Part shown: piece after piece, positions 1 to 42,329 of the stretch | Position numbering within the stretch: the stretch's first letter is position 1 | How the letters are laid out: each line of letters opens with the position of its first letter | Source: Candidatus Doudnabacteria bacterium RIFCSPHIGHO2_01_FULL_46_24 | GTDB taxonomy: Bacteria; Patescibacteriota; Doudnabacteria; UBA920; O2-02-FULL-48-8 | Reading direction: 5' to 3' | Assembly (NCBI GenBank): GCA_001777575.1 | Contig: MFEL01000007.1 | Span: 1-42,329, forward strand | Length of the DNA: 42,329 bases | Made by a program: the position numbers and the translations under genes | The notes under the pieces: model-generated | What the model saw: the letters and a program-made list of their open reading frames with translations, nothing else | The model's database searches: none | Told to the model about the DNA's origin: nothing

Positions 1-143
1 GAATCGCTAGTAACCGTGAATCAGCCTCGTCACGGTGAATACGTTCTCGGGTTTTGTACACACCGCCCGTCACGTCATGGAAGTGGGCAGTGCCCAAAGA
101 TCTCGCAAGAGGTTTAAGGCAAGGTTCATGACTGGGACGAAGT

Positions 144-927
144 CAACTTACGGCTTCCTATGCGAGCAATCGCATAAGCAAAATCTAACTATATCGGTGA
201 ACTCCTAAAGTAACGTTTAGGACAATACCGAGGGAAGTTAGGCTAGAAGCGCGAGTATGTCTCAAACAAAACTTGGTAATCAGATTAAACGAGCGGCATT
301 AACGCCACAAGAAATTGAGGTTGTTATAGCTTGTTTGATCGGTGATGGCACAATTTGTAAGTCTGGCAACGGTAGATATTATCGACTCCGTATCGAGCAC
401 TCGGCTCGGCACAAAGAGTACGTTGAATGGAAGTACAATCTTTTGAAAAGATTATGTATTTCGCAAATTCAATATCTTCCATCCAACGATTCTTACAAAG
501 TAGGCACAGTAGGCCATCCAGAAATTACCACGTTAAGAAAAGTTTGGTATCCATCAGAAGTAAAACAAGTTGCTGCCAATTTCAGGCTAACGCCTTTGAT
601 GATAGCAATCTGGTTCATGGACGATGGCACTAAGCATCGAGACACTGTGGACATTTCAGTCCACAACTTCTCTGATGAAAGCATAGAGATCTTAAAGAAC
701 GAATTACTAAGATACGGCATTGAAACTACAGTTAATTCGGATTCAAAAGGTTCTCGGCTCTACATCATTAAGAGAATTTATCCGCTCTTTAAAGAACTTG
801 TTAAACCGTACATTGTAAAATGTATGGCATACAAGTTGCCCTAACCCCGTAGAGACTATACGTTAGCTCCAAGGAAACTTGGATGAAGATATAGTCCGGC
901 ACTCTTAGTAATAAGAGATTACAGTCG
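144..927 (+). mobile_element. Group I intron in 16S rRNA, inserted after the U1495 equivalent (E. coli numbering)
   Basis: 5' exon ends in U143 and the intron ends in G927. The guide sequence TTACG-GCTTC (148-157) pairs with both exons (P10 with CGTAA; P1 with GAAGT including the U.G pair). R element AGAGACTATA (851-860) and S element AAGATATAGTCC (886-897) form P7. Confidence 0.93.
257..844 (+). CDS. Intron-encoded LAGLIDADG homing endonuclease (two-motif type)
   Basis: Motifs IACLIGDG and IAIWFMDDG; the ORF loops out between the pairing arms GTTAGGC and GCCTAAC. Confidence 0.92.
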   Translation: MSQTKLGNQIKRAALTPQEIEVVIACLIGDGTICKSGNGRYYRLRIEHSARHKEYVEWKYNLLKRLCISQIQYLPSNDSYKVGTVGHPEITTLRKVWYPSEVKQVAANFRLTPLMIAIWFMDDGTKHRDTVDISVHNFSDESIEILKNELLRYGIETTVNSDSKGSRLYIIKRIYPLFKELVKPYIVKCMAYKLP

Positions 928-1153
928 CGTAACAAGGCATCGGTAGCGGAAGCTGTCGATGGATCACCTCCTTTCTAAGGAGAAATTACTTGACCAGACC
1001 GCAATTCGTTGCGTCTGTCAAGCCAATATGGTCGTTTATCAGGTTTTATACCCTGATAGAACATCAAAGGACTTCAAAGTGAAAAGACGATTTTTACTCT
1101 GAATTTCGCAAGAAATTTGGAGACTTATTCCCAATAAATTGTTTGCAAATTTG

Positions 1154-1176
1154 AAACCGCCGGAAGGCGGTTTTTT
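1154..1176 (+). terminator. Intrinsic terminator ending the 16S transcript
   Basis: AAACCGCC-GGAA-GGCGG-TTTTTT about 180 nt after the 16S 3' end. Confidence 0.8.
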
Positions 1177-1210
1177 GGTAAAAAAAATCGACGTCTGTGA
1201 CGCCGATGAG

Positions 1211-1690
1211 CTAGAGTCCGAATGGCGGGATGAGTGCCTTGAGGCGAGCCAGAGCTTTGGGCACGGCTTTGAAGATCAGCTTTTCTCTGCCGTCCCAGTA
1301 GTAGTCTGGTTCTTCGCTGACCAACTGGGCTCCGCAGGCTTTGGCAACGCCAATCATGGCTCCCCGATTGGTCGTCCCAAACGCCTCCTGGAATCCCATC
1401 TGCAGGAATCTGTCGCCAAGTGCCACGAGGAGCCGCATGCTCACAGTTCCATACCGGTAGCGTGATTCAGGAAGCACGCTCATGCCGGTCATCCACGCTT
1501 CGCGAATGTTGGTGATGCCAATCACTACGCCGACAACGAGATCGCGCTGCTCAGCGATGAGGATCGAGTCTCTCTGAAACCGACAAAGCCTCGACAGGCT
1601 ATACCGGTTATGGCCCTCGGGGAACCCACGACGGTAGCAATCCACCAGCCCTTCAAAGTCCCTCGTTCTGAAGTTTCGGATCATTATCAT
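1211..1690 (-). CDS. GNAT-family N-acetyltransferase
   Basis: IRNFRTRDFEGL start, VVGVVIG, and AWMTGMSVLPESR (motif A region); strong SD AAGGAGG upstream. Confidence 0.75.
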   Translation of the reverse strand: MIMIRNFRTRDFEGLVDCYRRGFPEGHNRYSLSRLCRFQRDSILIAEQRDLVVGVVIGITNIREAWMTGMSVLPESRYRYGTVSMRLLVALGDRFLQMGFQEAFGTTNRGAMIGVAKACGAQLVSEEPDYYWDGREKLIFKAVPKALARLKALIPPFGL

Positions 1691-1723
1691 CCCGCTTCCT
1701 CCTTAATTCGGTATTATATATGG

Positions 1724-1756
1724 AATTTTAATCCGCCGGAAGGTGGTTTTTTTGTA
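1724..1756 (+). repeat. Degenerate direct copy of the 16S terminator region (1148-1180)
   Basis: AATTTTAATCCGCCGGAAGGTGGTTTTTTTGTA versus AATTTGAAACCGCCGGAAGGCGGTTTTTTGGTA. Confidence 0.7.
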
Positions 1757-1829
1757 GCTCTGTTTCAGCCCGCAGCCCTTGACTTGCGAAGCGGTAATAG
1801 GTTATTCTCTAATGTCAAAGGAGGAGCGC

Positions 1830-2225
1830 ATGAGTGAAATACTGGACTTCGTGGTGAATTCGGCTGACGTCATCTTTTACGGTATGCTGGTGATTGGAGT
1901 AATAGGGCTGGCAATCGGCTGGTTCTGCATCCCGACGAAGGCGCGTGGTAAAACCAACGCCGGTGCCATCGCGGAAGGCGACTGGTACGTCAAGGATATC
2001 GGCGTTACCAAGAACTTGGTTGCCTTGGAGCTACTCCGCATCACCAGACCCTGCCGTACATATGTCGGGTTTGGTTCGGACCATCCGGACTTTGAGGTTC
2101 TGAAGCGAGTCACAAAGCTTCAATCACTCAAGTTTCGGTTTCAGGCTGAACCAGTAGAGGGGGTGTTCCGCGACACCAACACTTCTGCGTACCTGCGCCT
2201 TGAGTCTGCCGGTAACGTTTGGTAA
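1830..2225 (+). CDS. Hypothetical membrane-anchored protein
   Basis: SD AGGAGG before ATG 1830; one N-terminal TM segment. Confidence 0.7.
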   Translation: MSEILDFVVNSADVIFYGMLVIGVIGLAIGWFCIPTKARGKTNAGAIAEGDWYVKDIGVTKNLVALELLRITRPCRTYVGFGSDHPDFEVLKRVTKLQSLKFRFQAEPVEGVFRDTNTSAYLRLESAGNVW

Positions 2226-2254
2226 CCTTCCGACAGCTCTCTTTTTTTGTGATA

Positions 2255-2283
2255 TTGAACAATTTCTGAAAATATGCTATAAT
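2255..2283 (+). promoter_or_regulatory. Sigma70-type promoter for the small Cys-rich ORF
   Basis: TTGAAC-N17-TATAAT with a TG extension. Confidence 0.7.
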
Positions 2284-2316
2284 ATATAAGTGAGTATAAA
2301 CATTAAAATGATATTT

Positions 2317-2406
2317 ATGGACCAACCAAAGCCCGAGGGAGAAGTTTGCACCATGTGTAATCACATGCACAAGCCAGATGGCACATGTGATTGCGGCTGT
2401 GCCTAG
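2317..2406 (+). CDS. 29-aa Cys/His-rich peptide, metallothionein-like (not in the ORF track)
   Basis: MDQPKPEGEVCTMCNHMHKPDGTCDCGCA*, bracketed by its own promoter and terminator. Confidence 0.7.
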   Translation: MDQPKPEGEVCTMCNHMHKPDGTCDCGCA

Positions 2407-2413
2407 TTCTCCT

Positions 2414-2446
2414 AAAACCGCCCAGTCATTCGACCGGGCGGTTTTT
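2414..2446 (+). terminator. Intrinsic terminator
   Basis: AAAACCGCCC...GGGCGGTTTTT. Confidence 0.75.
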
Positions 2447-2459
2447 GTTTATCCTTGTT

Positions 2460-2488
2460 TTGACGCCGGGCGGAATTTGTAGTATACT
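2460..2488 (+). promoter_or_regulatory. Promoter of the cold-shock gene
   Basis: TTGACG-N17-TATACT followed by a 5' UTR of about 110 nt. Confidence 0.6.
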
Positions 2489-2607
2489 TACCCCGTGCAA
2501 AATAGTTATCTTAAGAAAAGTCGTCGAATTTCACAATAAATATTTTTGCCCGCCTAGACTCGACATTAGTCGAGGCTGGCCACTTAATCAATTAATCACA
2601 ATAAATC

Positions 2608-2805
2608 ATGAATGGTGTAATCAAGAAAAAGACCGACAAGGGTTTTGGATTCATTACCGTTGAAGGTCAAGAAAAAGATTTATTCTTCCACAGCAATTCG
2701 CTGGTAGGAGTTACCTTCGATGAGCTCAAAGAGGGCGATTCAGTCACCTTTGACACGGAAGAAACCCCTAAGGGTAAGAACGCGGTCAACGTCCAGCGCG
2801 TTTAA
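2608..2805 (+). CDS. cspA: Cold-shock protein (CSD)
   Basis: RNP1 KGFGFI, RNP2 LFFH, and the C-terminal KGKNAVNV. Confidence 0.95.
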   Translation: MNGVIKKKTDKGFGFITVEGQEKDLFFHSNSLVGVTFDELKEGDSVTFDTEETPKGKNAVNVQRV

Positions 2806-2815
2806 GACCTCTAAC

Positions 2816-2853
2816 AAAAAAACCGCCCCTCGACAAACTCGGGGCGGTTTTTT
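2816..2853. terminator. Bidirectional intrinsic terminator
   Basis: A-tract-CCGCCCC...GGGGCGG-T-tract between convergent ORFs. Confidence 0.8.
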
Positions 2854-2854
2854 G

Positions 2855-2944
2855 TTATTTGGCTTCCGGAGTTACCGTGGTCGCGGGTGTCGCGGGCTCA
2901 GCGGGAGTTTCCACAGCTCCGGTTTGTTTGACGTTAGTATCCAT
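2855..2944 (-). CDS. Candidate 29-aa Pro/Thr/Ala-rich small protein (not in the ORF track)
   Basis: MDTNVKQTGAVETPAEPATPATTVTPEAK*; AAAGGA upstream; the stop abuts the bidirectional terminator. Confidence 0.5.
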   Translation of the reverse strand: MDTNVKQTGAVETPAEPATPATTVTPEAK

Positions 2945-3001
2945 ACTATTTGCATCCTTTCCCTGATTACTTTGCCCCGACCATCCACGGATTAGGTGAC
3001 T

Positions 3002-3056
3002 GTCTTGATATCAAGACTAAGCAATTAATTATAGCTGTTATGGGGCGAGGTGTCCA
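3002..3056 (-). promoter_or_regulatory. Promoter plus a perfect 16-bp palindrome
   Basis: Minus-strand TGGACA-N17-TATAAT (3056-3028); GTCTTGATATCAAGAC at 3002-3017, just after the predicted +1. Confidence 0.55.
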
Positions 3057-3067
3057 TAGCTGACAAT

Positions 3068-3823
3068 CTAATGCGTAACAGTCACGAGGTAGCCCATGAT
3101 GAGAAGTCCCGCGACAAAGGGGATGAGGATGCGGTAGACATGTTTGTGCGCCGCTCGGTGATGGATTTCGGGGATAAGGTCAGAGGCGGCGATGTAAAGG
3201 AAGATGCCCGCAACCCCGGCTAGCAGATATGGCAGTGCCACTTCCAGGCTCTGTGCGGCCAGGTAGCCAGCCAACACGCCGAGTAGAGTTAAGAGTGAAG
3301 ACAGAAGATTGACCGTAATAATTTTGGCTTTGGACCAGCCTAGATCCAAAAGGATGCTGAAGTCGCCGATTTCTTGCGGCACTTCGTGAGCAGCAATGGC
3401 CAGGGTCGCGGTTAGGCCCAGCGCCGGCTCAGCCACGTAAGCAAGAGCGATTGCCACGCCATCCAAAAAGTTGTGGAAGCTGTCGCCGGTGATAATCAGC
3501 CAGGGCAGAGATTCGGTGTGCTCTTTGTGGTCGAGGGGATTTTCGGCTCGGTGATTGGTGTGCATATGGCGCATAATCAAGCGCTCCAAACTGAAAAAAA
3601 CAAAGAACCCGACCAAAACGGCGATGAACACGCGATGCGGTTCAGTTACCGACTCCACCGCCTCAGGGATTAAGTCTAAGAAACTGACAGCCAAAAACGA
3701 CCCGGCCGCAAAAGCCAATAGCAGAGTCATGATTTTTTTGATGGCCGCCGATTGCCACAAAAGCAGGACGCCGCCGATGAGCGATAGCGCCCCCCCGAGA
3801 AGCCCATACAAAATAAGTGTCAT
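3068..3823 (-). CDS. ZIP-family divalent metal (zinc) transporter
   Basis: GDSFHNFLDG and HEVPQEIGDF motifs, a His-rich loop and multiple TM segments. Confidence 0.92.
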   Translation of the reverse strand: MTLILYGLLGGALSLIGGVLLLWQSAAIKKIMTLLLAFAAGSFLAVSFLDLIPEAVESVTEPHRVFIAVLVGFFVFFSLERLIMRHMHTNHRAENPLDHKEHTESLPWLIITGDSFHNFLDGVAIALAYVAEPALGLTATLAIAAHEVPQEIGDFSILLDLGWSKAKIITVNLLSSLLTLLGVLAGYLAAQSLEVALPYLLAGVAGIFLYIAASDLIPEIHHRAAHKHVYRILIPFVAGLLIMGYLVTVTH

Positions 3824-3851
3824 GAGTTAAAGTATATGCTATATTATAGCC

Positions 3852-4385
3852 ATGGGCAAACTTGACCGAAAAACATTTTTTAACCTGTTCGGCTTTGAGG
3901 AAGTCAAAAAACGCGAACAGATTTTGCGAAGCTACAAAGCCAAGGCTGACGCCAAGCGGACCTTTGCCGAAAAGCTGGCTGATCAGATGACCGGCAGCTT
4001 CGGCAGCATGACGTTTTTGGTATTAAACGTGATTTTTTTCACAGTTTGGCTGCTGATCAACACCGGCCGGATTGCCGGAGCGGAAATTTTTGACCCCTTC
4101 CCGTTTGTTTTGTTGACCATGGTTGTGTCGCTGGAAGCGATTTTTTTGGCGATCTTCGTCTTGATTTCCCAAAACCGGGCGGCCAAGATTGAGGACATCC
4201 GTGAGGAAGTGGAATTGCAAATCAACATCATTGCCGAGAAAGAAGTCACGAAGCTCATGAAAATGGTGGCTTTGCTTTTGGAGAAACACGGCATTGACCT
4301 GCAAGAGGATCAGGAGCTTCAGAAGATGCTCAAAACCGTGAGCGCCACTGAACTTGAGAAGAGGCTGGAAAAAGAGATTTCTTAA
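3852..4385 (+). CDS. DUF1003-type membrane protein
   Basis: FDPFPFVLLTMVVSLEAIFLAIFVLISQNR signature. Confidence 0.85.
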   Translation: MGKLDRKTFFNLFGFEEVKKREQILRSYKAKADAKRTFAEKLADQMTGSFGSMTFLVLNVIFFTVWLLINTGRIAGAEIFDPFPFVLLTMVVSLEAIFLAIFVLISQNRAAKIEDIREEVELQINIIAEKEVTKLMKMVALLLEKHGIDLQEDQELQKMLKTVSATELEKRLEKEIS

Positions 4386-4526
4386 ATTTACAACCGGAGT
4401 ATAGCCTGAACCATAGAACAACTTTTCCTCGGACCGGGTTTATGGCAGCTTGGATTATTCGGGTCTGCGTCTGATCACATGCGCCGGAACCTACAGCCGG
4501 CTCAAGGGCCATTTTTCTGACAATTT
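4385..4526 (+). ncRNA. Candidate structured RNA, 6S-like (strand uncertain)
   Basis: CCTGAACC (4405-4412) can pair with GGCTCAAGG (4499-4507) around an internal stem; no credible ORF here. Confidence 0.3.
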
Positions 4527-4601
4527 GGTGGTAGTGGTATATGCGGCAGACCGGTAATTTTGTATACTATAGAACATCAGGATTTCCCGAGGAGGGTTGA
4601 T

Positions 4602-4784
4602 ATGAAGAAATGGCTGGCGGTGGGTCTGGGCATTGGAGTTGTGGCCGGCGGAATCTTTTTTGCGGCCAGAACATGGCAGTGGCTGGCGGCGAAGATCAGA
4701 AGGCCCTGGGACGAGGATTACGTTTCCGAAGAAACCCTATTCCGGCTGCGGCTATTGGACGATGATAAGCGCCGCGATATCTGA
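4602..4784 (+). CDS. Small single-TM protein
   Basis: SD AGGAGG; MKKWLAVGLGIGVVAGGIFF. Confidence 0.65.
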   Translation: MKKWLAVGLGIGVVAGGIFFAARTWQWLAAKIRRPWDEDYVSEETLFRLRLLDDDKRRDI

Positions 4785-4926
4785 AGGGCAGGATTTGCAA
4801 TTTAAGTCCTGTCCTTGCTCGTTGGGGCGATTTTTGTTAAAGTATTGAAGCAAAAATAGAGATTTAGCGTTTTGGTGCGGGGTCACCTGACCCAGAAGTA
4901 GAATTTTTATAATCTGCCTTGCTGAT

Positions 4927-4993
4927 GGGCGCGTAGCTCAGGCGGTTATCCCAGTAGTAGATGCTTCACATCACTACGGGACAGGGAGCGCTA
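4927..4993 (+). pseudogene. 5' half of a tRNA gene interrupted by a palindromic element
   Basis: Removing 4949-4985 restores GGGCGCGTAGCTCAGGCGGTTA|GAGCGCTA exactly. Confidence 0.75.
4949..4985 (-). repeat. CCTG-tailed REP-like palindrome
   Basis: TCCCAGTAGT...ACTACGGGA-CAGG hairpin with no target duplication. Confidence 0.7.
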
Positions 4994-5033
4994 CCCCGCA
5001 CCTGCTATAATTTATCAATTATTCCTTGCTGTT

Positions 5034-5110
5034 GGGCGACTAGCTCAGGTGGTTAGAGCGCGTCACTGATAATGACGAGGTCGATGGTTCGAGTCCATCG
5101 TCGCCCACCA
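5034..5110 (+). tRNA. tRNA-Ile(GAU)
   Basis: Complete cloverleaf, anticodon loop CTGATAA, encoded CCA; extended -10 TGCTATAAT at 5003-5011. Confidence 0.97.
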
Positions 5111-5130
5111 GCAGGGCATAATTATAGGGC

Positions 5131-5222
5131 AGCGCGCCTGCCCCGTACCAAACGCGTAGCGTTTTGGTGCGGGGTCACTGATAATGACGAGGTCGATGGT
5201 TCGAGTCCATCGTCGCCCACCA
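5131..5222 (+). pseudogene. Duplicated 3' part of tRNA-Ile interrupted by a palindromic element
   Basis: 5131-5136 plus 5175-5222 are identical to 5057-5110; the insert 5137-5174 is CCTG-CCCCGTACCAAA...TTTGGTGCGGGG. Confidence 0.85.
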
Positions 5223-5240
5223 AAATCGCAAAGCGATTTT

Positions 5241-5270
5241 GCCTCGAGCGAGCGTAGCGAGTCGAGAGGC
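5241..5270. repeat. REP-like palindrome left of the GIY-YIG gene (inverted partner at about 5458-5497)
   Basis: GCCTCGAGCGAGCGTAGCGAGTCGAGAGGC; its reverse complement resembles CCCCTCGGCTCG...CTCGCTTGGGG on the other side. Confidence 0.6.
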
Positions 5271-5275
5271 TAAAG

Positions 5276-5483
5276 ATGTGGTATTTTTACATAGCAAGGT
5301 GCATTGATAAAAGTTTATATTGCGGTATTAGCAGTAACACCTTGAACCGTATTATTCGCCATAATAATCGCCGAGGCGCAAAATGGTTTACGAAGCATGG
5401 AAGCACAAATCAAGCGTTGGTCGAGAATAAAAAAAGAAAAATTAATTAACGGAGAATACCCCTCGGCTCGACTGAAGGCTTAG
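5276..5483 (+). pseudogene. GIY-YIG nuclease (YhbQ/UPF0213-like), internally deleted and frameshifted
   Basis: MWYFYIARCIDKSLYCGIS...RIIRHN...GAKW, then EAQIKRWSRIKKEKLI in another frame from 5400. Confidence 0.8.
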
Positions 5484-5517
5484 TCTCGCTTGGGGTAAAA
5501 ATTTTTTCAAAATTTTT

Positions 5518-5757
5518 ATGAGATTTGTCTGGGGAATGGTTTGGGTAGTGATAGGGTTTTTGCTAATTAGATACAATTACCTGCTGGTGGGATTTTTTGG
5601 CCATGTGCCGTGGGCCGAACAGCACATTGGTGGTGGGGGGACATACACACTTTACAAAATCGTCGGAGTCATCGTCATTATCCTCGGCATGCTGTACGCC
5701 TTCAATGCTGTTGGCTTCCTTACCGGCCCAGCCGGCACCCTGTTTCCTTCGCAATAA
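5518..5757 (+). CDS. Small two-TM membrane protein
   Basis: Two hydrophobic segments around WAEQHIGGGGTY. Confidence 0.75.
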   Translation: MRFVWGMVWVVIGFLLIRYNYLLVGFFGHVPWAEQHIGGGGTYTLYKIVGVIVIILGMLYAFNAVGFLTGPAGTLFPSQ

Positions 5758-5763
5758 TTACTC

Positions 5764-6088
5764 GGGCCATTAGCATAGTGGTAGTGCACCCGGCCGCGCC
5801 CCGTAGTCAACCGTAGGTTGTACTATCGGGGTTTGCACCCCGTACTAAATTTTTGATATTTGTTTTGTTGGGCCGTTAGCTCATTTGGTAGAGCGCCACA
5901 TTTGCAATGTGGAGGTGACCGGTTCGAGCCCGGTACGGTCCACCAGGATAAGAATCAAAAATTAGTACGGGGCAAGTCCGGCGGGTGCGAGTTCGATTCT
6001 CGCACGGTCCACCAGGATAAGTGATTTTCAAAAAATTAGTACGGGGCAAGTCCGGTGGGTGCGAGTTCGATTCTCCCATGCTCCACCA
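5764..6088 (+). pseudogene. Disrupted outer tRNA-Ala(UGC): 5' half 5764-5793, loop remnant 5832-5837, two 3' halves 5977-6014 and 6051-6088
   Basis: Removing the palindromic inserts gives a cloverleaf with G3.U70, loop TTTGCAT, T-loop TTCGATT and ACCA. Confidence 0.7.
5870..5945 (+). tRNA. tRNA-Ala(UGC)
   Basis: Complete cloverleaf, G3.U70 pair, anticodon loop TTTGCAA, encoded CCA. Confidence 0.97.
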
Positions 6089-6145
6089 GAATTCAGCATA
6101 GATTTGAGAATCGCCGGCAAGGCGATTTTTTGATATGATTAGATC

Positions 6146-7066
6146 ATGGATACTCAAGAATATATTTGTGAGACTTGTGGAGGAAATCATCCCACCGATG
6201 CACATCAAGACAATCTTGAAAATCGTCCGGAAGTCTCCATAGATCGGTTACTATCGGATACTCCTGAATCTCGACCAGCTGAACAAAAAAGAGAGTTTTC
6301 TGTTGAAATTAAGGGACAAAAATTCGATTTTTTAGAAATCCAATCGGTTGAATCTTCAGATACCTTGCTTATACATCTTCCCGGGTTCGGGGAAGACGCC
6401 GAGCAATATGCCGAGCCCATGCACGTCTTAATGGAAAAGAGCTACCGTACCGTCGCCTTGAAAAGATACGGGGAAGTATTTTCGAGAGAACTCTTAGTAG
6501 AGGCGCTGGGACAAGTAATTCAATCAAGTGGAAAACAAAATACAGTTTTTCATGGAGATTCTTTTGGCGCGGCTGTTGTATACGACTTGATTAGTAACCC
6601 TGCCGATCGTGAATTTCTAAAAAGAAACAACGTAGTGGGTGCCATTTTAGAAGCACCTTTCTTGGATAAAAATCATCTTAAAGGCAAAGCACGATTAATT
6701 CCAGACGAAGTACTTATACGAGGAAGTATGCTGTTTGATAAAGTCAGGAATCTACGGTCCTTAACACCGCGACAGGACATGGTGGAGTTATCGCCTTCTG
6801 AAAAAAAGAGCATAATAAGGGAGGCGTTGCGAGAGAAAAAAGGCGAAAGAAAAATTGAGGTGCCAATTCACGTTGTTTTTGTTGAAGATGAGAGTCTGTC
6901 TGATAATGAGAAAATTATGAAGACTTTGCAGAGTCAAGGGCAGGAAGTTAGTTCCATTACGGTCATGAGCGCTGATGACAATAGACATCATATTGCAGAT
7001 GGGCAATATGAAGATATGTGGAGAGAAGAAAAAGAAGCGATAGACGTTTTCGTGAAGCCAGTTTAG
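6146..7066 (+). CDS. Alpha/beta-hydrolase-fold protein with an N-terminal CxxCxxxHxxxxH motif
   Basis: LIHLPGFG oxyanion region, GDSFG nucleophile elbow, and a late His (RHHI). Confidence 0.75.
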   Translation: MDTQEYICETCGGNHPTDAHQDNLENRPEVSIDRLLSDTPESRPAEQKREFSVEIKGQKFDFLEIQSVESSDTLLIHLPGFGEDAEQYAEPMHVLMEKSYRTVALKRYGEVFSRELLVEALGQVIQSSGKQNTVFHGDSFGAAVVYDLISNPADREFLKRNNVVGAILEAPFLDKNHLKGKARLIPDEVLIRGSMLFDKVRNLRSLTPRQDMVELSPSEKKSIIREALREKKGERKIEVPIHVVFVEDESLSDNEKIMKTLQSQGQEVSSITVMSADDNRHHIADGQYEDMWREEKEAIDVFVKPV

Positions 7067-7090
7067 CGCTAAAGCCAAAGCAGTTTTCCA

Positions 7091-7121
7091 CCTCAACTTC
7101 GCTGAAGCTACGTCGGGCAGG
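7091..7121 (-). repeat. CCTG-tailed REP-like palindrome
   Basis: Minus strand reads CCTG-CCCGACGTAGCTTCAGCGAAGTTGAGG. Confidence 0.5.
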
Positions 7122-7225
7122 CTGATCAGTTCTGCTCCATCAAAGTTGTTTGGTAATTTTATTATCTTAAAACCCCCGATCATAAACTCGGGGGTTTTCG
7201 TAAGGCCAGGTACTAGAAATTTGAC

Positions 7226-7609
7226 TTAGAATACTCCGTATTTGTTGCGCACGGCCCACATGTCGCTTTCGGAAATTTTGTTTTGCTGCAGGAGGTTTTG
7301 AAGTTTAGTCTTAATTTCACTTTTGGTTATCCCTTGTCCGCCAATGCTTTGTTTGAAAGCTTCAGCCACGTGCCAGCGCGCGTTGGGGCTTAGCGATGCA
7401 GTTTTGCCGCTTTTCAAATCTTGCTCGACGTGGTAGCCGAAACCGCTTTTGAACATTGACTCATCATGGTAGGCGCCGGCGCGCAAATCCAATTTTTTCG
7501 GCCCGCTTGGCTGGTTTGGCATACTTGGCTTCATCGCCATCCTCGAAGGCGGAGCGCCGAAACTCGGCTTACCCATCGCCGTTTTCCAGACTTCGTTTAG
7601 TAATCCCAT
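7226..7609 (-). CDS. Hypothetical protein
   Basis: 127-aa ORF with an AT-rich upstream region and a hairpin downstream; no family recognised. Confidence 0.65.
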   Translation of the reverse strand: MGLLNEVWKTAMGKPSFGAPPSRMAMKPSMPNQPSGPKKLDLRAGAYHDESMFKSGFGYHVEQDLKSGKTASLSPNARWHVAEAFKQSIGGQGITKSEIKTKLQNLLQQNKISESDMWAVRNKYGVF

Positions 7610-7683
7610 ATTTTTGTTATTGTTTCCTTTTTGGATTATTTCTATATATAATTATAGCATAATTTAGTAAAAATTTCAATAGC

Positions 7684-8403
7684 ATGATTGTGAAAGCCAT
7701 TAGGACAAGAATTTTTTTGGAAGGCGAGAACCTGGTGCGTTTTATAACTAAGTACGTCCCGAAACTTCCTGACAGATCGATTTTGGTCGTGACTTCCAAA
7801 ATTGTCGCCCTGGCGGAAAAAAGGACGGCCAAATATGAAGGGCGGGCCGCGAAAGAAAAATTGATTCGCGCCGAAAGCGAATGGGCCATCCGCACCAAGT
7901 ACGTGTTTGCCACGCTCAAAGACGGGGCATTGGTGGCCAGCGCCGGCATCGATGAATCAAATGCCAACGGCAAGTTAATCATGCTGCCCAAGGACAGCAT
8001 GAGAACGGCTCAATATCTCCGCCGCAGATTGATGAAGGCGCATAGGCTAAATAAATTAGGAATTTTGATAACTGACAGCCGCGTGGCTCCGCTGCGCACG
8101 GGGGTCTTGGGCATCGCCATGGGTTATGCGGGATTCGGAGCGCTTCGCGATTACCGAGGAACAAAGGATATTTTTGGGCGCAAACTCAAGTACACTCAAA
8201 CCAATGTCGCTGATGGCTTGGCTACTGCCGCGACACTGGTCATGGGCGAAGGCAAGGAACAGACTCCGATAGCGGTGATTAAAAATGCTCCCGTTCAGTT
8301 CAAGAATAAGGTTATGAAGCACGAACTTCGTATTGATGTTAGGGATGACATGTACGGACCCCTGTTCAAATCTTTCCCAACCAGGGCGGGGAGAAAAAGT
8401 TGA
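7684..8403 (+). CDS. CofE-like gamma-glutamyl ligase, paralog 1
   Basis: VVTSKIVA, SAGIDESN, ITDS, PLRTG, and LVMGEG.EQTP motifs. Confidence 0.9.
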   Translation: MIVKAIRTRIFLEGENLVRFITKYVPKLPDRSILVVTSKIVALAEKRTAKYEGRAAKEKLIRAESEWAIRTKYVFATLKDGALVASAGIDESNANGKLIMLPKDSMRTAQYLRRRLMKAHRLNKLGILITDSRVAPLRTGVLGIAMGYAGFGALRDYRGTKDIFGRKLKYTQTNVADGLATAATLVMGEGKEQTPIAVIKNAPVQFKNKVMKHELRIDVRDDMYGPLFKSFPTRAGRKS

Positions 8404-8471
8404 CGTCGAATTGAATATTCATTATAATTTTGGAGTAGTTGAGGTGGAAAACTCTCAGAAATTCAAATAAA

Positions 8472-9542
8472 ATGCTATTTGGCAAACCCAAAAGTCAGTT
8501 AGGTGTCGATATCGGCACTTCCAACATCAAAATCGTTCAGTTGCGGCCCAAAGATAACAAATTCGTGTTGGAAACTTACGGGACCGTCAACGTAGCATAC
8601 CAGCTGTCTAATAAAGACAGCATCAGCTCCATAACCCAAACCGCTCAGCTGCTTAAGAATTTGCTCCAGAAATCGGGAGTGACCACCCACAAAGTCATTG
8701 CCTCCCTGCCCAACAGCGTGGTTTTTACGTCCGTCATCGAGATGCCCAAAATTCCGGAGGATGAACTGGGCACGGCCATTGAATTTGAAGCCAAAAAGTA
8801 CGTGCCACTGCCGCTTGAGGAAGTCGCGCTGTCCTGGAGTGTGATAGAAGAGCGGACAAAAAAAATCACCAAAGACACCAAAGACACCAATTTGGGGTCA
8901 CCGACCGGTAACACCAAGACCAAGGTGCTGCTGACCGCAGTACCGACCGCGGTCGTCGACAATTACATCAAGGTTTTTCACGAAGCGGGGCTGGAGCCGG
9001 AAGCTTTGGAAATCGAAGCGCTGTCGCTTATCCGCTCTCTTGTCGGCGAGGATTTGAACACGATCGTGCTGATTGACGTCGGGGCCAAGAATACAAGCAT
9101 CAATTTGGTGGACAACGGATACTTAAGGCTTTCCAAAAATTTGACTGTTGGCGGCGATACAGTAACCACCTCGATCGCCCAAAGCTTGTCCGTGAATTTC
9201 GCCCGCGCCGAGCAATTCAAAAAAGATTTCGGATTAACCAGCCAAAACCAGCAGATTCCCCAAGTCATGCGCCCAATTTTGGACATCATCAAAAATGAAA
9301 CCGTGCAGCTTATCAATTTGTTTGAAAGCCGAGGTGAGAAAATCGACAAAGTTTTGCTCTCCGGCGGCGGGGCCAAGCTTCCCAATTTAAGCGAATATTT
9401 TTCCACGGTCGGCAAGCCGGTCTCCCTGGCCGCCCCCTGGTCCAATGTGCTCTACCCACCGGAACTCAAAGGGTTAGTTGAACCATTAGGCCTCAACCTC
9501 GCCGTAGCCGCCGGCTTGGCCATGCGACACAGCGGAGATTAA
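8472..9542 (+). CDS. pilM: Type IV pilus assembly protein PilM
   Basis: Actin-like motifs GVDIGTSNIK, IDVGA and LSGGGAKL; FEAKKYVP. Confidence 0.93.
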   Translation: MLFGKPKSQLGVDIGTSNIKIVQLRPKDNKFVLETYGTVNVAYQLSNKDSISSITQTAQLLKNLLQKSGVTTHKVIASLPNSVVFTSVIEMPKIPEDELGTAIEFEAKKYVPLPLEEVALSWSVIEERTKKITKDTKDTNLGSPTGNTKTKVLLTAVPTAVVDNYIKVFHEAGLEPEALEIEALSLIRSLVGEDLNTIVLIDVGAKNTSINLVDNGYLRLSKNLTVGGDTVTTSIAQSLSVNFARAEQFKKDFGLTSQNQQIPQVMRPILDIIKNETVQLINLFESRGEKIDKVLLSGGGAKLPNLSEYFSTVGKPVSLAAPWSNVLYPPELKGLVEPLGLNLAVAAGLAMRHSGD

Positions 9543-9559
9543 AGAGAAAAGATAAAAAA

Positions 9560-10114
9560 GTGCAGGAAATCAACTTACTAAAAAGTCAGCTTAAGGACAC
9601 CACTCATCTTTGGCAAACGCGGGCCAGGATTATGACTATGGCCTTGACGTTTTTGCTTATTTTGGAGTTGGGAGGAAGCGGAATTCTTTACGTGCTTTCC
9701 AAATCGACCCAAAGCAAAATCACGGCAGGATTGGCCGATAATCAACAAACCCAAAATCGAATAAACGAGCAAGAAAGCCAGCTGACTCCCGCAAAAGCCT
9801 TTCAAGCCCAAACCCAAAATTTAGGCAATTTGCTTGGCTTACATATTTATTGGTCAAATTTTTTCGAGGAATTGTCAGCCCGGACATTCAACAAGGCGAG
9901 CTTCCAAAACATCAGCGCCGATCAATCCGGCAGCATCCACTTGGAAGGCTTAGTCAAGAATTATTCCGAGTTGGGCAAGTTGCTCTTGGGCCTTTCGACC
10001 TCAAGCCAGTTTGAAGAAGTCAAACTTTTGTCCTCTTCCCCGTCCACGGGAGAAATTTCCGGCCTGTCCTTTTCGATCGACTTAAAAGTAAAAAAAGCTT
10101 TGTTGTATAAATAA
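9560..10114 (+). CDS. pilN: PilN-like alignment protein
   Basis: EINLL motif, one TM, coiled coil; follows pilM. Confidence 0.85.
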   Translation: MQEINLLKSQLKDTTHLWQTRARIMTMALTFLLILELGGSGILYVLSKSTQSKITAGLADNQQTQNRINEQESQLTPAKAFQAQTQNLGNLLGLHIYWSNFFEELSARTFNKASFQNISADQSGSIHLEGLVKNYSELGKLLLGLSTSSQFEEVKLLSSSPSTGEISGLSFSIDLKVKKALLYK

Positions 10115-10121
10115 TCAAACA

Positions 10122-10664
10122 ATGCAGAAGGATTTCAAAACCCAAAGCATGGCGGTTTCCCTGCTGACGCTGGTCTGTATTTTAGCCGGCTATTTTGGCG
10201 TATATAAGTTCTGGGAAAAATATTCAATAGCCGCAGCCCAGCAGAAAGTGGTTATTCGAGACGGTCAAACCCTCGCCGCCGCCCAAACTGAACTGAACCA
10301 ATTTCTCGACCAATTCGAATCATTGGAAAAGGAGACTGAAATTGCTCGCAAGGCGTTGCCGACGAACGAAGAATTGGCTGTGCTTTTGGCCAGCATTGAT
10401 GAGCTGTCCAAACTTTCCGGATTCGCCATTTCCACCATCAACCAAAACAGCAACCCGGATGTCGCAAAAGCGGTAACCCAATTTTCGGTGATTCCCATGG
10501 ACCTGCAGATTAGCGGCAGCGGTTCTTATTTTTCGTTCAAAGATTTTCTGCGGCGGCTGGAATCGCACCTGCGGCTGATTGACGTATCCAATATCAATTT
10601 CCGGGTTGATGAGGTCGAGAATTTGCAAGTTGAAATGCGGGTTCGCACTTATTATCAGAAATAA
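10122..10664 (+). CDS. pilO: PilO-like alignment protein
   Basis: TM plus coiled coil; ALP, GSYFSFKDFL, RLIDV. Confidence 0.85.
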   Translation: MQKDFKTQSMAVSLLTLVCILAGYFGVYKFWEKYSIAAAQQKVVIRDGQTLAAAQTELNQFLDQFESLEKETEIARKALPTNEELAVLLASIDELSKLSGFAISTINQNSNPDVAKAVTQFSVIPMDLQISGSGSYFSFKDFLRRLESHLRLIDVSNINFRVDEVENLQVEMRVRTYYQK

Positions 10665-10669
10665 AACAA

Positions 10670-10963
10670 ATGCTTACAGCTAAGAAAAAAAGGGTCTATA
10701 TCGGGATAATTATTTTCTGCATCGTGGCGACGATTGCGGTATTTGTTTTATACAAGCCTTCAGTCCCAACCTTGGATCTGTCTCAATTCCAAAGCCAAAA
10801 TTCGACTGCTGCTTCCGGAGGCATTCGGGTCTTCCCGCAAAACAAGCAGTTTGACGAGTCGGTGTTCAAATTAAGCAAGTTTAAGTCCCTGACGGAATAC
10901 CAGCCGATTGAATTGAACGAAGAGGAGCTGGGCAGGGAGAATCCATTTAAGCCGCAATTGTGA
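10670..10963 (+). CDS. Small TM protein in the PilP position
   Basis: N-terminal TM and C-terminal GRENPF (compare the PilP RDPF motif). Confidence 0.7.
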   Translation: MLTAKKKRVYIGIIIFCIVATIAVFVLYKPSVPTLDLSQFQSQNSTAASGGIRVFPQNKQFDESVFKLSKFKSLTEYQPIELNEEELGRENPFKPQL

Positions 10964-12717
10964 TACAGCCTCAGCTTAAAACTCTGAATTTTGAAGACTT
11001 CCTGGTTGATAAAAATTTTTTAACCAAGGAGATCTTGACTAAGGCGCGGACTGAATCCAGCACAGCGCACCGCAATCTGTTTGACTACTTGATTTCCGAA
11101 AAATACCTGACCGAAGAACAACTGACCCAGGCCCGAGGACTTTTTTTTAATCTGCCTTACATTGATCTGCGCAACAGGCAGGTCAGAAAAGAAGTTTTGG
11201 AAATCGCCTCCAAGGAGACAATTTCCAATTACAAGTTCGCGCCGTTTGAATTGACTGATAACGTGCTAAAAGTGGCTTTGACCGATCCGACCAACCTCTC
11301 AGCCCTCGAGGCGCTGGAGTTTTTGTCCCAAAAGAAAAAATTTCACATCGAGCCGTATATCACCTCCCTTACCAGCTTCCAATCGGTCTTTCATCGCAGC
11401 GGCAATATCACCACCGAAGTCACGGCGGCGCTAAATGAGGTTGAGCAGGAAAAGCAGGAAAAGCAAAAAACCACCAAAGTGTTCAAAGTGTTCGAGTCGG
11501 TGGTGGAGCAAAAGATCATTGACGAGGCTCCGATTTCGAAAATCGTTGACGTGGTCATCCGCCACGCCATTGAGGGCCGGGCATCTGACATCCACATTGA
11601 GCCTTCGGAAGAAGATTTGCGTGTCCGCTATCGGATTGACGGCATTCTCCACAGTTCCCTGATTTTACCTAAAGCCGTTCATGCCGCGATCATCTCAAGG
11701 ATAAAAATTTTATCCAACCTAAAAATTGACGAACAACGGCTGCCTCAAGACGGCAGGTTTCACATCGATCTCGACGGCAAATCGATTGATTTCCGGGTTT
11801 CGACCTTTCCCACCATAGTCGGGGAAAAGATCGTGCTGAGAATTTTGGACAAGTCCAGCGGCGCTCCGACTCTGGAGGAACTGGGTGTGACTGGGCGCGC
11901 CATGAAGATCATGAACGAGGCTATCAAACGCCCTTATGGCATGTTTCTCATGACCGGCCCTACGGGCAGCGGCAAATCAACCACGCTCTATGCCGTCTTA
12001 AGCATACTCAATAAGCCGGGGGTCAATATCGTGACGTTGGAAGATCCGGTGGAGTATTTCATTGACGGGGTCAACCAGGCGCAGATCCGGCCGGAGATCG
12101 GGTTGACTTTTGCCTCGGGCTTGCGCTCGATCTTGCGGCAGGACCCCAACATCATCATGGTCGGCGAGATCCGGGACCGCGAAACGGCGGATCTGGCTGT
12201 GAATTCGGCGCTGACCGGACATTTGGTGTTTTCGACCCTGCACACGAACAGTGCCGCCGGCGCCATCCCTCGCCTCATGGATATGGGTATCGAGCCTTTT
12301 TTGATGACCGCCTCAGTCAACCTGCTGGCGGCCCAGCGGCTGGTTCGCAAAATTTGCGGCAAATGCAAAACTAGCGCCGACGTTTCCGATGCTTTTTCCG
12401 AAATGATTAAGTCCGAACTGAGGGGTGTATCGGAAGAAGAGTTAAACGGCGCGGACCCGAAGCACCCGAAACTGTCTGTCGGCCGAGGCTGCCCGGTTTG
12501 TTCCAACAGCGGCTTTCGCGGCCGCATCGGGATTTTTGAAGTGCTGCCGGTGACCAAAACTATCCAGAATTTAATCAACGATCGTGCGGGCGAGAATAAA
12601 ATCCTGGAAACCGCCATCGCCGAAGGCATGATCCTGATGCGGCAGGATGGACTGATTAAGGCGCTTAAGGGACTGACGACCATCGAAGAGGTCGTCCGTG
12701 CCACCAAGGAAGAATGA
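10960..12717 (+). CDS. pilB: PilB/GspE extension ATPase
   Basis: ASDIHIEP, GPTGSGKSTT, LRQDPNIIMVGEIRD, two CxxC motifs. Confidence 0.96.
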   Translation: MIQPQLKTLNFEDFLVDKNFLTKEILTKARTESSTAHRNLFDYLISEKYLTEEQLTQARGLFFNLPYIDLRNRQVRKEVLEIASKETISNYKFAPFELTDNVLKVALTDPTNLSALEALEFLSQKKKFHIEPYITSLTSFQSVFHRSGNITTEVTAALNEVEQEKQEKQKTTKVFKVFESVVEQKIIDEAPISKIVDVVIRHAIEGRASDIHIEPSEEDLRVRYRIDGILHSSLILPKAVHAAIISRIKILSNLKIDEQRLPQDGRFHIDLDGKSIDFRVSTFPTIVGEKIVLRILDKSSGAPTLEELGVTGRAMKIMNEAIKRPYGMFLMTGPTGSGKSTTLYAVLSILNKPGVNIVTLEDPVEYFIDGVNQAQIRPEIGLTFASGLRSILRQDPNIIMVGEIRDRETADLAVNSALTGHLVFSTLHTNSAAGAIPRLMDMGIEPFLMTASVNLLAAQRLVRKICGKCKTSADVSDAFSEMIKSELRGVSEEELNGADPKHPKLSVGRGCPVCSNSGFRGRIGIFEVLPVTKTIQNLINDRAGENKILETAIAEGMILMRQDGLIKALKGLTTIEEVVRATKEE

Positions 12718-12718
12718 T

Positions 12719-13084
12719 ATGCGGGAAATTTTATTCGTCCATCCGGATGAAAAACTGTTGGTTATTTACCAGCAGAAGCTCAAACCTCACTTCAAGGTTC
12801 ATTCAGCCGTAGACGGGCTTTCGGCCGTAAGAAAAATTCGACTGATATCGCCGCAGGCCGTAATCAGCGAATACCGTTTGCCCTTGCTTTCCGGCAAAGC
12901 ATTGGTCCGATTCGTCCGCAGCTATAGCCCGACCGCAACCATTCCGTTTATCTTCTTTTCCCAGGAACACTTCGACCCGCAAGCGCTGAATCTGGGAGCT
13001 AATGATTGGTTAAGCCAGCAAACCACGCCGCCCGATGTGGTGATTGAAAAAATTCATTATCATTTAGGAGTGAAGAATGTATAA
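12719..13084 (+). CDS. Single-domain atypical receiver (CheY-like) protein
   Basis: Receiver pattern (ILFV, A.DG..A, P.AVISE, TATIPFIFFS, LGANDWL) with degenerate active-site residues. Confidence 0.8.
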   Translation: MREILFVHPDEKLLVIYQQKLKPHFKVHSAVDGLSAVRKIRLISPQAVISEYRLPLLSGKALVRFVRSYSPTATIPFIFFSQEHFDPQALNLGANDWLSQQTTPPDVVIEKIHYHLGVKNV

Positions 13085-14153
13085 GTCAATGGAGCTGGAA
13101 GTCAACAATTTGCTGATGCGCGTTTTGGAGCGCGGCGCGTCGGATTTACACCTAACCGCAGGTAAACCGCCGACTCTGCGGATCGACAGCAACCTCACCG
13201 AGCTCAAGGATTTCGAAGTGCTTTCAGGCAATGCCATCGCCTCCCTAATCGACGTTCTGTTGGGGAGCGAAGACAAGCGCAAACAATTCAAGGAGGATAG
13301 GGAATTGGACTTGTCCTTCTCGTTTAAGGACAACGTTCGGTTTCGAGTTAACGTCTATTACCAGAAAGGCTATCCGGCCGCCGCCTTGCGCTTGATACCC
13401 AATAAAATCAAAACCGTGGAAGAGCTGGGTTTGCCGCCGCAGATTAAAAGCTTTGTCAATTTCGCCCAGGGACTGGTGCTGATCGTCGGCCCAACCGGAC
13501 ACGGCAAATCCACGACGCTGGCTTCCTTGATTGATTTGATCAACCACAGCCGCGCGGAAAATATCGTAACTGTCGAAGATCCGATTGAATATATCTACAC
13601 CGCCGACCGCTGCATAATTAATCAGCGGGAGGTGGGCATGGATACCAAATCGTTCGGCCGAGCGTTGCGCTCGGTGCTAAGAGAGGATGCGGATGTGGTA
13701 CTGGTGGGGGAAATGCGGGATTTGGAATCCATCGCCACTACCATCACCATTGCCGAGACCGGGCATCTGGTGTTTGCCACCCTGCATACCAACAATGCCG
13801 CGCAGACCATTGACAGGATTATCGACGTCTTTCCGGCTTACCAGCAAAACCAAATCCGCTCGCAGCTTGCCAACATTTTAGTCGGTGTCATGTCGCAGAG
13901 GCTGCTGCCCAAAATTGGCGGTGGGCGCATGCCGGCCATGGAAATCATGATCACCAACAACGCCGTGGCCAATGTCATACGGGAAGGCAAAACTTACGAA
14001 TTGCCCAATATCATCCACACCAGTGCTTCATCCGGCATGGTTTCGCTGGATAAAAGCCTGGCTGATTTGGTCAGAAGCAATGTTGTCAAAGTCGAAGATG
14101 TTTTGCCTTATGTTTCCGACCACGATACGTTCGACGGCATTTTAAGGAGATAA
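13077..14153 (+). CDS. pilT: PilT retraction ATPase
   Basis: ASDLHL, GPTGHGKST, GEMRD, and AVANVIRE (AIRNLIRE-like). Confidence 0.95.
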   Translation: MYKSMELEVNNLLMRVLERGASDLHLTAGKPPTLRIDSNLTELKDFEVLSGNAIASLIDVLLGSEDKRKQFKEDRELDLSFSFKDNVRFRVNVYYQKGYPAAALRLIPNKIKTVEELGLPPQIKSFVNFAQGLVLIVGPTGHGKSTTLASLIDLINHSRAENIVTVEDPIEYIYTADRCIINQREVGMDTKSFGRALRSVLREDADVVLVGEMRDLESIATTITIAETGHLVFATLHTNNAAQTIDRIIDVFPAYQQNQIRSQLANILVGVMSQRLLPKIGGGRMPAMEIMITNNAVANVIREGKTYELPNIIHTSASSGMVSLDKSLADLVRSNVVKVEDVLPYVSDHDTFDGILRR

Positions 14154-14166
14154 TTGATTTAACAAA

Positions 14167-15369
14167 ATGGAATTTGCTTATCAAGCACGGGATAAGGAGG
14201 GGATGATGCGGACCGGGACTGTGGAAGCGGCCACCGAGGTTTTGGCTTATGACATGCTGCAGGAGCATGGATTGATCGTCATCAAGATCATTCCAGCCGG
14301 CAAGGTGACGCTGTTTTCTGAGTTCGCTTTTTTGGATAGGGTTTCGCTGAAAGATTTGGTTTTGTTTTCCCGCCAACTCTCAACCCTGATTAACGCCAAG
14401 GTGCCGATCGTGACGGCGCTTCGGGTTTTGAAAAGCCAGGTTTCTTCACGCAGGCTCCAGAAAATCATTGATGAAGTCACGACCAAAGTGGAAAACGGCG
14501 ACAGCCTGTCCTCCGCGCTGGCAGCCTATCCGAAGATTTTCAGCGACCTTTACATCAACATGATCAAATCAGGAGAGCTGGCCGGGAGCATGGATGAGTC
14601 GCTGATGTACCTGGCCAACCAGTTGGAGAAAGATTATGACCTCCGCTCAAAAATAATTTCCTCGCTGACCTATCCGGCGTTCATTGTGGTGGCATTGTTC
14701 GTGGTCGGGATATTGATGTTTATCTACGTTTTACCCCCTTTGGTTTCAATCCTGCAAGAACAAGCGGTCAGCTTGCCGTTCACGACCAAGATCTTGATTG
14801 CCATCACCAATGCCGTCCAGCATTATTGGTGGTTATTGCTGATACTCCTGGCGGGATTGATCGTGGGCTTGAGGATCTATATCCAAACCACGGTTGGCCG
14901 CTACGTCATGGATTACCTCAAACTGCACTTGCCGGTTTTCGGGAAATTGTTCAAAAATATTTACCTCTCTCGTTTCTCAAGAAACTTGGCCACGCTGGTA
15001 GCCGGCGGCATTCCCATAGTCAGGGCGCTGGATTCGGTTGCCGACACGGTGGGAAACCAGATTTATAAGGACATCATCCACGATGCCGCCTATCAAGTCA
15101 AAAACGGCAAAACCATTGCCAGCTCCTTAAGCGGCAAGCGGGACGTGCCGGAAGTTTTGGCTCAGATGACCCAGATCGGCGAGCAGACCGGGAACCTGCA
15201 GGACATTATGGCCAAGATTGCTTCCTTTTACGAGAAGGAAGTCGAGTCTATGCTGAGGGTTTTGACCACGCTGATTGAGCCTTTGATCATGATGCTTCTG
15301 GGCTTGGCGGTGGCGGTCATGGTTGCAGGAATTTTATTGCCGATATATAATTTAGCCAGTACAGCATAG
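14167..15369 (+). CDS. pilC: PilC/GspF platform protein
   Basis: FSRQLSTL, SGELAG, LTYP, IGEQTGNL, LIEP. Confidence 0.95.
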   Translation: MEFAYQARDKEGMMRTGTVEAATEVLAYDMLQEHGLIVIKIIPAGKVTLFSEFAFLDRVSLKDLVLFSRQLSTLINAKVPIVTALRVLKSQVSSRRLQKIIDEVTTKVENGDSLSSALAAYPKIFSDLYINMIKSGELAGSMDESLMYLANQLEKDYDLRSKIISSLTYPAFIVVALFVVGILMFIYVLPPLVSILQEQAVSLPFTTKILIAITNAVQHYWWLLLILLAGLIVGLRIYIQTTVGRYVMDYLKLHLPVFGKLFKNIYLSRFSRNLATLVAGGIPIVRALDSVADTVGNQIYKDIIHDAAYQVKNGKTIASSLSGKRDVPEVLAQMTQIGEQTGNLQDIMAKIASFYEKEVESMLRVLTTLIEPLIMMLLGLAVAVMVAGILLPIYNLASTA

Positions 15370-15410
15370 AGTCCTTAATGATACAAAAGGCTTGGAAGGG
15401 GGTGAACTAA

Positions 15411-15875
15411 TTGAAGTATATCAAATCTCAAAAAGGGTTCACTTTGATTGAATTGTTGGTGGTTATCGCCATTATCGGCATTTTGGCCGCTGTGGTGTTG
15501 GTTTCTCTTAACTCCGCCAGACAGAAATCCAGAGATGCCCGCAGGCTTGCGGATATCAGGCAAATCCAAACCGCTATGGAGTTGTTTTATAACGACAACA
15601 ACAGCTATCCTGATGACGGCGGAGCTTCGCCGACAGCCACGGACGGCACCCCGGCTTGGAGCACATATATGTCGCTTTGGCCGGTCGCACCTACCCCGGA
15701 AGATGGTACCTGCACTGCAGCAAACAATGCCTACGTTTACACCGGACGTAACGCGGGTGACAGCGCAGATGACGCATCTGACCCGGCGTTTTACCGTGTC
15801 GCGTTTTGTTTGGGTGCGCTTACCGGCGGACAAGCCGCGGGTACGCATAATGCCACCCCATCTGGCATCAACTAA
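15411..15875 (+). CDS. Type IV pilin (likely the major pilin)
   Basis: KG|[27 protein letters not shown]. Confidence 0.93.
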
Positions 15876-15941
15876 GGTTTAAGGATAGATTTCCAGCCCC
15901 ACATTGTGGAGCTGGACTTGTATACTTAAAAATCACGTATC

Positions 15942-16421
15942 ATGAATCACGTAACACGCAACAAAAATTCAGGGTTTACCCTGATCGAGCTTCTTGTGGT
16001 CGTAGCCATAATTGGGCTTTTGGCGTCCATTGTTTTGGTGGGTATGGGCAACGCGCGCATCAAAGGCCGGGATGCCAAACGCTTGTCTGACACGCAGGCA
16101 GTCAAATCAGGCTTAGATATTTATTACAGTTTCGGCTCAGGCTATCCTGCAACCACGGAATGGGATAATGCCCAAAACAATCTCACTCAGCTGGCCTGCT
16201 CGGGCCAAACCGCGTTCAAACCGCCGCAGGACCCGATCAACACCAGCAATCCCGCGTTTGACTATGTTTACACCCAGGGCGGCACTGCCTCCACCGGCTG
16301 CGGCGGAAATGTCTACAGCACTTACAAGATTCAATTTACGACTGAAGGCGCCACTGGCATCGGGCCGGCCGGCACTTATTACCTGCATCCCGGCGGCATA
16401 ACTTCCACAGCGCCGTTTTAA
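15942..16421 (+). CDS. Type IV pilin
   Basis: SG|[17 protein letters not shown]; the start codon lies inside a heptamer repeat. Confidence 0.93.
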   Translation: MNHVTRNKNSGFTLIELLVVVAIIGLLASIVLVGMGNARIKGRDAKRLSDTQAVKSGLDIYYSFGSGYPATTEWDNAQNNLTQLACSGQTAFKPPQDPINTSNPAFDYVYTQGGTASTGCGGNVYSTYKIQFTTEGATGIGPAGTYYLHPGGITSTAPF

Positions 16422-16422
16422 A

Positions 16423-17181
16423 ATGTTTTTTGCGGTTTTCATCTTTGGCCTGATAATTGGCAGCTTTCTCAATGCTGCCATTTTTCGTTTGCATTCTGGA
16501 GAGGGAATAGTTAGCGGTCGTTCTAAATGCGTGCATTGCGGCCATGTGCTTGAAGCCCGAGATTTAGTGCCGGTCTTAAGCTTTATTTTTTTGCGCGGCC
16601 GGTGCCGTTATTGCAAAGCTCGGATTTCTTGGCAGTATCCAATTGTCGAGTTGATCACGTCGATAGCTTTTATTTTACTTGCGTCGAATTACGAATTACG
16701 AATTACGAATTACGAATTTTGGATTCAAGCATTTTTCATCTGCACTTTCATCATTATTGCAGTTTATGACTATAAGCATTACCTGATTTTGGACAAGGTT
16801 GTTTTTCCCTCACTCGGTTTTGCTTTTGTGTTTGCAGCGGTTAGTGGCCAACAGCCAATTGTTAATAGTCTGTTGGGGGCTCTGGCCATTGCCGGTTTTT
16901 TTGGACTCCAATACCTGCTCTCCAAGGGTCGTTGGATAGGCCTGGGAGACGTAAAATTCGGACTCCTATTTGGAGCGGTGCTCGGGCTCAAATTATCAGT
17001 TGCTGGCCTGTTTTTGGCTTACTTTATTGGAGCCTTGGCAGGTATGGCTTTGTTGGCCCTAAACAGGAAAAAACTTTCCGACAAACTGCCGTTTGGAGTT
17101 TTTTTGTCAACTGCGGCGATAGTTGTTTTACTGTATGGCGAGAAAATCCTCGCTTGGTATGAGAACTTGACAGGGCTATAA
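16423..17181 (+). CDS. pilD: Prepilin peptidase
   Basis: GSFLN, RSKCVHC, GRCRYC, catalytic YD and GLGDVK, LPFG. Confidence 0.95.
   Translation: MFFAVFIFGLIIGSFLNAAIFRLHSGEGIVSGRSKCVHCGHVLEARDLVPVLSFIFLRGRCRYCKARISWQYPIVELITSIAFILLASNYELRITNYEFWIQAFFICTFIIIAVYDYKHYLILDKVVFPSLGFAFVFAAVSGQQPIVNSLLGALAIAGFFGLQYLLSKGRWIGLGDVKFGLLFGAVLGLKLSVAGLFLAYFIGALAGMALLALNRKKLSDKLPFGVFLSTAAIVVLLYGEKILAWYENLTGL
16685..16718. repeat. Perfect heptamer tandem repeat (CGAATTA) x 4.9 inside pilD
   Basis: Read directly; encodes SNYELRITNYEF. Confidence 0.9.
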
Positions 17182-17224
17182 ATAATTGATAACATTGTTT
17201 TAGTAAGCTTAATAATTACAAAAT

Positions 17225-17458
17225 CGTTGATCCTGGGAATAGTAGTCTCGCTTGAAAGAGCGGGGTGAATGGGCCCAGGGGAGATGCTTGGGGCATTAGT
17301 CTCAAGCCGGTTTCCTCCGTAATCAAAGGATAATTGATGTCTGCCGAAAAACGGCACGAGTCAATGAGTAGAAAAACAGGGTGGCAACACGTGAGTTAAA
17401 GACTCTTCGTCCCTTGGCATATCTTTTGATATGCGCAGAGATGAGGAGTTTTTGTTTT
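17225..17458 (+). ncRNA. T-box riboswitch, Trp-specific, short Stem I, transcriptional attenuator
   Basis: AGTA (17241) / GAA (17267) loop-E motif, specifier TGG (17270-17272), T-box AGGGTGGCAACACG (17378-17391) pairing with CGTCCCT (17408-17414), and an alternative terminator 17402-17458 with a U-tract. Confidence 0.85.
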
Positions 17459-17480
17459 GAATTTCACATGGAGGAACACC

Positions 17481-17705
17481 ATGATCGGACAAGACACGAA
17501 AGTGCGCCCATCGGAAGAGGTCCGGCTTACCAGTGGCGGGGTGATTACACCCGTTCAGCTTGCGGAAGCGATCAGGTATCACGCTCAGGCCACAGGGACC
17601 GCACTTGAAGCGGTTACAGCCATGGTTGCCCGCAGCGAGCTGGTGCCGGTGTCGTGGACGAAAGGAGGAGTCATTCTTGTTTACAACAGCCCGAATGGGC
17701 TGTAG
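17481..17705 (+). CDS. 74-aa hypothetical protein, first gene after the T-box
   Basis: SD GGAGG before ATG 17481. Confidence 0.65.
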   Translation: MIGQDTKVRPSEEVRLTSGGVITPVQLAEAIRYHAQATGTALEAVTAMVARSELVPVSWTKGGVILVYNSPNGL

Positions 17706-17786
17706 TGGAAACGCGCCGTAGTGAGCAATCAGGCAATCAGTCTCAAGCCTGTTGCTCACTACCTGGATTTAATTTAAACTTATTTT

Positions 17787-18971
17787 ATGCGATTACGGAA
17801 TAAAAAATATTTTGGCCAGTTTGGCGGTCAGTTTGTGCCGGAAACCTTGATGCAGCCCCTAACCGAGCTAGAAAGAGCTTACGTAAAATTCAAAAAGGAC
17901 AAAAAAACCCAAGCCGAACTCAAATCATTGATTAAGGATTTTGTGGGACGTCCAACGCCTTTATATTTTGCTCAAAAACTTTCAAAAAAACTCGGCCAAA
18001 TAATATATCTTAAGCGCGAGGATTTAACCCATACCGGGGCGCATAAAATAAATAACGCAGCCGGACAGGCGCTACTTGCCAAATTTATGGGCAAGAGGAG
18101 GGTAATTGCCGAGACCGGAGCGGGTCAGCACGGCGTGGCCACAGCCGCTGCGGCGGCAAAGTTGGGGCTGGAATGCGTGGTATACATGGGCAAAGTGGAC
18201 ATGGGGCGCCAGGCGCCGAATGTTTTGAGAATGAAATTATTGGGCGCCAAAGTCGTGCCAGTAGCCAGTGGCAGCCAAACCTTAAAGGACGCGATTAACG
18301 AAGCCCTTCGCGATTGGATTGCCAATGTCAGCACCACTCATTACTTGCTCGGATCGGTATTGGGCCCTTATCCATATCCCGCCATGGTCCGGGATTTTCA
18401 AAAAATTATCGGACAGGAAGCCAGAAAACAAATTTTGCAGGCCGAAGGCCGGCTGCCGGATTATTTAGTGGCCTGTGTCGGCGGCGGGAGCAATGCATTG
18501 GGCTTGTTCCATGATTTTTTGCCGGATAAAAAAGTCCAAATGATAGGAGTTGAGGCAGGCGGATTGGGAATCAAGTCAGGCAAACATGCGGCCAGATTTT
18601 TCGGCGGCAAGCTTGGGGTTTTGCACGGCACCAAATCCTACGTGCTGCAGGATAAATTTGGCCAGATTTTGACCACCCACAGCATTTCAGCGGGGCTTGA
18701 TTATCCGAGCGTCGGGCCGGAACACAGCTTTTTACGCCAGCAAAAAAGAATCAGTTATGCATATATTACCGACAGGGAAGCTCTCGCCGGGCTTAAATTG
18801 TTGTCACAGCAAGAAGGAATTATCCCAGCTCTTGAGTCGGCGCACGCGGTCGCTTATGCTTCGAAACTGGCAAAAAAAATTTTCCACGGCAAATTAATTA
18901 TTATCAATCTTTCAGGCCGGGGGGATAAGGACTTGGAAGCCATCAGAGATTTAGGAGTGATTCATGGATAG
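17787..18971 (+). CDS. trpB: Tryptophan synthase beta chain
   Basis: HTGAHKINN (PLP lysine), [31 protein letters not shown]. Confidence 0.98.
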
Positions 18972-19740
18972 GATCGGTAAGTGTTTCAAAGAATTGCGCA
19001 GGCAGAAAAAGATGGCATTTATGCCTTTTGTCGTAGCCGGAGATCCTGATTATAAAACTAGCCTAAAAATTGTCCGCGAGCTGGTAAAAAACGCTGATTT
19101 TTTGGAACTGGGATTTCCCTACTCCGATCCTCTGGCTGACGGGCCGGTGATTCAGCGCGCGGACATGCGGGCATTGGCTTCGGGAATGAATTCCGACAGG
19201 GTGTTTAGGCTGATAAGCAAAATCAGAGTTTTTAGCGACATCCCGATTACAGTTTTAGCTTATGCCAATTTAGTTTACCGGCGGGGAGTTGATAAATTTT
19301 ACCGGGATGCCGGTAGGGCTGGAATTGACGCAGTTCTGGTTCCTGACCTGCCGGTGGAAGAGTCAGACAAATTTGTGAAGGCCGCCAAGAAATACGGCAT
19401 TGATTCGATTTTTTTGGTTGCCCAGACCACGACCAAAGCGAGGATGAAAAAAATCCTGAAGCAGGCATCAGGGTATCTTTATTTGGTTTCTATTCTGGGA
19501 GTTACCGGGATCCGAAAAGACATCGCCCCAGAAACTCTGGGCCTGATCAGGCAGCTTAAGAAATTAAGCAAGCTTCCGGTTGTGGTAGGGTTTGGCGTTT
19601 CCAATGCCAGGCAAATAAAGATTTTGAGAAAAGCCAAAGCGGACGGCGTGATCGTGGGCAGCGCCATAGTAAAGGTAATTGAAAAGTATAAGAGGAATCC
19701 ATCGAGAGCTATTAAGGAATTTATTAAAGGCTTGAATTAA
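18964..19740 (+). CDS. trpA: Tryptophan synthase alpha chain
   Basis: [18 protein letters not shown] (catalytic E and D intact), GVTG, VGFG, IVGSA. Confidence 0.97.
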
Positions 19741-19822
19741 AATTAGCATAAGCTTGGTCAATCGCCTGGATTGCCTCCCGGTTTTGTGCTATAATGGGGA
19801 AAATTTAGATTTCCGAAACCAA

Positions 19823-20278
19823 ATGAATAAAAAAACAGTATTTGCCACAATTGTCATACTTTTAATCGTCGTTGCCACGTGGTTCTGGTGGCAGGGCCAG
19901 GCCGCGGTTAAGGCTTATGAATTTGCCGGCCGGATTGAGAAAGTTGAAGGCCCGGTTATTTTTACCAAAGGCGTGTATGAAAACGCGCAAAACCCCAAGG
20001 GCTTAACTTTAGCCGAAGAGGATAAGCAGATTGTGGTCGGGGAGGACACCAAGCTGATTAAGATCACGCAATTTATGCCGACGGCGGCGGAATTGGAACA
20101 AAGCGGCGGCCAGTACCGGCCGCAAGATTTGAGGAGCGAACAGTCAGCGGGGTCACTGGATGATTTGGCGCAAGGCCTGACTGACGGCGTGTTTGCCAAA
20201 TCCGACCGCAATATTTATGGGCAATCAAAATTTGTCGCCACAGAAATAACTTATTACGTCCGGGAGTATCCGCAGTAA
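19823..20278 (+). CDS. Membrane-anchored beta-rich protein (DUF5666-like pattern)
   Basis: N-terminal TM; V..DTK...DL..G..V...ATEI pattern, similar to 28157-28534. Confidence 0.6.
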   Translation: MNKKTVFATIVILLIVVATWFWWQGQAAVKAYEFAGRIEKVEGPVIFTKGVYENAQNPKGLTLAEEDKQIVVGEDTKLIKITQFMPTAAELEQSGGQYRPQDLRSEQSAGSLDDLAQGLTDGVFAKSDRNIYGQSKFVATEITYYVREYPQ

Positions 20279-20379
20279 GCGCGCGGGGGAGTGAAGAACA
20301 AAGCGGAAGCTGTCTTTAGCTTCCGTTTTTTGTTATAGTATTTTTTATTCCCAATTGATGGTTTGAGCAGGCATGATTT

Positions 20380-20775
20380 TTATATTCTGTTTAAGATGGC
20401 CTGGTTGAAATTTTTGAGCACTGGCTTGAAGTCCGCGTATTGCCTGGCGGTTTGCTCTTCAAAATCCAGCCGCAGATTGGAATCGGATTCAAAAATCACC
20501 CGGCCGTGAGAAATCACGTCGAAGCGCAACTCCAGGGGCGAGCGTTGCAACGGCACGATGTCCAGTTTTTTGCCCGGAAAAACCTGGGTGAGAATGTCGT
20601 ATAAGTTCGTATAGAGCTGCACGAAGTCCTTTGAATCCGATTCAGGGTGCATCAAAATCGCGAGGTCTATGTCGCTTTCAGGTTGGGTCAGAGCTTCAGC
20701 CGTTGATCCAAAAACGTAAACAGCCGCCGCGCCCAAATTTTTAAGTTGTCCGGCAAGTTCTTTTTTCATTTCCAT
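20380..20775 (-). CDS. Minimal nucleotidyltransferase (MNT/MntA-type antitoxin)
   Basis: VYVFGSTA...SDIDLAI, LDIVPL, GRVIF. Confidence 0.9.
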   Translation of the reverse strand: MEMKKELAGQLKNLGAAAVYVFGSTAEALTQPESDIDLAILMHPESDSKDFVQLYTNLYDILTQVFPGKKLDIVPLQRSPLELRFDVISHGRVIFESDSNLRLDFEEQTARQYADFKPVLKNFNQAILNRI

Positions 20776-20784
20776 GCAGTCAGT

Positions 20785-20965
20785 ATACCCCGCCTATTGA
20801 CTTTTTTCAAATAGTGATATAATATATCTAATCTCAAGAAACGGCATGTTCTTTCCTCCGGCTGCACGCCGGAGCAATCCATAGGAGGGCGCCATGCGCC
20901 ACACAACTTCGTTGTTCGTTCGTTCGTTCGTTGTGGCGCTTGGCATCATGTTTGCAAGCGCCTGT
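20785..20965 (+). repeat. Direct repeat copy 1 (promoter, UTR, SD and signal peptide); copy 2 at about 21859-22041
   Basis: Near-identical ATACCCCGCCTATTGACTTTTTTCAAATA.TGATATAATATATC ... AGGAGGGCGCCATGCGCC ... TTTGCAAGCGCCTG. Confidence 0.9.
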
Positions 20966-21430
20966 GAGACACAGGGGCCCGCTGCTCCGACGCCAAACCC
21001 AAACCCAAACCCTGGCCCGCCTCCCGGAGATAGCGTCCGCGCCAGCATCGGCGCCTTGGTAGGGATCTGGGACGGCAGTCCCGCACTCCACGGGGGGGTG
21101 TCCACTCTCTTGACCCCGGCTGAGGATGGATGCTACTATGGAGTGCAACAGCAAGGAGCGATTGATTTACCTGTAGTTCATCCTAGAGTGAAAGGGCGGT
21201 GGATCAAGCTCACACAACTCAGGGACCAGTTCGGGGGACAGGTCGTGATGAGTGAAAGAGTCTATCCTGATGAGAGTGCTATTGTCGGTGGGATCGGGTG
21301 GTACGGCGGTTTTATCGTTTTTCCGGATCGTCCTGGGACCATGGCCCATTACTTCCGTCTTGAAGAAGGGGGGGCAGATCTTCCAACTCCCACTCGAGAA
21401 GAACGGACCTACTGCATTGGCCGGCGGTAG
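20894..21430 (+). CDS. Putative lipoprotein, paralog 1
   Basis: Lipobox-like FASAC, Pro-rich linker, C-terminal domain shared with 21971-22696. Confidence 0.8.
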   Translation: MRHTTSLFVRSFVVALGIMFASACETQGPAAPTPNPNPNPGPPPGDSVRASIGALVGIWDGSPALHGGVSTLLTPAEDGCYYGVQQQGAIDLPVVHPRVKGRWIKLTQLRDQFGGQVVMSERVYPDESAIVGGIGWYGGFIVFPDRPGTMAHYFRLEEGGADLPTPTREERTYCIGRR

Positions 21431-21499
21431 AAGCGCGCGCAAACAAGAATCAGGCACGGTTTGGGACGGCGTGTTCCCAACCTTGCCTGATTCGTTTTT

Positions 21500-21822
21500 T
21501 TATGCTGTTACTATTCGAGAAATTGCCGGAGATAAAAAAAATTCGAAACCGCTGTTTCACCGGATTAAGTGATAAATTATGGCGTTAGTGTCAAGGACGA
21601 GCATATTGCGGCTTCAAAAAGCGCGGTCCCATTCCCGGCGTATTTTTTTTGCCATTTGGCGGCGTCAGGTATCCGTTTGCCTTTCCATAATCCGCCCAAA
21701 CTCCGCCAAGCCAGTAAAGCGTTGGCCTGGTTTAGTTCATGCCAGGTTATTCGGTACTTTTTGAGAACCGAATTAACGGCAGTTTTGGCTTGCGTTAAAT
21801 TTTGGATTTTATTCAGCGCCAT
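21500..21822 (-). pseudogene. Decayed vapBC-type toxin-antitoxin pair
   Basis: The antitoxin-like ORF would end QKKIRREWDRAF* with one more A in an A8 run. It is followed by MLVLDTNAIIYHL (PIN start, ATG 21604), frameshifted and truncated. Confidence 0.65.
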
Positions 21823-21970
21823 AAATTCCCATTAATAAATAATAGTAATCCAGTTATTATACCCCGCCTATTGACTTTTTTCAAATAATGATATAATATA
21901 TCCATTCTCAAGAAACAGTCAGTTCTTCCTCCTCGGCAAGCCCGGGGAGCCAATCTACAAGGAGGGCGCC

Positions 21971-22696
21971 ATGCGCCGCACAACTTCATTGTTCGCCCGT
22001 TCGTTCGTTGTGGCGCTTGGCATCGTGTTTGCAAGCGCCTGCGGCGGGAATGGTCCCATCGCTCCCAGCCTCACTGTCTCCCCTTCGTCGGCCCAGGTCC
22101 AGATCGGAACGGCCACGACACTGACGGCGAGCCAGAGTGGTACGTGGTCAGTCACTCCAGCCAACTGCGGCAGCATTACTCCGGGCAACGGCGACCGCGT
22201 CGAGTTTCGTGGGCTGGCTCTCGGCACGTGCACGGCCAGGGTCAGCGCCTCTGGCCAGGATGCGACCTCGGTCATCACTGTGACCGCAGGTCCACCCGAG
22301 CCGGAACGCGCCCGCATCCTGGCACTCGAGTACCTCAAGCAGGGTGATCCAGACTGCCGAGGGGACGCATGTCCGCCTGGTCCGGTCAAGGATTTGCTGC
22401 CCGATGAGAACGGCTGCTACACGGCCGAGGTCGGGCAGGGAGTGATCAAGCTCCCGGTCTCGCACCCGGCCAAGCCCGGGCGGTGGCTCAGGCTACGCAA
22501 TAACATTCTCGGATTCGTGAGGACAACGGAGTATCCTGACGAATCCAAGATCGTCGGCGGGATCGGCTGGAACACCGGGATCTTCTTCCCCAATGTGGGG
22601 GAAGTCCGAACCTTGCGGTTCGAGCTCGAGGAAGGCGGCGGAGATTTGCCGAGCAACACTCTCGACGTCCGAGAGTACAAGCTCTGCCGCAAATAG
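21971..22696 (+). CDS. Putative lipoprotein with an Ig-like domain, paralog 2
   Basis: FASAC lipobox; LTVSPSSAQVQIG...TWSV...ITVT Ig-like module; shared C-terminal domain. Confidence 0.82.
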   Translation: MRRTTSLFARSFVVALGIVFASACGGNGPIAPSLTVSPSSAQVQIGTATTLTASQSGTWSVTPANCGSITPGNGDRVEFRGLALGTCTARVSASGQDATSVITVTAGPPEPERARILALEYLKQGDPDCRGDACPPGPVKDLLPDENGCYTAEVGQGVIKLPVSHPAKPGRWLRLRNNILGFVRTTEYPDESKIVGGIGWNTGIFFPNVGEVRTLRFELEEGGGDLPSNTLDVREYKLCRK

Positions 22697-22807
22697 TGGC
22701 GCAAGCAAACAAAGATCAGGCACTGACAGGACTGAACACCCGCAGTTGCCTGGTTTTTGTTTTTGTGCTATAATATATATACGAAAAATACCGATTATAG
22801 AAATAAA

Positions 22808-25762
22808 ATGCTAAACAAAATTTGGATTATAATTGCAGTTTCAGTGGGATTGCTGTTTTTTATTTTATCAGGACAAGTTTCTGCAGGTCCTAGGACCGAT
22901 GACCCTTATCCTGGCGACGATGAGGTTACGGAAAACCCGCAATCGCCAACCGAAGATGTGACTTTTTCCATTTATTGCAAATCCGGCGGCGCATTTGGCG
23001 CGGGCCTTAAGAATTGCTATGGCAGCGGGCGCATTGGCATTGGCCAGATGTGGCGATTTGAGGCTGGAGTGGAAGCTGTGGACCCCACCGGCGGAGACGG
23101 CGACAGGGTGGCAGTGGTGGATGTGTGCATTAACAATACTGGCGTGCATAATTCCGGCAATGGTTATTGCTGGGCTCTGCCATATAATAGGGATTATAAA
23201 GAACCTATACCAAAAGATGATTTTGCCACCTACCGATATCTGGCCGCCACGGTCGTGGTGAAGGGGAGTGCCTTTAATGACCACTGGCATCAGCATCGGT
23301 TCTGGGGCTATGGCCGCAGCTCGGAAAGTTCCTTGAATGTGGCAGTTAATCCTGCCAGCGTTGAATTCGGCCAGACTGCCACAGTGTCGTGGAGCGCCAG
23401 ATTTGGCAAAAATCCTTTGATGTTTGTGGGCGATGGCCGGGAACCTATCACGCCTGCCAATGATTCCAGTTTCGAACCGGCCTATTCAGATTCAGTTTTT
23501 TCCGGCGACTGGGTCTATACCGCTGACCGCATTACGGGCGAGGTCGGCTTTACTTATAAATTCACAGGCATCAACAATGCCGGCGTGGAAGCCGATTTTG
23601 AGCTGGGTGTGCCGCTTATGGTAACGCAGCCCCCGCCCGCGCCGCCGCGCGAGTTTCCCTTAACCGTCTCCAAATCCGGCACCGGCTTGGGCACCGTGAC
23701 CTCCTCGCCCGTGGGTATCACCTGCGGCTCGGACTGTTTAGAAAATTACACTGACGGCGCCAACGTGAGTTTGACGGCCAATCCGGCCGGCGGCTCGGAA
23801 TTTATCCGCTGGTCCGGCGACTGCGCCGGCTCCGGCAGCTGCAGTGTGACCATGACTTCCAGCCGCAACGTCACCGCGGTCTTCAATACACTCCCGCCCG
23901 GGGCGAAAACGCTTTCCTTGTCCAAATCCGGCACCGGCTCAGGCACGGTGACTTCTTCGCCCGCAGCCATCAACTGCGGCAGCGGTTGCAGCTCTGACTC
24001 TGCTGATTTCAGCAGCGGCACTGAAGTTAGTTTGTTTGCCAACCCGGCCGTCGGCTCCGAATTTATCCGCTGGTCCGGCGACTGCGCCGGCTCCGGCAGC
24101 TGCAGTGTGACCATGTCTTCCGACCAAAGCGTGACCGCAGTTTTTAATTTGCTGCCCGCCGGCACATATAATCTCTCCGTCTCCAAAACCGGAACAGGTT
24201 CCGGTACGATTTCGGGACCCGGCATTAATTGCGGCTCCGACTGCTCGGAAAGTTATACTGACGGCACCAACGTGAATTTGACGGCCAATCCGGCCGGCGA
24301 CTCGGAATTTGTGAGATGGTCAGGCGACTGCACTTCAGCCAACCCCAACAATTGTTCCGTGAGGATGGACCGCTTCCGCAGTGTGACAGCCGAGTTTCGA
24401 AGGAGAGCCGGCCTCTCCCAGCCCAGCTGCAATTATGCCGAGCCGCAGTCGCCCACTACTGCCAATTATTCCGGTACATTCAATGCCTACGCTTATGGCG
24501 TCTTAAATGCCACCTCGGTATATTTCCCAACCTGGTCCGGCGGATTTGATGACCGCGATGACCTGATCTGGTATCCGGGCACGAACTTGGGCAGCGGCAC
24601 CTGGCGAGCGGACATCAATCTGGCTTCCCACAGCGGCCAGCCGCCCTTTACCATGAATGTGCACGTGTACATGAATAACGCATCTTTCAGCAACATCTGG
24701 TGTGATGACGCCAATTTTACGCGCACCACCCTCAACGATCCGATTACTTTCACCATCACTTACACCCAGCGGGCAGGGACGCTGCAGGTTGATTCCTCCA
24801 TTGCAGCCTCTTGGAATATTTCCGGAGTGGGGGACCGGAGCGGCACTCAAAGTTCAGACCTCGTTTCCCCCGGCTCCTACACAATCACGCCCACGCCGCA
24901 GACTGATTACAATTTCTCAGTCAGCCCCAATCCGGCCACGGTAAATGCCAACCAAACCACAATCGTAAACATCACCTGGACAGCGGCTCCCTTAGGCGAC
25001 CCAACCGGACTTTCAGCTGATCCGTCAGTATGCAAAAACATCGCGTTGAGCTGGAGCGATAATGCTCAGGGCGAGAGTGGCTATATCATTTACCGCGCAA
25101 CTTCTTCCCTGCCCGCCGATCCTGATGTCTCTTTTGAACTTACCAGGATTCCGGCCAACCGCATAAGCTACACTGATTCTACAGGCTCGGAAAATACCAC
25201 TTATTATTACCGTGTCCGCGCTTATAAGAACAATCCGGCTATAGCCTCCAACGCTTCCAATGAAGCTTCAGCTTTGGTGCGCCCCTGCGTTGCCAACATC
25301 AGCAATTCCACCAAAGCCCTGCTCAGTCCCGCGAATCCTGACCTGATCAGTGACGGCAATACAGTTACTTTCCGCATCACCATTGTCAATTCTGCGGTCG
25401 CCACTGCCGCGGCTGACATCCGCTACATCACCGACACTTACACTGCCAACTGGCAAAATCCGCGCGTGATTAATGTTTCCGGCGGGTTAAGCTGTGTGCC
25501 TAACTTGGCTTCCTGCCTTTCTGGTTCAACCATCAATGTCCAGGGCCAGATTGATCCCGGCCAAAACGCGGTGGTGGATATTCAGGGCACAGTCAACTTC
25601 AGCGGCAACAGCAACTATGACAGCCTAGCCAATACCGCTCAAATTTTTTACCGCGATGTCGGCGGCGACGGTAGTGTCAAAAGTATCATCAAGAAAGCCG
25701 GGCCGTATCTGGTAAAGACCGGCAATCCGCGCGTGCCGCAATTTAGAGAAGTAGCGCCATGA
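22808..25762 (+). CDS. Large secreted repeat protein / adhesin
   Basis: Signal peptide; three divergent InlB-B-like repeats (LTVSKSGTG.GTV...F.RWSGDC...VTA.F); a GBS Bsp-like repeat (YFPTWS...D.LIWY); FN3 (LSWSDNA...YYYRVRAY); DUF11-like C-terminal region. Confidence 0.85.
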   Translation: MLNKIWIIIAVSVGLLFFILSGQVSAGPRTDDPYPGDDEVTENPQSPTEDVTFSIYCKSGGAFGAGLKNCYGSGRIGIGQMWRFEAGVEAVDPTGGDGDRVAVVDVCINNTGVHNSGNGYCWALPYNRDYKEPIPKDDFATYRYLAATVVVKGSAFNDHWHQHRFWGYGRSSESSLNVAVNPASVEFGQTATVSWSARFGKNPLMFVGDGREPITPANDSSFEPAYSDSVFSGDWVYTADRITGEVGFTYKFTGINNAGVEADFELGVPLMVTQPPPAPPREFPLTVSKSGTGLGTVTSSPVGITCGSDCLENYTDGANVSLTANPAGGSEFIRWSGDCAGSGSCSVTMTSSRNVTAVFNTLPPGAKTLSLSKSGTGSGTVTSSPAAINCGSGCSSDSADFSSGTEVSLFANPAVGSEFIRWSGDCAGSGSCSVTMSSDQSVTAVFNLLPAGTYNLSVSKTGTGSGTISGPGINCGSDCSESYTDGTNVNLTANPAGDSEFVRWSGDCTSANPNNCSVRMDRFRSVTAEFRRRAGLSQPSCNYAEPQSPTTANYSGTFNAYAYGVLNATSVYFPTWSGGFDDRDDLIWYPGTNLGSGTWRADINLASHSGQPPFTMNVHVYMNNASFSNIWCDDANFTRTTLNDPITFTITYTQRAGTLQVDSSIAASWNISGVGDRSGTQSSDLVSPGSYTITPTPQTDYNFSVSPNPATVNANQTTIVNITWTAAPLGDPTGLSADPSVCKNIALSWSDNAQGESGYIIYRATSSLPADPDVSFELTRIPANRISYTDSTGSENTTYYYRVRAYKNNPAIASNASNEASALVRPCVANISNSTKALLSPANPDLISDGNTVTFRITIVNSAVATAAADIRYITDTYTANWQNPRVINVSGGLSCVPNLASCLSGSTINVQGQIDPGQNAVVDIQGTVNFSGNSNYDSLANTAQIFYRDVGGDGSVKSIIKKAGPYLVKTGNPRVPQFREVAP

Positions 25763-28107
25763 ACAAGTCAAAAGTTAAAAGTCAAAAGTTAAAAGTCTTC
25801 CTGATACTCGGACTGCTGGTCGCGGGTGCGGCTTGGTTTGGCGCGCCCAAGGAAGCCAAGGCGGTCAGCTGCTCTTCCGCAGGCCCTGACGGGGATACGG
25901 TTTATACCAGTGCCGGGACCAGAAGGACTTATATTTACGGCGCTTCCGGTGATACCACGCAAGCAGTCATTGGGGTTTATCCGAGTAGTAGCAACGACTG
26001 GATCTGGTATTATCTTTCCGGGTATCCGGGCAATATCACTCATGATGTCAGTATGTCTGGTTTGCAGGCAGGAGGGACTAACTTTGTTTCTACTTATGTC
26101 CGCGATGGCGCGGGCAATTGGAGCAACCGGTGCGGTTATAACACTTTCTACTTAAGAGTGCCGCCTGCGCCATCCTTATCCTCGGTCTACCCGCAAGCCT
26201 CGTCCACCACGGCTACCTCTGGCAGTTTCCGCATTTCCGCCACCGGGGTTTCGAATGTTGACGCCATGTATTTCCCGACTTGGTCGGAAGTTTCCGGCCA
26301 GGATGACATTGTCTGGTATTCCGGCTCCAATGACGGCGGCGGCAATTGGCACGCCGATCTCAACTTGGCTTCTCATCCGGGACTGGGCTCAATCATCACC
26401 CATGTTTACGGCCGAAGCTCGTATACTGGCGCTTTGTCATTTTTGGGCAACACTTCTTTCCAGCGCGTCGCACCTCCCCCCACTGCCTCCATCTCCATCT
26501 CTCCCTCTTCCATTGCCTATAACGGCAGCGCTACCATCAGCTGGTCTTCCACTAATGCCACGTCCTGCACGGCCCAGGGTGATCCGGCAAGCTGGCAAGG
26601 CGGTATTGCCACTTCCGGCTCCCAAACTGGCAACTTTACCCAATCCGCCACGTATCGCATTTCCTGCTCCGGCCCCGGGGGAACCAGTTCCCAGGCCAGT
26701 GCGACTTTGACTGTGGCGGCTCCGCCGGCTCCCACTGCCGATATTCGCATCAATAATTCCAACGGCCCGGTTTACATTAACTACAATACCTCGGCCACTC
26801 TCAGCTGGTCTTCGAGCAACGCCACCTCCTGCACGGCCCAAGGTGACCCTTCCTCCTGGCAAGGCGGTATTGCCACTTCCGGCTCCCAGACTGGCAACTT
26901 TACCGCCTCCGCCACTTACCGGATTGCCTGTACCGGTCCAGGCGGGACAGCCACAGACAGCGTTGTTCTAAATATCAATCCGCAGCCAGCCTGCTCCTCG
27001 GCCGGGCCGGACGGAGTTTCGGTTGCTTACAATGCTTCCCACACGGTTTATGCCTATGGCGTTTCCAACGCCTCGGCCGTGAATTTCCCCACTTGGTCAG
27101 ACACAAACGGCCAGGATGACGTTGTCTGGTATTCAGGATCAAACCAAGGGAGCGGGACTTGGGCTGCGACCATTGATTTTAACCGCCATAGCGGCAGCGG
27201 AGCCTACAATGTCCATGTTTATCTTTACAACGGCAATTACAGCAATGTCTGGTGTGACACGGCTAATTTTACCCGCCAAAATCCGCCTAGCCCCTCCTTA
27301 AGTTCTGTTTCCCCGGAATCCTCAACCACCACGGCTACCTCTGGCAGTTTCCGCATTTCGGCCACCGGGGTCAGCAACACCGACGCCATGTATTTTCCGA
27401 CCTGGTCAGAAGTGTCCGGCCAGGACGACGTTGTCTGGTATCCGGTGGATAACAACGGCGGCGGCAACTGGTCGCAATATATCAATTTGGAATCCCATCC
27501 GGGACTGGGCTCAATCATCACCCACGTCTATGGCCGCAGCCTTTACACCGGATCCTGGTCGTTAATCGGCAATACATCCTTCCAGCGCGTCCAGCCAGCG
27601 CCGCCTTCTTGCACTTCCTCCGGCCCCAGCGGCGACACTACGTCAGCCACCAGCGGCACTCGCCGCGCCAATGCTTACGGCGTGGTGAATGCCAGCGAGG
27701 TTTACTTCCCCACCTGGTCTGACCCCGGATGGCAAGACGACGTTGTCTGGTATCCGGGCACTAATGCCGGGGGTGGCACCTGGTATGCGGATGCCAACCT
27801 CGCCTCCCATCCCGGCCTTGGTACGATTAATGTCCATATTTATACCAGAAATCCCGGTAACGGCTATGGCAATACCTGGTGCGGAACGGCTAATTTTACT
27901 CGCGTGCCGCCCAATGGGACGGTGAATGTCAATTCCAACCGGCCTACGTCCTGGACCTTAACCGGGCCATACGGGACTTATCAAGGTGGGCCGAACGCCA
28001 CCTCCCAAAGCTATACCGTGCCTTATGGCGACAACTATACAGTTACTCCCGGCAGCATTCCGGGCTATGACGCCACCATCACCCCGGCGCAGCGGTTGGG
28101 GCCTTAA
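25759..28107 (+). CDS. Large secreted protein with GBS Bsp-like and Ig/PKD-like repeats
   Basis: Four clear FPTWS...QDD.VWY repeats and two ATxSWSS.NATSCTA modules; signal peptide. Confidence 0.85.
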   Translation: MNKSKVKSQKLKVFLILGLLVAGAAWFGAPKEAKAVSCSSAGPDGDTVYTSAGTRRTYIYGASGDTTQAVIGVYPSSSNDWIWYYLSGYPGNITHDVSMSGLQAGGTNFVSTYVRDGAGNWSNRCGYNTFYLRVPPAPSLSSVYPQASSTTATSGSFRISATGVSNVDAMYFPTWSEVSGQDDIVWYSGSNDGGGNWHADLNLASHPGLGSIITHVYGRSSYTGALSFLGNTSFQRVAPPPTASISISPSSIAYNGSATISWSSTNATSCTAQGDPASWQGGIATSGSQTGNFTQSATYRISCSGPGGTSSQASATLTVAAPPAPTADIRINNSNGPVYINYNTSATLSWSSSNATSCTAQGDPSSWQGGIATSGSQTGNFTASATYRIACTGPGGTATDSVVLNINPQPACSSAGPDGVSVAYNASHTVYAYGVSNASAVNFPTWSDTNGQDDVVWYSGSNQGSGTWAATIDFNRHSGSGAYNVHVYLYNGNYSNVWCDTANFTRQNPPSPSLSSVSPESSTTTATSGSFRISATGVSNTDAMYFPTWSEVSGQDDVVWYPVDNNGGGNWSQYINLESHPGLGSIITHVYGRSLYTGSWSLIGNTSFQRVQPAPPSCTSSGPSGDTTSATSGTRRANAYGVVNASEVYFPTWSDPGWQDDVVWYPGTNAGGGTWYADANLASHPGLGTINVHIYTRNPGNGYGNTWCGTANFTRVPPNGTVNVNSNRPTSWTLTGPYGTYQGGPNATSQSYTVPYGDNYTVTPGSIPGYDATITPAQRLGP

Positions 28108-28156
28108 TTAATGTTATATTTAATCCGCCTGTTGGCGGAAAGAAAGGAATCTATGT

Positions 28157-28534
28157 ATGAAAGCTAAAATACTTGGGGCAATCGTGCTCATCGCGGTACT
28201 TTTGTTTGTCGCTTATACGTTTAACCAAAGTAACAAGCAGGAACAGCCGTCTGCTGAGTCTGCTTCCAAGCAAGCGCAAAACCCTCAATTCATCTTGGGC
28301 AACGTCAGCAGGACCGACAGTGGCATGATTTATTTTGACGTGGGCGGCAGCGAAAAAGCGGCGGCGGTTTCCGCTGAAACCTTTCTCATCAAGCAGGTCA
28401 AGGACAAAGACGGGCTTAAGAATGTCCCGGCTGAGTTTGCTGATTTCATAAGCGGCTCCGCAATCGTCGTCTACTATGCAAGTGAGCCGCAGGGCGACAC
28501 TTATCAGGCAACCAAAGTCCAAATAATCAATTGA
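28157..28534 (+). CDS. Membrane-anchored beta-rich protein (DUF5666-like pattern)
   Basis: N-terminal TM; V..ET...FADF..G..IVV...ATKVQI. Confidence 0.6.
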   Translation: MKAKILGAIVLIAVLLFVAYTFNQSNKQEQPSAESASKQAQNPQFILGNVSRTDSGMIYFDVGGSEKAAAVSAETFLIKQVKDKDGLKNVPAEFADFISGSAIVVYYASEPQGDTYQATKVQIIN

Positions 28535-29079
28535 CAAACAGGAAGGGTAAAAAGCAATTAGGTTTTACTTTGATTGAATTAACCGTCAGCATTTTTATTC
28601 TGGCGGTTATTTCTTCCATTGCCGTGGCCAACTATCGCGCAGGCGAAAAACGGCGTCAGGTTTCGCTGGCGGTCGATGGCATAGTCAATTCAGTCCGGCT
28701 TGCCCAGACTTACGCGTTGACGGGAAAGCAGATCGAATCAACTTCTTGTGCGAGCAAGGCGCCCAAAGATTACCGTGTCAATTTTTCCTCGTCATCCGAA
28801 TACGTGCTCTATTCGGATGACACTTGCGGCAATTCTTTTGAACTTCAAAGATTTAGCTTGCCTGCCCAGACGCAGATGAAAGCCGGGGAATTGAGACTGA
28901 ACAGCGCTTCGGTTAACAGCCTCTCAATTATGTTTGAGCCGCCGTTCGGCAGGCTCACCGCGTCAACCGGAGGGGTATTTAGCTCGTTTACCAGCGCCAG
29001 CATCGGGGTGGAGCAGAAAGACGGGACAGTCACCAAATCCGCGACTGTGGACGGCGTCTCTGGGCGCATCGGAGAGTAA
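28531..29079 (+). CDS. Minor pilin (FimT/GspH-like)
   Basis: LG|FTLIELTV, VRLAQTYALTG, I.FEPPFG. Confidence 0.88.
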   Translation: MTNRKGKKQLGFTLIELTVSIFILAVISSIAVANYRAGEKRRQVSLAVDGIVNSVRLAQTYALTGKQIESTSCASKAPKDYRVNFSSSSEYVLYSDDTCGNSFELQRFSLPAQTQMKAGELRLNSASVNSLSIMFEPPFGRLTASTGGVFSSFTSASIGVEQKDGTVTKSATVDGVSGRIGE

Positions 29080-29082
29080 ATC

Positions 29083-29835
29083 ATGAATCACGTATCACGT
29101 ACCACGTATCACGTACCACGTATCAAGAAGCTGTTACGTGTTTCGTGTTGCGGGTTATGTGACCAAGAGGGACAAACTCTGATCGAAACCATGCTCGCTA
29201 TTTTTATATTAACCACCTCCCTGGTGGCCGGTTTGGGCTTGGCCATTTATGTCTTGAATTCTCAAGCGGTATCCAAAAACCAGATCGTGGCCACCAACCT
29301 CGCGCGGGAAGGGATCGAGGTCATTCGCATGTTTCGGGATTCCAATTGGTTGCTGGCCGAGCCTGATCCAGCCTCTCCGGATCCTGACCTAACCGATGAT
29401 TTGCAGAGCTGTCCGGACTTGGGCGGGACCCCTTGTTATCCCAAAGTTTATGATGCCCCGTTTCGAGACCTCAATCCGGCCAGTTACCCTGCCTTTGCTG
29501 ATGCCAACTACCGGCTGAATTTCAACCCAACGACCCGGGTTTGGAGCACGGACACATCTGACGATTACAGTTTATACCTGCAAGCCGACAAATCTTACTC
29601 TCATGCGCAAAACGGCCAATCTGTTTTCGCCAGACAGGTCAAGCTCAGCTTCGCGCCGATTACGGACGGCAGCTGTTCTGCTGTGTGCAATAACCGCACG
29701 CTCATCGTTAAATCAATCGTCGCCTGGCGAGGCAAGAATTGTACGGAATTCAGCACCGGTGATTTGGAAAGCCTCAGCACGTCCTGTAAGATTTTGGTGG
29801 AAGAACATTTGGCTAACTGGAAGGACTACAAATGA
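29083..29835 (+). CDS. Minor pilin (PilV-like) with a repeat-extended leader
   Basis: EG|QTLIETM, ATNLAREGIEVIR..RDSNW. Confidence 0.88.
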   Translation: MNHVSRTTYHVPRIKKLLRVSCCGLCDQEGQTLIETMLAIFILTTSLVAGLGLAIYVLNSQAVSKNQIVATNLAREGIEVIRMFRDSNWLLAEPDPASPDPDLTDDLQSCPDLGGTPCYPKVYDAPFRDLNPASYPAFADANYRLNFNPTTRVWSTDTSDDYSLYLQADKSYSHAQNGQSVFARQVKLSFAPITDGSCSAVCNNRTLIVKSIVAWRGKNCTEFSTGDLESLSTSCKILVEEHLANWKDYK

Positions 29836-30446
29836 CACGTAGCACGAATCACATATCACGTATCAAAAATTTCAGCCTGTTACGTGTTACGGGTTGCGTG
29901 TTACGTGACAAAAAGGGCTTCACCATGATCGAGGCAGTGGTGTCTTCGGCGGTTTTCGCCTTTGCTGTGGTTTCCGTCCTGGGAATTTATGCCTTGACGA
30001 TTCGGCTGGACAGCAAAAGTCGAGCCGAGCGGGCAGTGGCCGAAAACGCCAGGTTTATTTTGGAGTATCTGGCCAAATCCATCCGCAACGGGACCATTGA
30101 TTATTCCAGGTATCCTGGTTCGAACGCGAATAATTCATCTGACAGCGTGTGGTTTATCAACCAAGCCAATGAAAATGAACACATATATCTGGACGGTAGT
30201 GCTATCAAGCTGGAAAAAACCTCGGTTACGAATCTCAATTCATCGGGGGTGCGGGTGACTGATTTTAAGCTTTTAGCATCGCCTGCCTCAAATCCGCTGA
30301 CAAGCGCGAAATTGGCTAACCAACAGCCAAGCTTAACAGTAATGATAGAGCTATCCAGCAATTATGGTCAAAAGGTCGGAGATATTACGGTTTTGAATAT
30401 CCAAACCACGCTTACCAGCCGCGATTATCCATCAAGAGACCAATGA
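29832..30446 (+). CDS. Minor pilin (PilW/GspJ-like) with a repeat-extended leader
   Basis: KG|FTMIEAVV, ENARFILEYLAKSIR. Confidence 0.88.
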   Translation: MTRSTNHISRIKNFSLLRVTGCVLRDKKGFTMIEAVVSSAVFAFAVVSVLGIYALTIRLDSKSRAERAVAENARFILEYLAKSIRNGTIDYSRYPGSNANNSSDSVWFINQANENEHIYLDGSAIKLEKTSVTNLNSSGVRVTDFKLLASPASNPLTSAKLANQQPSLTVMIELSSNYGQKVGDITVLNIQTTLTSRDYPSRDQ

Positions 30447-31153
30447 AATTACAATCACAATCCGGCATCACTTTGTTATTTTCCGTATTCGTCATGTCTG
30501 GCGTGGCTTTGATCACCATGTCCGTGGGATTTTTCGCGATTCAAGAATTGCGCGCTTCCAGATCCGTAATCCTTTCCGAACCGGCGATTGGGGCGGCAGA
30601 AACAGCGGCAGAATCGGGCCTGTGGCAGCTTTACCGCACTTCCTCTCAGCCGAGTAATTGCCAGACAGGCGTTGATACAAGGGTGCTGACAGCAAGCCAG
30701 ACTTTGGATTCTCGCTGTATCAAGTATGCCAGCGCAACCATTGGAGTGACTGCCGGGGCCGAGTACGTGTTCAATCTCTACGATCCCAATAATCGCAACG
30801 GCAACCTAAACCCCGGCTACACGTCCATTGTGGCGACTTACCTCAATGGGGCGACCAGTCTGACCATTCGAGTCGAACGCCTTGATGCGATCTTAGTTTC
30901 TTCGACTACCATTCCACCAGGAAGCCAGGCCACTCAAATCACCCTGCCTACCAGCCCCTCGGATGACAATCGGTTTCGAGTGATTATGAGCTCTGCCGGC
31001 AATGTGACTGTGGATGTAAATACTAACTTGGGTATGTCTGATTTTCCGACTCTTGCTACTGAAGGTTGTGCCACTCAAGGCACAGACCCCAGTTCGTGTT
31101 TAACATCAAAAGACGCCTTCCGGCGCAAGCTGGAAGTGTTGGTTCCCAGATAG
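30443..31153 (+). CDS. Minor pilin (PilX/GspK-like)
   Basis: SG|ITLLF lacking E5; A..AAETAAE.GL. Confidence 0.82.
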   Translation: MKLQSQSGITLLFSVFVMSGVALITMSVGFFAIQELRASRSVILSEPAIGAAETAAESGLWQLYRTSSQPSNCQTGVDTRVLTASQTLDSRCIKYASATIGVTAGAEYVFNLYDPNNRNGNLNPGYTSIVATYLNGATSLTIRVERLDAILVSSTTIPPGSQATQITLPTSPSDDNRFRVIMSSAGNVTVDVNTNLGMSDFPTLATEGCATQGTDPSSCLTSKDAFRRKLEVLVPR

Positions 31154-31158
31154 GGAAA

Positions 31159-31737
31159 TTAAGGCAGTTTTATAACTTGTCCCACCGTGATCAGATCCGA
31201 TTTTTGAAGATTGGGATTGACAGCAATAATATCATCCACAGTGATATTGAACGAACGGGCGATGCTGATTAGGGTATCGCCTTTTTTGATGGTGTAAATT
31301 TTTCCCTCAACTTTGCTGGTTGTCGCTTGGGGGATTTTCAAAGTTTGCCCGGCATGCAAAACATAAGGCTCATTAAGGCCGTTGATTTGGGCAATGAGGT
31401 CCCAGCGGATGTCGTATTCCTGGCTGATGTTGAATAGAGTATCGCCGTTTTTGACCACATAATTGGTGAATTCTTCATCTGCCTCCTTAACTGCCCCCTC
31501 AGCCGTGGAAGTTCCCAAGACTTGCTTGTCAGCAGGTATGGGCGAGGTTTGAGTTTGGGCCAATTCTGGCATAGAATAAGAGTAGGAGGCTGGTTTTTTG
31601 TAAAATAGGTTGGCGCCTAGCAAGAGGCTTAGGACCAACAAAAACACCCCGGCGACCGTAAACTTCCGATCCCGCTTGGATTCGGGAGCAATCTGGGCGC
31701 GAAGCTCAGGGGATAGATGGGGGCGAATATACCTCAT
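31159..31737 (-). CDS. Membrane-anchored protein with two LysM domains
   Basis: YVVKNGDTLFNIS and YTIKKGDTLISIA. Confidence 0.93.
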   Translation of the reverse strand: MRYIRPHLSPELRAQIAPESKRDRKFTVAGVFLLVLSLLLGANLFYKKPASYSYSMPELAQTQTSPIPADKQVLGTSTAEGAVKEADEEFTNYVVKNGDTLFNISQEYDIRWDLIAQINGLNEPYVLHAGQTLKIPQATTSKVEGKIYTIKKGDTLISIARSFNITVDDIIAVNPNLQKSDLITVGQVIKLP

Positions 31738-31801
31738 TAGTCTCTCGATTTGATTTGTTATTTATTTCAAGCCAAATTTGAAGCCTTCAGTTGAATTTTA
31801 G

Positions 31802-33817
<2,016 letters not shown>

Positions 33818-33824
33818 AAAAGTT

Positions 33825-34532
33825 ATGTTAATTCGGCCGATTAAAACCAGAATTTTTAAAGCCAACAAGTCGTTGGATAAATTTATTTTGCGTTATCTGC
33901 CGAAAGTGCCGGATAGAAGCATAATTGTGATTACCTCTAAAATTGTTGCCTTGTCGCAAGGACGAGTGCTGCATTTGGCAGATAAAATCAAAGTAATCAA
34001 GCAGGAAAGCGACCAATACATTAAGACCAAATGGTGTTATTTGACCCTGAAGGACGGCCACTGGTGCGCCAACGCCGGGATTGATGAATCGAATGTGGAA
34101 AGCGGCGGGATTATTTTATGGCCCAAGGATTTGTTTAAAACTGCGGAAAAATTACGGGCAAGATTGTTGAAGAAATATAAAATTAAAAATTTGGGAATTC
34201 TGATTACTGACAGCCGGATTTTTCCACTTCGCGCCGGGGTCACGGGTGTGGCACTCGCTTATGCGGGGTTTAGCGGTTTGCGTGATTATATCGGAACCAA
34301 TGATCTATTCGGGCGCAAGCTAAAAATGACCAAAACCAACGTTGCCGACAGTTTGGCTTCGGCGGCAGTTTTAGCCATGGGGGAGGGCGCAGAAAGTCTT
34401 CCGCTTGCTCTAATCACGGATACGGTGGTAAAATTCAGAGTTAAAGTTGATCCGCGTGAGCTGGCAATTGATCCAAAGATTGATCTGTACCGGCCGTTAT
34501 TTGCGCGGTTGGACTCAAGGAGGAAGCGATGA
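33825..34532 (+). CDS. CofE-like gamma-glutamyl ligase, paralog 2
   Basis: ITSKIVA, NAGIDESN, ITDS, MGEG; clearly homologous to 7684-8403. Confidence 0.9.
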   Translation: MLIRPIKTRIFKANKSLDKFILRYLPKVPDRSIIVITSKIVALSQGRVLHLADKIKVIKQESDQYIKTKWCYLTLKDGHWCANAGIDESNVESGGIILWPKDLFKTAEKLRARLLKKYKIKNLGILITDSRIFPLRAGVTGVALAYAGFSGLRDYIGTNDLFGRKLKMTKTNVADSLASAAVLAMGEGAESLPLALITDTVVKFRVKVDPRELAIDPKIDLYRPLFARLDSRRKR

Positions 34533-35521
34533 AGCAGGCATTTGCGACACCCATTCTGGCACGATTGGCCAGGCGGGCCGGTGTTAAAGTGAACATCGAG
34601 CCGCAGTTCGGCTATGCAGGACAAGTCGTCCTGCCCGACGGCAGGAAGAAGTATTTTCGCGGTACGAATTTCGACCTCAATGGTTTGGGGGCGTCCGAGA
34701 TCGCCAAGGACAAGGACTACGCGAACTTTTTTCTCGCGTCCATGGGCTACCCAGTAATCAAAGGCCGGGCATTCTTCAGTCCGGACTGGGCGCGTATTAT
34801 CCGAAACCGGCGCACGATTGGAGCGGCGCACGCTTACGCCAAACAACTCGGCTTTCCTGTCATCGTCAAGCCCAACAGCTTAAGCCAGGGCAGCGGCGTG
34901 GCCAAAGTGCACAACCGGGCCGAATTCTTCCAGGCCGTCAGAGCAATCTGCAAAAAGGATCGGGTTTTCCTGGTTCAGCGGGTGGTGAGCGGCCGCGATT
35001 ATCGCGTGGTGGTTCTCGACGGCAAGGTTATGTCGGCATATGAACGTCTGCCTTTGCAAGTGGTCGGCGACGGCAAGGCGACAATAGCCAAGCTGCTCTC
35101 CCGCAAGCAAAAGCAGTTTCGACGGGAGGGCCGGGATACCGTCATCAAACAGATGGACTTCAGGATTTCGAACCATCTGCGCCGGCAGGGACTCAGTCGC
35201 CGCAGTGTTCCCGCTCGCGGCGAGGTCGTCACACTTCTGGACAACCGCAACCTGTCGTCAGGCGGGGATGCGGTGGATGTAACCGGACAGATTCATCCGA
35301 GCTTCCGCCGGCTCTGTGTCAGGATGACTCGAGACATGGGATTGCGCTACTCCGGCGTTGACCTCATGGTGGAGGGCAAGCTCAGCGAACCGATCAATCG
35401 GTTCTTTGTCATCGAAGTTAACGCTGCGCCGGGAATCGACAATTATGCGCACGGCGGGAAGAAACAGCGCCGGATTGTCGACCAGATGTACCTGAAGGTG
35501 CTGCGCGCCTTAGCCAAGTAA
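34529..35521 (+). CDS. ATP-grasp ligase resembling the cyanophycin-synthetase N-terminal / GshAB ATP-grasp domain
   Basis: AKDKD, FPVIVKPN...G.GV, DYRVVV, VVGDG..TI..L, NLSSGG, GVD, IEVNAAPG. Confidence 0.85.
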   Translation: MKQAFATPILARLARRAGVKVNIEPQFGYAGQVVLPDGRKKYFRGTNFDLNGLGASEIAKDKDYANFFLASMGYPVIKGRAFFSPDWARIIRNRRTIGAAHAYAKQLGFPVIVKPNSLSQGSGVAKVHNRAEFFQAVRAICKKDRVFLVQRVVSGRDYRVVVLDGKVMSAYERLPLQVVGDGKATIAKLLSRKQKQFRREGRDTVIKQMDFRISNHLRRQGLSRRSVPARGEVVTLLDNRNLSSGGDAVDVTGQIHPSFRRLCVRMTRDMGLRYSGVDLMVEGKLSEPINRFFVIEVNAAPGIDNYAHGGKKQRRIVDQMYLKVLRALAK

Positions 35522-35614
35522 TTGGGCACGCTCGTTTGGATTGGAAATCCTTAACGATCGTGCCGTTCTTTTTTAGTGCTATAATATATGAACTGATTAT
35601 TAAAACATTTGATT

Positions 35615-36304
35615 ATGAAACTTGATAAAAAAACCAGCGTATTCATAGGCCTGTTTATAGTTTTGGGACTTGTGGCGCTACAATTTAAACTTTCTAATTT
35701 GGCCGGCTCCAAGGTCTCGTTTACGGTTTTTGACGCTTTTGGCCCCATGGCGGGAGCTTTTTTGGGGCCGATTTTTGGCGCGCTGTCGGTTTTTTTGATG
35801 CAGGCGATTAACTTTTTGATTCATGGCGCGTTTGCGGCGGATTGGGGGACGTATGTCAGGTTTATCCCGCCGTTGTTTGCGGCTATGTATTTTGGCAAGA
35901 GAACAAAACTGAATATTTGGGTGCCGCTTTTGGCGATTGTCAGCTTTAATATTGACCCCGTAGGTCGTTCTGTTTGGTACTATTCTCTGTTTTGGCTGAT
36001 TCCGATTATTTGCTATTTTTGGCAGGAGCGTCTTTTGTTGGCCAGGAGCCTGGGCGCCACTTTTATGGCGCACGCCGTAGGCGGAGCGATTTGGATTCAT
36101 GCTTTCGCTTTGCCGAAAGCAGTTTGGATAGGGTTGATTCCCGTGGTAGCAATGGAAAGACTGCTGTTTGCCGCAGGCATCGCGCTTTCGTATCTGGTTT
36201 TGAATAATGTAATCAACCTTTTGGTTGAAAAGAAATTGTTATCGGCGGGACTGACGCTGGATCCAAGATATCTTTGGCGGCGGAAACAAGGAAGTCATGT
36301 CTAA
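35615..36304 (+). CDS. Polytopic membrane protein, possibly an ECF S-component-like transporter
   Basis: About 6-7 TM segments; GAFLGPIFG motif; overlaps the downstream DHFR-like gene. Confidence 0.6.
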   Translation: MKLDKKTSVFIGLFIVLGLVALQFKLSNLAGSKVSFTVFDAFGPMAGAFLGPIFGALSVFLMQAINFLIHGAFAADWGTYVRFIPPLFAAMYFGKRTKLNIWVPLLAIVSFNIDPVGRSVWYYSLFWLIPIICYFWQERLLLARSLGATFMAHAVGGAIWIHAFALPKAVWIGLIPVVAMERLLFAAGIALSYLVLNNVINLLVEKKLLSAGLTLDPRYLWRRKQGSHV

Positions 36305-36824
36305 GCCAGCATTTATTGCTGTTGCTGCCGTAACTTTGGACGGCAGAATTGCGGCCTATCGAGGACAGAACACTGATTGGACTAGGAAAGAAGACAAGCA
36401 ATTTTTGCGCAAGTTTTTGGATAAATGCGATGTTGTTTTGGTGGGACGCACCACTTACAGAGTTGCTTACGCGCCTTTATCCAAACGGAACTGCATAGTT
36501 TTGACCAGCCGAGTTAAAACTGTTTTCAAAAAGAGTCCCCTAGCCTTTTTTTGCAATCCAAAAGCAGTTGATCTACTTGCCTTGATTAAGCGTTTAGGTT
36601 ATAAGCAAGTCGCAGTTTTGGGAGGACAGAAAGTTTACAGCTATTGCCTGGAAAAGGGCCTGTTAGATGAATTATTTTTGACAATAGAGCCCTTGATTTT
36701 CGGCAGGGGATTGAATTTGTTGGAAATAAAGAAGTTGCCGCGCCAGCGAGTAAATTTACTTTCATTTAAACGGCTCAACTCCAAAGGCAGTGCTCTTTTG
36801 CATTACAGATTGACAAAAAAGTAA
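36297..36824 (+). CDS. DHFR / RibD C-terminal-family reductase
   Basis: AAVTLDGRIA, VLVGRTTY, VLGG, LLDELFLTIEPLIFGRG. Confidence 0.9.
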   Translation: MSKPAFIAVAAVTLDGRIAAYRGQNTDWTRKEDKQFLRKFLDKCDVVLVGRTTYRVAYAPLSKRNCIVLTSRVKTVFKKSPLAFFCNPKAVDLLALIKRLGYKQVAVLGGQKVYSYCLEKGLLDELFLTIEPLIFGRGLNLLEIKKLPRQRVNLLSFKRLNSKGSALLHYRLTKK

Positions 36825-36844
36825 TTATGTAATAAACTATTACT
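36810..36844 (+). promoter_or_regulatory. vapBC promoter with an overlapping inverted repeat
   Basis: TTGACA-N17-TAAACT; AGTAAT...ATTACT. Confidence 0.6.
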
Positions 36845-36847
36845 AGT

Positions 36848-37150
36848 ATGAAAATACAACATATTGCTAAGACCAACGAAAAAGGCCAAATTGTCATCCC
36901 CAAGGATTTAAGAGACGAATTAGGAATTAGTGATAAAGTTTCTTTACACTTAGTCAAAAAAGGCCCGGGTATTTACATTTACCCTGTAAGCGAAGTTATA
37001 GGCGAATTTGACACTGTTAATTCTTATCTTGCCATTTTAGAAAAAACTCAAGGCAGTTGGGGTCCCGAAACTGTGGAAGAAAAAAGGAGGGAAAAAGCTC
37101 AAAAAAAAATGGAACAAAAAGCGGCAAGATTGGGTAAACAACAATGGTAA
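36848..37150 (+). CDS. vapB: AbrB/MazE-type antitoxin
   Basis: KGQIVIPKDLRDELGI. Confidence 0.88.
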   Translation: MKIQHIAKTNEKGQIVIPKDLRDELGISDKVSLHLVKKGPGIYIYPVSEVIGEFDTVNSYLAILEKTQGSWGPETVEEKRREKAQKKMEQKAARLGKQQW

Positions 37151-37530
37151 TTCTAGATACTAACGTAATCATTGACCATCTTAGACAAGAAAAGGGTCAA
37201 GAGACTTTGCTAAAACGTCTTATTCGAAACAATCTTCAAGAAGATTTGGCAATTTCAATAATATCTATTCAAGAATTATACAGAGGTCAAAGCACTAAGG
37301 ATTCGGAAAAAGAAAATAATATATTGACAACAGTCAGCGCTTTAAAAATTTTGTCTTATTCTTACGAGGCTGCGGAGCTCGCCGGCAAGTTAGCACGCGA
37401 CAGTAAGGGGACTATTGAGTTTGCCGATGCGGCGATTGCGGCCACAGCCTTGGTTAATAATGGCAGTTTGGCGACCTTAAACAAAAAAGACTTCGTCCAA
37501 ATCCCGAATTTGGAATTGCTAGATATTTGA
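37144..37530 (+). CDS. vapC: PIN-domain toxin
   Basis: ILDTNVIIDHL, SIQEL, DAAIAATA, TLNKKDF. Confidence 0.93.
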   Translation: MVILDTNVIIDHLRQEKGQETLLKRLIRNNLQEDLAISIISIQELYRGQSTKDSEKENNILTTVSALKILSYSYEAAELAGKLARDSKGTIEFADAAIAATALVNNGSLATLNKKDFVQIPNLELLDI

Positions 37531-37536
37531 AACAAA

Positions 37537-39132
37537 ATGTCAAAAACAATTAGTATAAAATTGAAAAAGATCCAATACGTAGGCGACTCGATTGGTCAAG
37601 ATATCCATATTGAAATAAATATCTTAGGCCAAGTTTTTAGCATGGAGCAAACCATTAAACAGGGTTCAACAGTAGAACTAGATCGAATAATTGCGAAATT
37701 TCCTGCGGGAAATCAGGGCTTCAACGCAAAGATCAATATTAAAATCGTTGAAAAAGATTTTCTATTCAATGATGTCGGGAGCACCAGCGGAATGATCCAA
37801 GAGGGCCTGCTCAATCTCGAGGTTAAAGTCAGAGAATGGAAAAAGTTTTTCAGAAGATCAACGGCAATTTTTACGATTACATTTGAAGTTAAAGCTGTTG
37901 AATCAATGATCCTAAAACAGTATAGAGCCCCTAAGGCGAATCAGGATTATAACCGTTTTGACGACGAGATTATTATGGCTGTCAATCAATGGAACGGTCG
38001 TTTTGCGGCACAGCTCAATCCCCCACCTACTCTACTGGATCCAAATTTGGTTAAAGCCATTATTTATGTTGAAAGTGATATGGGCTATTATAAGTGCAAA
38101 GGATATTATCCAGGATACCCTGATGTCATGCAAGTTGCGGATCCTAGAAATTATGCAATATATGCTTTAAAAAATATTTTTAATCCTAAGCTAAACCGCA
38201 CTGCTACGGAGTACGAAGTCCTAAACGGTAAAACGGTGCCTCTTGAGTATCTTGAAGCTAATGCCGAAAAACCAGAAACAAGTATTTATTGGGGCGTTCG
38301 TTGGTTATATCATTTAGCGCAGTAAAACATCGAGCAGAATGGGATTTGGGTTCGCAACTGGAAAGATTGGAAAGATGCCGTTAAGAAATATAACGGAGGT
38401 GGTGACAAGGATTACCTGGAGAAGGTATACAATGCTTATGAACGAGGAGCGGGTGATAAAGGATCTAAACTATGGCAGATAATTGCGTTAATGGTGATTG
38501 GCGCTAGTCTTATTTACAGCATACCTGCTCATGATTTTTCTTTTGCTAAGACAAGTGGCAGGGTTACTGGAGAGATCAATCCGGGAAATAAAAATGCCGA
38601 AATTTTTGATGGATATTATCCGTTAAAACTGGCTTGGGAAAACTTTTCACCCACTGAATGCAATGCGTCTGACGATTTAGGGGATATTGATGAAATATTG
38701 AAGAACTGCACTTATACAGTTGGTACCAACTGGACCAGTATGTGGACTGTTAAGCTTAGTGAGGGATATTATGGTTTTACTCCGGAAGGATTTCATAATA
38801 ATAATGATTACGATGATGTTGGTCCCTGGCAGGTATCTTTTGAAAGAAGCGTTGAGGGTGATTTGGACAAGAACGGAAAAGATGACGCTGTGGTGATACT
38901 TCGCCTTAACTACGGCGGAAGCGGTAGTTGGTTAAATATGATTATTCTTATTCAGCTGGGCGATGGCTACTATGAGCAAACAGCAAACTATATGTTTGAA
39001 GACCGAGAAGTTATTAGAGGCTTGAGCGTTGATAACGGCATAATTACAGTTCGAATAATTGTAAAGGACGATAACGACTCATACTGTTGTCCTTCAGTTT
39101 ATGATACTTATCGGTTCAGAATTACAGACTAA
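37537..39132 (+). pseudogene. SLT/lysozyme-like domain plus TM plus C-terminal domain, split by one in-frame TAA (38323-38325)
   Basis: The frame continues past the stop (WKDAVKKYNGGG...YLEKV) directly into ORF 38491-39132; LVKAIIYVES, VMQV, SIYWGVRWL. Confidence 0.8.
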
Positions 39133-39283
39133 AATTTTCTTCCCAAAACCGAGAAGCTCGGAGTTGTGTGCAAGATTACGGGCCAGATAGAGATAATCAT
39201 CTGAAATTTTAGCATGCAGCCGAACCAATCCTTGTGCGGATGGCTTCTTTATTTTACACTTAAGCTTCTCCTAAGGAGGGTAG

Positions 39284-39865
39284 ATGGCCAGAAAAAAGAA
39301 GCGCACGGGCTTTGCCTTGATGTCCAGGGCTAAATTGCTGCGGGTAACCGCTCGGGGCGGCAGGCGGACTCAGAGAAAGTATAACTACAAGACCGGCTTT
39401 GCTGTGATGTCTAAAGCTATACTCAGGCGAGCCACGATCAAGGGCGGCAGGGCGACGCAAGCGAGGACCAACGGCCAGACAGGCTTCATGTTGTTGTCCA
39501 AGAAGCGGAAGCGGGAAGTCGCCCGCAAAGCCGGCAGAATCGCCTGGCAGAAAGGTCGGCTTCACAAATTCAGCGATGTGGAAAGGCGAGGCGGAAACCT
39601 CATGCGTGGGCAGTTTTTTCAGAAACTGGGACAGCCCTTGCCCGGAATCCCGACGAGATTGGTAGAACTTTGGGAAGCGGCGGAGCTGCTTGGACTGCAT
39701 GAAAATACGGTTGAGAAGCGGATCAAACAACGGCTGCTGCGGATGGAAAAGCCGCCAGGGTCCTTTCGACGCAAGGTTGCGGTTGAATCAATCAAAAAGC
39801 TTCGGACCAAAGCGCGCAAGCAATACGCTAAGTATTTGCGCCGCGCCCGAAAGAACATGGTGTAA
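39284..39865 (+). CDS. Highly basic protein with KGG/GsiB-like repeats and an excisionase-like HTH
   Basis: Three TGF..(M/L)S...R.....K/RG(G) repeats; EAAELLGLHENTVEKRIK; SD AAGGAGG. Confidence 0.75.
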   Translation: MARKKKRTGFALMSRAKLLRVTARGGRRTQRKYNYKTGFAVMSKAILRRATIKGGRATQARTNGQTGFMLLSKKRKREVARKAGRIAWQKGRLHKFSDVERRGGNLMRGQFFQKLGQPLPGIPTRLVELWEAAELLGLHENTVEKRIKQRLLRMEKPPGSFRRKVAVESIKKLRTKARKQYAKYLRRARKNMV

Positions 39866-39961
39866 AAGGCGGCCACAAGCCAGACTTGCGGCTTTTTTTG
39901 TTTTACTTTATTATGCCTGTAATTTGGCCAGCTGAGTTTGAACGATAAGGAGGAGTTGCAC

Positions 39962-40624
39962 ATGTCCGCAGCTTTGGAGCAAATCCGAATTGAGGCCGAG
40001 CGCCACCAGAAATTCGGTCCAGCATGGGCCTTGATGCGTGAGTTGAGAGTGATTCTCGATGGACACTTCTGGACCCACGACATGGGGCACACCGGCTACT
40101 ATTACACGACGCTTCCATTGTTTTTAACAGGCTCAATCTGGACGATCGTTCAGGAGCTGGCGGCAGCGATTGATGCGTCGGTTAAGCGGGAGATCACGGT
40201 CGTGGCAGGAGCGCAGTTCGGTGGCAACATCATCGCGCAAGGGCTCGTCAACCTGATTTCTGCCGCTGGGCCAGCCAGAACTATCCACTGCATCCATATC
40301 GAAAAGGAATTCGGGTTGGTCGGCAAAGATCTCGGGAAGACGAACTACGCCATTCGGGACTACTTTCGAGATTTTTTGTCAGGAACCAGAGTCTTGCTGG
40401 TTGATGACGTCAGGCGCAGCGGCAGAAACATGAAGCTGTTCGAAGCTCTGCTGAAGGACGCTAACGCCAGTGTCGTCGCAACAGCCAGCATCATTGACGC
40501 TTCCTTCGTCGAGCATCCCGGCAGGCACTTCAGCGTTTGGAAGGCTCCAGAGGGCGATCGCTATACTCCTGGCCCGCAAACATGCCCGATGTGCGCCAGC
40601 GGCACTCCGATCACCAAGTTCTAG
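39962..40624 (+). CDS. Type I phosphoribosyltransferase, PyrE-like, divergent
   Basis: GHF, VVAGAQFGG, RVLLVDDVRRSG, C-terminal CPMC; SD AAGGAGG before ATG 39962. Confidence 0.75.
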   Translation: MSAALEQIRIEAERHQKFGPAWALMRELRVILDGHFWTHDMGHTGYYYTTLPLFLTGSIWTIVQELAAAIDASVKREITVVAGAQFGGNIIAQGLVNLISAAGPARTIHCIHIEKEFGLVGKDLGKTNYAIRDYFRDFLSGTRVLLVDDVRRSGRNMKLFEALLKDANASVVATASIIDASFVEHPGRHFSVWKAPEGDRYTPGPQTCPMCASGTPITKF

Positions 40625-40670
40625 CGTCCGGAAACGCGGTTTCTGGACTTCTTTTTTTCCGACCTACCTC

Positions 40671-40699
40671 TTGACAGAGGATTTTTAAAAGGCTATAAT
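40671..40699 (+). promoter_or_regulatory. Consensus sigma70 promoter upstream of 23S rRNA
   Basis: TTGACA (40671-40676)-N17-TATAAT (40694-40699). Confidence 0.88.
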
Positions 40700-40711
40700 T
40701 GGCCTAATAGA

Positions 40712-40786
40712 ATGTTTAATAAGTTAATAGGCTTAACTTATATGGCTTACAGAATAAACTCTTTTATACGAAAGGCGGTTTCATAG
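40712..40786 (+). CDS. Candidate leader peptide (uORF) in the 23S leader
   Basis: MFNKLIGLTYMAYRINSFIRKAVS* (second in-frame ATG at 40742); the stop lies in the 5' arm of a long hairpin. Confidence 0.4.
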   Translation: MFNKLIGLTYMAYRINSFIRKAVS

Positions 40787-40820
40787 ACTAGCTGCATTTT
40801 TTGCGGTTAAGTTTAGGAGC

Positions 40821-40839
40821 CCGCCGAAAGGCGGTTTTT
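40821..40839 (+). terminator. Terminator-like hairpin inside the 23S leader
   Basis: CCGCC-GAAA-GGCGG-TTTTT, almost identical to the 16S terminator. Confidence 0.6.
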
Positions 40840-40918
40840 GATTGCTTCCAGAGTTTATTGCTCCACCGAATAATCTGATATAGGCGGTTCTTAAAGCGAG
40901 CAGTGTATTGTGGAAGTA

Positions 40919-40964
40919 ACCCCGACGGCCAGTCGGGGTAAACGGCTAGCAGCTTAACAATTTA
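40919..40964 (+). promoter_or_regulatory. boxB-like hairpin and boxA-like element
   Basis: ACCCCGAC-GGCCA-GTCGGGGT then GCAGCTTAACAATTTA (compare E. coli rrn GCTCTTTAACAATTTA). Confidence 0.5.
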
Positions 40965-41151
40965 GTTCAAAGTCATCTTTATAGTCCAGTGCTTCGCACT
41001 GTAAATTTTCAATGATCAAGTATCAATGATCAATTAATTTTCAAGAATCAATTTTCAATTGAAAATTGCGCGTAGCGCTGGAGAAACCAAGTCCTCGTCA
41101 TGTAAAACGGGGCAATAAGCAGTTAGTAACCACTAATTGCTAGTCAAAAAG

Positions 41152-42329
<1,178 letters not shown>

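Follow-up and report, generated by a model that had tools for sequence, protein, structure and literature searches.

The window (the whole stretch of DNA analysed, 42,329 nt) carries an intact tRNA-Ile(GAT) gene inside the two halves of an older, disrupted tRNA-Ile gene, and 0.7 kb downstream of it a tRNA-Ala locus (5764-6092) of equivalent nested design. The tRNA-Ile arrangement, which an original prediction had reported from sequence, is confirmed as genuine. A cassette of ~182 bp (4992-5173), composed of complementary GC-rich arms, a -10-like box, a leader, the intact gene and a trailer, lies between positions 27 and 28 of the older gene, whose halves abut exactly (27|28), with no target duplication. 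The arms, the 22-nt copy, the flanks extending the acceptor stem and the duplicated 3' part listed in that prediction were all recovered in place.

Anatomy of the two nested tRNA loci

The tRNA-Ile locus and the gene that follows it comprise the features below (the basis of each assignment is given in brackets).

4865-4892, plus strand: relic junction, with an exact 22-nt copy of the right arm, then tRNA-Ile positions 28-35 and one extra C (repeat search and by eye)
4899-4926, plus strand: leader belonging to the outer copy, containing TATAAT and homologous to that of the inner copy (repeat search)
4927-4948, plus strand: outer tRNA-Ile positions 1-21, with acceptor GGGCGCG and D-loop AGGCGGTTA (half-tRNA profile, E 0.01)
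4949-4985, plus strand: 37-nt hairpin insert at D-loop site 21/22, with ends TCCC...GGGACAGG (sequence)
4986-4991, plus strand: outer tRNA-Ile positions 22-27, GAGCGC (sequence; coordinate joining)
4992-5002, plus strand: left end and left arm of the cassette, TA plus CCCCGCACC (inverted-repeat search)
5003-5033, plus strand: -10-like TGCTATAAT (5003-5011) and leader, of which 5017-5033 pairs with the trailer (by eye; inverted-repeat search)
5034-5110, plus strand: intact inner tRNA-Ile(GAT) (ARAGORN; Rfam tRNA, 69 bits)
5111-5140, plus strand: trailer, pairing with the leader up to 5123, and the start of a small hairpin at ~5127-5143 (inverted-repeat search)
5141-5174, plus strand: 34-nt hairpin, the right half of which (5166-5174) is the right arm of the cassette (inverted repeats, fold)
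5174-5222, plus strand: 3' part of the outer tRNA-Ile gene, positions 28-76 and CCA (identical to the inner gene at 49/49 bases)
5223-5240, plus strand: terminator-like hairpin directly 3' of the outer 3' part (by eye; the scan lists the minus strand only)
5276-5483, plus strand: broken GIY-YIG nuclease gene (PF01541, E 1.9e-8, profile positions 1-41 of 78)

The arm ACCCCGCACC (4993-5002) is the perfect complement of GGTGCGGGGT (5166-5175) and also of 4874-4883, the latter lying in the exact copy (4865-4886) of 5157-5178. The acceptor-extending flanks (5017-5040 and 5100-5123; 24 nt each) are 88% complementary, and 5062-5110 and 5174-5222 form an exact direct repeat of 49 nt, the copies being 63 nt apart. 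The duplicated 3' part had been described as split by a palindrome; the duplicate and the arm exist, but the 34-nt hairpin simply precedes the 3' copy, with which it has base 5174 in common. In the predicted fold of 4860-5225 the inner cloverleaf tops an extended stem (-154.7 kcal/mol compared to -120.5 +/- 5.9 for shuffles; z -5.8).

As ARAGORN in intron mode missed every outer gene, we joined outer pieces by their coordinates. Joining 4927-4948, 4986-4991 and 5174-5222 yielded a tRNA-Ile(gat) cloverleaf in which the two acceptor pairs 6-67 and 7-66 are mismatched. Profiles of half tRNA-Ile genes matched this outer gene weakly on the 5' side (4927-4948) and strongly on the 3' side (5182-5222, E 1.7e-12). 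Its 5' piece differs from the inner gene at 3/28 positions; together with the leader (4899-4948) it is 78% identical to the inner counterpart (5006-5055).

An 'extended -10' had been proposed upstream of the inner gene. While the inserted piece contains a -10-like box as judged by eye, a two-hexamer promoter scan has no entry at either tRNA gene of the window, so that we identify the box by inspection. The arm motifs CCCCGYAC and GTRCGGGG occur three and four times, respectively, in the 42 kb, compared to 0.9 and 1.4 times in shuffles. All seven occurrences lie within 4875-6046, i.e., at the two tRNA loci, and there is therefore no sign of a dispersed element family in this stretch.

At the tRNA-Ala locus, the corresponding features are as follows (here and below, loci of relatives bear L numbers).

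5764-5793, plus strand: outer tRNA-Ala-type 5' part, a type intact in L009 and L092 (comparison with relatives)
5794-5831, plus strand: 38-nt hairpin insert in the outer gene, between anticodon stem and loop (sequence, fold)
5832-5835, plus strand: outer anticodon-loop bases TTTG, split after the G as in L061 (sequence)
5836-5869, plus strand: left arm of the cassette (CCCCGTACTAAATTTTTGA at 5838-5856) and leader (inverted repeats, fold)
5870-5945, plus strand: intact inner tRNA-Ala(TGC), 93% identical to the tRNA-Ala of L003 (ARAGORN, Rfam, comparison)
5946-5972, plus strand: trailer and right arm, TCAAAAATTAGTACGGGG (inverted-repeat search)
5973-6014, plus strand: outer 3' part, copy 1, from anticodon-loop CAA through CCA (direct repeats, joining)
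6015-6092, plus strand: tandem second trailer, right arm and outer 3' part, with a 74-nt period and 92% identity (direct repeats)

The arms of this second cassette pair via 5838-5856 and 5955-5972, and the inner tRNA is again predicted at the tip of a long stem (z -6.9). The joined outer gene has a 9-nt anticodon loop, and the tandem second outer 3' copy contains a T-stem mismatch. ARAGORN calls the joined outer relic tRNA-Cys. The nested tRNA-Ala design and the broken GIY-YIG gene were both absent from the original prediction.

Recurrence in relatives

Scanning with the anticodon arm of this tRNA gathered at least 119 related loci, mostly from CPR/Patescibacteria, with flanks of at most 300 nt covered in 39 of them, L099 included. 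The absence of such an architecture from relatives had been named in advance as grounds for rejecting the arrangement; we found the architecture in relatives. Within this subset, to which the frequencies are confined because the relatives were chosen by one anticodon-arm sequence, a census with half-tRNA-Ile profiles (E <= 0.01, all annotated tRNAs masked) detected significant pieces next to the intact gene in 13 of the 114 loci among the matches listed that have a complete tRNA-Ile; in five of these 13, again among the matches listed, the intact gene is preceded by a 5' piece and followed by a 3' piece. Exact pieces 12 nt or longer accompany 18/105 tRNA-Ile and 12/56 tRNA-Ala genes among the matches listed, within a distance of 400 nt. 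The window is presumably metagenome-assembled and contains exact repeats of 49 and 22 nt, as might be expected of an assembly artefact in a repeated tRNA region. Such an artefact is extremely improbable, however, given that the design recurs with lineage-specific sequences in 13 or more genomes that different studies assembled independently, and is present twice in the window with unrelated sequences.

The outer gene is divided into pieces 1-13, 13-36 and 37-77 (counted along the gene) in L099 and into pieces 1-22, 23-36, 37-56 and 57-77 in L035, all of them 100% identical to the inner gene; outer pieces identical to the inner gene are also present in L090, L005, L096 and L001. No target-site duplication was found in the window, L099, L035 or L032, in all of which the outer pieces abut. 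Insertion sites vary (27/28 in the window; 31/32, 34/35 and 35/36 in others; the D-loop in L057), and L035, L090 and L099 have exact insertions at 35/36 with shared insert ends. In L035 and L090, D-loop site 21/22 is additionally occupied by an insert of 22 nt, the ends of which are identical to those of the 37-nt hairpin in the window. L035 and L090 differ at five of ~250 aligned bases and nowhere in the outer pieces, as expected by chance from so few differences.

The inner tRNA is flanked by inverted repeats of 10-20 bp, the sequence of which is lineage-specific while the complementarity is kept. Complementarity scores of at least 9 were obtained for 10/19 nested or duplicated loci compared to 6/90 others among the matches listed, with a shuffle mean of 5.7. 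L061 and L086 have almost no leader. The density of generic GC-hairpins was uninformative, at 1.0 per kb inside tRNA neighbourhoods and 1.1 per kb outside; L035 simply has a GC content of 62%.

The inner gene is the sole copy with a full cloverleaf. In the window, the outer genes are damaged by the two acceptor mismatches and the D-loop hairpin (tRNA-Ile) and by the 9-nt loop (tRNA-Ala); in relatives, the outer gene has lost parts or is full of additional small GC-rich hairpins. L090 lacks outer positions 58-77 and bears a 16-nt hairpin that is missing in its close relative L035, and deletions or many inserts are seen in L039, L001, L005, L057, L075 and L071. L001, L039 and L094 show hairpin-only disruptions just 5' of position 36.

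These observations bear on the idea that the outer gene still works as an interrupted or split tRNA gene, from the transcript of which the inserts would be removed, as archaeal-style introns or RNase III-cut intervening sequences, with release of the inner tRNA from the 'intron'. The exact interruptions at D-, anticodon- and T-loops and the GC-rich helices that close them would fit this idea, as would the perfect tRNAs to which the outer genes of L032, L035 and L099 join and the possible pairing, by eye, of bases 32-34 (CTG) with a CAG at the 3' end of the insert in L035, L090 and L099. Nevertheless, we consider it very improbable, in view of the acceptor mismatches and the enlarged loop in the window, the loss of the outer 3' end in L090, the deletions listed above and the presence of an intact copy in every case. 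In addition, the helix in L035 and L099, as judged by eye, comprises 3 bp with bulges of 1 and 4 nt, unlike a canonical bulge-helix-bulge with its 4-bp helix and 3-nt bulges, and inspection of L086, L061 and the window revealed no bulge-helix-bulge motif. Bacteria are not known to encode the splicing endonuclease.

Origin of the nested genes

Inner and outer genes represent different alleles at several loci. The outer gene of L032 joins to a tRNA-Ile that differs from the inner gene in acceptor, anticodon stem and T stem, and the outer genes of L087 and L043 are likewise other, perfectly pairing alleles. At the tRNA-Ala loci of the window and L061, the outer gene is of the type intact in L009/L092 and the inner gene of the L003 type; the outer pieces of these two loci are distinguished by compensatory changes in two stems. 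Furthermore, 5027-5114 of the window is 98.9% identical to L099 over 88 nt, while flanks and outer alleles differ.

The original prediction envisaged an insertion followed by 'restoration' of an intact copy. The inserted piece does hold an intact copy, but in a simpler reading the cassette itself brought the intact gene, and we prefer this reading because the inner allele differs from the outer one in L032, L087 and L043 and at the tRNA-Ala genes of the window and L061. In its full form, to which we give an even chance, a palindrome-armed cassette bearing the cognate tRNA replaced the resident gene, which is now decaying and gathering small hairpin inserts. The cassette would consist of a left arm, a leader with or without a -10 box, a complete cognate tRNA gene, a trailer and a right arm, in this order, and would land within a stem or loop of the gene that already encoded this tRNA. 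Its insertion would knock out an essential single-copy tRNA gene and only same-tRNA cassettes would be tolerated, which may be why Ile is found within Ile and Ala within Ala. Transcription might start from a -10 box of the cassette, as proposed for the window, or from the resident promoter, and RNase P and RNase Z would free the inner tRNA. Pairing between the arms and between leader and trailer would close the insert into a stem, such that the inner cloverleaf could fold without mispairing with its look-alike flanks.

Once dead, the outer gene would offer a safe landing site for small hairpin inserts, and its repeated 3' parts could undergo unequal recombination and gene conversion, which would explain why tRNA-Ala has tandem 3' pieces and why the 3' piece of tRNA-Ile agrees with the inner gene at 49/49 bases. 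The gene-conversion step is an extra requirement at the latter locus, because the 5' piece differs from the inner gene while the 3' piece, with which it is unpaired, does not. At least two rounds would have occurred at the tRNA-Ile gene of the window. Repeated cycles had already been suggested, and are in part borne out by the cassette-type leader on the outer copy and by the copying of the right arm plus positions 28-35 to 4865-4892, where similarity stops at the 35/36 hot spot; replacement by a cassette accounts for this latter copy only loosely. Candidate movers are homing by recombination via the conserved exons, a trans-acting transposase and templated repair of a break. The non-uniform insertion sites, the confinement of the arm motifs to the two tRNA loci of the 42 kb and our failure to identify a cassette-moving enzyme among the ORFs scanned speak against replacement, and the identical outer and inner pieces at six loci are equally explained by purely local duplication.

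Local duplication could have come about by repair, independent of any mobile element, if a break in the anticodon region was mended from the sister chromosome. The break would have struck the single tRNA-Ile gene itself or a palindromic hairpin previously inserted in that region. The gap would then have been filled with a copy of promoter, leader, tRNA and trailer, and the survivors would be those cells that regained a working gene. The six loci at which outer and inner genes agree at 100%, the homologous inner and outer leaders of the window, the hairpin-only disruptions just before position 36 and the confinement of the arm motifs to the two tRNA loci of the window are all in line with such repair. 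We nevertheless regard it as unlikely, as inner and outer alleles differ in L032, L087, L043 and the window, as well as at the tRNA-Ala genes of the window and L061, as an identical inner tRNA-Ile resides in unrelated surroundings in the window and L099, and as the long inverted repeats around the inner gene would be left unexplained.

Known systems and neighbouring genes

Supplements aside, our literature searches turned up no account of tRNA genes nested in this way in CPR. Williams reportedly concluded in 2002 that integrases prefer the anticodon loop or the T-loop. Integrative elements in tRNA genes (attL/attR) resemble the present loci in that an intact tRNA copy is accompanied by a partial one, what keeps the tRNA functional comes with the incoming DNA and a direct repeat extends from the anticodon arm to the 3' end, according to the part of PMC9897764 that covers them. 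The 49-nt repeat of the window is of the kind that such elements leave, and L001, L068 and L088 possess 3' pieces only, so that leftover attachment sites of integrase-borne islands, once resident in the tRNA gene and later deleted, come to mind. This explanation is disfavoured and highly improbable. 5' pieces are also present and meet the 3' pieces exactly, the repeats are just 63 nt apart, the D- and T-loops harbour further small inserts, and Pfam detected no integrase, recombinase or transposase among 47 ORFs scanned in the window or 90 ORF pieces of at least 100 aa from 13 nested loci. Islands in the available part of PMC9897764 measure ~9-23 kb and more, whereas the incoming piece here has ~130-180 bp and contains a whole tRNA gene; compared with the elements described there, both old halves persist and abut exactly, extra small hairpins are inserted, integrase and island are lacking, and the complete and partial tRNA copies do not bound an element of kb size.

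Group I introns in bacterial tRNA genes likewise interrupt in or near the anticodon loop, but no ribozyme core is present here: the Intron_gpI model of Rfam returned nothing at E <= 10 in 4700-6300 of the window, and as a positive control it detected 2435-2720 of L005 within a tRNA-like gene (65.5 bits). Archaeal split tRNAs, as found in Nanoarchaeum, share with the nested genes complementary arms after the 5' half and before the 3' half. Disrupted archaeal tRNA genes, which as far as the accessible part of PMC10714607 describes them include multiple and non-canonical introns, mobile introns of Thermoproteales and split tRNAs with complementary arms, also exhibit exact interruptions in D-, anticodon- and T-loops and short GC-rich inserts with similar ends across the tRNA genes of one genome. 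They differ, within the same part of that source, from the present loci with their bacterial host, nested intact copy, decaying outer genes and lack of a canonical bulge-helix-bulge. The short, unclassified insertion sequences of CPR rRNA genes have in common with our inserts the host group, an ORF-less nature with placement at tops or bases of stem-loops and LAGLIDADG and GIY-YIG genes in the surroundings; the accessible part of that account (PMC11270868) concerns rRNA genes only, does not use the word tRNA in its main text and presents no nested replacement gene.

Rfam assigned no family to inserts or arms in the window region and 16 loci, nor to the ~100-nt inserts of Saccharibacteria loci. 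In phage and plasmid collections, only the tRNA body was matched, and no record spanned 80% of 4860-5260. Both tRNA cassettes of the window have terminal inverted repeats like MITEs or other palindromic elements, but there is no target-site duplication in the window, L099, L035 or L032 and there are no dispersed copies in the 42 kb. IS200/IS605-like elements have a fixed target of 4-5 nt 5' of each insertion and TnpA/TnpB nearby. An element of this type was rejected, as the left flanks of the insertions differ (CTGA, TTTG, GGTTA, GAGCGC, AGCT) and ORFs of the window and ORF pieces of the nested loci gave no TnpA/TnpB Pfam matches.

Engineered 'cleave and rescue' or 'home and rescue' gene drives disrupt an essential gene and carry a working replacement. 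The nested loci follow the same logic of disruption plus replacement, whereas the drives are synthetic and protein-coding. Conceivably, though this is a tentative and rather doubtful extension, self-rescuing tRNA cassettes spread horizontally among CPR as a natural counterpart of such drives, disabling the resident essential tRNA gene, supplying their own allele and leaving Russian-doll tRNA genes behind, perhaps having brought a single unusual anticodon-arm allele of tRNA-Ile to many CPR phyla. tRNA genes are usually seen as highly stable and vertically inherited, and fragments of them are usually read as scars of integrase-borne islands; under the replacement reading, essential single-copy tRNA genes of small-genome bacteria would instead have been overwritten repeatedly from within by tiny, replacement-bearing cassettes. 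If mobile, these cassettes would represent a new way for a selfish element to inhabit an essential gene without splicing and a route for horizontal exchange of tRNA alleles, and they would lead to annotation errors in the form of pseudo-tRNAs, false 'introns' and miscalled isotypes. The nested loci also extend a known peculiarity of CPR, insertion-filled rRNA genes, to tRNA genes.

The broken GIY-YIG gene begins 54 nt past the outer 3' piece of tRNA-Ile and consists of 57 N-terminal codons (5276-5449) and a C-terminal-like stretch in the +1 frame (5406-5483). Apart from the window, GIY-YIG ORFs are present in six of the at least 119 relative loci, and they adjoin tRNA-Ile in L001 (two copies), L094, L109, L003 and L061. 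In L001, a unit of GIY-YIG gene, hairpin and tRNA positions 36-76 is tandemly repeated directly after the intact gene. A GIY-YIG gene beside tRNA genes is also typical of SegB of phage T4, a free-standing homing endonuclease of tRNA clusters, to which we liken the tandem amplification in L001 (parts of PMC2330249 and PMC13096335); compared with SegB as portrayed there, the nuclease gene is missing from most nested loci, and cleavage and homing are putative.

In a homing scenario, a small GIY-YIG nuclease would cut uninterrupted tRNA-Ile or tRNA-Ala genes near the anticodon, and repair would copy the cassette from an interrupted donor, with the outer tRNA pieces acting as homology arms. Besides the position of the GIY-YIG genes and the tandem unit of L001, the identical 35/36 insertions with the same ends in L035, L090 and L099 argue for homing, as does the comparison of the window with L061, which share junction-proximal outer sequence while distal stems differ by compensatory changes, the pattern expected from co-conversion. 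We still judge homing distinctly unlikely, because the gene is so rare among the loci and is absent from nested loci with 2-kb flanks (L035, L032, L005, L057 and L043), because an identical inner gene would be a target as well, and because the order tRNA-Ile, GIY-YIG gene, membrane ORF, tRNA-Ala is kept in L003 without nesting. With six of at least 119 loci, GIY-YIG nucleases are also a weak candidate for a general driver. The PilM protein encoded in the window is 48-50% identical to its counterparts in L003, L061 and L009.

A tRNA-Ile gene nested within an older copy

The only tRNAs found in the window are tRNA-Ile(GAT) at 5034–5110 and tRNA-Ala(TGC) at 5870–5945, the usual spacer tRNAs, which here lie 4.8 kb past the 16S rRNA gene. 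The rRNA genes are represented by two ends:

1–191: 3'-terminal 191 nt of a bacterial 16S rRNA
41152–42329: 5'-terminal ~1.2 kb of a 23S rRNA

The rRNA operon is broken up, because ~41 kb of protein genes, including type IV pilus genes, trpBA and DNA ligase, lie between these two ends.

At tRNA-Ile, all of the repeats and arms named in the original prediction are present. A 49-nt exact repeat (5062–5110 and 5174–5222) covers tRNA positions 28–76 plus CCA, a 22-nt exact repeat lies at 4865–4886 and 5157–5178, and the arm at 4993–5002 is perfectly complementary to 5166–5175 and also to 4874–4883. The acceptor stem of the intact, inner tRNA is extended by its flanks (5017–5040 and 5100–5123); the region folds far more stably than shuffled sequences (z -5.8), with the inner cloverleaf as the tip of a long stem. 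We refer to the unit of left arm, leader, complete tRNA, trailer and right arm as a cassette. A -10-like TGCTATAAT box is visible by inspection at 5003–5011, and the cassette has this -10-like box of its own; a two-hexamer promoter scan did not pick it up.

Around this cassette, the 5' part of an outer tRNA-Ile gene (4927–4948) resumes at 4986–4991 past a 37-nt hairpin, and another hairpin (5223–5240) lies directly past the outer 3' piece. Joined by coordinates, 4927–4948, 4986–4991 and 5174–5222 form a tRNA-Ile(gat) cloverleaf that is sound except for two mismatched pairs at the base of its acceptor stem; an older tRNA-Ile was therefore split exactly at 27/28 by a 182-nt insert (4992–5173), at which no duplicated target bases were found. 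The locus probably went through at least two rounds, and its repeated 3' parts through gene conversion or unequal recombination. The cycles originally proposed, in which insertion is followed by restoration of an intact copy, are partly supported: there are signs of repeated rounds, but a simpler reading than later restoration is that the cassette itself brought the intact gene.

Nested genes at tRNA-Ala and in relatives

The nested design recurs at the tRNA-Ala of the window, a locus absent from the original prediction:

5764–5793: outer tRNA-Ala 5' part
after this 5' part, upstream of TTTG: 38-nt hairpin insert
5832–5835: outer tRNA-Ala loop bases TTTG
5838–5856: left arm of the cassette
5955–5972: complementary right arm, downstream of the intact gene
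5973–6014: outer tRNA-Ala 3' part

Trailer, arm and 3' part are followed by one further tandem copy, ending at 6092. Both arm motifs, CCCCGYAC and GTRCGGGG, are confined to the tRNA-Ile and tRNA-Ala loci, with seven occurrences in the whole window.

A scan with the 21-nt anticodon arm of the tRNA-Ile against one genome per species gave at least 119 stretches (handles beginning with L); the listed loci have flanks of up to 2 kb in 80 and of 300 nt in 39, and nearly all matches listed are Candidate Phyla Radiation (CPR) genomes or MAGs. Comparison across these loci revealed the nested design in relatives as well, so that the nested tRNA observation is confirmed and extended, both to tRNA-Ala and to relatives. 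In L099, an inner tRNA-Ile identical to that of the window is nested in its own copy, split at 35/36 and 13/14, the outer pieces summing to a whole tRNA with a terminator hairpin next to it. In L035 the outer gene lies in four pieces with an exact sum, interrupted at 21/22, 35/36 and 55/56. The related locus L090 has three outer pieces of this type up to the locus end, and the D-loop insert of both shares site and ends with window 4949–4985. L086 bears L035-type arms in reversed orientation, and the cassette of L057 sits in the D-loop. In L032, L087 and L043, the outer gene is a different, fully pairing allele from the inner one, and the joined outer gene of L032 is a perfect tRNA-Ile. The gene order tRNA-Ile, GIY-YIG, small membrane ORF, tRNA-Ala is common to the window, L061 and L003, and the tRNA-Ala of L061 is nested with the same split point as in the window. 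Together with gene content, these relatives assign the window to the CPR (Patescibacteria), with PilM only 48–50% identical to that of the nearest loci.

The outer tRNA-Ala pieces of the window are of a type found intact in L009 and L092; the inner tRNA-Ala differs in type and shares 93% identity with the L003 gene. Once joined, the outer pieces have a 9-nt anticodon loop and more mismatches, and ARAGORN reads them (5764–6014), like the outer pieces of L061, as anticodon GCA (Cys). This reading is probably an artefact of 2 extra nt in a dead gene. G3:U70 and A73 are alanine identity marks; both joined relics retain them, with the loop closed by a T.T pair. The tRNA-Ala of L009 itself lies between two pieces of the same tRNA, a 5' one of 13 nt and an 18-nt one from the 3' part, each next to one arm of a 22-nt inverted repeat.

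Piece counts were made with every annotated tRNA masked. Among the matches listed, 13 of the 114 loci have half-tRNA-Ile profile matches (E <= 0.01) next to their intact gene; five more loci, with the tRNA-Ile cut by the locus end, were dropped, and two with a 5'-like match downstream were left out. Exact pieces 12 nt or longer, within 400 nt, accompany 18/105 tRNA-Ile, 12/56 tRNA-Ala, 1/4 tRNA-Val(tac), 1/3 tRNA-Phe and 0/16 other tRNA genes among the matches listed. A looser count (at least 10 nt, within 800 nt) gave 27 of 114, again among the matches listed, with ~0.1 chance matches expected per locus. Inverted repeats (score >= 9) surround the inner gene in 10 of 19 nested loci versus 6 of 90 others (among the matches listed).

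The CPR-type tRNA-Ile anticodon arm also turns up in contigs assigned to unrelated phyla, namely Gammaproteobacteria (L005, L008, L052, L066, L109), Verrucomicrobiia (L099), a Chlamydia trachomatis MAG (L095) and several loci labelled Actinomycetes or Acidimicrobiaceae; these could be mis-binned CPR contigs or share the allele. A Kerfeldbacteria MAG contig (L091) carries tandem tRNA-Ile(GAT) genes (143–219 and 272–349) with 52 nt between them.

Decay of the outer genes

The outer genes decay. In the window they carry acceptor mismatches, hairpin inserts and an odd loop, and the second outer tRNA-Ala 3' piece has a T-stem mismatch. L090 has lost outer positions 58–77 and has a 16-nt hairpin absent from its close relative L035; a GC hairpin replaces positions 28–35 in L001, L039 and L094, and those of L005, L057, L071 and L075 show deletions or multiple inserts in the outer gene. 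An outer gene might instead be a functional interrupted gene, as L032, L035 and L099 give perfect tRNAs once the inserts are removed, but this decay, and an intact tRNA copy in every case, argue against it.

Inserts of ~100 nt separate the body of a tRNA copy from its last 16–20 nt in L036 (upstream tRNA-Ala copy) and L071 (past tRNA-Ile), which have the motif GGGGTCGCGGAACGTGACC in common; inserts placed in this way also occur past tRNA-Ala in L042, L114, L076, L055 and L069. Inserts of the L036/L071 type matched zero Rfam families at E <= 0.05.

Cassette ends, candidate enzymes and origin

The inverted repeats vary in sequence between lineages, with complementarity kept, and the ends are alike within one genome: CCCCGCACC (Ile) and CCCCGTAC (Ala) in the window, and two inserts with the same ends in L099. 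The cassettes of L061 and L086 must use the resident promoter, since they have nearly no leader. Searches for integrases, recombinases and transposases found none, either in the window or in 90 ORF pieces taken from 13 nested loci, and no Rfam family matched the cassette inserts; in L005 (region 2412–2770), the same method detected a group I intron (65.5 bits) within a tRNA-like gene. ARAGORN in intron mode reads this gene as tRNA-Phe, and a nested tRNA-Ile in the 16S-23S spacer lies 360 nt upstream of it. GIY-YIG genes adjoin tRNA-Ile in six loci among the matches listed, and as a broken copy in the window; most nested loci with long flanks are without one.

Most likely, a cassette bearing a whole cognate tRNA gene was inserted into a resident tRNA gene. 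Such an insertion would be tolerated because the cargo replaces the lost function, which would explain why, in genomes with single-copy tRNAs, each cassette sits in a gene of its own kind. Standard enzymes of tRNA end processing may release the inner tRNA from the transcript, and the arms and leader/trailer helix may prevent it from mispairing with its look-alike surroundings. Candidate routes of DNA entry are homing via conserved tRNA sequence, a trans-acting enzyme and templated break repair. Two observations point to horizontal acquisition: some inner alleles are foreign, and one inner gene recurs unchanged amid unrelated flanks. At other loci the inner and outer sequences do not differ, which would fit either recent within-population events or local duplication.

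The closest kinds of known system include integrase scars in tRNA genes (PMC9897764), archaeal disrupted or split tRNA genes and mobile introns (PMC10714607) and the short, unclassified insertions described from rRNA genes of CPR bacteria (PMC11270868, the main text of which leaves tRNA unmentioned); unlike the present loci, none of these is known to have a complete replacement gene within the gene that is disrupted. Group I introns in tRNA genes, also among the closest kinds, likewise are not known to hold a complete nested replacement gene. Full-text searches of openly available main articles found no account of a complete replacement tRNA nested in a disrupted gene. The nested design is a recurrent, apparently undescribed variant of the insertion of elements into tRNA genes.

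The broken GIY-YIG gene of the window (5276–5483, + strand) keeps just the N-terminal domain half in frame, with a C-terminal-like stretch, QIKRWSRIKKEKLI, in the +1 frame; its positional counterpart in L003, also a GIY-YIG ORF, is interrupted by an in-frame stop. In L001, a GIY-YIG ORF, a GC hairpin and tRNA-Ile positions 36–76 form two tandem repeats of 302-nt period directly past the intact tRNA-Ile (~50–680 nt from the search-pattern start), the stop codon of the ORF being the TAA of the anticodon-loop remnant. A LAGLIDADG_2 homing-endonuclease ORF (257–844, + strand; Pfam E 5.8e-29) starts 66 nt past the 16S 3' end of the window, outside the rRNA gene and in no rRNA intron. The window also contains two F420-0:gamma-glutamyl ligase-like paralogues (7684–8403 and 33807–34532) and a G+C-rich block at 22–28 kb that codes for two very large repeat proteins.

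Follow-up and report, generated by a model that had tools for sequence, protein, structure and literature searches.

The tRNA cluster of the window (the whole 42,329-nt stretch of DNA analysed here) was probably shaped by non-autonomous tagged palindromes that act at DNA level and resemble REP elements or MITEs, with a cargo-bearing form that replaces the tRNA gene it splits. We put the probability of this reading at roughly 55%. The inserts are hairpins that enter tRNA sequences precisely, in both orientations and without target duplication, and they recur in many genomes. The original prediction of a non-autonomous, one-side-tagged hairpin family with precise entry into tRNA genes in either orientation is thus borne out and extends to other genomes. 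The main feature of the region was absent from that prediction: the interrupted genes are redundant, decaying outer copies around an intact tRNA. The hairpins and tRNA pieces of the window are described below on the forward (+) strand.

In the proposed mechanism, a single loose family of short G+C-rich hairpins would share a CCC...GGG-type foot and, in about half of its members, a one-sided tag of four bases, which is CAGG or CAAG where it stands 3' and CCTG or CTTG in flipped elements. The simple form comprises hairpins of 20-60 nt (E1, E2, E3 and 7092-7121 in the window). The cargo form, to which E4 and the tRNA-Ile cassette (about 4992-5130) belong, measures 140-220 nt and has a complete tRNA gene at its tip, the leader and trailer of which make up the long arms. 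The cargo hairpin would enter a loop of a resident tRNA gene for the same amino acid, most often the anticodon loop, splitting that gene exactly and supplying a working tRNA in its stead. The split gene, then dispensable, would take up simple hairpins in its D loop, anticodon loop and T loop and decay; wherever it still shares long identical stretches with the cargo, partial re-homogenisation between the two may occur. Repeated rounds would produce stacks, as at 5977-6088, where one tRNA-Ala 3' half follows another. Together with the origin of the cargo form, we infer a trans-acting enzyme that would recognise folded single-stranded DNA and attack the loops of other folded DNA.

Three simple hairpins of 37-38 nt, a length within the 20-40 nt of short REP-like imperfect palindromes, interrupt tRNA sequences in the window. 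E1 (4949-4985; -9.3 kcal/mol with DNA parameters, z -4.5, 0 of 200 shuffles as good) lies in the D loop of an outer tRNA-Ile copy and has a 3' CAGG tail, while E2 (5137-5174; -15.0 kcal/mol, z -3.2) interrupts the anticodon stem on its 5' strand and has its CCTG tail at the 5' end, placing the two in opposite orientations. E3 (5794-5831; -11.4 kcal/mol, z -2.6, 4 of 200 shuffles as good) sits at the anticodon stem/loop junction of an outer tRNA-Ala copy, with no clear CCTG or CAGG tail. All three have feet of the form CCC(N)GTA...TAC(N)GGG. The window contains 8 copies of the heptamer CCCCGTA where 3.4 would be expected (5 of the 8 within 5141-6046), and GTAG is found only within some stems (E1, E3), the end tag being CAGG/CAAG or its flipped counterpart CCTG/CTTG. 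In-silico removal of E1-E3 and of two larger inserts leaves no target duplication and loses no base, and the flanks joined by coordinates give tRNA-Ile(GAT) and tRNA-Ala(TGC) in ARAGORN, with a junction ambiguity of 1 nt at E2 and 2 nt at E3. As predicted for excision at 4949 and 5137, the flanks of E1 and E2 correspond letter for letter to the intact tRNA-Ile; the predicted lack of target duplication likewise holds for both tRNAs. Inverted ends without a duplication are found at E1, E2, E3 and E4, a combination other than the terminal inverted repeats plus target duplication of DDE MITEs. Only two tRNAs are called in the window (ARAGORN, Rfam), both uninterrupted. Of the five palindromes with shared arms that had been proposed, E1-E3 fold as such, with CCC...GGG-type feet, whereas 5838-5976 encloses an intact tRNA-Ala and 6015-6050 is a right arm only.

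The outer, old tRNA-Ile copy starts with its leader (4899-4926) and a first piece containing the acceptor strand, D stem and D loop (4927-4948, sequence positions 1-22), which E1 separates from a second piece, GAGCGC (4986-4991). The stretch 4899-4948 is 78% identical to 5006-5055, the leader and 5' part of the intact tRNA-Ile. The outer acceptor strand reads GGGCGCG and the D loop GGCGG, versus GGGCGAC and GGTGG in the intact gene, and 4927-4948 mispairs with the 3' copy 5175-5222 at two acceptor positions. Within this copy lies the cassette, with a left side (4992-5033) consisting of the CCCCGCACC foot, an A+T-rich arm and a leader, the intact tRNA-Ile(GAU) as cargo (5034-5110; ARAGORN; Rfam tRNA, 69 bits), and a trailer and right arm followed by the repeated outer-gene piece AGCGCG (5111-5136). 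The leader-trailer duplex has a z of -4.7; 5017-5040 pairs with 5100-5123 (24 nt, 88%), and 4994-5002 is the exact complement of 5166-5174. The boundary of the cassette is blurred because GAGCGC and AGCGCG overlap on its two sides. After E2, the outer gene resumes with its 3' part, from the anticodon stem to CCA (5175-5222), and 5174-5222 is identical to 5062-5110 at 49/49 positions. This 49-nt direct repeat bounds only 63 nt, with no integrase in the window, a layout other than that of an integrase island. Hairpins are also present at the site of E1 in L033, where foot and tail are those of E1, and at the site of E2 in L013 and L034. An imperfect direct repeat brackets the cassette, and a relic at 4865-4886 (an E2-type right arm plus the first tRNA-Ile anticodon-stem bases, 22/22 identical to 5157-5178) lies upstream of the outer copy, where it fits a simple nest poorly. 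The bracketing repeat and the misplaced relic indicate that tandem duplication and deletion also shaped the region.

The outer tRNA-Ala is of a 74-nt type, and begins with a first piece (5764-5793) that is followed by E3, a second piece from the anticodon loop (TTTGCA, 5832-5837) and E4 (5838-5976), inserted one base 3' of the anticodon. Instead of the simple palindrome expected at 5838-5976, E4 is a cargo hairpin (fold z -6.45) with long inverted arms of 16-20 nt (5838-5853 and 5957-5972), a CAAG tail and, at its tip, an intact tRNA-Ala(UGC) (5870-5945; leader-trailer duplex z -9.35). The cargo is of a 76-nt type, with 97% identity to the tRNA-Ala of L004 and 67% to the outer gene, and homologous E4-like arms are present in L032 and L011. 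The first outer 3' half (5977-6014) is followed by 6015-6050, which had also been taken for a palindrome. This segment does not fold (z -0.5). It is the remnant of an older cargo element that has lost its left arm, and consists only of a trailer, a right arm homologous to those of E4 and L032, and a CAAG tail. A degenerate second 3' half (6051-6088) is 95% identical to the first after joining, and 6031-6092 is 92% identical to 5957-6018. With E3 and E4 removed, the outer tRNA-Ala is 91-92% identical to the intact 74-nt tRNA-Ala of L030, L022 and L002, has the same anticodon loop and lies in a gene order common to these three loci. The comparison of filled and empty sites proposed earlier thus reveals no duplication.

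Cargo tRNAs lie within stems, cargo alleles can differ from their targets, and outer copies decay. The comparison rests on 34 loci (L001-L034), most of them titled as Patescibacteria lineages, from one scan of a genome collection with a tRNA-Ile pattern, which was chosen as the handle over the hydrolase at 6146-7066, with its only 14 relatives. Since all loci were picked via this one pattern, frequencies are biased, and a tRNA-Ile interrupted inside the pattern is undetectable. An intact tRNA is flanked by partial tRNA copies in 19 of the 34 loci, or 17 once L026, where the match is 12 nt long and on the opposite strand, and L027, where the fragment adjoins a run of N, are discounted. Upstream and downstream fragments have complementary breakpoints in L001, L006, L022, L032 (tRNA-Ala) and L033, and nearly complementary ones, with a few bases overlapping or missing, in L013 (tRNA-Phe), L024 and L028, which points to one insertion event per nest. 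Among 86 intact tRNAs, a leader-trailer stem (z below -3) accompanies 17 of the 21 with a nearby self-fragment (exact, at least 13 nt) versus 10 of the 65 without one (odds ratio 23, Fisher p 6.9e-8). Spliced-alignment chaining gave many spurious 6-nt chains, and only chains with long exact pieces were used. No interrupted tRNA copy was seen without an intact one at most a few hundred bases away. In L020 an outer gene of a 76-nt type surrounds a 77-nt cargo, and in L022 and L032 the acceptor stems of the outer copies are 2-3 base pairs off those of the inner copy, yet fully paired. Outer copies have decayed by deletion and substitution in L009, L011 and L032 (tRNA-Ile). Many outer pieces are 100% identical to the cargo, which requires either very recent events or gene conversion.

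Foot, loop and tag are conserved among the elements. Feet of the form CCCGCCTGCC...GGCGGGCAGG bound the cargo in L001, L006 and L022; an intergenic simple hairpin in L022 has the same left foot as the cargo and a right foot ending TCGGGCAGG, and a D-loop hairpin in L001 has cargo-like feet, the left one base shorter and the right ending TCGGGCAGG. In this comparison of three loci, cargo-hairpin feet equal simple-hairpin feet. The cargo inserts of L033, L024 and L028 have no CCC/GGG foot. By manual tally, about 15 of about 28 bounded inserts have one of the four tags at an end, where our own arithmetic gives a chance rate of roughly 3% per insert; about half have no tag. A crude scan for foot-plus-tag hairpins returned 29 raw hits, 24 of them within 300 nt of a tRNA, versus 0-7 hits per block-shuffled control, a rough indication only, as many hits are one hairpin counted twice or with alternative left arms, and E1 and E3 are missed. 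Within the window there is no near-identical pair of independent copies, and hence no sign of recent transposition.

The conserved loop defines a subfamily of 7 copies, from five loci plus the window, in which 97.6% of stem cells are paired, 4 of the 6 stem pairs change on both sides, and the covariation score was reached in 0 of 500 shuffles. One copy is reversed relative to its tRNA, indicating that the sequence is conserved as DNA. In L028, hairpins of the same subfamily occupy the same D-loop site in both tRNA-Ile and tRNA-Phe. Hairpins are present in D and T loops as well as anticodon loops, and family members are also found in intergenic DNA. The predicted preference for tRNA genes may partly reflect where insertions are tolerated, since the hairpins sit in redundant, decaying copies.

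A different reading would take the inserts as RNA-level introns, or the nests as split genes of the archaeal type, with functional multi-intron outer tRNA genes, hairpins excised from the transcript and the intact tRNA released from the largest intron. Insert removal restores the tRNA exactly, the inserts occupy loop positions (including that one base 3' of the tRNA-Ala anticodon), 100% identity between outer pieces and the intact gene is frequent, complementary acceptor strands are kept in the outer copies of L022 and L032, the hairpin stems covary, and the tRNA cluster region folds as RNA far better than shuffles (z -5.8 and -6.9), all of which speaks for introns. Nevertheless, one and the same conserved hairpin is found pointing either way with respect to the tRNA, some family members are intergenic, and an intact tRNA accompanies each interrupted copy seen. 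The outer copies decay, and the outer tRNA-Ile halves of the window mispair at two acceptor positions. Inspection of the predicted folds revealed no bulge-helix-bulge, and a sensitive Rfam search of 4780-6160 and 13 loci for a ribozyme, intron or other RNA family returned only tRNA, rRNA and sub-threshold noise. Neither the functional interrupted gene nor the fixed orientation of archaeal-type introns is found here, and we know of no protein-dependent tRNA splicing pathway in bacteria. We consider RNA-level introns very unlikely, and disfavour the bolder variant of our own reading in which some interrupted copies are processed into working tRNAs, which, if it occurred, would be the first protein-dependent tRNA splicing in bacteria. 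When bulge-helix-bulge motifs at anticodon-loop junctions were tried by hand on the predicted folds, one could be drawn for one tRNA-Ile junction class; this arrangement fails at D-loop sites and for flipped elements, and was rejected.

Two further readings were weighed. The partial tRNA copies could be scars of recombinase integration at att sites, or of the homology-assisted integration of foreign DNA that the cell had taken up, with the hairpins as recombinase arm sites or junction filler and not mobile units. The 49-nt exact repeat begins in the anticodon stem and ends with CCA, as the identity block of a tRNA integration site typically does; L026 has a serine recombinase ORF, the window contains type IV pilus genes, and differing tRNA alleles occur within one locus. 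Against this, only 63 nt (window) and 59 nt (L034) lie between the repeats, 5' as well as 3' fragments occur with complementary breakpoints, hairpins also occupy D loops, T loops and intergenic positions, different genomes share conserved loops, feet and tags, and recombinases are limited to that single ORF among 132 flanking ones, with no integrase in the window, making integration scars a highly doubtful explanation. Alternatively, there may be no mobility at all, with local tandem duplication and deletion at breakage-prone tRNA loops and with the hairpins as conserved structural elements of the host, processing or termination signals that lie at the junctions by coincidence. We regard this too as unlikely, even though outer and inner leaders are homologous (78% in the window, and likewise in L006 and L028), successive trailers are homologous, the relics 4813-4831 and 4865-4886 are tandem and not nested, an intact gene is followed in tandem by an interrupted copy in L007, L015 and L016, and the hairpins of L019 follow tRNA ends. 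Duplication alone leaves unexplained the exact interruption of tRNAs by unrelated hairpins at several loops, the shared D-loop site in tRNA-Ile and tRNA-Phe of L028, and cargo alleles unlike their target, while occurrence in both orientations argues against a host function at transcript level.

If tagged palindromes moved as DNA, the enzyme would have to be supplied in trans. The adjacent GIY-YIG nuclease, suggested originally as a possible mobiliser, is rejected: its gene (5276-5449) is a truncated pseudogene with the C-terminal part in another frame, GIY-YIG accounts for only 1 of 132 ORFs flanking the loci, and relatives with the same architecture lack it. No Y1/HUH transposase family member and no RAYT gene was seen among the 52 ORFs of the window or the 132 of the loci, and no integrase among the former. 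HUH-type chemistry of the REP/RAYT or IS200/IS605 kind is one candidate for the mobility.

IS200/IS605 elements have hairpin ends, require no terminal inverted repeats, cause no target duplication and insert in either orientation; their two end hairpins are different, and insertion occurs next to a fixed target of 4-5 bases. The elements described here resemble small derivatives of this family in their hairpin ends, lack of target duplication and either orientation. They differ in that each is a single hairpin whose own two ends pair, and in that the flanks share no motif: tag-oriented flanks end TTA, GCA, CTC, TGA, GCT, AGA, CGT and others, and no conserved target tetranucleotide was found beside the elements when the flanks of inserts were read by eye. 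Integrative elements with a tRNA gene as target span kilobases and encode an integrase, and what they replace, through homologous att sites, is limited to the 3' part of the gene. Here too the target is a tRNA gene, incoming DNA restores its function and a displaced partial copy remains, but the unit is 140-220 nt long, has a complete tRNA as its only gene and splits its target non-homologously.

REP palindromes of the GTAG and CGTC classes carry this tag at one end only, and some REP families are reported to be inserted within other palindromes (PMC3733652). Like REP/REPIN sequences mobilised by RAYT, the present elements include imperfect palindromes 20-40 nt long that are tagged by four bases at one end, form single or larger hairpins, are non-coding and would depend on an enzyme supplied in trans (PMC3733652). 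Unlike them, they have CAGG/CAAG as tag, not GTAG or CGTC, have stems that covary around a conserved loop where REP stems are conserved in sequence, and lie inside tRNA sequences, some with a whole tRNA gene. Rickettsia palindromic elements also insert inside genes, and do so in frame in protein genes that stay functional (PMC3733652), whereas the interrupted tRNA copies here appear dead. Transposing tRNA introns and split tRNA genes are described in Thermoproteales archaea (PMC10714607). Their introns are similar in that several short inserts occupy one tRNA gene at canonical and non-canonical positions, and in that related inserts occur in different tRNA genes; they are cut from RNA at bulge-helix-bulge motifs and the interrupted gene works, whereas the inserts described here lie in a bacterial host, vary in orientation and are always accompanied by an intact copy of the gene. 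In a literature search conducted mostly at abstract level, no published account was found of tRNA genes that, in these bacteria, are nested or interrupted by hairpins.

Tentatively, and at somewhat less than even odds, Patescibacteria may harbour a previously undescribed kind of selfish element, a gene-less foldback cassette whose sole cargo is a complete tRNA gene. Such a cassette would enter a loop of the resident gene that encodes the same tRNA, destroy this gene and take its place. Serial nesting would then drive the turnover of tRNA genes and pass alleles from one lineage to another, and simple tagged hairpins would be the cargo-free form. If true, tRNA genes in a very large bacterial radiation would be repeatedly replaced by tiny hairpin cassettes and not simply inherited, which would provide a route for tRNA alleles between lineages and account for the partial copies by which tRNA annotation of these genomes is confused. 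The elements would represent a new tag class of palindromic repeats, and archaeal interrupted tRNA genes would have a counterpart in bacteria. The arrival of inserts in tRNA genes would become amenable to study at DNA level, because the loci offer filled, empty and decaying sites for direct comparison.

Outside the tRNA cluster, the 42-kb window contains one weak copy only, the extragenic 7092-7121, an intergenic member of the conserved-loop subfamily with a weak 6-bp stem, a 14-nt conserved loop and a CAGG tail. It forms 5 of the 6 stem pairs and scores 41.3 bits on the covariance model of the subfamily, of which it is itself one of the 7 training rows. The looser CCTG-tailed hairpin originally drawn at 7091-7121 is retained through this match and its 5/6 pairs, but not as a fold, as 7091-7121 alone does not fold with DNA parameters (z +1.6). 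In L019, by comparison, 8 hairpin copies occur in 2.3 kb, and hairpins directly follow tRNA 3' ends.

Only two tRNA genes are called in the window by ARAGORN and Rfam, tRNA-Ile(GAU) at 5034-5110 and tRNA-Ala(UGC) at 5870-5945, and both lie in the region where the original prediction had seen palindromes inserted into tRNA genes. Each is bracketed by pieces of a second copy of the same tRNA. The 5' piece of the outer tRNA-Ile, from its 5' end to the D loop (4927-4948), is followed by a simple hairpin insert (E1, 4949-4985), the sequence GAGCGC and a cassette of ~180 nt in which the intact gene lies between a complementary leader and trailer (inverted repeat I2). AGCGCG and a second hairpin insert (E2, 5137-5174) then precede the outer 3' part (5174-5222), which is identical to the intact gene at 49 of 49 positions (direct repeat D3). 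The first piece of the outer tRNA-Ala (5764-5793) is followed by a third simple insert (E3, 5794-5831), TTTGCA and a cargo hairpin holding the intact gene (E4, 5838-5976), and then come the outer 3' half (5977-6014), another right arm with its tail and a second 3' half that is degenerate (6051-6088). The interrupted genes are spare copies around working ones, an arrangement that the original prediction had not seen.

When the pieces are joined by their coordinates, ARAGORN calls tRNA-Ile(GAT) and tRNA-Ala(TGC). The joined outer tRNA-Ala is of the 74-nt type, with 91-92% identity and the same seven-base anticodon loop as the intact tRNA-Ala of three loci in other genomes (L030, L022 and L002). 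The gene order tRNA-Ile, small membrane protein, tRNA-Ala, PilM is common to the window (5518-9542), L002, L012, L020 and L023. Parts of this order recur in L004 and L030, where some of the genes lie on the opposite strand. In L022 the first three genes are present, with no PilM within the stretch examined. L002, L022 and L030 have the gene order around tRNA-Ala in common. This conservation made possible an empty-site comparison at tRNA-Ala (against L030, L022 and L002), which reveals neither duplication nor loss. Exact restoration of the tRNA without target duplication, as predicted, holds for E1, E2, E3 and E4 on the basis of the joined pieces and the empty-site comparison.

E1, E2 and E3 fold as DNA hairpins above shuffled sequences (z -4.5, -3.2 and -2.6, respectively) and have CCC(N)GTA...TAC(N)GGG feet in common. 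E1 ends in CAGG and E2 starts with CCTG within one tRNA-like sequence, so the two are inserted in opposite orientations. The foot motif CCCCGTA occurs eight times in the window (3.4 expected), with five of the eight within 5141-6046. Three further stretches had been listed, one of them (7091-7121) as a looser hairpin. E4 encloses an intact tRNA-Ala between inverted arms of 16-20 nt, with a CAAG tail (z -6.45 for the whole), 6015-6050 does not fold (z -0.5) and lacks a left arm, having only a trailer, a right arm and a tail, and 7091-7121 does not fold under DNA parameters (z +1.6) but is nonetheless a member of a conserved-loop subfamily (7092-7121). Another hairpin (4786-4814), directly after an ORF ending at 4784, has arms GGGCAGG...CCTGTCC, which are the family foot motifs in reversed order. 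After it comes a third, truncated relic of a leader and tRNA start (4813-4831), 76% identical to 4917-4933 (direct repeat D20).

In its essentials the observation holds, and the pattern reaches far outside the window. A single scan of a genome collection with a 37-base pattern from the tRNA-Ile 3' part gave 34 loci (~4 kb per genome), a biased sample since all were found through an uninterrupted tRNA-Ile 3' part. Most are titled Patescibacteria (Doudna-, Kerfeld-, Komeili-, Uhr-, Nomura-, Kaiser- and Buchananbacteria, and Saccharibacteria), while eight are titled Gammaproteobacteria and one Verrucomicrobiia (titles as given). Partial copies flank an intact tRNA in 19 of the 34 loci, a count that includes two discounted cases, L026 (an opposite-strand match of 12 nt) and L027 (a fragment adjoining a run of N). 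The L027 fragment, a 3' piece of tRNA-Val at ~330-350 directly after the N run, may reflect scaffolding and not a real partial copy. L034 has the window's tRNA-Ile architecture with other hairpin sequences, and its 49-nt 3' copy again matches its own intact gene throughout; the acceptor stem of that intact gene is not the same as in the window. L033 carries a hairpin at the D-loop site of E1, with the same foot and tail, as well as a CCTG-tagged anticodon-loop hairpin, and the E2 site is occupied by a CCTG-tagged hairpin in L013 and by a hairpin without that exact tag in L034. An insert with the layout CCCGCCTGCC ... leader, intact tRNA, trailer ... GGCGGGCAGG separates anticodon bases 2 and 3 of the outer tRNA-Ile in L001, L006 and L022. 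Further affected tRNAs are tRNA-Gly, -Phe, -Val and -Ala.

Among the simple hairpins, the conserved-loop subfamily has a 6-bp stem, a conserved 14-nt loop and a C-A-(A/G)-G tail. Copies are located in the D loop of the outer tRNA-Ile (L013 and L028) and of the outer tRNA-Gly (L034), reversed in the anticodon loop of the outer tRNA-Ile (L028), in intergenic DNA (two in L032) and at 7092-7121 of the window. The stem covaries across seven rows (97.6% of cells paired, four of six pairs changed on both sides, a score reached by 0 of 500 shuffles). A covariance model built from these rows gives 14 more, weaker matches at E up to 1, including the D-loop hairpins of L034 and L028-Phe, the T-loop hairpin of L032 and a repeat in L019. 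The latter is present in eight copies in 2.3 kb (85-531, 753-777, 1937-1976 and 2228-2252), lying directly after tRNA 3' ends and starting in the CCA end, with several copies ending in CAGG and three forming a tandem array of 30-nt period; L019 is the only case in which dispersal within a single genome is shown. By manual tally, ~15 of ~28 bounded inserts have CAGG, CAAG, CCTG or CTTG at one end. The predicted non-autonomous family of tagged hairpins is supported.

Of greater interest are the cargo form and the turnover of tRNA genes by nesting which it implies. L032 has an insert at the tRNA-Ala position of E4 with homologous arms, one arm pair of which has both partners substituted (T:A to C:G). 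In L011, a tRNA-Ala of the window's 76-nt type precedes the same trailer and right arm. The window's cargo tRNA-Ala shares 97% identity with that of L004 and only 67% with the gene it interrupts, L020 has a split 76-nt-type tRNA-Ala with the 77-nt type inside, and in L022 and L032 the outer and inner acceptor stems differ at two or three base pairs, each stem being fully paired. The cargo therefore need not copy its target.

Pairing between leader and trailer was assessed for 86 intact tRNAs from the loci and the window, with a stem defined by z below -3 and a nearby exact self-fragment by a length of at least 13 nt. A stem is present at 17 of 21 tRNAs with such a fragment, compared with 10 of 65 without (odds ratio 23, p 6.9e-8), and several of these ten have diverged or short-piece outer copies (the window Ala, L013 Ile and L007 Ile). 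Ordinary tRNA genes lack the stem (e.g. tRNA-Ala of L002, L012, L022, L023 and L030), so the mark of the inserted unit is a long hairpin with an intact tRNA at its tip. Feet closely similar to those of the cargo in L001, L006 and L022 surround an intergenic simple hairpin of L022 and, one base shorter on the left, a D-loop hairpin of L001; the cargo form thus resembles a simple hairpin whose loop holds a tRNA gene. The gene might enter the loop by capture between two inverted feet, by read-through mobilisation of an adjacent tRNA, or by a unit of tRNA plus stem inserting into a resident hairpin's loop. The discriminator base and CCA of cargo tRNAs often pair with the four bases that precede the tRNA, so that the acceptor stem continues into the leader-trailer helix (L001, L006, L013, L022, L024, L028, L033, L034 and window 5017-5123). 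The helix sequences are completely different between these loci, with the pairing retained.

The evidence favours insertion at the DNA level, into copies that are, or become, dispensable, over removal of the hairpins from RNA. The conserved loop is found in both orientations relative to the tRNA (E1 and E2 are also flipped), members of the family also lie in intergenic DNA, and no match to ribozyme or intron families was obtained. The outer copies include all stages of decay (L009, L011 and the Ile copy of L032), and in the window the 5' and 3' pieces of the outer tRNA-Ile mispair at two acceptor positions. Decay alone does not account for the frequent 100% identity between outer pieces and cargo, which needs recent events or gene conversion; conversion is hinted at in the window, where the short 5' pieces differ from the cargo and the long 3' one does not. 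Tandem duplication and deletion also acted, as indicated by two relics (4813-4831 and 4865-4886), an imperfect direct repeat that flanks the tRNA-Ile cassette and the tandem arrangements in L007, L015 and L016.

The interpretation originally placed on the hairpins is half right. No Y1/HUH family member is present among the 52 window ORFs or the 132 ORFs flanking the loci, and the element flanks have no target motif in common. The suggested HUH chemistry is thus an analogy, drawn from the hairpin, the one-sided tag, the absence of duplication and the use of either orientation, and not a result. The GIY-YIG ORF beside tRNA-Ile, proposed as a possible mobiliser, is not supported in that role, being truncated, with its C-terminal part in a different frame from the N-terminal part, and only one of the 132 flanking ORFs is GIY-YIG. 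This remnant (5223-5500), flanked by its own G+C-rich imperfect palindromes, sits between the tRNA-Ile cluster and the small membrane-protein gene. In L002, L012, L020, L022 and L023 that gene directly follows tRNA-Ile, so the remnant looks separately inserted.

Integrative elements that target tRNA genes bring their own replacement for the displaced part of the gene. Cargo hairpins work somewhat alike, but are without an integrase, a homologous att site or other cargo. The closest known kind to the hairpin family is that of tagged palindromic repeats. REPs are reported to have a GTAG or CGTC tag at one end, to be often linked to RAYT transposases and to lie sometimes inside other palindromes (PMC3733652). 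Unlike REPs as described there, the hairpin family has another tag and covarying stems around a conserved loop, and it sits in tRNA sequences, with one form carrying a whole tRNA gene. The transposing tRNA introns of Thermoproteales (PMC10714607) resemble the hairpin inserts in outcome only. The indexed open-access papers searched yielded no description of such hairpin-interrupted or nested tRNA genes.

The first bases of the window lie within a bacterial 16S rRNA gene and its last within a 23S rRNA gene, in the 5' part. Ordinary genes fill the ~40 kb in between, among them type IV pilus genes and genes for tryptophan synthase and NAD-dependent DNA ligase. For one neighbouring protein, the nearest named relative carries the label Candidatus Paceibacterota. 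The Ile and Ala spacer tRNAs are 4 kb away from the 16S gene and 35 kb away from the 23S gene (976-41152). The 3' region of the 16S rRNA (1-976) is broken by an insert coding for a LAGLIDADG endonuclease (ORF 257-844; Pfam LAGLIDADG_2, E 6e-29); the Rfam match ends at 191, and the 16S 3' end with the anti-Shine-Dalgarno sequence is near 961-976. A MazE-like antitoxin gene followed by an overlapping PIN-domain gene (36848-37530) is an ordinary toxin-antitoxin pair.

Follow-up and report, generated by a model that had tools for sequence, protein, structure and literature searches.

The only tRNA-Ala(UGC) gene of the Candidatus Doudnabacteria genome studied here (G000, 847 kb) is nested in the anticodon loop of another, disrupted tRNA-Ala gene, and about 13 of the 47 tRNA genes of this genome likewise sit inside a disrupted tRNA for the same amino acid. 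We consider it probable that this arrangement is produced at the DNA level, by a self-complementing palindromic insertion that carries a replacement for the tRNA it disrupts. Coordinates given without a contig refer to the window, i.e. the whole stretch of 42,329 nucleotides that was analysed.

Anatomy of the tRNA-Ala and tRNA-Ile loci

Direct reading of the letters from 5764 to 6088 bore out all the coordinates of the Ala locus. The outer 5' exon (5764-5793), which corresponds to positions 1-31 of the outermost disrupted tRNA-Ala, of the 74-nt type, according to direct reading and ARAGORN, is followed by element A (5794-5831), a cargo-less hairpin element that is composed of CCGCG (5 nt) and a 33-nt hairpin (5799-5831) and interrupts the outer tRNA-Ala between positions 31 and 32. 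Element A was also found at the identical site in the relative G010, and G008 is without it. The motif TTTGCA (5832-5837), positions 32-37 of the outer anticodon loop, leads into the left arm of the cargo element (5838-5857; inverted repeats I3 and I6). The leader (5858-5869) pairs partially with the CCA end and the trailer, as seen in inverted repeat I1 and in the consensus fold, and precedes the intact inner tRNA-Ala(UGC) of the 76-nt type (5870-5945), which was called by ARAGORN and matched the Rfam tRNA model with 65.2 bits. Downstream come the trailer (5946-5953), the right arm (5954-5972) with its 4-nt tail CAAG (5973-5976), and a first 3' piece (5977-6014) with positions 38-76, which alignment A1 identifies as the relic of a former inner 74-nt tRNA-Ala (generation 1). 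The next segment (6015-6050) contains a trailer-like spacer, an older right arm (6028-6046) and a second CAAG tail (6047-6050), and the locus ends with a second 3' piece (6051-6088), the 3' exon (38-76) of the outermost tRNA-Ala. Element A carries no strand assignment; all the other features lie on the forward strand.

The inverted arms of the cargo element are 19-20 nt long, and the insertion lies between positions 37 and 38 of the 74-nt tRNA-Ala allele. The left arm is 94% complementary to the nearer right arm over 16 nt (5838-5853 with 5957-5972) and 95% complementary to the older one over 19 nt (5838-5856 with 6028-6046), and 5957-6018 is directly repeated at 6031-6092 (92% identity over 62 nt). 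The RNA fold of 5764-6088 reached -142 kcal/mol (z = -6.87), with 0 of 100 shuffles as good, and the pairing of left and right arms is kept in three genera, with one compensatory change. The nesting of one tRNA-Ala within another, first proposed in the initial annotation, was confirmed by direct reading, ARAGORN, Rfam and the repeat scan. When the outer pieces were joined by script, ARAGORN called a 74-nt tRNA-Ala(tgc) with G3.T70, in agreement with the proposal that the outer tRNA has the same anticodon and G3.U70 as the inner one and D, anticodon and T arms unlike it. In the joined molecule, two stem positions stay unpaired when the proximal 3' piece is used and three when the distal one is used; the latter (6051-6088) pairs with the 5' exon at 6-7/66-67, the stem mismatches amounting to three in all.

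The initial annotation had also described a tandem repeat of right arm and 3' half. Both do occur twice, but a simple duplication was not upheld: the tandem unit aligns, in two relatives, with the stretch formed by inner tRNA positions 38-76, trailer, right arm, tail and outer 3' exon, and 5977-6014 is collinear with the 3' part of the inner tRNA-Ala of G010 and G008 (alignment A1, the backing for serial nesting, with a mean column identity of 81%). Since the unit matches the inner-tRNA-to-outer-exon stretch of these relatives, it is what remains of an earlier inner tRNA, which was invaded in its turn. The Ala locus is a Russian-doll nesting, in which this earlier inner tRNA was hit at the same site.

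The parallel pattern suspected at tRNA-Ile proved to be real. The 5' pieces of the outer tRNA-Ile (4927-4948 and 4986-4991, spanning 4927-4991 on the forward strand) are split by a hairpin element with a CAGG tail (4949-4985). They are followed by the left arm of the Ile cargo (CCCCGCACC, 4994-5002) and its leader (together 4992-5033, forward strand; inverted repeat I2), with a TATAAT inside the leader region (5006-5011), and by the intact inner tRNA-Ile(GAU) (5034-5110, forward strand; ARAGORN and Rfam), the only copy in the genome. The segment 5111-5174, without strand assignment, contains the trailer, the exon piece once more (5131-5136) and a hairpin in reverse orientation with a 5' tail CCTG (5137-5174), and the outer 3' exon (positions 29-76; 5175-5222, forward strand) gave a weak Rfam tRNA match of 19.4 bits. 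The 49 nt at 5174-5222 are 100% identical to 5062-5110 (direct repeat D3). This composite architecture with three inserts is also present in a different family (72% identity over 298 nt).

An assembly or binning artefact is extremely improbable as the source of this anatomy. The contig starts in a 16S gene and ends in a 23S gene, and the region is rich in repeats, as such an artefact might require; however, unitig-like contigs from several public DNA runs, some of which may be the window's own source, span the junctions with 0 differences (5764-5905 and 5906-6300 in X1, 5764-5902 and 5913-6300 in X5, 5912-6300 in X8). The same anatomy was also found in two separately deposited genome records and at many loci of other genomes.

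Recurrence of nested tRNA genes and of the hairpin family

Spliced alignment of each tRNA to its own masked flanks gave a score of at least 44 in 11 of the 47 tRNA genes, the maximum of the reversed-query control being 36. Two Ala loci, in which the outer tRNA is another allele, scored below the control (34 and 33) and were included after direct reconstruction, which gives the total of about 13. This procedure with its control replaced a local alignment of halves against flanks, which was too strict because the control flanks hold other tRNA fragments. Flanking inverted arms scored at least 10 in 12 of the 47 tRNAs (control maximum 8), and ten of these twelve are nested loci. All 13 cargo tRNAs have a cognate tRNA as their host gene. 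Among the tRNAs with flanking arms, none was seen where the site is clearly not a tRNA; tRNA-Gly (4267) and tRNA-Ser (9042) on contig C9 are ambiguous. Removal of the insert gave an ARAGORN-recognised tRNA for Ala, Ile, Met and Asp. ARAGORN with introns allowed was also tried and missed the outer tRNAs, and the Rfam tRNA model at E up to 10 found 3 of the approximately 13 outer copies of G000, fragment counts obtained in G008 and G010 being lower bounds. Among 14 T-arm motifs outside called tRNAs, eight adjoin a nested tRNA, five are not tRNA-like and one belongs to tRNA-Asn. Every hairpin-disrupted tRNA of G000 has a nested intact replacement; the sole interrupted tRNA without one is tRNA-Asn, which is split by a group I intron. 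This intron scores 67.7 bits in Rfam and comes with an ORF of 120 aa.

The nested pattern is also present in relatives titled Candidatus Doudnabacteria and in other families of the phylum, at least five families being represented. In the relatives, 5 of 16 tRNA-Ala(UGC) loci are nested and one more has a right-arm remnant, and for tRNA-Ile the nested loci are 6 of 19, with 3' fragments only at two more. G228 contains a nested tRNA-Gln, the hairpin lies in an outer tRNA-Asn fragment in G265, and by eye the joined outer tRNA-Ile of G011 equals the live allele. In G007 the Met-Met-Asp cluster is compact and free of nests, and the same holds, by match coordinates, for G008. These further nested examples, genome-wide and in several families, with a cargo allele that differs from the resident one, support both earlier suggestions, namely that the element delivers a replacement allele of the tRNA it disrupts and that a mechanism rather than chance is at work.

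The tRNA-bearing inserts are palindromes of 120-145 nt without coding capacity. Their boundaries, fixed by comparison with intact alleles, are precise, with C-rich and G-rich termini (CCCCGYAC...GTRCGGGG) and a 4-nt tail on one side, and the hairpin geometry consists of this tail, a 4-bp CCCC/GGGG helix and a 1-nt bulge. The cassette arms, 12-20 nt long, are variable in sequence and keep their complementarity. Inserts occur in both orientations, termini and tail being constant across targets, and the insertion points differ among loci from the D loop to the variable loop, grouping at positions 20-22, 26-29, 31-38, 44-48 and 61/62. Neither target duplication at the exact insert boundaries nor direct repeats flanking the tRNA sites were seen.

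Cargo-less hairpins are found also outside tRNAs, in non-tRNA DNA. The hairpin pattern was present in 20 of the 401 genomes of the phylum (one match for the reversed control pattern), with 11 copies of the GTA type in G000 and 21 near-identical copies in G228, where pairs of hairpins flank housekeeping-looking ORFs (GreA-like and FolD-like by eye). It was present as well in two viral-contig records. Matches in phage records were limited to the tRNA-Ala part, and 0 of 38 covered at least 80% of the query; no Rfam family matched the hairpins at E up to 1.

Origin of the cargo alleles and candidate mechanisms

Inner, outer and sole alleles were compared for Ala by means of an identity matrix. The inner tRNA-Ala showed 97, 96 and 96% identity with the sole alleles of G013, G040 and G005, respectively, compared to 70% with its own outer copy, and the outer Ala reconstructed from the 5' exon, 5832-5837 and a 3' piece shares 89-93% identity with the 74-nt tRNA-Ala that relatives have as their sole allele. 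The cargo is of a foreign allele type. In G000, the outer Asp matches the resident allele of G010 and retains the ancestral 1-nt spacing after tRNA-Met. The resident Ala alleles differ right up to the 37/38 site, with near-identical cassette arms at exactly that site, and the anticodon stem of the outer Ala of G008 is unlike those of G000 and G010 on both strands.

These data bear on an explanation without transposition, which we find rather unlikely. Rare nested alleles would spread by DNA uptake and homologous recombination as a neutral ratchet, the exon halves and the neighbouring genes acting as homology. Such a spread would account for the cognate rule and is consistent with the type IV pilus genes within the window, with inner alleles that match those of other genera and with the three-insert Ile architecture common to a different family. 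But, given the differences between the Ala residents up to the 37/38 site, a crossover would have about 6 nt at its disposal. The same termini are also found in many different tRNAs and in non-tRNA DNA, and 13 or more isoacceptors would still require a separate origin.

The outer copies are in various states. The outer tRNA-Ile is decayed in G008 and G009, and the outer copies of G013 and G002 are remnants. Around tRNA-Ala(CGC) on contig C4, the outer copy forms a perfect cloverleaf with G3.U70 and the anticodon TTC, thus combining Ala identity with a Glu anticodon. Outers that are still perfect are numerous, among them Met in this genome, Ile in G011 and G007 and Ala in G008; the outer acceptor stems are, by eye, fully paired in 11 of the 13 cases of this genome, and G028 has a unique outer acceptor that is perfectly paired. 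Perfect outers are predicted by recent insertion and equally by a functional, spliced outer tRNA. Judged from their sequences, the outer copies look dispensable, and they are probably not expressed as tRNAs.

The second of these predictions belongs to RNA-level excision, the alternative raised in the initial annotation, to which we assign a low probability. An unknown bacterial system would cut intron-like inserts, one transcript giving both the inner and the re-ligated outer tRNA. The exons do rejoin exactly, several outers are fully intact, some with compensatory stem differences of their own, the arm pairing is maintained across genera, the element has a bulge / 4 bp / bulge geometry, and the genome splices its tRNA-Asn via the group I intron. 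The hairpin geometry and the insertion positions presumably resemble archaeal non-canonical intron sites. However, EndA and RtcB were absent from 6 of 6 genomes tested: for EndA (PF01974) there were 0 matches in G000 (E up to 1), and no match in five relatives passed the cut-off; RtcB gave 0 matches in all six genomes, and the two sub-threshold EndA matches (18.8 and 13.2 bits) lie within ordinary ORFs of 332 and 290 aa. Rfam intron and ribozyme families at E up to 1, including the group I core RF00028, gave no match in 4700-6300, the tRNA-Asn of the same genome serving as positive control for RF00028 (67.7 bits). The splice sites required would be at the hairpin base and not at the bulges, complementarity of tail and exon exists in Ala only, outers decay in several lineages, one outer bears the Glu anticodon on an Ala body, and no tRNA depends on an insert, each disrupted copy having its intact replacement. 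A BHB reading was tried and rejected: TTGC (33-36) of Ala pairs with GCAA at the insert end, and the scheme does not hold for the inserts in Asp, Met and Glu. It is distinctly unlikely that the inserts represent a new bacterial tRNA intron system, neither group I nor EndA-dependent, in which a structure-specific activity would excise the entire hairpin at its foot, whether or not its loop holds a tRNA, and rejoin the exons.

We regard as very unlikely that the nests are att-site remnants of integrase-type elements (phage, ICE) that integrated in tRNA genes and were later deleted. The tRNA 3' parts directly repeated downstream, such as the 49 identical nucleotides of Ile, and the displaced 3' fragment that some relatives keep alone resemble such remnants, but the 5' halves are kept too, the insert is bounded by inverted arms, the insertion points range from the D loop to the variable loop, and the inserts are short, palindromic and non-coding. 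Neither integrase nor transposase was found among the 48 ORFs of the window, and the single tyrosine recombinase of the genome (PF00589, C12:22329-22874) is far from the nests, on a contig without nested tRNAs. In the initial annotation this origin counted as a refutation of its proposal, as did a lack of other nested examples; neither was borne out.

A Y1 transposase was considered as mobiliser and rejected: both Y1_Tnp genes of G000 are flanked by their own unrelated hairpins, and the Y1 family is missing from the hairpin-bearing G228 and G010. The scan for an autonomous element between inverted repeats 0.26-5 kb apart gave only rRNA intron hairpins and ordinary genes. Pfam was run on the ORFs of two candidates, on contigs C16 (GNAT/ASCH) and C17 (MazF-like, cupredoxin, PD-(D/E)XK), and both were discarded; no transposase-bearing unit with the same terminal repeats emerged from this long-range scan, and none of these searches yielded a mobilising enzyme.

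In the DNA-level insertion that we favour, a small non-coding palindromic cassette would insert precisely into a loop of the cognate resident tRNA gene, at 37/38 in the case of Ala, possibly acting on folded or single-stranded DNA. The cassette would bring an entire tRNA gene together with a leader and a trailer of its own, the resident copy would be split and turn into a pseudogene, and the cargo tRNA, on top of a long stalk (arm, leader/trailer and acceptor stem), would assume the role of the resident. In a repeat round, a related cassette would have entered the previous cargo tRNA-Ala, again at this site, and the later loss of one left-hand unit would have left one 5' half and two units of right arm and 3' half. 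Cargo-less hairpins of the same family would pile up in dead copies and in intergenic DNA. Among near-identical DNA contigs, no empty/filled polymorphism was seen; joints that remove the cassette were found only in contigs from other organisms, at 85% likeness, and none in near-identical sequence.

Relation to known systems and significance

Phages, ICEs and islands integrate at tRNA genes and bring along a copy of the 3' part of the tRNA. The present inserts resemble these integrative elements in the tRNA gene target, in the restoration of tRNA function by the incoming DNA and in the displaced tRNA fragment left behind. In contrast, the cargo here is a whole tRNA together with leader and trailer, both halves of the target stay, and the vehicle is a palindrome of 120-145 nt without integrase, whose site varies among loops and which nests serially. 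Other known comparators are REP/RAYT, IS200/IS605-type hairpins and MITE-like palindromes, including the Rickettsia palindromic elements. With these the inserts share a short, non-coding, multi-copy nature, both orientations and the absence of target duplication, as well as a hairpin with a conserved foot, a variable distal stem and a bulged base; they differ in having a functional tRNA gene as cargo and the cognate tRNA as target. Moreover, a cognate Y1 transposase with the same hairpins, as in REP/RAYT or IS200/IS605, is absent, and unlike for a MITE, a derivative of a DDE transposon, neither target-site duplication nor a related autonomous element was found. Group I introns in bacterial tRNA anticodon loops likewise enter the anticodon loop of an essential tRNA with function kept, whereas a group I core is absent from the inserts at Ala and Ile, which carry a tRNA in place of a ribozyme.

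In archaea, multi-intron, split and tri-split tRNAs, together with intron transposition in Thermoproteales, have been described (PMC10714607), and the likeness lies in the non-canonical positions, the short hairpin-forming mobile inserts and the complementary leaders. In contrast to archaeal BHB introns, the host here is a bacterium in which EndA and RtcB were not found, and each interrupted gene has an intact nested replacement; instead of the two 3-nt bulges and 4-bp helix of the BHB, the boundaries lie at the hairpin foot and the bulges are, by eye, of 4 nt and 1 nt. A full-text literature search gave no description of nested tRNA genes or of tRNA-carrying palindromic elements in CPR bacteria.

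If RNA-level excision were true, it would represent a new tRNA-splicing system in Bacteria, and if the inserts were hairpin introns, CPR bacteria would possess mobile multi-intron tRNA genes of the archaeal style, with two tRNAs per precursor. If instead the self-complementing insertion holds, a selfish element spares its host in an unusual manner, by supplying a complete working copy of the essential gene that it destroys, using neither self-splicing nor the choice of a harmless site. The coupling of cargo and target identity and the re-use of one site are both directly testable. The layered graveyards that such an element would leave complicate tRNA annotation, the live genes being surrounded by half-genes and mis-coding look-alikes, and they make up a visible share of the non-coding DNA of a streamlined 0.85-Mb genome. 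Because the element would overwrite tRNA alleles repeatedly, it would drive horizontal tRNA turnover in genomes with one copy of each.

Anatomy of the tRNA-Ala(UGC) locus

Two tRNA genes were detected in the window by ARAGORN and Rfam, tRNA-Ile(GAU) at 5034-5110 and tRNA-Ala(UGC) at 5870-5945. Direct reading of the sequence recovered every part of the tRNA-Ala arrangement listed in the initial annotation: the 5' piece of a disrupted, outer tRNA-Ala (5764-5793), an insert consisting of CCGCG and a 33-nt hairpin (5794-5831), the TTTGCA of the outer tRNA (5832-5837), the left arm (5838-5857) and leader (5858-5869) of the cargo, the intact inner tRNA-Ala, its trailer (5946-5953) and right arm (5954-5972), a first CAAG (5973-5976), 3' piece 1 (5977-6014), a spacer (6015-6027), second copies of the right arm (6028-6046) and CAAG (6047-6050), and outer 3' piece 2 (6051-6088). 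In a repeat scan the arms were 94-95% complementary over 16-19 nt. The RNA fold of 5764-6088 (-142 kcal/mol, z = -6.9) placed the intact tRNA-Ala at the end of an extended stalk. When the outer pieces were joined by script, ARAGORN called a 74-nt tRNA-Ala(tgc) with G3.U70, as had been proposed; stem positions left unpaired numbered 2 or 3 in the rejoined tRNA, according to the 3' piece chosen, and 0 in the inner one.

An artefact is highly improbable, since contigs from several public DNA runs, some possibly the window's own source, spanned the Ala-region junctions with 0 differences, and the same anatomy was found in 2 further deposited genomes recorded as Candidatus Doudnabacteria. No empty/filled polymorphism was seen in the DNA-run contigs.

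Nested tRNA genes in the genome and its relatives

The genome carrying the window (G000; 847 kb, 18 contigs) has 47 tRNA genes by ARAGORN. Each was aligned to its own masked flanks with long gaps permitted, the reversed query serving as control. Eleven of the 47 scored 44-125, against a control maximum of 36; Thr-tgt (contig C1) and Met at C10:17070, both scoring 38, were left out, as nearby tRNA genes probably account for their scores. Ala-tgc of the window and Ala-cgc of contig C4 scored 34 and 33, under the control maximum, as their outers belong to a different allele, and were counted as nested after direct reconstruction. The nested set thus comprises about 13 of the 47 tRNAs (Trp, Pro-cgg, Ala-cgc, Pro-tgg, Ile, Ala-tgc, Pro-ggg, Thr-cgt, Met, Asp, Glu-ctc, Val-cac and Leu-cag), and inner and outer amino-acid identity agree in 13/13. 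Inverted arms above control flanked 12 of the 47 tRNAs, ten of them at nested loci; the other two, Gly-gcc and Ser-gga, both on contig C9, are of ambiguous nest status. The cargo lies at 37/38 in both Ala, 33/34 in Met, 34/35 in Asp, Glu and Trp, 35/36 in Pro-ggg, the D loop in Val and the variable loop in Thr. The initial annotation had seen the pattern at more than one locus; it proved far broader, with nests elsewhere in the genome and in relatives.

The tRNA-Ala(UGC) and tRNA-Ile loci were taken from 40 relatives. Nesting was found at 5 of 16 tRNA-Ala(UGC) loci, one further locus having a right-arm remnant only, and at 6 of 19 tRNA-Ile loci, two further ones having displaced 3' fragments only. 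By eye, the outer tRNA-Ile of relatives G011 and G007 minus its inserts is identical to the widespread live allele and the outer Ala of G008 is likewise intact; in G008 and G009 the T arm of the outer Ile is broken, and the outer remnant of G013 is about 20 nt. Among more distant genomes, tRNA-Gln is nested in G228, and in G265 tRNA-Asn is accompanied by an outer fragment containing the hairpin. In G007, and judged from match coordinates also in G008, the Met-Met-Asp genes form a compact cluster free of nests; in G010, Met2 abuts Asp, with about 150 nt between Met1 and Met2. In G000 the outer Met and outer Asp are still 1 nt apart, which is the ancestral spacing, and the resident Asp allele of G010 matches the outer Asp, so the outers are the old residents and the inner genes newcomers.

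The inner tRNA-Ala of the window shares 97%, 96% and 96% identity with the only tRNA-Ala(UGC) present in G013, G040 and G005, respectively, and 70% with the outer that encloses it. G002, G004, G007 and G022 each have a single copy, a 74-nt allele, to which the outer pieces are 89-93% identical. These comparisons show that the cargo is of a foreign allele type. The tandem repeat of right arm plus 3' half described in the initial annotation is present (92% identity over 62 nt), but its first 3' half has another origin. The stretch 5977-6088, from 3' piece 1 through 3' piece 2, aligned column for column (mean identity 81%) with a stretch of G010 and G008 made of inner tRNA 38-76, trailer, right arm, tail and outer 3' exon. 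This collinearity identifies 3' piece 1 as the leftover of an earlier inner tRNA of the 74-nt type, so that nesting at the Ala locus is serial. A related cassette entered this former inner tRNA-Ala at the same site, 37/38, and one left-hand unit was lost afterwards, plausibly because the repeated left arms recombined. Layering of a similar kind is seen at the tRNA-Ile locus, where a cargo-type leader accompanies the outer 5' piece and a hairpin end (4865-4886) and an exon piece (5131-5136) are present in additional copies.

A family of hairpin elements

Most cargo inserts and the small hairpins in outer copies have three features in common: C-rich/G-rich termini (CCCCGYAC...GTRCGGGG, CCCC-N-GTAGT...ACTACGGGG or TCCGCC...GGCGGA), a one-sided tail of 4 nt (in most cases CAAG, CAGG or TAAA) and, frequently, a single bulged base within the 5' arm. 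Their orientation relative to the tRNA is either, and no target duplication was seen. Distal stems vary between copies with pairing retained, and in the Ala arms, leader and trailer pairing is kept across three genera, with one compensatory change in the arms; these patterns argue for selection to maintain a hairpin whose foot is conserved. Of 401 genomes sampled from the phylum, 20 contain the GTAGT-type hairpin, whereas the reversed pattern used as control gave 1 hit. G228 has 21 near-identical copies (loci L055-L062), mostly intergenic; the majority are enclosed by a larger ATTCTGG...CCAGAAT palindrome whose 9-nt tail is CGCGGCAAG, and these loci are surrounded by arrays of further short hairpins.

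Other repeats were observed. An insert type of about 90-100 nt starting GGGCAGAAG..GACAAG (L075 in G007, L073 in G002, L011 in G013 and C10 ~163990-164100 in G000) occupies the T loop in displaced tRNA 3' fragments located downstream of intact tRNAs. A family of 88-230 nt with ends CCCATCCCCGAGGCG...CAGCGGGGATGGG, some copies with internal 33-nt tandem repeats, occurs in G000 at C1:3521, C1:46335, C6:6478, C8:25803, C9:27012, C9:30641 and C10:59921. By Rfam, the window ends in the 16S 3' end (1-191) and the 23S 5' part (41152-42329), separated by 41 kb with ordinary genes (type IV pilus, tryptophan synthase TrpA/B, the ligase LigA, a MazE/PIN pair at 36848-37530), with a LAGLIDADG_2 endonuclease ORF (257-844) directly past the 16S end. 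This 23S region has insertions of about 50, 62, 24 and 89 nt relative to the Rfam model, two of them CCCAGCCCC...GGGGCTGGG-type hairpins (41484-41526 and 41870-41972). At C9:1-4400 of G000 (L069), the 3' part of the 23S gene holds a group I intron (65.3 bits), and past the 5S gene lies an odd 'tRNA-Pro(agg)' with an Rfam score of only 24.4 bits. ARAGORN found no tmRNA in this genome, estimated 100% complete.

Excision, integration or cassette insertion

Excision of the insert from RNA, the alternative raised initially, would fit the many outers that are still perfect, as function predicts, a state also compatible with recent insertion. It is nevertheless unlikely: EndA and RtcB were not found in G000, nor above cut-off in 5 nest-bearing relatives; no Rfam family, group I core included, matched the Ala/Ile region; insert boundaries, located by reference to intact alleles, fall at the hairpin foot and outside bulges; exon-tail pairing is restricted to Ala; and no isoacceptor of G000 relies on an interrupted gene. 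The outer around tRNA-Ala(CGC) (C4:43600-43950, minus strand) is a perfect cloverleaf with G3.U70 and anticodon TTC, which on an Ala-type tRNA would misread Glu codons if expressed. Annotation could mis-call this look-alike as tRNA-Glu. The single interrupted tRNA without a nested replacement in G000 is tRNA-Asn(GUU) (C9:24187-24830, minus strand, L021). A group I intron of about 590 nt (Rfam 67.7 bits), containing a 120-aa ORF, HNH-like by eye, divides this gene at 35/36, so that ARAGORN does not detect it.

That the outer pieces are att remnants of ordinary integrase elements is very unlikely, as no integrase or transposase is among the 48 window ORFs and the sole tyrosine recombinase of G000 lies on a nest-free contig. 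Two negative results speak against a mobile cassette: a mobilising enzyme for it was searched for and not found, and empty/filled polymorphism was not seen. The two Y1 transposases of G000 were rejected for this role, having their own unrelated hairpins and belonging to a family missing from element-rich genomes; these RAYT-like ORFs of about 207 aa (C8:137070-137303, L031; C2:11717-11938, L032) are each bordered on both sides by their own short hairpin, unrelated to the tRNA-associated ones. Spread through recombination alone appears doubtful; the exact 37/38 site was re-used in resident Ala alleles whose sequences diverge as far as the insertion point itself.

We found no description of nested tRNA genes in the literature, where coverage of subscription journals was thin and an earlier account is possible. 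The best supported reading, which we consider probable, is a self-complementing palindromic cassette acting at the DNA level and repeatedly replacing the tRNA gene that it splits. Against this reading stand the exact re-use of 37/38 and the agreement between inner and outer identity, which could result from selection against non-cognate hits or from homology-assisted targeting by the cargo.

What the first reader, a model, noticed from the sequence alone, without database searches (positions are those of the whole stretch)
17225..17458. Trp-specific T-box riboswitch with an ultra-short Stem I in a CPR-type genome
Seen: the UGG specifier follows the loop-E motif; the T-box bulge UGGC complements the G73-CCA end typical of bacterial tRNA-Trp; antiterminator and terminator are mutually exclusive; trpBA lies downstream. 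Stem I is only about 60 nt and lacks the apical T-loop module. Known: T-boxes are mainly described in Firmicutes and some other Terrabacteria, and short Stem I forms mainly as translational ileS T-boxes of Actinobacteria. Inference: an unusual short-Stem-I transcriptional T-box.
Basis: partly seen in the sequence, partly recalled or inferred. Interest (0 to 1): 0.7.

Follow-up and report, generated by a model that had tools for sequence, protein, structure and literature searches.

The report
Trp T-box without tRNA-elbow platform
A tryptophan-sensing T-box RNA switch sits ahead of the tryptophan synthase genes of a tiny-genome (CPR) bacterium; it lacks the part that normally grips the tRNA elbow yet still ends in a transcription terminator, a pairing that reviews of the field treat as exceptional.

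Summary
Window 17218-17459 (+) is a real T-box leader: the Rfam T-box model matches end to end (54.4 bits, E 5e-11, below the 93-bit curated cut-off). Its specifier is UGG. Its UGGC bulge matches the genome's own tRNA-Trp (G73-CCA). A -26 kcal/mol terminator with a U tract overlaps the antiterminator. Downstream lie a 74-aa ORF and trpBA. Stem I is 63 nt: above the specifier loop there is only a 9-bp hairpin with a GAAA loop and no elbow-binding platform (IDTM). This is the "intermediate" form, not "ultrashort". The same genome's thrS leader is the truly ultrashort form.

The element is not an isolated oddity. A search with its IIA/B pseudoknot motif gave 160 loci, mostly from CPR-named genomes. 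Of those, 143 of 149 with a parsable Stem I lack the platform, and 147 of 148 scorable leaders carry a terminator hairpin plus U tract. Their downstream genes are often trpS, trpB, trpD or trpE. In the window's order, 43 of 146 genomes have T-box matches and none reaches the Rfam cut-off.

Reviews state that transcriptional T-boxes generally need the long Stem I. Full-text searches found no paper linking T-boxes to CPR. I file it as a new variant of a known kind. Function is inferred from sequence only.

The parts
17167..17195 (+). Promoter-like site: -35 TTGACA (17167-17172), 17-nt spacer with TG, -10 TAACAT (17190-17195). Predicted start near 17202.
   Evidence: Consensus scan, 10 of 12 matches. 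Consensus match only.
17218..17459 (+). Whole T-box leader, from the 5' A-rich lead to the end of the U tract.
   Evidence: RF00230 match 17218-17417; terminator and U tract from the fold.
17223..17285 (+). Stem I (63 nt). Base helix 17223-17225/17283-17285. GA (K-turn) motif GUUGA 17226-17230 with GGA 17280-17282. Lower helix 17232-17237/17274-17279.
   Evidence: Rfam alignment, fold. Base and lower helices 100% paired in 5 leaders, with 3 pairs changed on both sides.
17238..17244 (+). Specifier loop, 5' side: AAUAGUA (AGUA of the loop-E/S-turn motif).
   Evidence: Aligned to the model's AGUA; invariant in 5 leaders.
17245..17266 (+). Distal cap of Stem I: a 9-bp hairpin with GAAA tetraloop (17254-17257). 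It replaces the AG bulge and distal loop (IDTM).
   Evidence: Fold. 4 of 9 pairs change on both sides among 5 leaders. 44 model positions replaced by 5 nt.
17267..17273 (+). Specifier loop, 3' side: GAA, then specifier codon UGG (17270-17272), then purine G17273.
   Evidence: Rfam alignment. UGG kept in G007 and G032 leaders.
17286..17307 (+). Stem II: 5-bp helix 17286-17290/17303-17307 with loop GGGCAUUAGUCU. The loop carries the family's conserved GC...AGU motif.
   Evidence: helix 4. In 142 distinct family sequences A-G-U at these loop positions is 84/97/99% conserved. The MFE can also zip the loop into a 9-bp G.U-rich stem.
17308..17330 (+). Stem IIA (17308-17310/17317-17319) and IIB pseudoknot (UCCU 17313-17316 with AGGA 17327-17330). 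F-box-like CCGUAA at 17317-17322.
   Evidence: Rfam alignment. Pseudoknot 100% paired in 5 leaders. The 26-nt motif recurs in 117+ metagenome and 95 genome contigs.
17334..17364 (+). Stem III: outer UUGAU/GUCAA, inner GCCG/CGGC, loop AAAAA.
   Evidence: Folds. Variable among homologues, so not scored for covariation.
17378..17414 (+). Antiterminator. Carries the T-box sequence AGGGUGGCAACACG (17378-17391) and the 7-nt bulge UGGCAAC (17382-17388; UGGC pairs with G73-C-C-A of the tRNA).
   Evidence: Rfam alignment; constrained fold -8.9 kcal/mol; helices 100% paired in 5 leaders.
17402..17459 (+). Intrinsic terminator: hairpin 17402-17449 (19 bp, -26.1 kcal/mol) and U tract UUUUUGUUUU.
   Evidence: Fold. 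84% of cells paired in 5 leaders against 35-55% when slid. Not flagged by the simple terminator scan.
17470..17705 (+). RBS GGAGGA (17470-17475) and a 74-aa ORF of unknown function (17481-17705), the first regulated gene.
   Evidence: No Pfam or NCBIfam family. 51%-identical homologue upstream of trpB in G001.
17716..17766 (+). Strong hairpin between the small ORF and trpB. It contains an 18-nt near-repeat (17736-17753) of T-box positions 17295-17312.
   Evidence: Fold of 17700-17790, -28.9 kcal/mol; repeat 16 of 18. A hairpin sits at the same place in G001.
17787..18971 (+). trpB, tryptophan synthase beta.
   Evidence: TIGR00263 equivalog, 617.8 bits, cut-off 392.
18964..19740 (+). trpA, tryptophan synthase alpha.
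   Evidence: TIGR00262, 317.4 bits; PF00290.

Best explanation
This is a working tryptophan-responsive T-box transcription attenuator.

Proposed mechanism:
1. Transcription starts near 17202.
2. The anticodon CCA of tRNA-Trp pairs with the specifier UGG (17270-17272) in the Stem I internal loop.
3. Stem II and the IIA/B pseudoknot buttress that contact, as they do in the Stem I-truncated actinobacterial T-boxes.
4. If the tRNA is uncharged, its G73-C-C-A end pairs with UGGC (17382-17385). This holds the weak antiterminator (-8.9 kcal/mol) against the strong terminator (-26.1 kcal/mol).
5. RNA polymerase then reads on into the 74-aa ORF and trpBA.
6. If the tRNA is charged, the terminator forms and transcription stops at the U tract (17449-17458).

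The genome shows no trpC, trpD or trpE, so trpBA most likely salvages indole.

The unusual point is that Stem I carries no elbow-docking platform (IDTM) although the output is transcription termination. This is the common design among related Trp T-boxes of CPR bacteria.

What is shown: the sequence elements, the tRNA match, the alternative folds, covariation, and the family-wide pattern. What is inferred: tRNA binding, readthrough, the way the missing elbow contact is made up for, and co-transcription of trpBA past the hairpin at 17716-17766.
For: - Full-length RF00230 match, E 5.4e-11.
- Specifier UGG and bulge UGGC match the genome's tRNA-Trp with G73-CCA. All 6 tRNA-Trp genes checked in the order have G73-CCA.
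- The terminator and antiterminator share 17402-17414.
- On 5 homologous short-Stem-I leaders, 96.4% of cells pair, against 36-55% when the partner is slid. 10 of 41 pairs change on both sides.
- The terminator pairs at 84.1% against 35-55% when slid.
- trpB and trpA pass the NCBIfam equivalog cut-offs.
- No IGPS, TrpD or TrpE family hit in a genome scored 100% complete.
- Family, found with the IIA/B motif: Stem I lacks the platform in 70 of 73 parsed metagenome loci and 73 of 76 parsed genome loci.
- Terminator hairpin plus U tract: 70 of 70 scorable leaders and 77 of 78.
- 25 of 53 loci examined carry a Trp-pathway-type or W/Y-tRNA-synthetase gene within about 1.4 kb downstream.
- The Stem II loop A-G-U is 84/97/99% conserved in 142 distinct sequences.
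Against: - There are no functional or RNA data.
- The score lies below Rfam's curated cut-off (54.4 against 93).
- The closest trpB-bearing relative (G001; trpB 79% identical, same small ORF and hairpin) has no T-box upstream. None of the 10 other trpB loci of the order has one at E <= 1.
- The simple terminator scan did not flag the terminator.
- Stem II could zip into a plain 9-bp hairpin, and its 5' GAA partner for an S-turn is not evident.
- Antiterminator helix A2 has a U.U mismatch.
- A -28.9 kcal/mol hairpin region separates the small ORF from trpB, so readthrough into trpBA is not shown.
- The family sample was chosen by one conserved motif, holds 13 exact duplicates, and my Stem I and terminator classes come from my own regex and fold rules.
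Confidence: 0.82

Rival explanations
1. The elbow contact is not dispensed with but relocated. Another element of the leader (Stem II loop, Stem III) or a protein takes over the job of the missing platform, so the RNA senses tRNA in the usual three-point way.
For: Reviews say the platform is essential in transcriptional T-boxes (PMC7583486, passages). Some relatives carry extra hairpins in Stem I, or 86-123-nt insertions in Stem II. The Stem II loop motif is very strongly conserved.
Against: The window's leader has no spare domain: Stem II is 22 nt and Stem III 31 nt. In the solved truncated actinobacterial T-boxes, Stem II contacts the anticodon stem-loop rather than the elbow (PMC10482949, passages).
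Confidence: 0.2
2. It is a decaying or non-functional T-box relic that has lost its distal Stem I and no longer regulates. The terminator either always fires or is bypassed.
For: It scores below Rfam's cut-off. The closest trpB relative does without it. An 18-nt partial copy of the leader lies downstream, which hints at rearrangement.
Against: Every core element is intact and matched to the cognate tRNA. The helices keep pairing through compensatory changes across three genera. The same reduced design recurs in about 140 related leaders with intact terminators.
Confidence: 0.05
3. It acts on translation, like the Stem I-truncated ileS T-boxes of Actinobacteria. The 3' hairpin would act as a sequestrator rather than a terminator.
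For: In the literature, truncated Stem I goes with translational control (PMC11297988 and PMC7583486, passages).
Against: The 3' hairpin (17402-17449) is followed directly by UUUUUGUUUU. It does not include the RBS GGAGGA (17470-17475), which lies 21 nt beyond the stem. The hairpin-plus-U-tract design holds in 147 of 148 scorable family members.
Confidence: 0.05
4. The specifier is read in another frame (AUG, GGG or AAU), so the leader senses a tRNA other than Trp.
For: GAAUGGGC offers overlapping triplets. TBDB also considers -1 and +1 frames (PMC7778990, passages).
Against: UGG occupies the canonical place: directly after GAA, followed by a purine and then the helix. The bulge fits the G73 of tRNA-Trp. 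Downstream lies trpBA, and family members precede trpS, trpB, trpD and trpE.
Confidence: 0.03

Closest known systems
Class I T-box leaders (Bacillus subtilis tyrS type; Rfam RF00230), including the Trp T-boxes of trp operons in Firmicutes
   Same: GA/K-turn base, AGUA/GAA specifier loop with codon plus purine, Stem II, IIA/B pseudoknot with F-box, Stem III, T-box sequence with UGGN bulge, terminator/antiterminator switch, and an amino-acid-matched downstream operon. In related leaders UGGU occurs with G73, a wobble already noted for Trp T-boxes (PMC7778990, passages).
   Different: No AG bulge and no distal loop, so no IDTM to stack on the tRNA elbow. Stem I is 63 nt rather than about 100. It scores 54.4 bits, below the 93-bit cut-off. 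The host is a CPR bacterium.
Class IV T-boxes (Actinomyces odontolyticus ileS type; classes as defined in PMC10482949, introduction passages)
   Same: Stem I of intermediate length without IDTM. [quoted passage not shown] A Stem II domain is present.
   Different: Those are Ile-specific ileS leaders of Actinobacteria, described as translational. This one is Trp-specific, precedes trpBA, keeps the loop-E motif and ends in an intrinsic terminator.
Class III 'ultrashort' T-boxes (Nocardia farcinica / Mycobacterium tuberculosis ileS)
   Same: No IDTM; reliance on Stem II and the IIA/B pseudoknot is the likely shared way of holding the anticodon arm. The same genome's thrS leader, and 12 of the 160 family loci, have the specifier in an apical loop as Class III does.
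   Different: The window's element has a hairpin above the specifier loop, so it is not ultrashort. It has a terminator rather than a Shine-Dalgarno sequestrator.

Membership tests
T-box leader (RF00230) | Specifier loop presenting a codon followed by a purine, within the AGUA/GAA loop-E frame | tested here: met
   AAUAGUA at 17238-17244; GAA-UGG-G at 17267-17273, aligned by the model.
T-box leader (RF00230) | Conserved T-box sequence forming an antiterminator with a 7-nt bulge that carries UGGN | tested here: met
   AGGGUGGCAACACG at 17378-17391: 11 of 14 identical to the model consensus, and one of the 3 differences is the variable N. Bulge UGGCAAC.
T-box leader (RF00230) | Mutually exclusive terminator (or sequestrator) and antiterminator | tested here: met
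   Both use 17402-17414. Energies are -26.1 and -8.9 kcal/mol.
T-box leader (RF00230) | Specifier and UGGN match a tRNA of the same genome | tested here: met
   tRNA-Trp has anticodon CCA and G73-CCA.
T-box leader (RF00230) | Downstream gene belongs to the metabolism of the specified amino acid | tested here: met
   trpB and trpA pass the equivalog cut-offs. A 74-aa ORF of unknown function comes first.
T-box leader (RF00230) | Score at or above Rfam's gathering cut-off (93 bits) | tested here: not met
   54.4 bits; absent from the gathering-mode scan. The shortfall matches the deleted distal Stem I.
T-box leader (RF00230) | Stem II domain, IIA/B pseudoknot and F-box | tested here: met
   An S-turn within Stem II is inconclusive: AGU is conserved, but the GAA partner is not evident.
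T-box leader (RF00230) | Uncharged-tRNA-dependent readthrough | not testable with these tools
   Not testable here; see the next steps for the assay.
Class I/II transcriptional T-box | Long Stem I with AG bulge and distal loop forming the IDTM that docks the tRNA elbow | tested here: not met
   44 distal model positions are replaced by 5 nt. The cap is a 9-bp GAAA hairpin.
Class IV T-box (intermediate Stem I) | Intermediate Stem I without IDTM, specifier in a lateral loop between two helices, Stem II present | tested here: met
   Class definition from PMC10482949.
Class III/IV T-box as described (actinobacterial ileS) | Translational output: Shine-Dalgarno sequestrator/antisequestrator | tested here: not met
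   Hairpin plus U tract. The RBS at 17470-17475 lies outside the hairpin.

The most novel reading that the evidence does not exclude
Platform-less (IDTM-less) T-boxes that end in intrinsic terminators are the prevailing T-box design of CPR/Patescibacteria. The window's Trp leader is an intermediate step in a reduction series: long, then short with loop E, then short without loop E, then apical-loop specifier. The thrS leader of the same genome is reduced further and lacks Stem II as well. Co-transcriptional tRNA sensing would then work without the elbow contact that the field regards as essential for transcriptional T-boxes. That implies either a slower or paused CPR transcription regime, or a tRNA contact not yet seen. 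It would also mean a class of riboswitches that current models and databases systematically miss.
Probability: 0.5. Interest if true: 0.8.

Novelty: new variant of a known kind. Interest (0 to 1): 0.66.

Why it matters
Reviews of the field hold that transcriptional T-boxes generally require the long Stem I with its elbow-docking platform, because tRNA must be captured fast, before RNA polymerase reaches the terminator. They describe truncated Stem I forms in translational T-boxes, mostly actinobacterial ileS leaders (PMC7583486 section 6.2, PMC11297988 and PMC10482949 introductions; passages read).

Here there is a natural, conserved and numerous set of counter-examples. That makes the kinetic argument directly testable.

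It also shows that T-boxes occur in about a third of the sampled CPR genomes: 50 of 151, of which only 5 have a match above the Rfam cut-off. Standard annotation therefore misses them almost entirely.

Finally, it gives a regulatory handle on how these reduced organisms control amino-acid salvage. In this genome trpBA stands alone, without the rest of the pathway.

Tried and rejected
- Rfam at gathering threshold lists no T-box in the window. It appears only in E-value mode.
- The simple promoter/terminator scan did not flag the T-box terminator on the + strand. Its rules need a 3-8-nt loop, and this hairpin has internal loops.
- T-box upstream of other trpB genes of the order: 0 of 10 loci at E <= 1. 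G001's 390-nt upstream region, read by eye, has none.
- Small ORF: no Pfam or NCBIfam family. The ESM Atlas gave no usable feature hit and only weak structural neighbours with TM <= 0.54. It has no similarity to the 85-aa ORF behind the G032 Trp T-box.
- No RNA holder listed for window 17000-18200. No reads were laid.
- Sherwood et al. 2015 (PMC4313828) is not held. What I say of it comes from reviews that cite it.
- Literature: no paper held T-box riboswitch + candidate phyla radiation, T-box + Patescibacteria + riboswitch, or riboswitch + candidate phyla radiation + T-box. All 15 papers listed (of 129 found) in the search on CPR lineage names showed 0 T-box occurrences. The 'short Stem I' + terminator search gave 4 papers, none on CPR by title or abstract start. 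Subscription journals are not covered. I opened no supplementary files, so TBDB's supplementary tables on taxa were not seen.
- Kinship of genomes labelled Gammaproteobacteria, Nitrospira or Magnetospirillaceae is not reported by the tool. Only their sizes were seen: 0.6-1.5 Mb in the 8 of 9 checked (L257 not checked). The two Actinomycetota-labelled genomes are 2.2-2.4 Mb and have long, above-cut-off T-boxes.
- My first Stem I parsers and my first U-tract rule mis-called several leaders. I replaced them. The Stem I classes cross-tabulated come from those earlier parsers.
- Eleven of 84 leaders failed the T-box regex. Seven had at most 152 nt downstream of the motif. L093 and L137 have a variant T-box plus a terminator by eye. 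L063 and L087 have no T-box sequence.
- In the genome set, L191 and L242 failed the regex but have a T-box and terminator by eye. L221 has only a weak hairpin.

Full report
**What is there**

Window 17218-17417 (+) matches the Rfam T-box model RF00230 over all 219 positions: 54.4 bits, E 5.4e-11 for that search, and E 1.4e-11 against the whole 847-kb genome. The score is below the curated cut-off of 93 bits, so the default scan of the window does not list it. The shortfall has one visible cause. The 44 model positions of distal Stem I are replaced by 5 nt. The region folds far better than shuffles: z = -5.97, with 0 of 200 shuffles as stable.

**Anatomy**

- A promoter-like TTGACA-17-TAACAT lies at 17167-17195.
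- Stem I runs from 17223 to 17285. It has a base helix and a GA/K-turn motif (GUUGA...GGA). A 6-bp helix follows at 17232-17237/17274-17279.
- The specifier loop has AAUAGUA on the 5' side and GAA-UGG-G on the 3' side. The specifier UGG is at 17270-17272.
- The cap is only a 9-bp hairpin closed by GAAA (17245-17266). There is no AG bulge and no distal loop, so there is no interdigitated T-loop platform (IDTM).
- After Stem I come Stem II (17286-17307) and Stem IIA with the IIB pseudoknot (UCCU 17313-17316 pairing with AGGA 17327-17330; F-box-like CCGUAA). Stem III follows (17334-17364).
- The T-box sequence is AGGGUGGCAACACG (17378-17391), with the bulge UGGCAAC.
- The antiterminator (17378-17414) is worth -8.9 kcal/mol. 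The terminator (17402-17449, 19 bp) is worth -26.1 kcal/mol and is followed by UUUUUGUUUU. Both use 17402-17414, so they exclude each other.
- The RBS GGAGGA (17470-17475) lies outside the hairpin. This is a termination design, not a sequestration design.

**Cognate tRNA and regulated genes**

- The genome's tRNA-Trp (contig C1, 9911-9984) has anticodon CCA, G73 and an encoded CCA. It fits both UGG and UGGC.
- All six tRNA-Trp genes checked in the order have G73-CCA.
- The first gene downstream is a 74-aa ORF (17481-17705) without any Pfam or NCBIfam family.
- A strong hairpin follows at 17716-17766. Then come trpB (17787-18971; TIGR00263, 617.8 bits) and trpA (18964-19740; TIGR00262, 317.4 bits).
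- The genome is scored 100% complete but has no IGPS, TrpD-type or TrpE-type family hit. trpBA therefore stands alone and most likely salvages indole (inference).

**Homologous leaders**

- With RF00230, 10 of 41 relatives' genomes (G000 included) have a match at E <= 0.01, and none is above the cut-off.
- Two of them are close counterparts of the window's leader: G007 (same family, titled Candidatus Doudnabacteria) and G032 (another family of the order). Both keep GAA-UGG-A and a short capped Stem I (46 model positions replaced by 5 and by 3 nt).
- Two Pro leaders (CCA specifier, ahead of proC) have the same design.
- I aligned these five leaders and counted pairs for my structure. 96.4% of cells pair, against 36-55% when the 3' partner is slid. 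10 of 41 pairs change on both sides, including 4 of the 9 pairs of the distal cap. The terminator pairs at 84.1% against 35-55% when slid. Five related sequences are few, so these counts support the fold but do not prove it.
- The Trp leaders do not travel with trpB. G007's precedes an LMWPc-type gene, an unassigned 345-aa ORF, a DIT1_PvcA-family gene and a HAD hydrolase. G032's precedes only an 85-aa Cys-rich ORF.
- trpB occurs in 11 of 146 genomes of the order. None of the 10 other trpB loci has a T-box at E <= 1.
- That includes G001, whose trpB is 79% identical and which keeps the small ORF (51% identity) and the hairpin.

**A much larger family**

I searched with the 26-nt IIA/B pseudoknot motif, four positions left free.

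- Metagenome contigs gave 117 or more hits, of which 80 loci were fetched.
- Species-representative genomes gave 95 hits, of which 80 loci were fetched.
- By record title, 55 of the 80 genome loci are CPR lineages: Parcubacteria, Staskawicz-, Falkow-, Nealson-, Moran-, Kerfeld-, Komeili-, Buchanan-, Magasanik-, Azam-, Taylor-, Giovannoni- and Doudnabacteria, 'Patescibacteria group' and 'Saccharibacteria'. Fourteen say only 'bacterium'. Eleven carry other labels.
- I checked 8 of the 9 non-actinobacterial 'other' genomes (L257 not checked). They are 0.6-1.5 Mb. The two Actinomycetota-labelled genomes are 2.2-2.4 Mb and have long Stem I T-boxes above the cut-off at 110-112 bits.

Stem I classes by my parser:

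| Set | Short, no loop E | Apical-loop specifier | Short with loop E | Long with loop E | Unparsed | Too little upstream |
|---|---|---|---|---|---|---|
| Metagenome (80) | 61 | 9 | 0 | 3 | 5 | 2 |
| Genomes (80) | 68 | 3 | 2 (G007, G032) | 3 | 4 | 0 |

Thirteen loci are exact duplicates of others.

- A hairpin of -12 kcal/mol or stronger that abuts a U tract follows the T-box in 70 of 70 scorable leaders (median -27.6 kcal/mol) and in 77 of 78.
- The leaders that failed my rules are listed in Tried and rejected.
- Of 53 loci whose downstream ORFs I scanned, 25 carry a Trp-linked family: tRNA-synt_1b (W/Y) in 7, PALP in 7, Glycos_transf_3 in 6, Chorismate_bind in 2, and Trp_syntA, GATase and DAHP synthase in 1 each. 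PALP and tRNA-synt_1b are broader than TrpB and TrpRS.
- The bulge reads UGGU or UGGC (44 and 26; 34 and 44). U opposite G73 is a wobble already recorded for Trp T-boxes (PMC7778990, passages).
- The Stem II loop keeps A-G-U at 84/97/99% in 142 distinct sequences. The window has AGUC where the family has AGUG.

**Breadth within the lineage**

- In the order, 43 of 146 genomes have a T-box match at E <= 0.001 and none is above the cut-off.
- In an even sample of the phylum, 50 of 151 genomes have a match and 5 have one above the cut-off.
- Full-model matches span a median of 168 nt in the order (42 of 55 under 200 nt) and 188 nt in the phylum sample (58 of 92 under 200 nt).
- All 13 alignments from genomes of the order that I saw printed show the distal Stem I deleted. 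This includes the longest hits, whose extra length lies in Stem II or Stem III insertions.
- A Komeilibacteria Trp leader with the same pseudoknot has a full-length Stem I with the AG bulge. Long forms therefore do exist in CPR.

**Comparison with what is known**

- PMC10482949 (introduction passages) defines four classes. Class I has a long Stem I with IDTM and a Stem II. Class II is the glycine type without Stem II. Class III has a short Stem I without IDTM and the specifier in an apical loop, and needs Stem II. Class IV has an intermediate Stem I without IDTM and the specifier in a lateral position.
[quoted passage not shown] It contrasts the platform's 'essentiality' there with its expendability in translational T-boxes, and gives a kinetic reason. 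PMC11297988 says the same in its introduction.
- The window's decoding module is Class IV-like. Its output domain is Class I-like. It fails two tests: the Rfam cut-off and the Class I platform. It also fails the translational feature of Classes III and IV as they are described.
- Full-text searches found no paper that joins T-boxes with CPR lineages. Subscription journals and supplementary tables were not covered.

**Verdict**

Two changes are needed: 'ultra-short' should read 'intermediate', and the element is one instance of a common CPR design rather than a singular oddity. It is a new variant of a known kind.

- Shown: the sequence elements, the tRNA match, the alternative folds, covariation, the family pattern and the gene context.
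- Inferred: tRNA binding, antitermination, how the missing elbow contact is made up for, and readthrough past the hairpin at 17716-17766 into trpBA.

Noticed in passing
G000 contig C1, 26867-27060 (L002 1501-1694), upstream of thrS: The genome's second T-box is more reduced still. Stem I is a K-turn, a 4-bp helix and a 9-nt apical loop ACUCACCAA (ACC = Thr). Stem II is absent (27 model positions replaced by 2 nt). The IIA/B pseudoknot and Stem III are kept. The UGGA bulge matches U73 of tRNA-Thr(GGU). A terminator CCAAGCA-GUGA-UGCUUGG with a U tract follows. A T-box lacking both the platform and Stem II is not among the four published classes I read.
   Followed up: partly
window 17295-17312 and 17736-17753: An 18-nt direct near-repeat (16 of 18). 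The 3' half of Stem II and the start of IIA recur inside the hairpin between the small ORF and trpB. My rough estimate of chance is below 0.01 for this 700-nt region. The meaning is unknown; it could be a rearrangement relic. G001's hairpin at the same place lacks it.
   Followed up: partly
window 17481-17705: A 74-aa ORF with a strong RBS lies between the T-box and trpB. It is conserved upstream of trpB in G001 (51% identity) and weakly in G006 (39%). It has no family, and its function is unknown.
   Followed up: partly
L063 and L087 (metagenome contigs): A Trp decoding module (Stem I, Stem II, IIA/B, Stem III) is followed by a GC hairpin and U tract, but there is no T-box/antiterminator sequence. 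A TrpB-like ORF comes next. These could be broken leaders or a different read-out.
   Followed up: no
L093, L191, L221: An additional hairpin with a U tract sits between Stem III and the T-box sequence. This looks like a second terminator inside the leader.
   Followed up: no
L006/L013 (G007), L101, L128, L035, L075, L079, L123, L005/L012: Trp T-boxes of CPR also precede genes outside the classical pathway. These are an LMWPc-type phosphatase-fold gene followed by a TrpD-like (Glycos_transf_3) or unassigned ORF, with a DIT1_PvcA-family gene in G007; AstE_AspA-family genes (4 loci); and a lone 85-aa Cys-rich ORF in G032.
   Followed up: partly
L042, L046 (order relatives): T-boxes with apical-loop Stem I carry 86-nt and 123-nt insertions in Stem II. 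These are worth checking as possible relocated tRNA-contact modules.
   Followed up: no
window 1-973, 5034-5945, 41152-42329: The Rfam alignment of the 16S 3' part stops at 191 without the anti-Shine-Dalgarno tail, but GATCACCTCCTT lies at 962-973. That suggests an insertion of about 770 nt near the 16S 3' end. The 16S end and the 23S start are about 40 kb apart, with tRNA-Ile and tRNA-Ala at 5034 and 5870 and protein genes between them. The 23S 5' part carries several insertions.
   Followed up: partly
window 13077-17181: A type IV pilus gene set lies directly upstream of the T-box: a T2SSE ATPase, a T2SSF platform protein, a prepilin with an N-methylation motif, and a prepilin peptidase A24.
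   Followed up: no

Follow-up and report, generated by a model that had tools for sequence, protein, structure and literature searches.

The 23S rRNA gene and its leader

The window, by which the whole stretch of 42,329 nucleotides analysed here is meant, closes within a 23S rRNA gene, the 5' part of which occupies positions 41152–42329 and runs past the window end (Rfam RF02541, 608.5 bits, covering model positions 1–856). Like the features mapped below between 40626 and 41151, it lies on the forward strand. The preceding gene (39938–40624) encodes a phosphoribosyltransferase domain (Pfam PF00156, 25.4 bits, slightly below the cut-off of 26.3), and its transcription unit is closed ahead of the rRNA promoter by a 10-bp hairpin with a T-run (40626–40658). 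The 23S unit has a promoter of its own, TTGACA-17-TATAAT at 40671–40699 (-35 at 40671–40676, -10 at 40694–40699). A sequence-only reading of the locus had called this promoter perfect, and it does match at 12 of 12 positions; it is also the only perfect site within 39000–42329. Transcription probably starts near 40706, and the element described here follows the promoter and precedes the 23S gene within the leader that is transcribed.

The 455-nt leader is strongly structured as a whole (z -9.07). Immediately 3' of a terminator-like hairpin that ends at 40839, a conserved segment (40841–40919; query positions 242–320) retains 68–85% identity to relatives and is paired in the 455-nt fold. It is followed by a GC-rich, boxB-like hairpin (40920–40938) and a boxA-like sequence (40949–40963), both read by eye, with boxA-like calls judged against a consensus; these signals thus come after the terminator, as had been claimed. 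When compared by eye, most relatives have no counterpart of the GC-rich hairpin at the same place; a TTAACAA-type motif similar to the boxA-like site is visible in their leaders. NusB is encoded in the genome, and a search of the genome for Rho did not find it. Further downstream, a copy of a dispersed repeat of about 65 nt, present at 15 other places in the same genome, has been inserted in the leader (41003–41068) and is located outside the switch. The segment adjoining the 23S 5' end (41083–41151) is conserved in relatives and is probably the leader strand of a leader–trailer helix, as positions 41122–41147 match the opposite strand of another contig of the same genome (C9) and the counterpart of this match adjoins the 23S 3' end and 5S in two relatives. 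A search of 40550–41200 against Rfam 15, with E values up to 10, returned only the start of the 23S gene and one chance match (E 2.3). The shares found by the search of expression runs were small (0.10 of words or less), and in the contigs of four runs the coverage consisted of conserved 23S stretches from 41140 on and, in one run, of the dispersed repeat; no contig fell within 40560–40994, which weighs neither for nor against the element.

Competing hairpins and the upstream reading frame

Two hairpins in the first part of the leader share one segment. The longer, a putative antiterminator at 40774–40825, is held at its base by the pairing of S1 (GGCGG, 40774–40778) with S2 (CCGCC, 40821–40825), around middle and apical helices. 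The shorter, a terminator-like hairpin with U5 at 40821–40839, is composed of S2, a GAAA loop and S3 (40830–40834), and S1 is a 5' copy of its 3' arm. Folding reproduced the long hairpin proposed by the sequence-only reading, and the terminator that it had given as CCGCC-GAAA-GGCGG-U5 does have five G-C pairs (40821–40834, -9.7 kcal/mol alone) ahead of the U5 and probably ends transcription. The stem had been considered short, and it comprises 5 bp both in the window and in 43 of 60 sequences from the order, with a range of 4–8 bp. Its near-identity to the 16S terminator also holds (1157–1170 differs at 1 of 14 bases), as does the repetition of a 13-mer, which is present exactly at 40769 and again at 40825, and with one mismatch at 1161 (0.08 expected).

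The two structures had been described as mutually exclusive, which is correct in that S1 and S3 are copies competing for S2. In the window, however, the exclusion is partial, because at equilibrium the long hairpin leaves room for a terminator shortened to 4 bp: the minimum free energy (MFE) structure of 40706–40845 (-38.7 kcal/mol, z -2.98) pairs 40777–40821 and retains a 4-bp mini-hairpin at 40822–40833. When the states are set side by side, the register pairing GGCGG 40774–40778 with CCGCC 40821–40825 stands at -27.0 kcal/mol, the full terminator at -27.9 and the MFE at -28.8 kcal/mol. The folding of both conformers extends to the family, where the alternative states lie within 0–4.7 kcal/mol in 18/18 sequences, per-sequence folds show the same antiterminator architecture in all 18, and the U-tract columns are invariant.

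Alignment of the 18 leaders with MAFFT followed by RNAalifold recovered the terminator only, because the arms of the long hairpin were misaligned. Structure was instead analysed using per-sequence folds and covariance-model alignments, the latter being biased to the model's structure and ATG columns. The antiterminator was found to be 78.1% paired, compared with at most 46.4% when slid. Covariation, which had been suggested as a check of the sequence-only reading, argues for this hairpin, with a score of 0.312 against 0.144 for shuffles and none of 500 shuffles scoring as high. No variation occurs in the core S1:S2 pairs; covariation is seen at the outer pair (GC 27, GU 5, AU 3, CG 3, UG 1). 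The terminator helix is 91.3% paired across 61 matches from the order, and covariation is uninformative for it, since its core never varies.

The 5' arm of the long hairpin overlaps the end of a short reading frame. In the window, a frame is open from an ATG at 40712 to a TAG at 40784–40786 (24 codons), as had been noted, but the conserved start is the in-frame ATG at 40742, which defines an upstream open reading frame (uORF) of 14 codons plus TAG (40742–40786, MAYRINSFIRKAVS), with S1 within its last codons. An ATG occupies the aligned start position in 56 of 61 order-level matches, the others having a shifted ATG (2) or TTG (3), and in 24 of 27 distant matches, with one TTG and two ATA. In a model-free test, ATG ranked first of 61 trinucleotides as uORF start, and it was the commonest ORF start (30, versus 22 for TAT and 16 for AAA) among the unbiased loci, in which the switch was seen in 43 of 60. 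The distance from ATG to S1 is 27–36 nt. Across the 61 order-level matches, the frame that begins at this ATG contains 5 stops before S1, compared with 120 in frame +1 and 30 in frame +2, and the uORF stop codon starts -14 to +21 nt from S1. The predicted peptide has 14 residues in 37 of 61. Relatives differ in the frame in which S1 is crossed, and the uORF is nevertheless open.

These features suggest that the uORF may be translated, and several others qualify how far they can be taken. Frame +2 is also open in 33/61 order, 14/18 family and 23/27 distant matches, so that openness by itself says little. Entropy at the first, second and third codon positions is 1.43, 1.46 and 1.57; this periodicity is faint, and it was rejected as proof of coding because the signal is too weak. 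Conservation in the peptide is limited to a hydrophobic residue at position 8 and basic residues towards its end. No regulatory codon run was found in the uORF, a point against the attenuator reading; such a run characterises the amino-acid subclass of attenuators rather than the mechanism. The sequence-only reading had found no Shine–Dalgarno sequence. The signal is indeed weak, but an AGG is present at 40729–40731, 10 nt 5' of the conserved ATG. The duplex with the 16S tail amounts to -2.4 kcal/mol in the window and to a mean of -3.0 kcal/mol in 55 homologues, compared with -2.1 for shuffles, and reaches -4 kcal/mol in only 20 of the 55.

Occurrence among relatives

The layout that is conserved consists of a promoter, an ATG, an ORF of 10–19 codons ending in or beside S1, and then S2 and S3 with the U-tract. 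Within the family, one match each was obtained in 18/25 genomes. These comprise all 18 in which the 23S 5' end is assembled, and none of the 7 without a match has that end assembled. At the level of the order, 60/146 genomes matched with model R1 and 104/146 with model R2, at about one copy each, and in 58 of 61 matches the element is preceded by a promoter site of at least 10/12. Apparent leader matches in two of the seven family genomes that lack the element (G018 and G010) were explained by the complementary strand of the 23S 3' trailer beside 5S. Seven weak matches were obtained outside the order, of which 6 lie directly upstream of a same-strand 23S gene, and with filters off there were 27/60 and 4/59 right-strand matches, compared with one wrong-strand match in each set. 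A model-free scan of the rest of the phylum, which required a terminator together with an ATG-initiated ORF ending -12 to +30 nt from a copy of S1, was positive in 42/119 23S upstream regions, compared with 2/119 reverse complements and 0–3/119 shuffles; as the genomes are related, these conservation counts are not independent. At 60 distant loci, no 16S 3' end was found within 800 nt upstream of 23S, and tRNA genes lie within that distance in 5. The geometry in which the uORF stop falls in the antiterminator, a pair of identical segments contends for a single partner and the U-tract stands ahead of boxA is kept before separately transcribed 23S genes at family and order level and in part of the phylum. 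By sequence comparison, the observation is confirmed as real and conserved, and the interpretation originally placed upon it is partly supported.

The same geometry had also been considered for 16S genes, where it does not hold, as the 16S leader is built differently. In the family, 16S leaders carry a strong terminator-like hairpin with a U-tract before a boxA-like site, and neither a uORF nor an obvious competitor segment was seen in them. A homologous element before 16S was also rejected at the level of the models, since R1 and R2 match about once per genome, before 23S.

Proposed attenuation by ribosomes and its alternatives

The reading favoured here, with moderate confidence, is that a transcription attenuator worked by ribosomes lies in the 5' leader of this separately promoted 23S rRNA gene, which suggests that working ribosomes can curtail new rRNA synthesis. 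RNA polymerase would begin near 40706, and the uORF (ATG 40742, stop 40784–40786) would terminate inside the 5' arm of the long hairpin. If S1 is free of a ribosome, the long hairpin would form first and sequester S2, leaving the terminator incomplete, so that the polymerase would continue past the boxA-like site into 23S. A ribosome at the uORF stop would instead cover S1 and the 5' arm, allowing S2 to pair with S3, and transcription would stop at about 40839. Because the ATG lies well upstream of S1, an initiating ribosome would fall short of it, and only an elongating 70S ribosome, which requires a 50S subunit, would get there; output would therefore be expected to fall with ample translation capacity and to rise with its shortage. 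This direction of control, like the physiological role of the switch, is what the model predicts.

In equilibrium folding, the median probability of the full terminator was 0.12 for the free RNA; a ribosome footprint placed at the stop brought it to 0.88, and one placed at the start to 0.17. Of 60 sequences, 43 gained 0.3 or more in this probability from the stop footprint, and none lost. The model agrees with the earlier claim that a ribosome at the stop blocks the antiterminator, in that the terminator is favoured, but the shift in the window alone is only from 0.19 to 0.46, and in the distant set the median for the free RNA is already 0.58. As far as geometry and equilibrium modelling go, ribosome position would select the fold. 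A more specific proposal, which is offered tentatively, is that the uORF and switch measure, in cis, the supply of free ribosomes competent for elongation, and of 50S subunits in particular. While waiting on the ATG, a 30S complex would remain 27–36 nt off S1; a ribosome would arrive there, and halt 23S transcription, only through subunit joining and elongation.

The strongest competing explanation, though an unlikely one, is that the S1/S2/S3 switch is real but operated by something other than a translating ribosome, with the conserved ATG serving another purpose. The operator could be a protein that binds the A-rich tract and S1, for instance an elongation factor or a ribosomal protein, or the kinetics of folding as governed by the speed of the polymerase. 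Such a protein would have precedents, as protein-operated attenuators exist, for example in the L10 leader of B. subtilis according to the available parts of the literature. This explanation would also fit the Shine–Dalgarno signal that is weak or absent in many homologues, the often open frame +2, the weak codon periodicity, and the conservation of S1 and its A-rich flank at the nucleotide level regardless of reading frame. However, it leaves unexplained an invariant ATG at a constrained distance from S1 when the intervening sequence is unconserved between lineages, the scarcity of stops in frame 0 relative to the other two frames, and the compensating frame shifts between relatives that are seen by eye; moreover, no candidate protein site was found apart from S1.

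It is improbable that 40706–40839 represents a separate small gene, for an RNA of about 135 nt or for the 14-residue peptide, with 23S being transcribed by leak-through or from an unrecognised downstream promoter. A unit of this size is bracketed by the perfect promoter and the terminator-like hairpin, and terminated attenuator RNAs and leader peptides of Sinorhizobium can act in trans, according to those parts of the reports that were available. The 23S gene begins 169–580 nt past the terminator in the 43 order-level matches in which it was located; some relatives have room there, with TATA-like motifs and, in one case, an 11/12 site. Nevertheless, no second promoter is conserved between terminator and 23S, the best site reaching at least 10/12 in 5 of 61 order-level matches and only 8–9/12 in 54, and in the window the U-tract is only about 8 nt from the next conserved leader segment. 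An S1 copy and near-equal state energies are needed by a switch but not by a plain terminator, no Rfam family matched, and the element is single per genome and always precedes 23S.

An equally low probability is assigned to a view without conditional switching, in which the hairpins constitutively serve pre-rRNA biogenesis, perhaps as a 'turnstile' or pause site for the polymerase ahead of boxA or as an element for folding and processing: it draws on the highly structured leader, on pausing and attenuation reportedly found in the E. coli rrnB leader by Kingston and Chamberlin in 1981, and on the 16S leaders, which carry a hairpin and U-tract before a boxA-like site without a uORF, so that leader hairpins of this type may have another general role, but it accounts neither for the S1 mimic, the balanced energies, the conserved ATG and the ORF end nor for the large modelled effect of masking S1.

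Under the favoured reading, that of a ribosome-operated attenuator, the closest parallels are the enterobacterial leader-peptide attenuators of the trp, his, leu, thr, ilv and pheA amino-acid operons. They share a promoter-proximal short ORF, exclusive antiterminator and terminator hairpins and a U-tract, and in both a ribosome at the ORF stop masks the 5' strand of the antiterminator and thereby favours the terminator. In contrast, the 23S leader has no cognate codon run, has a weak Shine–Dalgarno signal, and controls rRNA rather than mRNA; it is also predicted to read through when untranslated, because it lacks the upstream region-1 partner present in amino-acid attenuators. In the pyrBI and pyrE coupling attenuators, the ribosome physically blocks the terminator hairpin. 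Control by the closeness of the first ribosome to the polymerase, rather than by a specific amino acid, is common to both, whereas here the ribosome would mask only the antiterminator, because the ORF ends about 35–50 nt before S2. Like the author of the sequence-only reading, who knew this geometry from mRNA operons, we know of no example in rRNA genes, nor of a uORF in rrn antitermination leaders.

Other leaders resemble the element in part. The Sinorhizobium trpL leader, as described in the accessible portions of the reports (10.1101/606483, PMC6614838), encodes a 14-residue peptide, hence of the same length class, and its efficient translation leads to termination and release of a small leader RNA, but tryptophan codons are sensed there and the gene that follows is biosynthetic. 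For the antibiotic-sensing leader ORFs of bmrCD, mef/msr and yxjB, through which transcription attenuation is controlled, the available parts of the sources describe a stalled ribosome that induces a resistance gene; the position of a ribosome on a short leader ORF likewise chooses the hairpin, but no stalling motif was identified in the 23S leader and the downstream gene is 23S rRNA. The rrn antitermination leaders (boxB-boxA-boxC, Nus), so far as the accessible text of PMC10250234 and PMC6614797 describes them, share the promoter-proximal position and boxA-like site, together with an encoded NusB and a likely leader–trailer helix; here, by contrast, a hairpin, U-tract and uORF precede boxA, before a Nus-modified polymerase forms. 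The literature search found no uORF or attenuator described in an rRNA leader; the supplementary tables of two surveys (PMC2965389, PMC5314783) might list candidates.

RelA/SpoT was not found in this genome. Among 201 genomes sampled from the phylum, 150 have it, and so do 9/9 sampled from the order's other families, which are part of that count. The attenuator was accordingly rejected as a substitute for a lost stringent response, since most genomes of the phylum, including element-bearing relatives, encode RelA/SpoT.

The synthesis of rRNA is the pacemaker of ribosome production, and its control is classically ascribed to the promoter, through ppGpp and initiating NTPs, and to Nus-dependent antitermination. 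If the attenuator reading is true, a different principle would operate, in which a translated leader ORF determines whether the polymerase proceeds into an rRNA gene: the nascent leader would be read, and the gene shut off, by a working ribosome, the pathway's own product. If the gauge reading also holds, ribosomes would feed back directly on the synthesis of rRNA, as Nomura's model has it, in lineages where 16S and 23S are transcribed apart, and a switch of different construction in the 16S leader could be the 30S counterpart. The stoichiometry of unlinked rRNA genes in the absence of a common promoter has been raised as a concern, as far as the available text of one report goes (10.1101/705046), and the attenuator would address this question. 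The element is compact, at about 135 nt, makes clear mutational predictions and occurs widely in a large phylum whose members are mostly uncultured, so that it can be tested in vitro.

Setting and anatomy of the 23S leader

The window opens with the final part of a 16S rRNA gene, which is split by an intron carrying a LAGLIDADG endonuclease ORF at 257-844 (PF03161, 101.6 bits). The intron sits near the 3' end of the gene (150-975), and the 16S 3' end picks up again at approximately 925-975. Since approximately 39 kb of genes for proteins and tRNAs lie between the 16S terminator (1157-1176) and the 5' part of the 23S rRNA gene, which starts at 41152, the 23S gene stands alone. Among the intervening genes, tRNA-Ile (5034-5110) and tRNA-Ala (5870-5945) have incomplete repeats of tRNA halves and of short adjoining sequence on their flanks (4860-5225 and 5945-6095), which could be integration-site remnants. 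The gene preceding the 23S unit encodes a phosphoribosyltransferase domain (39938-40624) and has its own terminator at 40626-40648. The portion of the 23S gene in the window (41152-42329) spans 1178 nt versus only 856 aligned model positions, indicating several insertions, e.g. around 41385-41440, 41875-41965 and 42075-42170.

The sequence-only reading had placed a candidate translation-coupled attenuator in front of this gene. The promoter that it described as perfect, at 40671-40699, matches at 12 of 12 positions, the frame from ATG 40712 to TAG 40784-86 is open, and behind a long hairpin comes a GC hairpin of 5 bp with a GAAA loop, then U5 (40821-40839). In the proposed switch, CCGCC at 40821-25 (S2) pairs either with the upstream GGCGG at 40774-78 (S1), forming an antiterminator, or with the downstream GGCGG at 40830-34 (S3), forming the terminator. 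The repeated 13-mer occurs twice against 0.08 expected, the likeness to the 16S terminator extends to 14-base hairpin cores with one differing position, and a boxA-like site does follow the terminator. None of 200 shuffles folds as well as the RNA at 40706-40845 (z -2.98), and the 455-nt leader gives a z of -9.07. The antiterminator register originally proposed has an energy of -27.0 kcal/mol, compared with -27.9 for the full terminator and -28.8 for the minimum-free-energy structure. In the minimum-free-energy fold only C40821 is taken up by the long hairpin and a 4-bp version of the terminator remains, so that mutual exclusion is only partial in the window's sequence.

Two further elements were observed in the leader. 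An AT-rich repeat of approximately 65 nt (41003-41068) recurs at 15 other places in the same genome, on either strand, and also has copies in relatives. Just before the 23S gene, 41122-41147 match the opposite strand of another contig of this genome (C9:3433-3458); the counterpart in two relatives adjoins the 23S 3' end and 5S, and the match is probably a leader-trailer processing helix.

Conservation of the proposed RNA switch

A DNA search found leader parts, including 40770-40839, kept upstream of 23S genes in related genomes. All 18 family sequences have the parts in identical order: a consensus promoter, an A-rich stretch, an ATG 31-33 nt ahead of S1, a hairpin with S1 paired with S2 at its base, a tetraloop followed by GGCG(G) (S3) and U5-7, and finally a conserved hairpin and boxA-like site. 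The covariance model built from family sequences matched once in each of 18 of the 25 family genomes; in the other seven the first 239 nt of the 23S gene were likewise unmatched, which makes 18/18 where the test was possible. Among the 146 genomes of the order (the class-level set comprises the same genomes), the first model found 60 and a second, broader model 104, with approximately one match per genome. A motif like CACATTTTGTCCCC, which the window is without, is common to many relatives just upstream of the 23S promoter -35 (L009, L012, L014, L018, L020, L025).

In the rest of the phylum, weak matches were obtained in 7 of 144 sampled genomes, six of them directly upstream of a same-strand 23S gene. 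The 23S 5' ends were located by similarity in 149 of 201 genomes of the phylum sample; 127 usable starts lay outside the order, 800 nt upstream were taken for 120, and 119 were long enough. With filters off, the covariance model gave right-strand matches in 27/60 and 4/59 of these, versus one wrong-strand match each. In a model-free scan, a region qualified if it contained a GC hairpin with a T-run, a repeat of the hairpin's 3' arm further upstream, and an ORF beginning with ATG whose end lies -12 to +30 nt from this repeat. The scan detected the pattern in 42/119 upstream regions, versus 2/119 reverse complements and 0-3/119 shuffles (31 among the 60 loci with the most window-like 23S starts and 11 in the other 59). 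Some misses proved on inspection to be variants outside the scan's thresholds, and the phylum figures are thus lower bounds.

The antiterminator is 78.1% paired across 61 aligned order matches, versus 34-46% for slid partners, and it covaries (score 0.312 versus 0.144 for shuffles, none of 500 reaching it; 118 doubly changed cells), with the same picture in a 30-sequence set. The model guided these alignments, which biases them toward its structure, but single-sequence folds made independently of it agree on this architecture in 18/18 family sequences. The terminator helix is 91.3% paired with an invariant core, on which covariation is therefore silent. S1 and S3 vary jointly between lineages (GGCGG, GCGG, CGCGG and other forms), S2 being complementary to both. 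When both conformers were folded, they were 0-4.7 kcal/mol apart in all 18 family members, and such near-equal energies are a requirement of a poised switch, not of a plain terminator.

In 58 of the 61 order matches the ATG is preceded by a promoter that scores 10/12 or better and has a TTGACA-type -35, its -10 hexamer usually ending 29-54 nt before the ATG. For a separate 23S start downstream of the terminator, no conserved promoter was found: the best site between terminator and 23S scores 8-9/12 in 54/61 and reaches 10/12 in five. Together with the gap of only approximately 8 nt in the window between the U-tract and the next conserved leader segment, this means that polymerase must cross the hairpin-U-tract to make 23S rRNA.

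The short ORF and the predicted direction of control

The start codon originally proposed, 40712, is not conserved; the conserved start is the in-frame ATG at 40742. An extra in-frame upstream ATG lengthens the uORF to 23-28 codons in 3/18 family sequences (window 40712; loci L017 and L022). At the aligned start position, the order matches have ATG in 56/61, a shifted ATG in two (one of them, L121, a probable false second match) and TTG in three, and the distant matches ATG in 24/27, TTG in one and ATA in two. The predicted peptides comprise 7-19 aa (14 aa in 37/61), and their stop codons start between -14 and +21 nt relative to S1. Between start and S1, the 61 matches contain 5 stops in frame 0, versus 120 in frame +1 and 30 in frame +2. 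The ATG-to-S1 spacing differs between relatives in steps of one base, so that the frame in which S1 is read also differs, all three being represented, and the ORF is open nonetheless.

Since the covariance model includes ATG columns, a model-free test was run. The terminator and S1 copy were present in 43/60 unbiased loci versus 10/60 on the reverse strand, and 30 of those 43 have a suitably placed ATG-ORF of suitable length, which ranks ATG first among 61 trinucleotides as ORF start (TAT 22, AAA 16). Against coding, frame +2 is also open in 33/61, 14/18 and 23/27 sequences of the order, family and distant sets, codon-position periodicity is faint and the Shine-Dalgarno pairing is weak (mean -3.0 kcal/mol versus -2.1 for shuffles; 20/55 at -4 or better). 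The evidence from sequence comparison that the uORF may be translated is good but indirect.

With 35-50 nt between the end of the ORF and S2, a ribosome would be able to cover no more than S1 and the 5' arm. When equilibrium modelling included a footprint of -15 to +12 around the stop, the median complete-terminator probability of the order set rose from 0.12 to 0.88, versus 0.17 with a start-codon footprint; the stop footprint produced a rise of at least 0.3 in 43/60 order sequences and a fall of that size in none. The distant set rose from 0.58 to 0.82, and the window itself only from 0.19 to 0.46. These results suggest that translation as far as the stop should favour termination and an idle leader read-through, which is the direction of control that the sequence-only reading had predicted. 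The constant ATG-S1 distance of 27-36 nt fits an initiating complex that would stay off S1, elongation alone reaching it.

Neither Rho (RNA-binding domain) nor RelA/SpoT was found in the source genome (847 kb in 18 contigs, scored 100% complete by markers), which encodes NusB. The attenuator as a substitute for a lost stringent response is ruled out by the presence of RelA/SpoT in 150/201 sampled phylum genomes (a tally that takes in one unpublished genome, G293), including 9/9 from the order's other families.

Relation to known attenuators and to the 16S leaders

No Rfam family matches the leader element, and the open-access full texts searched describe neither a uORF nor an attenuator for any rRNA leader. 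The consulted sections of 10.1101/705046, which surveys unlinked rRNA genes, mention no leader uORF or attenuator, nor do those of a premature-terminator survey (PMC2965389) mention one in rRNA leaders. The device would work in the same way as a leader-peptide attenuator, but it contains neither a run of regulatory codons nor a region-1 partner, and the gene under its control is an rRNA gene. The short terminator stem counts against it. The element before the stand-alone 23S gene is real and conserved, and it is probably an attenuator operated by the ribosome; the modelling agrees with the direction originally proposed, whereas the proposed start codon does not stand, nor does full mutual exclusion within the window.

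The 16S leaders of the family have a hairpin with U5-6 ahead of a boxA-like site and an SD-like AAAGGAG lacking a start codon, and no uORF was found in them; 10 of the 12 family loci inspected show this layout. The genome's own 16S gene is preceded by a consensus promoter and by a structured leader (contig C2, locus L038, approximately 1400-1740, minus strand). The AAAGGAG is able to pair with a UUUCUUU tract, and a conserved hairpin is present besides the strong terminator-like one. Given these similar elements ahead of 16S genes, hairpin-U-tracts may have a wider role in the rRNA leaders of these bacteria.
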